Shown piece after piece: positions 1 through 64,000 of a stretch of DNA of 64,000 bases. The notes beneath the pieces were generated by a model, which did not search any database, was not told the DNA's origin, and worked only from the letters and a program-made list of their open reading frames with translations. Both the position numbers and the translations under genes were made by a program. The stretch is from Eledone cirrhosa (lineage: Eukaryota): assembly GCA_964016885.1 (NCBI GenBank), contig OZ024745.1:119474001-119538000 (forward strand), written 5' to 3'. Positions within the stretch are counted from its first letter, which is position 1; each line of letters starts with the position of its first letter.

Positions 1-1128
1 CAAATATATCACAAACATTTTACCACTTATATACGCATTAAACCTCAGATTTATTACATCCATTAAACATGAAAAATAATATTTAGCATCCACCGTTGTG
101 CTAATTTACACACATAGCTGCTGCCATTAATTATGTCCAAAATAAAAATCGGTAAGAAACAACAAAAATGTTTATTTAAAAACCATTTTGAATTTCGTGA
201 TGGATTTTGATTTGGGTATGATTGGGAAAATGGTGCCTATCTGAACTGGCAAATTACTTCACATTCGTGTCTAAGTTGTGGAAAACGGAAGTAGCCTTTT
301 TAGCGAAAATAAAATTATTTACTTAGAAAGAAATATTAATAGTGTCATTACATTATTAATATTCTATTTATTAGCAGTTTTTGTCGTGCTATTTAAATAT
401 TGGGAATTTTTTTCTGTCTGTGTTTGTATTTATGAGATGTGAGCACGTATATAAACCTCGGTATATTTCGGACATTGAAGATATTAGGAATTAGCTATTT
501 TTATTATTGCTTTTATATCACACAATATTAGAATTGTAGATGCAGGCATTTCTGTGTTTAAGAGGTCCTAAACCATTATGAATTCCTGGGTTCGAATCCC
601 TGTACGACATCTTGAGTAATGTTTTTACTATAACTTCGACTCCCACCAAGCCTTGTATGGGAAACTGACATTGACCGAAACTGTGTGAAAGCGTATTAGA
701 GATAGCATTAGACTGATTCGTCTTAATAATTAAGTTGAAGGTACACGTGTCAGTAGATTACTCAGCCGGTAATTCAGGGCTCAGTCGTTCAGTTAAGTAA
801 TTATCAGATTACTACTCAGCATCGAAGCTGACCAAAAATCCACCATCATTGTCATTTTGAAACAGAATTAGTGGTGTCAAATTAATTGTCATGTAGTTAC
901 CTTCCTTATTCTTATTTCAAACCATACCAACTTTTGGACCAAGCCAGACCTCCATATAGATAAAAAGTTGGGACGAAGTACTGATCAAGGTGTCCACACT
1001 CAACTCAAATAGGCCGAAAGTAAGCTATTCCTGAATAGTTGGTCAGAGGAAGTGAACGCGTAAATCGCGTCTGTCATCTACTACATGACGATCATGCCTT
1101 GTTCTGATGTATATTTGATGATGATGAT

Positions 1129-1130
1129 GA

Positions 1131-1192
<62 letters not shown>

Positions 1193-1208
1193 TTATCTCT
1201 CTATCTCT
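1129..1208. repeat. (TCTA)n microsatellite following an (ATG)n tract
   Basis: Directly visible tandem repeat; explains ORF 1085..1369 (IYLS repeats). Confidence 0.95.
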
Positions 1209-2527
1209 CTGTGAGTGTGAGTGTGTGTACGCGCGTATGCATGTGTTTATGTGTGTGTGTATGTCTATGCATCAGTCTTCTGTGCTGTCTTCGTGTACCA
1301 AATTCCACTCAGCCCTATACTAGTAGAAGATATGTCACATCGGAGTCAAACAAGGCGGGTGTTTGTTAAGTTATTTCTTAATCGCAAACCCAACCCAGAC
1401 ATGTATTTATGCATTTGTGTATATTTGTATTTGTAAATATATGTATATATGTATACACATACATAAACAGATGTTACTGTTTATTCGGTGCCCCCAGCAC
1501 ACTCAGTACAGCATAAAAACGCAGTGCCTTGCATTGTGTGAGCAAAAACGTTCAATTCTTTTAATTAGATTTATATTATAACTTTCGTGATTGTGAAACC
1601 TGTCATAAATGAAACTAGACTGTCGTGCAATAATTAACTTTATAACAGCGGCTTAACGAACAATAACACAAGGACGATAACAAAAAGGAATAATAAAATA
1701 ATATAATTAAAAAAGTAATTGTTAAGTTAAACAACGCCACTACTATGAAACAAATGACATGAAGGGAAACGTAGAAACAGGGAAAGAATTCGTAGAAAAT
1801 AAGAAGAATTGCAATATAAAGCAAAATGGGAGGAAATATAAATATAAGACAGCAGGATGACGAATTGAAACAAAAGAACCAACAAAAAACAAAACAAAAA
1901 AGCAAAAAAAAAAAAAATAACTAAAAAAGAATAGAAGAAAATAAGAGGAAGAACGGGTTTAGAAACCTTTCTTTTAGACATTTTGTTACGATGACTTTTT
2001 TTTATCATTCAATGATTTTTTTGTCGGTTTTCATTGTCTAATTTGTCTCCAGTCGTTGGATCCCTTGGAAAACCGATAAATTAGCCAAGACACTATAACA
2101 AGATACAAACCTAACAAAATTAACTACAGAAAGAGATAGCCATGTATAGTCCCGTATACTGAACTGGATACAGTTAAAGCCATTATGAATACGTGTGTCG
2201 GTGTGGCTGACAGATTGTGTATTAACAATATTAAATTATATATGTTTGAAAGGATAAAACTATATTTTAATCGGCGATGAATTTGTTTTGTAAGGTTATT
2301 TTGATATGAAATCCTGTGTTGAAATAAATATTGTTATATTTGGGGAAGGTCATATTGTTATAATATTGCCAGAAATCTATATTGATAAATGTCGAATCGT
2401 TTCCGTCCATCTGTCAGTCTACGCGTGAGATGAATGGGTTAAAACGAAGGAAGAGAGAGGGTGAAAATTCTACGGCGAAAACAAAAATCAAGCAGTCTTT
2501 CAACTTTTGCACAAAGTTCTGTGTGAG

Positions 2528-2559
<32 letters not shown>

Positions 2560-2680
2560 CATGTAAAAGTTAAACAGAAATAACAACACAATCGGTACAG
2601 TATATGGAAGGGATATATTAGGTTACCGCTGGATATAGCAGGAAGAGACGCTATATATATATATATATATATATATATTT

Positions 2681-3257
<577 letters not shown>

Positions 3258-3264
<7 letters not shown>

Positions 3265-3389
3265 TAACAGATTAAAGTTTAAGCAAAGAATCGCTGCTTT
3301 CACCCTTACGGTTCTTATATATTTGATATATATTTATCCTTATCGCGCCCTCTTTGGATTTTAGTCTTCAAATTTATTATTATTACTAT
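3258..3389 (+). mobile_element. Fold-back family C copy with the right arm deleted
   Basis: Matches the left arm and the tail of 32394-32612 but lacks about 32451-32535. Confidence 0.7.
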
Positions 3390-3399
3390 ATATCTATCT

Positions 3400-3555
3400 A
3401 TCTATCTAAGGCGGGTAAAATTCCCGAGATCCATGGACGAGTTCTCTCCAGCGGTCTCTGTCCCTCATTATCGCTGCCATATCCTGCATCTCCAACAGAC
3501 CAGTGTCTGTCCTTAGGGCATCACCATATGTTAACCTTGGTCTTCCTCTTCTAGT
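3400..3555 (-). mobile_element. 3' end of RTE-like LINE with (TAGA)n tail
   Basis: ORF 3406..3591 ends RRGRPRLTYGDALRTDTG...[10 protein letters not shown], typical of a LINE ORF2 C-terminus. Other copies at 58088-58172 (-) and 59228-59370 (+). Confidence 0.7.
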
Positions 3556-3839
3556 GTCCATATATGTATTGATTATAAAGTGCGCACACAAATACTAACA
3601 GAAACACATAATGGATACCAGCAGATACGGTCCAGGAGAAGAGTACAATAATAAAATATTAATTGGTAATTTTGGTTAGAATTTCGATGTGAAATTTCTG
3701 TTTTTCTTATGATTTATCATATTTTAACGAACCTGAACTTCAGAACTGTCGTAAATTAATCGGTTTTCTGGAGTTCCTTCATTCCACAATACCGCAACCC
3801 CCGTCTCGGAGATCTAGTATAAGTTTAAAGTCTGACGTA

Positions 3840-4135
3840 TGCCAGGAGGTTGCTCGGGCCAGTGCATATCCCGGTTTCATTCCGTGAAGCGACTTAGAGT
3901 ACAAGATCCCCACTAGAGAGGGTGTCAGTCCATCGCGGGGATAAGTCGACCCTCCCCCCCCCCTACACACCTGTAGCTATCGCTGGTACTAGTTTTCAGG
4001 TGAGTATACTGAAGTAACGTGAAATGAAGTACATTGCTCAAGAACACAACACGCAGCACAGCCCAGTGCAGGAATCGAACCCACGACATTATGATCGTGC
4101 GTCCAACACCCTTACCACTAGTCAACGCGCCTCCA
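3840..4135 (-). mobile_element. tRNA-derived SINE, family 2
   Basis: Reverse strand has B-box GGTTCGATTCC followed by tgtgttcttgagcaa..cttcatttcacgtt. Related copies at 10865-11110, 34330-34490, 56875-56966 (-) and 51222-51345, 53514-53645 (+). Confidence 0.7.
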
Positions 4136-4145
4136 CACATTTACT

Positions 4146-4295
4146 GGAAAATTGCTCAGAACTCCGTAACACCCGTCTCGGAGATCGAAGTGATAATAAA
4201 AAAAATGATTGAAAAATTGCTCAGAACTCCGTAACACTCGTCCCAGAGATCGAGGTGATAATAATTTAAAAAATGATTGGAAAATTGCTGAGAAG
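4146..4295. repeat. About 66-bp tandem duplication (2.3 copies)
   Basis: gaaaattgctcagaactccgtaacac..gagatcga.gtgataataa..aaaaatgatt repeated. Confidence 0.8.
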
Positions 4296-4679
4296 AGGGT
4301 GCTACAGTGAGTTGTCAAAAACAAATATGTCTCAGAAAGTTTTTAGTCAGATAATAATTTTAGCAATTCTAAACGTTTCAGACCTTCTTCTTCGCCCACT
4401 TATTCCTGAGAGGATCGTGAAAGGGCGGAGACCTTAAACACTCCTTCCTGTTAGAAGCAACAGTCTATCCCAGCTGTGTCTGCTCCTCCACCCCCTTTCT
4501 TTCGTCAGTTAATTCTTTTTTCCTTTGTGTTTTTTCTTTGACAGCGTTTTATTTTGTATAAACATGCTTTGTAAAATAAAAAAGTTCTTAATTTCCTTTA
4601 AAAAAATTGCAAGAGGCTATTTTACCGGTCCCAGTAAAATAGACCCCGCAAGCTATTTTGCCAGTAAATATTCAAATCA

Positions 4680-4868
4680 AGGTTAGTTTTGCATTTCATC
4701 CTTACAGGATCGATAAAATAAATCACCAGTAATGTACTGGGGTCGAGTTAATCAATTTCAAACCCCGCCGAGGTTGACTTTGCCTTTCATCCTTACGGGG
4801 TCGATAAAATAAAGTACCAGTAATGCACTGGTAAATTGCTGGCCTTGTGCCTAAAGTAGAAACAATTA
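4680..4868 (+). mobile_element. SINE family 1, partial and internally duplicated
   Basis: Two copies of the core tttcatccttac(a/g)gg.tcgataaaataaa..accagtaatg, ending ccttgtgcctaaagtagaaacaatt. Confidence 0.75.
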
Positions 4869-5267
4869 TTATATTCCATATATATAGAAATAAATAATAA
4901 ATATACTCACGTAAGTTCTTAAGATGAAATGAAGTCAAAATCGCTTAAAGCCAACTTATACGGATCCCTCATAAAATCGTAGAAAAAGACGCTTCCAATC
5001 AATTTTGATGATTAGTATCAATCATCATTTGTCGACTTTGATTATAAACATTTTAAGAGCAAGGATTTTTATCATCGATAAGTTTCGGTATTTGTATACA
5101 TATCTCACAGTGCACAAGTTAACAGTTACCTCCTCCAGGAATATTGGATGTTAAAATAACGTTTAGCAGGAGTGCAGATATTACAGTACAGGTCGTAAGG
5201 AGGGCTAAAGATAACTCTGGACAAGTCTCACTGTGGTATCTCTACAAATTTAAAACAACTTGGAGAG

Positions 5268-5323
<56 letters not shown>

Positions 5324-6017
5324 TGTTATTGTTATCGATACATGATAAACTTCAGATCACAAATACAAAGAAAGTAACTAAAATTCATAAAGAATACCTT
5401 CACAATTTTCTATATCTCTCGTAAGTGAGAAGCATTATGTACATCAATATACACTCTTGACAGGTGCAATGTGTCCGAACACGGAAGAGCCGAACCCCCA
5501 CCGGCTCCCCCCATCTCTCTCGCCCTCCCCATTTCTCTGTATAGTGAGCAAATGGGGTCCCACTTGCTGGCCGCCCCTCAGCCCCGGTGGACAGAATGGA
5601 GAAGGTGTTATCCTCGGACGATTGTAGGGAGATGCGCTGGAAGAACCATTCCATACTATAATTAGTCTTAATCTAGACATATAAAATATATCTATCGATT
5701 ATATTTCTGAGCAGAGAAAGCTCAATTAACATTAAGCACAGAGAATCAATTATACAAATTTAAACGATATATATAAACCAGACATTATTATAACACCTTG
5801 TGAGAATTAATTCGCATAACTTCCTTGGTCAGGTTACTAGTAACTTGTGCAGTGTGGGATATAAAACTCTTATTGAAAATTAAAATCTTTAGTCTTAAGC
5901 TGTTTATTACCAACGTCATTAACGTAATTGATACTGATTATCAAAATCAATTACATGCATCTTTTCCTGCGATTTTATGAAACGGATCCGAATAAGTTGA
6001 TTAATATGTTTGAATAA

Positions 6018-6236
6018 TGGTTTCCAGTTTAGGCACAATGCCAACAATTTGGGGATAGGGGAAAGTCAATTAGATCCAGCTCAGTGCATTACTGGTACTT
6101 TATTTTATCGACCCCGTAAGCATGAAAGGCAAAGCTAACCTCAGCGAGATTTGAACTCAGGACGTAAAGGGCCTTAACTATATACTGCAAAGAATGTTGT
6201 CCGACGCTCTAACGATTCTGCCAAACTACCACATTT
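6018..6236 (-). mobile_element. tRNA-derived SINE family 1, full length
   Basis: Reverse strand: A-box TGGCAGAATCG, B-box GAGTTCAAATCTC, core gcctttcat.cttacggggtcgataaaataaagtaccag. Confidence 0.85.
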
Positions 6237-6330
6237 AATATATTTTAATAATATAATTTATAATACCAGAGCTAAAATTGTTGCCTCGATATATAGGGTT
6301 ACAAAATAATACGATAAAAAGCTATTGGCT

Positions 6331-6727
6331 AATCATCATCATCCGACGGCCACAGCCGAGATGGACTCAACAATTGATCTCCACGTCGGTCTGTCGTTCA
6401 TTGCCGTTGCCAAGTCCTGGATTTAAATACCAGAATCTCTGGAGATGACATCGAGATAGGAGAGCTTGCGCCCCCTGTTATTAGTGACTGTTTGTGGTTT
6501 CCAAAGCACTAATAGGGACACAGCCTCATAGGTGGCATGATGGCAGTGGCCAGCAAATCTTACTCTATTTTTACGTACAACGACAGATATGCGCGGGAGG
6601 CCGGCATAAATCTTTCTCAAAGGCAGATGCCACCAGCTTATGTTCTGAATGCGTTAAAGCAGGCGATTGTAAGTGCCATCAAGGTGCTTTTGATGTTTGA
6701 ATGAAAGCGTCCATGTTTCAATTCCAT
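6331..6727 (-). mobile_element. RTE-like LINE 3' fragment with (ATG)n tail
   Basis: ETWTLS..QKHLDGTYNRLL and RVRFAGHC..LWKP..RGR..YLDVISRDSG (ORF 6423..6620). Confidence 0.75.
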
Positions 6728-6976
6728 CTATAAATTAGCTAAAAGGGAGTTTAGTTAAGCAACTAATGGCTATATAAATACACAACTGCGCCATTTGTAT
6801 TTCGATTTCTCATTTTTTAGTTACTAAATAAGAAAATAAACAGTCATACATTGTGTTATTATATAGAAACTTGAGAACAGGAATGATTCAGTTGACTTGC
6901 TTCAATATGGGAATATGTAAATGTAAATGCAAAAGTATAGAGAACGCACAATTATTAAGAGAAGTGGCTCTAAGAA

Positions 6977-7312
6977 TATGGTCAGTTTTCAGTGTTAGCT
7001 CCCAAGTATGGCTAGTTTTCAGTGTTAGCTTCGAAGTATGGCCAGTTTTCAGTGTTTGCTTCCAAGTATGGCCAGTTTTCAGTGTTTGCTTCCAAGTATG
7101 GCCAGTTTTCAGTGTTTGCTTCCAAGTATGGCCAGTTTTCAGTGTTAGCTGCCAGGTATGGCCGGTTTTCAGTGTTAGCTTCCAAGTATGACTAGTTTTC
7201 AGTGATAGCTCCCAAGTATGTCCAGTTTTCAGTGTTAGCTCCCAAGTATGTCCAGTTTTCAGTGTTAGCTCCCAAGAATGGCTAGTTTTCAGTTTTCGAC
7301 GTATGGCCAATT
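6977..7312. repeat. 30-bp minisatellite, about 11 copies
   Basis: Unit tatggccagttttcagtgttagcttccaag; explains ORFs 6853..7191 and 6888..7310. Confidence 0.95.
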
Positions 7313-8189
7313 TTCTATGGAGTTACTGTAATGATAAACATCTAATGGAACATGTGACTTACAAAACCAGTGGACTAAGAATTTTTGAGACACAGTGCAG
7401 TGTCTGATTACTTTTGATTTAAGAAGCTTATTCTATAAAGTGGGTTTTGTCATACATAGACAAAAGAGCCACAATTGGAACAAAGGAGACGCCATTGTCA
7501 AACGCCATTTTCGATCAACTCTTTGATTTAAATATTGCAAACAATAGTTTTTGACTATATAATGATAGAAAACGAGACAGATTAAACAAAAGCAGTAGAT
7601 GCAATGTGAATGTTAATGATGAGGTGTTTATTTGAACGAAGCAATTTATAACTATACATTAATCACTTTACACAAGATAGATGAGCATTCTGCCTGACTG
7701 GTAGGCTGATGAAATATTTAAATTCAGCAAGTACATACTATTGGTATTCTGAATAATTGTTTCTACTTTTGGCACAAGGCCAGCAATTACCCAGTGCATT
7801 ACTGGTACTTTATTTTATCGACCTCGTAAGGATGAAAGGCAAAGTTAACCTTGGTATTCTGAATAATATTATGATATTACGATGTTATCTATATACCTAA
7901 AACAGAGAATATCTGTCTGTCTATCTGTCTGTCTGTTTGTCTGACTCCCTAAAAATCGAGAACCACCCAACCAATTTTTTTCAAACTTTACACATGTAAT
8001 ATTTATGGTCGTGTGAGTATTTTGAGCAAAAAACTATTTCAAATTTTCAATGCCCTACGGACCGCATTAGGCGCCGGTTAGCGATCTCTCTCTGTCTTTC
8101 TTTTTAGATAGATACATAGCTATAACGCCGCGCCCTTATAATATCTGTCTGTATGTCTGTCGGTCTGCATTACGACATTATGACAAATA

Positions 8190-8367
8190 TTCTCATTGCT
8201 CACGTATTGCCTTCGCTATTTTCCGTTCATTGCCAGGGAACGTCTTCACGAACCAAAGTATCGTCTTCCTACTTTCCTTCGGTTGTAACGTTTTTCGAAA
8301 TATTTACTTCTGCGTTCACAGATTGATTTTTTTTAGTTCAGAAGATCCCGTTAAGGGTCAGAGACGA
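8190..8367 (+). mobile_element. Family C pLTR-like segment truncated inside the HHR
   Basis: Homologous to 58800-58985; ends agtt CAGAAGA tccc gttaa gggt, followed shortly by (TA)n. Confidence 0.65.
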
Positions 8368-8389
8368 TATATATATATATATAAATATA

Positions 8390-9698
8390 TAGTATAAAAA
8401 AACGAAAAATCAGTGATGCGTGTTACAATTGTTTCGCCGGCAGGTAGCTCGAGACATGATCACTGTATGGATCTGGCTGATTCTACGGCTGCAGGTTCCT
8501 TCGGCCACATGCAATTCTTTCGGAGCAAATTTTTTCACTGGGGTGTTATCGTCAAAAAAACACTTTCAAAAAACCTCTTCCACTCTTGTCATGACATTGG
8601 CTGTTGTTTTTCTACGTCATCATAAGTTCTGGTCACTATTTACTGCTGCAGTGGTCATCAGCCATGTTCCGTCCGATACACTTCAATGGAGCCATGCTGG
8701 GTTTGGTATCTCACACGTCTGCTCACACTCCCGAGTATGACCCACATATACACACACACACATACACACGCACAGGCACACACACATGCATGCATACACA
8801 TATGTACTCATACATGTGTAGACACACACACACACTCTCACTCTCTGACACATACACACACACACACTCTCCCTCTCTGACACATACGCAAGCACACCCA
8901 CACCCACATATCGACCACCACATGCCTATTGGCGCCTGCCTAAACAGCCCCTTACATCCGGTTTCACACGCATGCATACTCGCCCACACGCGCAGACACA
9001 CACACGAGCACATCTGCACATATATACACAAACACTCTCAGGCACATACATAGATACACACACGCACACACACGCATTTCCTTATGGATAGGCATCAGGG
9101 ACAGACACACTTCCAAAGACATAAGCACACATACACACGCATACACACATCTGTACATATATCTACACACAAGTACATGTACCCGCATATAAACACATAA
9201 ACAAACCCTGTCTTACGTCGGTGTACGTACGCACCCACACCCACTCACACCCACTGACAGACACACACACCATGTGTGTGTGTCTATGTACACACACATA
9301 TATATATATGGTGTGTGTATGGCTGATGACCAGTGTAGCAGTAAATACTGACCAAGAACTTATGATGACGTAGAAAAACAACAGCCAATGGCATGACAAG
9401 AGTGGAAGAGGTTTTTTGAAGGTGTTTTTTGACGATAACACCCAGTGAGAAAATTTGCTCCGAAAGTAGTGCATGTGTCCGAGGGAACCTGCAGTCGTAG
9501 AATCAGCCAGATCCATACAGTGATCATGTCTCGAGCTACCTGCCGGCGAAACAATTGTAACACGCAATAAACTGTGTCCAGATGCATCACTGATTTTTCG
9601 TTGTTTTATACTATTCACACTCTGTTCCTGTATGAATATTGAGTGCTAATTTTGGCATACCGCCTATGGAAGCACCATAGCTACCATTATACACACGT
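8390..9698 (+). mobile_element. Fold-back element E: about 280-bp inverted arms around a CA-rich spacer, (TA)n both sides
   Basis: Arms 8390-8665 / 9319-9613; ORFs 8413..8625(+) and 9163..9618(-) give the same peptide. Contains GAAACAATTGTA (9548-9559). Confidence 0.75.
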
Positions 9699-9755
9699 AT
9701 ATATATATATATATATAATTATATATTCGTGTACAGATATTTTTGCATACATAAA

Positions 9756-10000
<245 letters not shown>

Positions 10001-11887
10001 TATATTCTTGTACAGATGCATTTGCATACATAAAAACAAAATATAAACAAACTATTTATTTCACGAAAGCACAAAATGTAGACACCATGCCGAGGCCGAG
10101 GTATTCCGTACTTCTCTGTACTGTTTCAGAAAGGAGATATAAACATGCCAATCTATGTTTAGAATCCCGAATAACGCCGGGCCATTCTGCTAGTCTTTTC
10201 TATTATGTAAATATCTTTGAGCTAAACTCAAATTTGACAATACTCTTCTCATTTTGAAATATGTATTCTTATGTTCAGGTGCTAAAGTCTTATTTTAATG
10301 GTGTATGGTTTCACTTTGAAATGACATATCGTTATTTAGAATTACAAGTAATATAATATCCTTCTATATTATGCACAGACTATGCAAAGGCTAAAGTTTA
10401 AATAACATTGTGTAACAATACTTGGCATTATATAACAATATATAATACATACAAAACAAGACTTCTGGTGATCTAAACAATATTAGTACTAAACATAACT
10501 GGAAAAATAAGCATAAATACTCTGGGATTATGAAACTGGTTTCTAAGCAAAATCTGTCGTTATCATTCAAAAGATTTATGTATATGTGGAATATTATAGC
10601 AATGAACGCGAAACAAAAACGTAATAGAAATACACATACTAACAGCGTTCTGAAATATCTGCATAGATTTTAATTCGAGAAAAGAGTTTGGACAGAGATA
10701 GTACAATGGACCTTTGAATATTTTATTCAAATGACTCATAAATCACTAATATGATATCGCAAGGCGCGGGTTTAAAAACATTAATACAAGTCGTGTTTTT
10801 AATACGTTTGGATGAGACACTTTCATACGCATGCCCTCACTCTTGTCTAGACTGTAAAGTCTGTGTGATGCCAGGAGGTTTATCAAGGCGGTGTTTATCC
10901 TGGTTTCATGGCGTGAAACGACTGAGAGTACATACTGTTCCTGGATAGAACGCCAATCCATCGCAGGGTCAAACTCTCACCTATTGGTGGTAATCATTTT
11001 TCAGTTGAGTATATTAGAGTAACGTGAAATGAAGTGTTTTGCTCAAGAACACAACACACAACACAGCGCAGGAATCGAACCCACGTCATTCTGATTGTAA
11101 GGTTACGCGCCCCACAGGCACACACACGTACGACCCCCCCCCCCCACACAGTTACAATTGGCTCCCCATAAAAAACATAAAATTTAGGTCATTGTGGCAA
11201 GATTACCAAAGAAAAGTATAATGATGGGATGACCTCAACATATTCAGACTGTTTTCTACCCAAAGCTACAATGATCACTATATCATTTGCAGTATGTGGA
11301 AAATATACCATTAGACTCCTCACATGATGTAATGAAAAGTCACTCAAAATTGGAACACGTTCAATACGTATGAAGCTACATTGAGGAATAATATGTTTAC
11401 ATGTTCAATCAAACATCATCCCAAAATAAATCAAAGAGGAAAGAAATCTAGTAATCTTCAGCCTCATACTTCCTGGAGAAATTCCACCGAAATAGAAGAG
11501 GAATTTTTGTTAGGCTTATTGTAAATATAAAGGCCGCATTTTGGAAGAGTCGTTAGAACATTGGATAGAATGCTTTATGGTATTCGATCCGGCTCTCTGC
11601 TCTGTGTTCAATTCCCGCCGAGGTCAACTTTACATTTCATCCTTTCGAGGTCGATATAAAAGTACCAGTCTAGTACTGGCGTCGTTTCTTCCTGTATATA
11701 TCTGTCTTATTTCCTCACTCTCATTATCTATCTTTCTCTGAAAGAAATCTGCAGTACATGGGCCTGGAAAGGGATGGCTCCACTAGACTTAAAATGCCCC
11801 CAAAATGCCCTATGTCAATACGGCGCCTTTACAACTTCAGAAGTTGCGGGACCATACATATATACAACTGTGAACATATATATATAT

Positions 11888-11970
<83 letters not shown>

Positions 11971-11973
<3 letters not shown>

Positions 11974-12630
11974 TATAAAGTATGTCCATAGAATCATTTG
12001 ATAAGATATATACACCATTTCCTCTCCCAATCAGCATAATCAACCACGCAAAGAACCAAGTAAACCAGGCTCCCCATAAAAGGCACATATGAAGAAATAA
12101 TAGATAAATAAACGACACCCATCTATTCGCGATCAACAGCTATAGAATATTTACCCACCATTTCAATAGCACGTGGAAATCGTGAGCTTGTTTCCTAATG
12201 ATTTCGAAGCTCGAGAATTTATTCTTGATCGGATATTTCCAAAAGCGAATGAAACTCCAAGGGGTAGAAACGTAATCCTGGTATGTTTATATAATTTTTT
12301 CTTCTAACTTTAAGTTTATACCTAATTGTGTATGGTTGACGATATATTTAAACGATTTCCACGTGCTATTGAAATGCTGGGTAAATATTCTATAGCTGTT
12401 GATCGCGAATAGATGGCTGTCGTTTATTTATCTATTATTTCTTCATAGATGCCTTTTAATCTTATAGCCTGGTTTAATTGTTTTTTTTTGTGTGGTTGAT
12501 TATGCTGATTGGGAGAGGAAATGGTGTATATATCTTATCAAATGATTCTATGGACATACTTTATAGTATATTGCTCTGATTATTTAATTAATTAATTCAT
12601 CATTGAGACACATCGTGAATGGTTGCCAAA

Positions 12631-12634
<4 letters not shown>
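11971..12634 (+). mobile_element. Fold-back element F: about 213-bp inverted arms, about 170-bp spacer, (TA)n both sides
   Basis: Arms 11971-12183 / 12353-12568, then a unique tail to (TA)n. No convincing HHR seen. Confidence 0.75.
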
Positions 12635-12693
<59 letters not shown>

Positions 12694-12719
12694 ATGACTT
12701 TGTCTATGTAAATGTAAAT

Positions 12720-12768
<49 letters not shown>

Positions 12769-12826
12769 TAGCCGGCGCGGACTGGAGTCGAATTCTGTCG
12801 ATCGATTGGTTATTGATTAGCCGAAA

Positions 12827-12936
12827 CCAGCTGATGAAGGCACATACGCCAATTATGCATTGTTGCATAATATATGCGGACAGAGTGTGCAGTGCACTCT
12901 ACTGCTGCATTAAGTGTGGCCGAAACTCGAGTTCGG
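12827..12936 (+). ncRNA. Candidate hammerhead with 84-nt branched stem II, in an island between (TA)n tracts
   Basis: ccag CTGATGA aggcacat...gtgtggcc GAAA ctcgag TT cggg; palindromic helix III ACTCGAGT. Stem I is weak (3 of 4 pairs). Confidence 0.55.
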
Positions 12937-13077
12937 GAATATTGAAGGTACCCGTTTACATGCGTTGTATTGAAGTGAATAACTATGTGTATACTCTGGG
13001 AGCTTGGTTAACATTACCTATTGAGTACGCTGAGATGCAACCCATCCTAGCAGTGATACATGTGCTAGTTCCGTCAA

Positions 13078-13108
<31 letters not shown>

Positions 13109-13111
<3 letters not shown>

Positions 13112-13520
13112 GGAGGTGAGTTTTATTGTAGTACAATAAAGCAATGCAGATATCGGATAAGAAGCACTCTACAGTTTGTAGGACTGGAGTATACATAATA
13201 TAAGATCAAAAGATGGTTAAAGGAGTTCCATGTATTTTATTATGCGCATTTCAAAAACAAACATCATCATGCAATAATATTTGTGTTTTCATCAGATAAA
13301 ACAGGAGAACATGATATGAAGGCTAAAAAACACTTGTGGATAGTGCAGTTTTAAATCAACATGTTGATTTAAAACTGCACTATCCACAAGTGTTTTTTAG
13401 CCTTCATATCATGTTCTCCTGTTTTATCTGATGAAAACACAAATATTATTGCATGATGATGTTTGTTTTTGAAATGCGCATAATAAAATACATGGAACTC
13501 CTTTAACCATCTTTTGATCT

Positions 13521-13528
<8 letters not shown>
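13109..13528 (-). mobile_element. Fold-back element G: 334-bp spacerless palindrome plus unique tail, (TA)n both sides
   Basis: Palindrome 13195-13528 centred on caaca|tgttg (13361/13362). Confidence 0.85.
13422..13488 (+). ncRNA. Type-I hammerhead ribozyme motif (mirror copy on - strand at 13235-13301)
   Basis: ttttat CTGATGA [16-bp stem II with G-U pairs] GAAA tgcgca TA ataaaa; palindromic helix III ATGCGCAT; AUA cleavage triplet. Confidence 0.85.
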
Positions 13529-13558
<30 letters not shown>

Positions 13559-13978
13559 CTAAATCCCTAGAGATTTTGAACATAGCTCACAAATCCTCAT
13601 GGGTATCTTTGTAGATTTCCAAAGATTCATCGAACATCGGTAATGAATCGCTGGAGTAGAATATCTCTTGTTAGCTACGTAGAGCATATCTCGTTAATGG
13701 CATTGTACATGGAACATTGTCAAATTCTCCTAAATTAAAAATAATATTTTCCTGGACTATGATACATTAAAATATTTTTTGTTACTACATCATTACGAAT
13801 TTCTGCGTTGATATAGAGGAGACGCATTATAGAAGAAACAACACACACATACTTATAAACAAGTACATAAACACATAATACAATTTTACATTTATATATA
13901 TATATTCAGGCAGGCTGATTTAATTGTTTCTTCCTAAAACATGGTCTCAGATCAACCAATTCTTCATAGAACTACAAT

Positions 13979-14052
<74 letters not shown>

Positions 14053-14058
<6 letters not shown>

Positions 14059-14460
14059 GGAAAAAATGAAACGAATTTTCATTTCCCACTCTTAGTACGG
14101 CTGTTACTTAAATATAAGTATGTACACATATTTAAGTAACAGCCGTACTAAGAGTGGGAAATGAAATTTCGTTTCATTTTTTCCGTTTATTGTTTTCGGT
14201 GCACCCGGCCGATTAACCCACTCGATATGCAAATTGGGCTACTCAGCCGTTAATATGCATAAGGTAAGTATATACGTTCAAACAATCTGGCAGGAATGTA
14301 TACGTTGCTGACGATAGCTAATAAGCTTGAAACTAGTACAGCGTTCCTTTGTCAGTGTTGAACAAACGAGCAACGATGGTTGCTAGACACTACGGATTAA
14401 TACGGGATGTTTGTTTACAAACACACCGAGCATTATAATAAATCTTCGGTGAATCCATAC
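14053..14460 (+). mobile_element. Fold-back element H, between (TA)n tracts
   Basis: Arms 14053-14115 / 14128-14190 with a 12-nt loop. The long arm continues through an HHR to (TA)n. Confidence 0.8.
14302..14344 (+). ncRNA. Minimal type-I hammerhead ribozyme motif
   Basis: acgttg CTGACGA tagc taataa gctt GAAA ctag TA cagcgt; 6-bp stem I; palindromic helix III ACTAGT; GUA triplet. Confidence 0.88.
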
Positions 14461-14549
14461 GTACATATATATATATATGTGTGCATGTATGTATATATAT
14501 ATACATACTACTGTACGTATGTATACATATATGTATGTACGTGTACATA

Positions 14550-14627
<78 letters not shown>

Positions 14628-15544
14628 TAAATATAAATTTAGTGAGAATCGCATTTCGGCGTGTAGAAATTAGCGAAACGCAACTTCCGTATTGTGCAGA
14701 CGAGCGCTCCATGGATATGAAGATACAGAGCTATAAACATTAGTTTAAATGGTCATACAAACTGAGACGATGGTTAAGAAGCCATTAACCACCTTAGCCA
14801 AAAAAGCGAACAAGCTAAACGGGTCAAACAAAATAAGATATGATTGAAATAGTTACCCGGACCCTCGGGGAAGATGGAATACTCTGATATTGGGTTTCTG
14901 CAACACCTGAATCAATAATACTGTCTGCTTATAAAAAATAAGCTTTTGGTATAATGATCGAACAAGGCATCGCTTTCTCAACAGGCATTTTGTTCTTCGT
15001 GCGCCAGAATCTCACAGGTTATGAAAGCATATGTGAGCTTCTAAGGGGAGAAAACCCCTATTTTGGTCAGTGAATTCAGCATGTGTAGTTATTGCAAAAA
15101 TTTGCAAAAGTAGCACAAAACGAATTAAACTCTCGACCGAGTTTTTTAAAAAATAAACTTAAGCGATTTAAGTCAATAGAATTAACTAAATATATATTAA
15201 TTAAGTCAATAGAATTAACTAAAAATACCAAAAAATTAACTGGTTAATCGCTTGACTTGGGAGATTAATACAAATATAAATTTAGCCAGAATTGCATTTC
15301 TAGTATTTCCCTAAAAATGTAGAAACATTCGGAAAATATAGCTCGTCCTCCAGAGACAAATGTTAGATTGGGAGGAAAGGGGTTGCTTTAATTACCTGAA
15401 TGTGTGGCTACATCCCTACAAATCGTATCAAATTTGACAGAAGTATGACTGGTAGGAAATATGTAGCGATTTCTCTTATAATGCCTATTAAAACACGAAA
15501 TTATGTTAGTAAAGAACCTTTCCTTGTGACGCTAAACTCCGCCA

Positions 15545-15990
15545 GTTGCAGACTGAGCATCGACATGTGTTATCTCTCTACACAAAGTTCGATCACCCAG
15601 CAGCAGAGTTCAAAGAGCAAAGATGAAGTCCAGCCCATAAGCTGACATTGTCAAGCCATCATCTTGACTGCCGGCCTCTGTTTCTCTTACCAGCCAACCT
15701 TCCTTCCAGGCATAACCTATTCACACTTCGAGTTGATCTTTTTAAATGGCTGTATAGTTTGAGTACTCCTGACTTGGCAATTGATGCAATTGGTCTAAGA
15801 ACCTTTAATAAATTGAAATTATATCTTGTGTTTTGGGGAAAATATGGTACTTATATGATTCTGATCAGCAAATACATGGGATTTATATTAAAATTCAATA
15901 CCTTGTCCAAGCCATAACAGCATCAGATATGTTTCTGTCACATTAAAACAGCGATCGTTGCAATAATCGAATTCGATATAAAAATATTGG
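15545..15990 (-). mobile_element. Decayed RTE-like LINE 3' fragment
   Basis: Reverse-strand remnant GKRNRGRQSR*WLDN around 15645-15690. Confidence 0.45.
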
Positions 15991-16164
15991 CTTTTCAATA
16001 TAATGCAGTCCTGTCTTCGTGTATGAAAATAGAATTGTAAAGCCAGGAGTGGCTATCATCAGACGACTGTTTAATCTCCCTGTCATAATGTTGGATATTT
16101 TTAACTTACTATACTATACAGCTCTGTTTGTTTTAGCTACCATCCCTGTTTTATTTTCATTTTC

Positions 16165-16440
16165 GTTCCCCTTGAAACTTAGTGACCTCATTAGTGCTGA
16201 TGCACCTGCTACACTCGGTAAAGTGGTTGGCGTCTGAACGGGAACAGCACAGGCTATAGAGGACTAGCTAGTCATGTCAGGGTCATGCGAAACACTCTGG
16301 TGTTGGCACTACTATAAAATACATGCAGTACAATCTGTAAAGAGACAGGTGTTAGAAAAGACATCAAGCCGTAGTAACCATGTTAAAGACGAAAATTATT
16401 AAGCGATCCATGGTCCCCAGATTCGTCTAAAAGGAAAAGC
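16165..16440 (+). mobile_element. SINE remnant with Ceph-domain-like segment
   Basis: ctcggtaaagtggttggcgtctg.. and aatctgtaaagagacaggtgttagaaaagacatcaagccgtag..accatg resemble the cephalopod SINE central domain as I recall it. Confidence 0.45.
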
Positions 16441-16599
16441 AATTCTGGTTAAGTGATGATTTGATTGTAAGGAAACGTCCAAATATTAACAGAGTGGAAA
16501 CTTTCTAATAATTAAATTGTATTCACATGATATATTCCATAATGTGAATAGAATTTAAAATAAAAAGAAATAAAGAAAATTTAGGTTGAGAAGAATGGA

Positions 16600-17325
16600 A
16601 TTTAAAATAGGATAGCATAAAGAAAAAAGAGGAAAAAGAATCCAGAGGGAATGGCAAGGAATTTAGTGTCACAGAAGAATGGGGAAGGGGAGGATGATTG
16701 GGCTCTGGGCCTAGGGCGCGGTGGTAAAAGGGCTACGCCCCACGGACAAGACAGCAAATACATTCCCGCAATAATGCTCAGCGACATCCTCTGCAACAGA
16801 CACCCAACCTCGCAGGACTCCTTCCATAGATAGGCTGCTGATGTTCCGATCTTGCAGAGGGGCTCGACTGTAAGGGGTCCAAGTACACCTGAGGTCTTGA
16901 CAATGATCGGTGCGAAGAGGGAGCGTCCTGACAATCCCCGGTGTTTGTTTATTTTCCGTTCCTCTGCAAGGCGTGCCGCGGTACCGGGGTTTGTGTTCGA
17001 AGCGACTAAGTTGGAGACAGAGAACGTGTCGCAGCAGGTGCCGTCTCAGATGAGTGATCTATCTCCTTCGAATGAGAAGAGGGTGATTCAATCGGGCTGC
17101 TTGCCATCTCCGCGGTCAAGGCCTGCTGCTTCCAGTGGTGATGGAAAGCCAGCTCGGTTCAGGCTCCTTAGTGTATTGTTGAGAGCGGCGTGTCGGGAGA
17201 ACCGGCCTGCGATCTGGCGACAAGACAGAGGGTGCAGCTCGAACTTGTCAACAACCGACTCACAACGGCATCTATGTGGCTCACAGACTCGGAGGCCGAG
17301 GCGTTGGGCTACTACTGGTTCTAAT
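16600..17325 (-). mobile_element. CRE-clade-like non-LTR retrotransposon 3' fragment (Zn finger + restriction-like endonuclease)
   Basis: Reverse strand: RLGLRVCEPHRCRC..HPLSC..GRFSRHAALN..DGKQPD.ITLF...DGTCCDTF..FAPIIVKTSGVLGP..LLQRMSLSI; interrupted. Confidence 0.75.
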
Positions 17326-17824
17326 TATAAAATAATATAGGAAATCTGTGTAAGAAATCAACTTTAAATTCATTGTGAACTATCTCTCAGAATTCTTACA
17401 TTTAATAAAGATCCTCCACATTTGAAACTGAAATGTGATAGTAATTAACTCACTGAGGTTCATTGTATCATAACGTCGTCAGTGATATATGATATTTGGT
17501 GAGAAATGAAAATTTGACCTAAATATAAATATGTGACAATTACGTAAACACTGTCAGTGAAATTAATTAATTTGTGTATAAAATAAAGTTGTTTAATATT
17601 ACAAAATAAGCGTATTTCATAAGAAGCATTGGTGTATATCATGCATCATATTTATATTGGTGAGATTCAGTTATAAGCTATGTATAGTAATGTCAACAGA
17701 AATCATGCGAAAATGAAGGTTTATTCACAAAATATCAAACTAGTATAATAAACAATAGATTGCTGATTTAGTTATTCAGCCATAACTGTAATCAACGTAG
17801 GTGACTGATGTAATAGATATTTAA

Positions 17825-20108
17825 ACATATAGATAGTCATTGTCTCTGATCTCTTTGATTCTGTGTTGGATATTCGTTTTAAGAGAGCGACTGTGCTGTA
17901 AACTAATCACCATCTAGTTATCTGTAACCTTAATACTACCTATAACCCAAAACGCCAACAAAACTAGCAGGTCGTGGCCGAACTGCAGGATAAAGTAGGA
18001 AGCATTGGGGGATAAGGAAGTGAGGACCAGGTATGGAGATACAATTGCATCTAAATTCAGAGAACTCCCTGAGCTAACTGAGGACCTTGAGACAGAGTGG
18101 AGATTATTCAGCTCAGCAGTTTTTGCTTCAGCTGTTAAATGTTGCGGGCGAAAGAGGCTTGGTGTTGCACCAGATGGGAGAAAGAGTCTTTGGTTCAAAT
18201 ATGTCAAAGATGCCATACAAGCAAAGAAAGAGACTTACAAATCTTGGCTTGGAAATAAGTCTTCCTTCTTGCTCTTGCGTTACAAGCAGGTGCGACGAAT
18301 CGCAACAGAGACCGTAAAGGCGTCCAAAGTTAAGACATGGCAGAACTTTGGGGTTAAGCTCCAGTCCGACTTCAGATCAGTAAATAAAGTGTTCTGGCAG
18401 ACCATTCGCTGACTTCGTAATAAGAAACCCTCTTCCACTGCTACCAAGAACGCATCTAGAGTTCTCCTTTCTTCAGAGAAGTGTATCATCACGAGGCGGA
18501 GAGAATATTTTGTGGATCTCCTAAACCCGATCACAACAGTATTTAAGGATGTACACAAGATGCATTTAGTAGGAGCGGTGACTAATCTCTCAGAGGCTAA
18601 GGTCACAAGAGTAGTTAAAGAGCTCAAATGTGGCAAGGCTGCTGGAGGAGATGAAATCCGGCCCTTGATGTTAAAAGCCGTCTGACTGACGTGTGTGTGG
18701 TAGGTAATCTGGATCTTTGGAAAGGCACCTAAGCAATGGCAATCGGGAGTGATCTTAATTTTCAGAAAGGGAGAGAAAAGAGATTGTTCCAATTACAGAG
18801 GGATCTCCTTGTTAAGCCTCCCCGGTAAAGTCTATTCTAAGTGTCTGGCAAAGAGATGCAGGGAGATTGTCAAGTCCAAGCTACCTGATGAACAGTGTGG
18901 TTTTCGTCCCCGTCGCAGCACAGCCGACCAAATATTCATACTGCGGAAGGTATTGGAAAAATCGTGGGAGTATTGCAAAGAGGTATATTCTTATTTTGTC
19001 TACCTTGAAAAGGGGTATGACTGCTTTCCTTGGGATCTGCTGTGGAAGGTTGTGCAAGAATATGGGTCATTGGTCAGCTTCTTGCTACCTTGATATTTAT
19101 ACGAATTCCCGTGTATTTCTGTTCGTATTAATGATGCTAAATCGAAACCATTCAATGAGGGAGTCGGACTCTGCCAAGGGTGTGTACTGTTCCCTCTCTT
19201 GTTCATTATTTACATGAACCGGATTGACATGCGCAGCCGGATTGGAAGTGGTATCATGATTGGCAGTTGTAAACTCAGTCAACTGAAATTTGCAGAGGAC
19301 ATGGTGTTAATCAACTCAACATAAGGTGATCTCCGATTTACACTTGATAGGTTTGATGCCGAGTGCTGCTGAGGAAAATCAGTGCTGTGAAAACTGAGAC
19401 ACTCATCCTCCTAAGGAAGCCCGCGCAATGCACTCTACATGTTAATGGAGTTCCACTGAAGCAGGTAGAGAAGGGAAAGTATCTCGGGGTCGTGTTCACG
19501 AGTGATGGAAGGCAGAAGGCTGAATTAAGTGCAAGAATTGCAGGAGCTAATGCAGTTATGCGCCAGCTTCAGCATTCAGAAATCAAAAGAAGGGAGGTAG
19601 GCGTAAAAGCCAAATTCTCTATATTCAATTCGATCTTGGTGCCAACCCTTACCTATGGTCATGAATCTTGGGTAATGAAGGAAAGAATACTATTGAGAAT
19701 GGAAGCGGATGAAATGGAGTTTTTCCGAAGGGTCTTTAGGAGTAAGGTTACACGATAGTGTAACTGCAGTTACACAGAATCACTCCAGATAGGGCCGATA
19801 CTTTTCTGGATTGAGCGATCACGGCTCCAATAATTTGGGAATGTGGTGAGAATATCTCATGAAAGAATAGCTGGACAGATTTTATGGGCAAACCTATCCG
19901 AAAAGAGACCCAAATGTAGAACCCGAGCAAGATGGTTGGATAACTTTCATGAACTTGGCTGGTCTCGTTTGGAGATCCAGCCGGATCAGTTGGAGACGGT
20001 TGCTCTCTGACAGGACCCGCTTGAAGGAGTTATAAGTGGGTGAAGAAGAAGAAGAAAAAGAAGAAGAAGAAGAAGAAGAAGAAGAAGGGGAGGAGAAGGA
20101 GAAGAAGA
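17825..20108 (+). mobile_element. RTE-clade (Rex3/Expander-like) LINE, 5'-truncated, decayed, with (GAA)n tail
   Basis: RT motifs IFRKGEKRDCSNYRGISLLSLPGKVY, QCGFRP.RSTADQIF, GLCQGC.LFPLLF, KYLGVVF, LTYGHESW; many stops; (GAA)n at 20042-20108. Confidence 0.9.
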
Positions 20109-20235
20109 AGACAGTTATATACAAATATGCACAGATGCCTAGATGGATAGGTATATTTAGATTCGTATAGATCAATAGATATGAGGACAGGTCGATAAAA
20201 ATGTAGATATGAATTGAGAGTAAGTGAAGGAAAAT

Positions 20236-20438
20236 ATGGAGAGAGAGGGAGAGAGGGAGAGAGATAAAGTGAGAGGGATAAAAGAGAGAGAGAAATCGAG
20301 AGAGAGAGAAAAGAGAGAGAGAGTGCGATATATTTATATCGAGAGGGAAATATCGAGAGAGAGATCGAGATCGTGAGCGAGAAATCGAGAGAGAGCGAGA
20401 GAGAGAGAAATCGAGAGAGAGCGATAGAGAGAGAGAGC

Positions 20439-20488
<50 letters not shown>
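20236..20488. repeat. (GA)n-rich tract
   Basis: Directly visible. Confidence 0.9.
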
Positions 20489-20490
<2 letters not shown>

Positions 20491-20683
20491 TCAGAAGATA
20501 GGTGTAATTCTGTCATGTCACTCAATCTAACCACACATCTATAATTTTACTTTTATATTTTAAGATTTTAAGTTCATGTCCACTTAGAGTATAGAAGTAA
20601 AATTTGGAAAAGCTCATGTTATTGGGAGAAGTCCACTTCTCCCAACGACCGAGTTTCCTCTCTATCACTTCATTAAGCATGTG

Positions 20684-20750
<67 letters not shown>

Positions 20751-21049
20751 CGGAGAAGATAGACGTGCTTTTGTTTCGCTCCTGTATTTTGTCAGAAATT
20801 TATTACGAGAAGCGGTAGGTTTGTTTAAGTAACTTGTTATTTGTTGTGTTTAACCCCTCGCCTGGGCCTGCAGACGTTGGGTAAAATAAATTTCGCCCCT
20901 TTTGGGGGCGAAATTTAATAATTATAATTTGTATATGAAAAGTGGTTCGGCGATAATGGACGCCATTATTACATCGCATACGACACATGCCCCCCCCCCC
21001 CCCCAGGGAAAGTGATAGAGAGAAGGTAATAGTACAACATTGTAAGCCT

Positions 21050-24000
21050 TCCCCTCTCACTTCCGCAAAAGACACCATGAACATGGATTTAAAAGAAACA
21101 TTTGTGGAAATGGGTTAAACCCCCAAAAGTAACAATTACGCAAACAAGAACAACTGTAACAACACAACCAACAACAGCAACAATGACAATAACAACACAA
21201 CCAACAACAGCAATAATGACAACACCAACAAAGGAAAAAGGAAGTTAACACGAATAACAACAACAACACGAAAGAAAACGGACCCACAACTGGAGTCTCT
21301 TTCGCACAGGCGGTCCGAGAAACGCCGACATACAAGGCACTGGACATCTCGAATGTCAAAGAATTGCTAAAAAAAGCAAGAAATTGTGTAACTTTCGGGG
21401 AAGGTGGGAAATTCACAATTACCTCCCCCGAAGAAATGAGAAAAGACACAGTCCTGAGGACCATAATCTTTAGGAAAATTTCCAACACACCTAGGAAACC
21501 GGCTCAATTATCCCAAAGCGAAATTGTGCTGGTCCTAAGTAGTGCATGGAAAGATATCGCTTTCATACAGAAAGGGAAACTGTATGGAAGCATATCTGTG
21601 CTAATGAAAGATCAATTGGCGGCACGGAAATATTCTGTGTCGCCAATCGGATCAAAAGCATACACCTTTTTCCCCCACATATTTGGGGGAAAGAAAACAA
21701 AAGATAAGAATCTCGGGCGTCAAGCCAAATGCGAGCATTTGGTGGATGCTAACGGGATTGTTAGAAGATGAGGACACAATCCTTTCGATAGGCGAATCCA
21801 CCGGGGGCGTATTCGGCGGCAATAGCCTTGAAGTTCTGGACCAAATAAGACCAGAACGGATAGCAAGAATACTGCAGAGTGAGTCCCTGGATGGAGTTGC
21901 CTTCATAAACATTTCTATTGAGGGCACGCTGCCTTCATGCTACCACTGTTCAAGAAGTGGTCACCTGAGGGCTTCTCTTTTAAATGCCCCCCCCCCAACC
22001 AAAAAAAAAGACGCTTCTGCCTACCCCACACACACCACCACCACCACCACCACCACCACTACCACCACCACTACCATAACAACCAGAACAACACGGAAAA
22101 ATAACAACACAAGACATCGTCCGACCCAACCCCTCCCGACCTAAAACAAATACAAAAGCACCCGCAACCACAACTAAACCCCAAACTATACCCCCTCCCC
22201 AACAACACAGACGAGGACTCCCTTATCAACGTCACCAGAACCCATTCAACCAGTAAAAAGAAAGAAAAGAAGGCACCACATTAACAAAAATGCAACAAAC
22301 ACACAACCACCAGCACAAACAGAACAAACATCACAAACAAAAAAACCCACCCCTCCCGAAAATATAACACATACTACAAAACGCAAACACACACAAGAAC
22401 AACAAACAAAAACAAACACAACACAACAAAAACAGTATACATACATCAACACAAACAGCAATACACTTGTACAAACAATAGACAAAGATGTTCACCAACG
22501 CGGCGACTAAACCGCATTTAAAAATGATTAGGGTCCCAAGGGACACCTACGCAATGCTCAAACAGAACTTACCCGAGGACGTGGGGAACCCCTGTACTAG
22601 ACCTATCAACCGCGTCCTTTTGAAATATTTCCCCACCGCCACCCCAGACACCCCTCTCCCACCAAACACCCCCACCCCACCACACACTGATGTCCACACC
22701 ACATCCCAAACCACCACCCCACCAAACAACCACTCCAACACCCCCATGGAAATTGTGCAGCCTGGTCCCCAGGAAAAGAACAGGTAGGTGTATTTTCCTT
22801 TTTCTCCACTTTAACTCTTCACCACCAACATGGCTGTTATAAGAGTATGATGTTTAAATGAGCGAGGCCTGGGGATGTCCTGGAAGCAGGGCAAACCCTT
22901 AAATGACCTCAGGACGTACAGAATGGATGTGATAGCTATTTGCGAGTCCAGGATCAGCAGCGAGCACCAACTGGCCCCCATCTTCGCCAACTTTGAGATC
23001 TATGCATCTCTCTGTCAGCCGGGGGGTGGGGGCGGAGTTGTCGTTCTACTGCGAAATCACCTGGGCCTCGCAACACGGAAGGTACACCTGGACCCGGAGG
23101 GTCGACTGGTGGTTCTAGACATCGGCAGTAGTGAAAGTGGAGGCTTCAGGCTGGTGGCAGCGTATGCCCCATCTAGGACACCGCAACCGGACTTCTTCCA
23201 ACGCCTAGAGACTTTTCTGCTTTTAGTGGGGAATTGGAATGGTATCATGGATGCACGTTGGGACTATGTAGGGGCATGTCCCGATAGGGGGAGGTGTAAC
23301 AGCCTCAAACGGTTAATCGGCCGATATGATCTGGCCGATAGATATCGACTAGATTTTCCGACTGTGGACGTGGACCATCGCACTATTCGGATCACAAGTT
23401 AGTGACCAGTGTAGTCAGCTTGATAGAACCCATAGAGAAGGACCCGGTTACTGGAAGCTAAAATTGTCCTTACCGACAAACAAAGCTTACAGTAAGCGGA
23501 TAAGCACTTTAGTTAAGCAGCGGTTGACGGGGGCATTTGTCAACAGCAGGTGGCCGGGCTCTCTCAAGAGAGCAATTAGAATAGAATCGATAGGTTTTAG
23601 TCAGGAATTAGCATTAGATAGGAATATAACTGATAGGGAATTGATAGATAAAGTAGAAGAGGCGATTAGGAGTGGCAACGTGGCCGGCGTGCTGGCGTCA
23701 AGAACGGCCCTAGACCAGTTCTTTGACGCGAAGCACGAGGGCTGCGTGGTCATGAGTAAAATACGTGCACTGGGTAACGAGGAAGCCAAAGTTGTTAGCT
23801 GGGCCTGATTGACAGAGGCAATAGGTGGAAACAAGTCCACGATTCGGTCTTTGAAGGACCAGGATGGACGTGTGATCCTTGAATCTGAGCGAATCTGCGC
23901 GGCCTTTCAGCGGCGCTTTGTACGACTGTTCGTGAGGCGCGGAGGGCCGGGTGAGGCCATGGATTTCGGTCCATACCTCAACGGTCTGCCGCGGCTCTCG

Positions 24001-24650
24001 GACGGGGAGGCGAAGTCCTGCGAAAGGCCGATTTCAGCCGCTGAAATAGGGGAAGCGCTGAGCCAATGTGGCAAACGCAAATCTCCGGGTCTCGATTATC
24101 TACCATACGAACTTTATGTAGCGATGCAGGACTTGTTTCTCCGATCTCCTCCGGGCCGTCTACTGCAACTGGCAACAGAACGGGAGAATTCCCAGTTCTG
24201 TGACCAAGGGCGTAGTCACGCTAGTGAGGAAGGACGACAACAAGGGGGATGACATAGATATCTTCAGGCCCATGACTCTGCTAAATACAGAGTTAAAGAT
24301 TTTGGCCAAGGTGTTAGCGAAGAGGTTGGCGCTTGTCGTCGGGAACCTGGTGGAAGAAGCGCAGACATGCGCAATCCCGTCCAGGTCCATACACGACAAC
24401 ATCCACATCAGAGAGGGTAGGGAATGAACCCGGCTTTGGTGGGGCCCTGATCAACTTGGATCGATCTAAGGCGTTCGATAGGGTCGACCATCGGTAATTG
24501 GATGTGGGCTCGCCGCGGCAGGATTTGGACCCGTTTTCAGGGGCTGGATTGCTGCAATGCACAGTAGCAACAGCTGCTCGAGGGTCAAGGTGAACGGCTA
24601 CCTCTCGGAGCCCTTGCAAATCACGCGATCCATCCGACAGGGATGCCCTC
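21050..24650 (+). mobile_element. L1/Tx1-clade LINE (ORF1 with Zn knuckle; ORF2 APE endonuclease + RT), decayed, 3'-truncated
   Basis: ORF1 CYHCSRSGH; ORF2 from ATG 22830: CLNERG, ICESR, GRLVVL, AYAP, GNWN, YWKL, KSPGLD.LPYE, RPMTLLNTELKILAKVLAKRL, DRSKAFDRVDH, IRQGCP. Confidence 0.88.
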
Positions 24651-24804
24651 GGATTCGTTCATCCGTTTAATACTGCTTCATTTCGATGTTTACACGGCTG
24701 GTAAAATAATTATTTTCTCTAGTAATAATTGTTTCTAGTTTTGGACAAAGGCCAGCAATTATCCCAGTGCATAACTGGTACTTTATTTTACCGACCCCGT
24801 AAGG

Positions 24805-25900
24805 GGCATAGGGGGCTTGGGCAGGGGTAGTACTCTTGATGGTTGACAGCTGCACCCTAACTGGTAGGGTGGTCAGTCATCACTGGCCCCCACCTATCCC
24901 CTAAATCTCTCACGTGTTGCTCCAAACGCCATGCCCCGGCACACCGCTTCAGCTGGTGGACTGAGGGGGTGGTGTTGACACGACACCACTAGGCGTATGA
25001 GCTTCAACAAAGAAGCCACTTATTAAAGCAGAAGGAAATCCTCCCTCGGCACCGTTCCAGGACTGAAGGCGACCCACACCATATTCCGTGGCCATCGGTT
25101 TGCACTTCTACCAGAGACTACTCCACTTACTGTCTCTTTACTAAATGTCAGTGGTTGGGTTTCAGGTCAGTGACCTGTTCTCGGAAAAACTCTCCTGATA
25201 CGAAAACAATTCATAGTGCATCAGATTCAAATTCCAAGCAGTCAGGAGAACGGTTGTCTCTAACCGGAGATTGTGTGACGGGTGTCAGCGAAAGTCTCGA
25301 TGACGAAGCCAACATCCTGAGGACCAGAATTCTATCTGCAAAAAGAACCACACGTATTGAATATTGGAACATAAGAACTCTGTACCAACCATCCAAACTT
25401 GCGCAAGTTATCAGAGAATTGGAGGCCTACAAAATTAACTGTGCCTCAGCGAGGTCCGCTGGACTGACTCTGGGAAGTTGGTCCATGAAAACAAAGACCA
25501 TCCTGTTCTCAGGCCGTCAGAACGGGACCCACCTAGATGGAGTTGCAATCATCATGGACAGGGCTGCCAGTGGTGCCCTTGAGGAGTGGACTCCTATCAA
25601 CGAACGCCTAATGACAGCAAGATTCACGACATCACATGCAAATGTCACCATAGCTCAGTGCTATGCTCCAACCAACGAACATAACGACGATGACAAGGAC
25701 GCTTTCTACCAGCAACTACAAGATGTTGTCAACAAAACTCCACGTCATGACATCCTGATCATCATGGGAGACATGAACGCACAGATCTGGGGAAGCAGGG
25801 TTGGCTTTGAATACGGACAGAGGATGGTTACAGTGACTGGTTTGAGGTGGTTACTGGCGTGCGTCAAGGTTGCTCGCTCTCTCCAGTTTATGTTATAATG
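24805..25900 (+). mobile_element. RTE-clade LINE 5' part (UTR + AP endonuclease) fused to an RT fragment
   Basis: ORF 25155..25898: WNIRTL, GVAIIM, INERLMTARF, QCYAPT, FYQQLQ, IIMGDMNAQI; then DWFEVVTGVRQGCSLSP in another frame. Confidence 0.85.
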
Positions 25901-26354
25901 TTAGGATGAGAGTTTCGAGATTAACTTTGTAAAATGGACCATGATAGATTGTTGCTTGTATACATGCTTATATTTCCTATAACTAAAGCAATCCGTGAAC
26001 ATAAATGGTACTACTTTAGTACTTTTTATTTTAACGGAATTTCAGATATGTTCTTATGTAAAAGGTACCAGTGATATAGTTTTTGATGTGATAAAATACT
26101 AAACTCTACATATTAATATATGTCTATGTACTGAAAAATATTAATAATGATTTTCAATAATGTTACTCCTTTTGTTTTTGTTCTGTCGACACAGAATGCG
26201 TAGCACAGCTGCGATTACTACATACTTGACCCTTCTGCGGAAGTGAGAGAAAGTACATGGGAAATGTTAAAGGTATAATAATGTACTATGCTGACATCAC
26301 GCAGATGCCAGCATATATATCATCAAGTACTTACAACATAAATATATTTAGAGG

Positions 26355-26550
26355 CACATGCATACATACATACATACATGCATACATACATGCAAACATA
26401 TATATATACATATATACATATATACATACATATATACATACATACATACATACATACATACATACATACATACATACATACATACATACATACATACATA
26501 CATAGATACATACATACATATATACATACATACATACAAATATACATACA
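26355..26550. repeat. (TACA)n microsatellite
   Basis: Directly visible. Confidence 0.95.
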
Positions 26551-26799
26551 TTATGGCAACTACCTTGCGCTCGAGTATAGCCATCGATTTATTTTTCAAA
26601 AACGCTTGTGTTGGTGTAAACCGGATGCGACATTTTAGGACAGTAACAGTCCCATATTCTTTGGCATAGAAATTACACACATGGCCATTGGTAACATGAA
26701 TTAGTGGCTGGTTGGCATGTACTTTCCTGTACCGCTTCAAGCCTCCTGCTGATTGGCAGACTTTACTACAATGATGTCAGTGTGATACACCATAAATAC

Positions 26800-54300: not shown

Positions 54301-55500
54301 GTCCTGGACTACCAACGTACCGTCCGGGTCTCTGAAGATCGACCTTACCTCGAGATCGAGGCCTTTCATAAACAGCACTGCCACCCACTTACCATTCTCG
54401 GGTAACTAAGAGATGCAAATATGTGAAAGTTGTCGAAGACGGGGGATAGTGCGCGCGTGTCGAAAATCCAGGTCCCACTGACAGCAGTCATATCTATATC
54501 TAGCGACCTGAGGTCGTTAAACAGTCGACCCTGCTTCTAGGACGACCCCAGGCCATGTACATTTAAACATCCTATACTTTTTATTGCCATGTTGGCAGGC
54601 TAAAGCAGAGAGAGGAAATGTTTACTTACCTCCCGGCGGCCTATGTAGGTCGGGTGGTTTGGCCTCTATTTGTAGTTGAATGGAGAACCCTTTTAAAAGC
54701 CTACTCTAGGTGTTTACAATAGGGGGTGCACGTCGTAGGGGAATCTCACTCTAATGTTATTTTACGTTTCTAGTGGAATCCGTACCATCAAAAGTTTTGG
54801 GGGCATTTTGAAGGTGCAGGTGCCGAAAATCTTCCCCTTTTTTCTCAATGTTTTGGCTTTGTGTTGCGAGAGCCATTATATCCCGCCGAGGTTTACTTTG
54901 CCTTTCATCCTTACGGGATCGATAAAATAAAGTACCAGTAATGCACTGGTTAATTGCTGACCTTGTGCCTAAAGTAGAAACAATTATTCCTTGTTAAATT
55001 TTCTCAGCAACACGAAGGTCTATGTTTCCGTCTTTCTCTTTTTGTGTATGTTTTCGATTATATTTTTGCGGTTGTGTCGGTGTTGTTGTGTTGTTCATTG
55101 TGTTTTTACTGATGGTTGTGGCATTGGTGTTGTTGCAAGTGTGTCTGTGTTTGGTGTGGATATTTCTCTGCGCTTGTTGAAGCGTGTGAAGATATATTTT
55201 TCCTTTTGTGTTTTCGTTTTTGGTTCTTGTGTTTTTGGGGTTCCCTCTCAATTTTTTCTGAAATGTCCATTCCATAATAAACAATGTTTCGCGGCGAAAG
55301 ATTGTTGTTGTTGTTGCTGTTGCTGTTGTTGTTGTTGTTATAAATGATGTTGCTGTTGATGAGATTGATGCTGTTGCTGCTGGTACGGTGCCATTTCGGC
55401 TGCTGCTGTTGTTTCCGCTGCTGGTATAATGGCATTGTTGATGCTGCTGCTGTGCTGTTGATGATGATGATACTGTTGTTGCTGCTACTGCTTTTGTAGT
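51350..55500 (-). mobile_element. L1/Tx1-clade LINE, second diverged copy, decayed and rearranged
   Basis: Reverse ORF2 from 54590 MAIKSIGCLNVHGLG.., SDHKFV..GPGYWKLN, KVLAKRLA, MFGIW.G...VDKNW; colinear with 22830-24650; T/N/K-rich ORF1-like region 54990-55545. Confidence 0.8.
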
Positions 55501-56087
55501 TGCGGTTGGTAGTGGCTCAACGTCTGAAATGTCGAAAAGATGCACACTTTTCTCATGTGAAATTGTTGTGCTCTGGCAGAAGAAAGGGGAGGGCGTGTTT
55601 TACCTCCATATTTCGTTTTGGACATTTCGAAAACATTTGGGAGCTTTTCAAAGAACAAAATACAATATTTTGGCAAATATGTTAGAATCAATAAGCCCTA
55701 CCAAAAATATATTTTCTTTATGTATTGTCCCTTCTTTATTAAACACTGGAACCTCGAGCGAAATATGTAACAAGTTGAAAAGTAGCCACAACATAACGCA
55801 GAGAGTTTATAACCCAAAATAAAAAAAGAATTTAAAAAATGAAAGGAAGAAAAAATAAACAAACAACAACAAAAGGAATAATGAGGCATGGAAGTAACAT
55901 ATAATTTGTTGATTATATTACATATGGTTTTATTATAAAAATAACGAAATGTAGATCAAGGAATCATAGATGTACTCATGTTAGTTCTTTGAACTTAAGA
56001 ACAAAGTGGTACGAAGACCGATGCGCGGAAAAAGGTACACATTTTGAAGCTCAAAGCCCGATACCCAACAAAAAGAAGATTCTAAAT

Positions 56088-56362
56088 TATGCATGAGCAA
56101 CCTTTATCGAGAAGCGAGCCGAATGAGATATTGCTCATCATCGGGCGGTAATTTACATTCGTGCCCACATTAAAAAAAGGGTGGTAACTCAGGTTGTTTT
56201 GATTTTTTTCTTCAAAATTCGTACACGTTTTCCCTGATCGTAAAACTGATAGAAAAATAAATTACGACTGAAAATTTGGAGTAAAAAAATCAGAAAGATT
56301 TCACTTAGGTGACTTAACGGGCCATTCAGGAAGCTTCGCGGGCCGCACGTTATCCATGACTT
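56088..56362. mobile_element. hAT-like MITE, copy 2
   Basis: Colinear with 50682-50971. Confidence 0.7.
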
Positions 56363-57179
56363 CTGTAAATGATGGGCTGAACAATACTCCCCAAGTGCCA
56401 CACATAAAATCAAATTGACACAAATGGACACGGGAAGAATATGCTTCGATTCTACATGCATAATTTACGGAAACACTAGACCCTAAAAAGGAAAACACAA
56501 CCACACCCACATATAAAATTTGGCATAAAAAGAACCCACTCTCTGATTTAAAACTCGACCGAAACAAACTATCAATATTAAGAAGATACATATGAAAAAA
56601 AAAAAATAATAATAACAAACAAAAAAAAATATCAAACACGGAAATAGAGCACCTAATAGATAAAAATACACAAGGAAAACACAAATAACAAACACAAAAA
56701 AGCTAATGAACGTAAATCTATATCGACAGTATATCGACAAGATCCCAGACCTCATTCGCTTAACGAATGAGAGGGGCTCATCAAATCTGATGAGCCCCAC
56801 ACCATTGATCTTTCCAATTGCTAATATCTGTCGGTCGCAAATCCAGGCAGAACAAGTAACGCGATTTGAAGAATCTTGCTCAAGGACATAAAGCATCGGT
56901 TAATCCGGCAATGAAAATCACAACCTCATGATTGCGAGTCCAATTCTCTAACCACTCAGCCACGTGCTTTCCCTCGTAAATATATTGAGAATCTAAAACA
57001 TGAAAGAAGAAAAAAAAAGGAACAATATATCCAAAACAAATAAAGTTAACAAAGCACAATAAACCACAACACCAAAAGATGTACAGTGTATGAACCAGCA
57101 AAGACTGATTCAGGACAACAGACCAACAATACAATTGAAAGGAAACATGAGAAAGGGATAGAAAAATCCTAATGACAAA

Positions 57180-57660
57180 ACTCAAGACTACAATAGGATA
57201 AAGCTGGAAATAATTCAAGAACTTCAAACAATAAGAGATCGCCTAATGGACCAAACAATATACCTCCGAATAATAAAAATTAATAATAAAACAACAGTTA
57301 TACAAAACGTTAATCTAGTCATCACAGACTTAATGAACATGAATAAAAACATAAGTATCCCAACGCTAAATAATATAATATATGCAACAGCCGCTGTTGT
57401 TACAAAAGAACGATCTATACGAGTAAGATAAACGAAACCCACACAAGTATGGAGATCAAAGATACAAAAAAAAAAAAAAAAAGACCTTTTAACCTTAAAT
57501 GAAATAGGAATATAAAAACAACTATACCAGGATTAGAAAATAAAATAAAGACAATAAGGAAATATAACATAACAGAAAAGGAAATCTCGGAGACTAAGGA
57601 AAGCCGAAAGTAACAAATACTGGCAAAGGCTGCAAGAATCAGAAGACATGGAAAGCGCCA
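57180..57660 (+). pseudogene. R4/Dong-like ORF fragment (region upstream of RT)
   Basis: LNNIIYATAAVV..W.SKIQKK..DL..L..RKYNI..QILAKAARIRR.GKR. Confidence 0.6.
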
Positions 57661-58436
57661 ATATATGTGTGTGCTAGGTATTTCCGTAGAAAGTTAAAGG
57701 AAAGAAGAGTGCTCTATATGAGGTACAGAGCTATTTAATTACATAATAAACAACACAATATAATATAATTATTCCAAGAAACAAGACGATCCTTACAGAA
57801 ACGTCCAGCTCGTTCATCAGATGAAATAATTATTTTATATTTAGTTGTTTATTACATAATTTAATATATATATATGTATATATCAAGAAAAGAAAGAGAG
57901 ACCGTATCACATATTCAACATAGTGATACCGCCTCTCTTTTCTTTATATTGATATTCCCTCTGATACCATACACGTAATACATTGTGGCATATATGACGT
58001 CGAGTGCTTCCAGTTTATTTCAACATTATTCTGCGATTGTTGAATCAGCCAACACCGATTATCGTTACACACACATATATATATAAATCTATCTATCTAA
58101 GGCGGGTAAAATTCCCGAGATCCATGAACGAGTTCTCTCCAGCGGTCTGTATCCCTCATTATCGCTGCCATGGCAGCGATATATATATATATATAAAGAT
58201 ATATATATATATGTGTGTGTTATTTCGTATTCTTTTTATTACCGGGGCGACAGCACTATGAGCACTCAATGTAATTATTAAAGAGTGATTCCCAAGGAAG
58301 CGTGTTTTTCTCACCGTATCTAAGTGTTGTATGTTTTCTTTATTTCGCTGAGGTATATATTATCTCACACATAATATATATATATATATATCAATGATAT
58401 TAATAAATGGAAACTATATTTATAAAACTATATTTA

Positions 58437-58493
58437 TTCTATTATATATATTTCAAGGGTACCAAAACTTTGGTACGCCCTCATCAGATAAAA
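58437..58493 (-). ncRNA. Type-I hammerhead ribozyme motif
   Basis: Reverse: ttttat CTGATGA gggcgtaccaaagttttggtaccctt GAAA tatata TA atagaa; palindromic helix III; small fold-back just upstream at 58526-58563. Confidence 0.75.
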
Positions 58494-58799
58494 TATTGAC
58501 ATATCCAGGAAGGAGATCTTAACGGTTCAAGTTTTTCCTGGACTATCCAGGAAAAACTTGAACGTGGCGGGTGTTTTCGCGTATGCATGTGTATGTCCAT
58601 GTGTATGGATGTGTGAATGTATATATTTAATTATTGTTGATTTCAATAACCTCTGTAATTTATTTACATTATTCTTAACGCTGAAGCCGAGAATCATTCG
58701 GTTTCCTAAATAGAATATTAGTCTACCACTTCGTTTATACCATAAACGTGGTTTTGTCTTTGCGTGTAATTGTTCTCACTGCTCCAAATAATGACGTAT

Positions 58800-58983
58800 T
58801 ATACTCGTTTTTTTTTGTTCATTGCCAGGGAACATCTCCACGAACCAAAGTATCGTCTTCCTATCTTCCTTTGTTTTTCGAAATATTTACTTCTACGTTC
58901 ACAGATTGATTTTTTTAGTTTCAGAAGATACCGTTAAGGGTGAAAACGGCGATTCTTTACTTAAACTTTAATCTGTCATTTTA

Positions 58984-58985
<2 letters not shown>
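58800..58985 (+). mobile_element. Family C pLTR-like segment with a complete HHR-like motif, ending in (TA)n
   Basis: agttt CAGAAGA tacc gttaa gggt GAAA acggcgattctttac TT aaact (58917-58967). Confidence 0.7.
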
Positions 58986-59068
<83 letters not shown>

Positions 59069-59093
59069 AATATATATAAATATATATATATAA

Positions 59094-59212
<119 letters not shown>

Positions 59213-59227
59213 CATATATATATATAA

Positions 59228-59370
59228 GAGGAAGACCAAGGTTTAGTGTGTTGATGCCCTAAGGACAGACTATGGTCTGTTGGAGACGCAGGACATGGCA
59301 GCGATAATGAGGGACAGAGACCGCTGGAGAGAACTCGTCCATGGATCTCGGGAATTTTACCCGCCCTAGA
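59228..59370 (+). mobile_element. RTE-like LINE 3' end between (TA)n tracts
   Basis: Reverse-complement homolog of 3400-3555. Confidence 0.7.
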
Positions 59371-59545
59371 TATATATATATATATATATATAAATGTATG
59401 TGAGAAAAACCACAGACCTTCCATCTCAACTCTACTTTTAAAAAGCAGAAGAACTGCGAAACCGGTAAAGGAACCAAATAAATATATATATTTAAAAAAA
59501 AAGACTCCATTTGCATTTTCGATTTCATCTTTTTTCCTTATATAA

Positions 59546-59607
<62 letters not shown>

Positions 59608-59724
59608 ATTGAGTATAAAAGAAAAAAACGAACACAGATATATACATATATGTGTTCAAATCGCAAGGGACCAGATTCGCTAAGGTGAAAAGAATACTAA
59701 CTTTTGACAATAGGATTTGCCTGT

Positions 59725-59903
59725 CTAACTTGGAGGATTCTGAAGGGAGCTATTTCTTATCAGGGCAATATAAGTGAGTGCGGACCGTGTTCCCAAGAAA
59801 TTTGAGAAATTACTAAATCGAAGGACACTCTATTAAATAAAAGACAGGAATTAATTTTAGTTTGTAACCATAAAATTAGAAGGAAATTCAAATATTATAA
59901 ATA
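59725..59903 (+). pseudogene. C-terminus of a Penelope-like GIY-YIG ORF
   Basis: LTWRILKGAISYQGNISECGPCSQEI*EI..LLNKRQELILVCNHKIRRKF; aligns with 47045-47200. Not in the ORF track. Confidence 0.8.
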
Positions 59904-60440
59904 AAACTAAACGAATTTAGAAAATGGTATAAGTGAATAAACGTGTGCGTATATGTGTGTGCAAATATGTATAACTGTGTGTGTATATGTATGTATATGC
60001 ATGAATGTATGCCTATATATAAACATGTGTGAGTGTACATGTCTATATATTTTTATATTATATTATATATTTTTAGAATAAATTATTCCTCACAACAAAG
60101 AAATAACTAACTTTTTAAGATTGTTCTATTCCATTCTACTTGATGTAACACCCTAATCTCAGTACCCCTTTTCCTTCAACCGTATCTTCTTTGATCATCA
60201 ACACTTTTTTATATATTTTATATACAATATGTATAAATTCATTTACACTAGCAACTTTCATTTCTTTTCCTAAAAGACATTTTACACCTATTTATTCATC
60301 TACTTTGGCCTATTTATTCATCTACTACCACAAACCTTAAGGATCTATACTGCCACTTTCCATCCATGACATTGGTCAATTCCAACCTGGTTATAAAACC
60401 TTACTTATTCATATGTATGTTTTTTTGTATTCTTCTAAAC

Positions 60441-60589
60441 AAATCTCCTTATTTCTGAAGACAGCGGGTAGTGAGGACGTATGTATTTTTTCTTACTATG
60501 ATATTTTTTAATATGTTTTACATAGATCAATAATTGAATGAACATACGGGGAACTACCCCCCAGAAACGGTCGTAAAATAATGAGATTT
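60441..60589 (+). ncRNA. Hammerhead with 102-nt stem II in the pLTR downstream of the GIY-YIG fragment
   Basis: aaatctccttattt CTGAAGA ..gggtagt..cgtatgt...acatacg..actacccc.. GAAA cggtcg TA aaataatgagattt; stem I pairs 13 of 14. Confidence 0.8.
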
Positions 60590-60754
60590 ACTATGAATTA
60601 ACAGTTTTGTGTTTAATTTCATTGTTTTAACATTCCTACTTTGGTCTCTGTATCCAATTGAATTATATCGTTGAACATTTTTGTATTTTAAACTTTGCTT
60701 CACGACATTGAGTTCTTCATACGGGTTAGACCCTACCATTGAGTGGTAGATTTA

Positions 60755-60761
<7 letters not shown>

Positions 60762-60798
<37 letters not shown>

Positions 60799-60829
60799 AA
60801 TATATATATATATATATATATTTAAATAA

Positions 60830-60874
<45 letters not shown>

Positions 60875-60903
60875 AATAAATATATATATATATATATAAA
60901 TAA

Positions 60904-60962
<59 letters not shown>

Positions 60963-61093
60963 TATATATATTACATATATATAAATAAATATATATATAT
61001 TATATATATATAAATAAATATATATATATATATATATAAATAAATATATATATATATAAATAAATAAATAAATATATATATATAAATAAATAA

Positions 61094-61131
<38 letters not shown>

Positions 61132-61221
61132 TTATTATGTGTGGGATAATATGTATATTTTGGGCTAATGTATATATATACACATATATATGTATGTAAA
61201 AGGTAAACAGAAATAACGACA

Positions 61222-61264
<43 letters not shown>

Positions 61265-61265
61265 A
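60762..61265. repeat. (TA)n/(TAAA)n compound microsatellite
   Basis: Directly visible. Confidence 0.9.
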
Positions 61266-63194
<1,929 letters not shown>

Positions 63195-63630
63195 AGTTTA
63201 AAGAATAGAGGTGTAACACGCAAGTTATTATATATTGGTAAACGGAATAGAAAATGCTGACAAATTGTTCACAGTTGAAAAATGGTTTAATTAGGAATAA
63301 AAGAGTATTAGTGATTGTATGGGTTAGTATTCAGTTGTGGTTTTAAGTTTTTAAGTTTTTACCGGTTGCGCATTTCTAAATGCTTTTCAAAAATAATTTT
63401 GAGATAGAGTGTCCGTGCTGTTTGCTCAGATCAGAGCAAACAGCACGGACACTCTATCACAAAATTATTTTTGAAAAGCATTTAGAAATGCGCAACCGGT
63501 AAAAACTTAAAAACTTAAAACCACAACTGAATACTAACCCATACAATCACTAATACTCTTTTATTCCTAATTAAACCATTTTTCAACTGTGAACAATTTG
63601 TCAGCATTTTCTATTCCGTTTACCAATATA
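63195..63630 (-). mobile_element. Fold-back element K: 400-bp near-perfect spacerless palindrome plus short tail, (TA)n both sides
   Basis: Palindrome 63231-63630 centred 63430/63431 (tttgctcaga|tcagagcaaa), with about 2 mismatches. Confidence 0.88.
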
Positions 63631-63700
63631 TATATATATATACACATATATATGTATGTATATATATGTATATATATATATATACACATATATATGTATG

Positions 63701-63740
<40 letters not shown>

Positions 63741-63752
63741 CACATATATATG

Positions 63753-63800
<48 letters not shown>

Positions 63801-64000
63801 TATGTGTGTGTGTGTAAATATATATATATGTAAGTATATATATATATGTATTTATATATATATGTATATATATAATGTATATGTATATATATATATATAT
63901 ATATATGCGTATATGTATATATATGTATATATATATGTATATATATATGTATGTATATAGATATATAGATATATTTATGTATATGTGTGTGCATATATAC

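What the first reader, a model, noticed from the sequence alone, without database searches (positions are those of the whole stretch)
13195..13528. 334-bp apparently perfect spacerless palindrome carrying two mirror-image intact hammerheads
Seen: I found no mismatch between the arms, and a complete HHR lies at 13422-13488 (+) with its mirror on the - strand. Established: long perfect palindromes extrude cruciforms and are unstable. Inference: a very recent insertion, so the system may be active. Any read-through transcript forms 167 bp of dsRNA that sequesters the ribozyme and would be an ADAR or Dicer substrate, which is notable if the host is a heavily RNA-editing cephalopod.
Basis: partly seen in the sequence, partly recalled or inferred. 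Interest (0 to 1): 0.7.

Follow-up and report, generated by a model that had tools for sequence, protein, structure and literature searches.

The report
Head-to-head stub of Penelope-like retrotransposon
This perfect mirror-image stretch is real but common: it is one of well over a thousand head-to-head stubs left by a Penelope-like jumping gene in a mollusc (likely cephalopod) genome, a known layout, and the copies suggest each stub is likely built at its landing site from two DNA copies of the start of one capped RNA.

Summary
The palindrome is real: two 167-bp arms, no mismatch, no spacer, a type I hammerhead motif in each. The insertion is larger than reported: 13109-13528, in a (TA)n tract, with an 86-nt tail on one arm only. 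The arm is the pseudo-LTR of an autonomous Penelope-like element (PLE) with Hydra-clade motifs. It is not rare: 15,180 hits for the ribozyme end, 1,690 head-to-head joints at this spot, 49 with this exact centre; 35 of 84 sampled joints have perfect arms. The layout is published (PMC3846280, PMC8557442, PMC4209133), and this scan has noted it before in other genomes and elsewhere in this one. What the copies add: joints pile up at one base (17 and 13 at control spots), that base is often preceded by an extra G (2,111 vs 570 A), the arms share subfamily letters, and no sampled pair has two tails. Best reading: two primings on one capped sense RNA, both run to its 5' end and are joined. 'Very recent', activity, expression, editing and polymorphism are untested. 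The host has cephalopod-type haemocyanin.

The parts
13109..13528 (.). Whole insertion (about 420 bp; ends uncertain by a few bases in TA): tail + pLTR stub + inverted pLTR stub of a Hydra-type Penelope-like element
   Evidence: BLAST to a long genomic copy L046: 98.8% for both arms; same layout in 81 of 84 sampled joints
13195..13361 (-). Left arm: pLTR stub in element sense on the - strand, continuing into the tail
13362..13528 (+). Right arm: tail-less pLTR stub, ends in a TA-like stretch against (TA)n
13109..13194 (-). 86-nt one-sided tail; in tandem copies it runs on into the 5' leader of the ORF
13358..13365 (.). Head-to-head joint; both arms start 2 nt inside the inferred transcription start and overlap by AT
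13422..13488 (+). Type I hammerhead motif, core 13428-13482, self-complementary stem III (dimer type), predicted cut after 13482
13235..13301 (-). Mirror hammerhead motif, core 13295-13241
13166..13190 (-). Small ACTC/GAGT hairpin just inside the tail, a few bases 3' of the tail-less end point
   Evidence: predicted fold; lead from earlier notes e1-9596226 and e1-9542993
13080..13108 (.). Left (TA)n target tract
13529..13554 (.). Right (TA)n target tract; no target-site duplication can be read

Best explanation
The palindrome is a head-to-head pair of pseudo-LTR stubs of an abundant Hydra-type Penelope-like retrotransposon, likely built at the landing site by two primings on one capped sense RNA. 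[quoted passage not shown] Inferred steps: the element is transcribed from an initiator-like start in the upstream pLTR of a tandem copy; the endonuclease nicks both strands of a (TA)n tract; one nick primes at the tail's far end and the other at the tail's near end, both TA-like; both cDNAs run to the 5' cap (often copying it, seen as an extra G); their 3' ends, which finish in self-complementary ATAT, are joined through 2-4 nt of microhomology or short inserts. When the tail-primed copy stalls early the result is an ordinary inversion; when both finish, a spacerless palindrome. The two ribozymes are passengers in the pLTR and would be trapped in the hairpin if the stub were transcribed.
For: Parent ORF with RT and endonuclease motifs between pLTRs; in tandem copies the window's arm plus tail is the stretch upstream of the ORF. 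Joints: 1,690 at this spot vs 17 and 13 at control spots about 40 nt downstream and 30 nt upstream. Of the first 100 ribozyme hits on contig C1, 33 arms start within 16 nt here, 18 at the same base. That base is preceded by G 2,111 times and by A 570 times (G share 0.79 vs 0.36 expected); in 18 of 30 sampled G cases the G is not explained by the partner arm and 0 of 60 are internal variants. An extra G from the cap is described for full-length L1 insertions (PMC11702581, passages), and Penelope has an internal pLTR promoter (PMC2377424, section 14). One tail only: 81 of 84 and 54 of 56, never two. Arms agree at 936 of 959 subfamily-site comparisons vs 605 expected. In 28 joints the tail-less arm is the longer one (15 have a partner that is little more than tail) vs 3 the other way (p about 5e-6). 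A purified PLE protein cuts and extends both strands and starts at two sites bounding the tail (PMC11167929, parts 1-2).
Against: No RNA evidence for the start site or cap. 11 of 30 G cases can be read as partner sequence, 5 of them as the natural C on the other arm. The window's own joint carries no extra G and starts 2 nt inside. Arm agreement could also come from gene conversion within the palindrome. Samples are the first hits on C1 and are selected by exact patterns; a few loci are counted from both arms. A secondary cluster of 139 joints near the ribozyme's stem III/cut site is not explained. Pfam gave no match to the ORF; clade assignment rests on motifs and a by-eye comparison, not on a tree.
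Confidence: 0.72

Rival explanations
1. Self-priming or fold-back: one cDNA (or an antisense RNA, as Arkhipova et al. 2013 proposed) folds back at its end and is copied along itself, giving the second arm.
For: Explains identical arms and centres on self-complementary AT/ATAT. Proposed in print for head-to-head PLE repeats (PMC3846280, passages).
Against: A fold-back on the tail-bearing cDNA cannot make a tail-less arm longer than its template, yet that is seen in 28 of 31 unequal pairs, 15 with a partner that is little more than tail. An antisense template does not predict a G before the sense start, seen on both arms at some joints.
Confidence: 0.13
2. The palindrome is a non-autonomous element of its own (MITE-like or retrozyme-like) that is copied as a whole unit from one or a few founders.
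For: 49 loci share the exact centre; 18 of 36 share one haplotype; the label is slightly clustered on the tree (15 changes vs 19.8 shuffled).
Against: The exact centre occurs on 12 haplotypes, needs 15 changes (at least 7 forced), and is one clade in 0 of 200 bootstrap trees; identical arms carry different joints; joints vary by inserts and overlaps; 14 locus-private letters sit in both arms. No TIR/TSD transposon anatomy: one end has a tail.
Confidence: 0.08
3. Two separate RNAs or two separate events supply the arms, joined at the start site only because both end there.
For: The start-site hotspot and the G would look the same; 23 of 959 site comparisons disagree.
Against: Independent templates predict about 605 agreements, not 936, and pairs with two tails, seen 0 of 84 and 0 of 56 times. 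One dominant source at each time plus gene conversion could mimic part of this.
Confidence: 0.05
4. Sequencing or assembly artefact (fold-back chimeric long reads).
For: No public record spans this locus.
Against: The mirror stops at the element's end, one side has a tail and the flanks differ; the right flank is single-copy; a Logan contig of a public run crosses a head-to-head centre of the family (X1 record 6, 4 differences); 1,690 sister joints share one breakpoint.
Confidence: 0.02

Closest known systems
Inverted 5'-truncated pLTR with one-sided tail in EN+ Penelope-like elements (PMC3846280 passages; PMC8557442 passages; PMC2377424 passages)
   Same: Head-to-head inverted copy at the 5' end, palindrome at the joint, tail on one end only, HHR in the pLTR, initiator-like motif in the pLTR
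   Different: Tail is 86 nt, not 30-40; both arms are cut at one base in at least 1,690 loci; extra G before that base; I found no such census in the papers read
Hydra clade of C-terminal EN+ PLEs, e.g. Hydra-1_Obim of Octopus bimaculoides (PMC8557442 section 11 and supplement)
   Same: DKT, CxCX5C linker, CxxC and CxH in the endonuclease, RW motif, (TA)n target, HHR; RT blocks match by eye; Penelope-13_HM is listed with an inverted copy and a second opposite-strand HHR
   Different: RWT/RWI for RWK; unit about 3.7 kb vs under 3 kb; different HHR (AU/AU stem III base, long stem II); a distinct family
PLE hammerheads of metazoans (PMC4209133, parts 1-2)
   Same: Type I, long helix II, palindromic helix III, dimer type; the paper reports dual HHRs 100-700 bp apart on opposite strands
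   Different: A-U instead of G-C at 10.1-11.1; a pyrimidine mismatch at stem II pair 4 kept in 14 of 14 sister motifs
Poseidon of Anolis, in vitro (PMC11167929, parts 1-2)
   Same: Both strands cut and extended, two internal RT starts bounding the tail, AT-rich target, ribozyme not required
   Different: Other clade; in vitro only; in the parts read, head-to-head joining and cap copying are not addressed
L1 twin priming and cap-derived G (PMC11702581, passages)
   Same: Second priming on the same RNA gives an inverted segment; microhomology at the joint; extra G at full-length 5' ends
   Different: L1 segments barely overlap; here both copies can run over the same 167 nt, which gives a palindrome

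Membership tests
EN+ Penelope-like element | Single ORF with RT and C-terminal GIY-YIG endonuclease | tested here: met
   821-codon frame in L046 with FDI.SYY, MG.S..S, YRDD and LIY..YFG motifs; homolog P0011 has a weak GIY-YIG hit, E 0.0012; Pfam gave no hit on the ORFs themselves
EN+ Penelope-like element | Partial tandems forming pLTRs, inverted 5'-truncated copy, one-sided tail | tested here: met
   Tandems in L027, L049, L059, L060; inverted copies in L046, L047, L052; one tail in 81 of 84
EN+ Penelope-like element | Hammerhead motif in the pLTR | tested here: met
   (154 of 160 arms keep all 11 core letters)
EN+ Penelope-like element | RT groups with PLEs on a tree | not tested
   No named reference proteins could be given to the tools; by-eye match to Hydra-1_Obim in the supplement
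Hydra clade | DKT in place of DKG | tested here: met
   SDKT in L046 and L059
Hydra clade | CxCX5C linker, no CX2-5CxxC (Neptune/Nematis) | tested here: met
   4 of 4 frames examined
Hydra clade | CxxC and CxH in the endonuclease; CCHH absent | tested here: met
   CNLC and CLH in 4 of 4 frames; absence of CCHH read by eye from the translations
Hydra clade | RWK motif, no GxKF/Y | tested here: inconclusive
   RWT/RWI at the matching place; no GxKF/Y
Hydra clade | Insertion into (TA)n | tested here: met
   window and flanks printed
Hydra clade | Generally under 3 kb | tested here: not met
   unit about 3.7 kb in L046 because of a long 3' UTR; the paper says 'generally'
Type I hammerhead ribozyme | Core CUGANGA/GAAA/NUH with three stems | tested here: met
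   across 14 sister motifs stem II pairs 1-3, 5, 6 hold in 13-14 of 14 with changes on both sides
Type I hammerhead ribozyme | G10.1-C11.1 pair | tested here: not met
   A-U here; G-C in 2 of 14 sister motifs
Type I hammerhead ribozyme | Rfam hammerhead model match | tested here: not met
Type I hammerhead ribozyme | Self-cleavage | not testable with these tools
   needs an assay; related PLE motifs cut poorly or need the protein (PMC4209133, PMC11167929)
Non-LTR retrozyme | Head-to-tail tandem monomers each with an HHR, no linked ORF | tested here: not met
   head-to-head pair, derived from an ORF-bearing element
MITE (DNA transposon) | Symmetric TIR ends with fixed internal structure | tested here: not met
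   one-sided tail, variable joints, RT parent

The most novel reading that the evidence does not exclude
This family is a natural record, in about 1,700 or more loci, of how Penelope-like elements make head-to-head repeats: two primings at the two ends of the tail on one capped sense RNA, both running off at the cap. That argues against the published antisense self-priming idea and links the two in vitro start sites to the one-sided tail in a living genome. It also maps the element's transcription start from DNA alone and seeds the genome with over a thousand perfect or near-perfect 165-bp hairpins.
Probability: 0.6. Interest if true: 0.5.

Novelty: new member of a known kind. Interest (0 to 1): 0.27.

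Why it matters
The locus itself is ordinary debris of a common jumping gene. The family is useful because the way Penelope-like elements build inverted repeats and one-sided tails is still open (PMC8557442 and PMC11167929 say so). The sharp start site, the extra G, the one-tail rule and the arm-length bias give testable predictions. If some stubs lie in transcribed introns or UTRs they would be strong double-stranded RNA in an editing-rich animal, but nothing here shows that.

Tried and rejected
DNA search of the own genome with the arm returned nothing, even at its own site, because common words are skipped; patterns were used instead. Whole-window inverted-repeat search was swamped by TA repeats. 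Rfam: no hammerhead hit. Pfam and PDB sequence searches with the ORF: no significant hit. No RNA holder listed, which says nothing on expression. Read laying: no record spans the locus, the unique right flank is covered only in sample S1 (apart from one short piece in X7) and contigs stop at the TA tracts, so polymorphism and empty alleles could not be judged. The right flank has one match in the assembly, so there is no empty haplotig. One search's junction table had an offset error and was discarded; one search replaces it (only its base-composition line is used). Editing signature in genomic copies: arm differences A>G 7, T>C 16, G>A 16, C>T 14 of 102; T>C vs A>G p 0.30; no signal. Ribozyme-cut templates: 139 joints near the cut site (degenerate pattern), more than controls but many centre on the stem III palindrome or other microhomology; inconclusive. 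Neptune clade, first considered, rejected on the linker and DKT motifs. Rows dropped: 7 of 91 joints with under 140 aligned columns, 11 of 91; 7 of the 49 exact-centre loci were not fetched. Literature searches that found no paper on twin priming or strong-stop copies in PLEs: 'Penelope-like, twin priming, inverted' (2 unrelated listings) and 'Penelope, retrotransposon, strong-stop, inverted repeat' (1 unrelated listing); some searches gave the papers cited. Subscription papers (e.g. Arkhipova 2006, Evgen'ev and Arkhipova 2005) were not searchable and may hold similar models.

Full report
Observation. The window holds an exact palindrome at 13195-13528: 167 of 167 pairs, no spacer, centre 13361|13362. 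Each arm has a type I hammerhead motif, 13422-13488 on + and 13235-13301 on -, with all core letters, a long stem II and a self-complementary stem III. Rfam has no hammerhead match here, pair 10.1-11.1 is A-U, and the monomer fold is not the predicted minimum; a stem III duplex between two copies is predicted at -10.5 kcal/mol. Among 14 sister motifs picked from the loci held (120 distinct sequences, clustered on stem II), stem II pairs 1-3, 5 and 6 hold in 13 or 14 of 14 with changes on both sides, pair 4 is a pyrimidine mismatch in 14 of 14, and stem III is palindromic in 10 of 14. Stem I and stem III were partly fixed by the search patterns; stem II was not. So the motif is a real conserved hammerhead-type structure; cleavage is untested.

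What it belongs to. The window lies in a 3.0-Gb genome. A 29-nt piece of the ribozyme end has 15,180 exact hits, many in outward-facing pairs. [quoted passage not shown] The motifs DKT, CxCX5C, CxxC and CxH and the (TA)n target match the Hydra clade as defined in PMC8557442 (section 11); RT blocks match Hydra-1_Obim by eye (supplement). Pfam did not recognise the ORF and no tree was built. The real insertion is 13109-13528: the left arm runs on into an 86-nt tail, the right arm stops at the TA tract. In tandem copies the arm plus tail is the stretch directly upstream of the ORF leader. The family also occurs at high identity (pieces with 0-10 differences in 60-115 nt) in runs of three other organism labels; that concerns the family, not this locus.

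How common. The exact centre occurs at 49 loci; head-to-head joints with up to 30 nt between the same 15-mers occur at 1,690, against 17 and 13 for control spots on either side and 139 near the ribozyme cut site. I examined 42 of the 49 exact loci and 49 further loci from the first 50 listed; 84 of 91 had enough aligned sequence. Arms are identical in 35 of 84; median divergence within a locus is 0.3-0.6%, between loci 3.2-5.1%; exactly one arm has the tail in 81, none in 3, both in 0. In 80 loci the two arms agree at 936 of 959 subfamily-site comparisons (605 expected if independent); 14 locus-private letters sit in both arms and 50 in one; the exact centre needs 15 changes on the tree and is never one clade in 200 bootstrap trees. 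So the joint forms again and again, from one template each time, and is not mainly copied as a unit.

Why there. Of the first 100 ribozyme hits on C1, 33 arms start within 16 nt of the joint, 18 of them at one A in an initiator-like context (Inr likeness is recalled consensus); 23 start at scattered points in the next 100 nt and 44 were scored further upstream. That A is preceded by G 2,111 times and by A 570 times; the natural base is C. G share is 0.79 against 0.36 from window composition. In the first 30 G cases, 18 are not explained by the partner arm, 11 are, 1 has no partner; for A the numbers are 12, 15, 3; none of the 60 is an internal variant. An extra G at full-length L1 5' ends is read as the copied cap (PMC11702581, passages), and Penelope is transcribed from an internal pLTR promoter (PMC2377424, section 14 and passages). 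I infer that the hotspot is the capped 5' end of the RNA. The window's own joint starts 2 nt inside it and has no G.

How the pair forms. Among 60 arms that start at that base, 56 have a visible partner; 54 pairs have one tail, 2 none, 0 two. In 28 the tail-less arm is full length and the tail-bearing partner shorter (15 little more than the tail); only 3 are the reverse (p about 5e-6; a few loci enter from both arms). A fold-back on the tail-bearing cDNA cannot give this. Two primings on one RNA can: both end points are TA-like, and a purified PLE protein cuts and extends both strands and starts at two sites bounding the tail (PMC11167929, parts 1-2 of 4). The published alternative is self-priming on an antisense template (PMC3846280, passages). 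The twin-priming steps are inferred from copy anatomy, not observed.

Young: yes, one arm is identical to an arm at 13 of 79 other loci. Very recent: not shown, since 0 of 167 bounds divergence at 1.8% and gene conversion could erase differences. Active: an unbroken frame exists (L046), but no polymorphism or RNA could be tested. Sequestration: predicted; in either direction the ribozyme lies in the second arm, and the hairpin beats the ribozyme fold by about 110 kcal/mol. Cephalopod: 39 hits to molluscan haemocyanin; one unit scores 659 and 650 bits against 4yd9_C and 1js8_A, 460 and 372 against 8tnv_A and 1lnl_A; that the first two are squid and octopus and the last two gastropods is recalled, as is that seven units per gene is the octopod type. 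No A-to-G excess is seen between arms.

Novelty. Inverted pLTRs with a one-sided tail are described as typical (PMC8557442 passages; PMC3846280), and dual opposite-strand hammerheads 100-700 bp apart were reported in 2014 (PMC4209133, parts 1-2 of 4). Part 1 of 5 of bioRxiv 10.64898/2026.07.22.740005 covers tandem retrozymes, a different layout; its supplements were closed. This scan has 144 earlier notes with the same key words in at least 23 genomes, some already proposing double priming; none matched this sequence or place. My searches found no paper on twin priming or strong-stop copies in PLEs, but subscription papers were out of reach. Verdict: a new family member of a known kind; the locus is ordinary, the family is a decent dataset for an open mechanistic question. 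Interest 0.27.

Noticed in passing
window 12767-13079 (+), core 12831-12933: A second, unrelated hammerhead-bearing repeat (long branched stem II, palindromic stem III) ends at the TA tract into which the palindrome inserted; likely the pLTR of another PLE family.
   Followed up: partly
window 58487-58443 (-) and 48454-48496 (+): Further hammerhead motifs; the first resembles sister motifs of this family.
   Followed up: no
window 45121-47210 (+) and 48207-48418 (+): Broken copies of related Hydra-type PLE ORFs, 31-60% identical to the parent protein.
   Followed up: no
window 2681-2812, 3059-3196, 14053-14190, 32119-32314, 32389-32525, 32760-32913, 43520-43635, 63381-63480: Many more near-perfect short palindromes; perhaps stubs of other PLE families.
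   Followed up: no
window 11876-12691, 8389-9614, 38603-40358, 42487-43742: Longer inverted repeats with spacers, 82-93% alike.
   Followed up: no
HHR stem II pair 4, window 13438/13467: A pyrimidine-pyrimidine mismatch kept in 14 of 14 otherwise divergent sister hammerheads; may be a tertiary or protein contact.
   Followed up: partly
L046:1618-1636 and window 13166-13190: Small RCTC/GAGY hairpins lie a few bases 3' of each of the two end points, as earlier notes reported for this genome; the second was seen by eye and only partly in the predicted folds.
   Followed up: partly
runs X5, X6, X7 (organisms B, C, D): Nearly identical pieces of the family in other organism labels (e.g. 75 of 75 and 132 of 133 letters); recent shared ancestry, horizontal transfer or contamination not told apart.
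   Followed up: no
G000, pattern: 139 head-to-head joints around ribozyme stem III and the cut site, about eight times the control spots; cause unresolved.
   Followed up: partly
L059 about 1460-1940: The parent's 3' UTR carries a variable 111-nt tandem repeat.
   Followed up: no
window about 18881: Sequence that reads like the RT region of an RTE/CR1-type LINE (recalled resemblance; seen).
   Followed up: no
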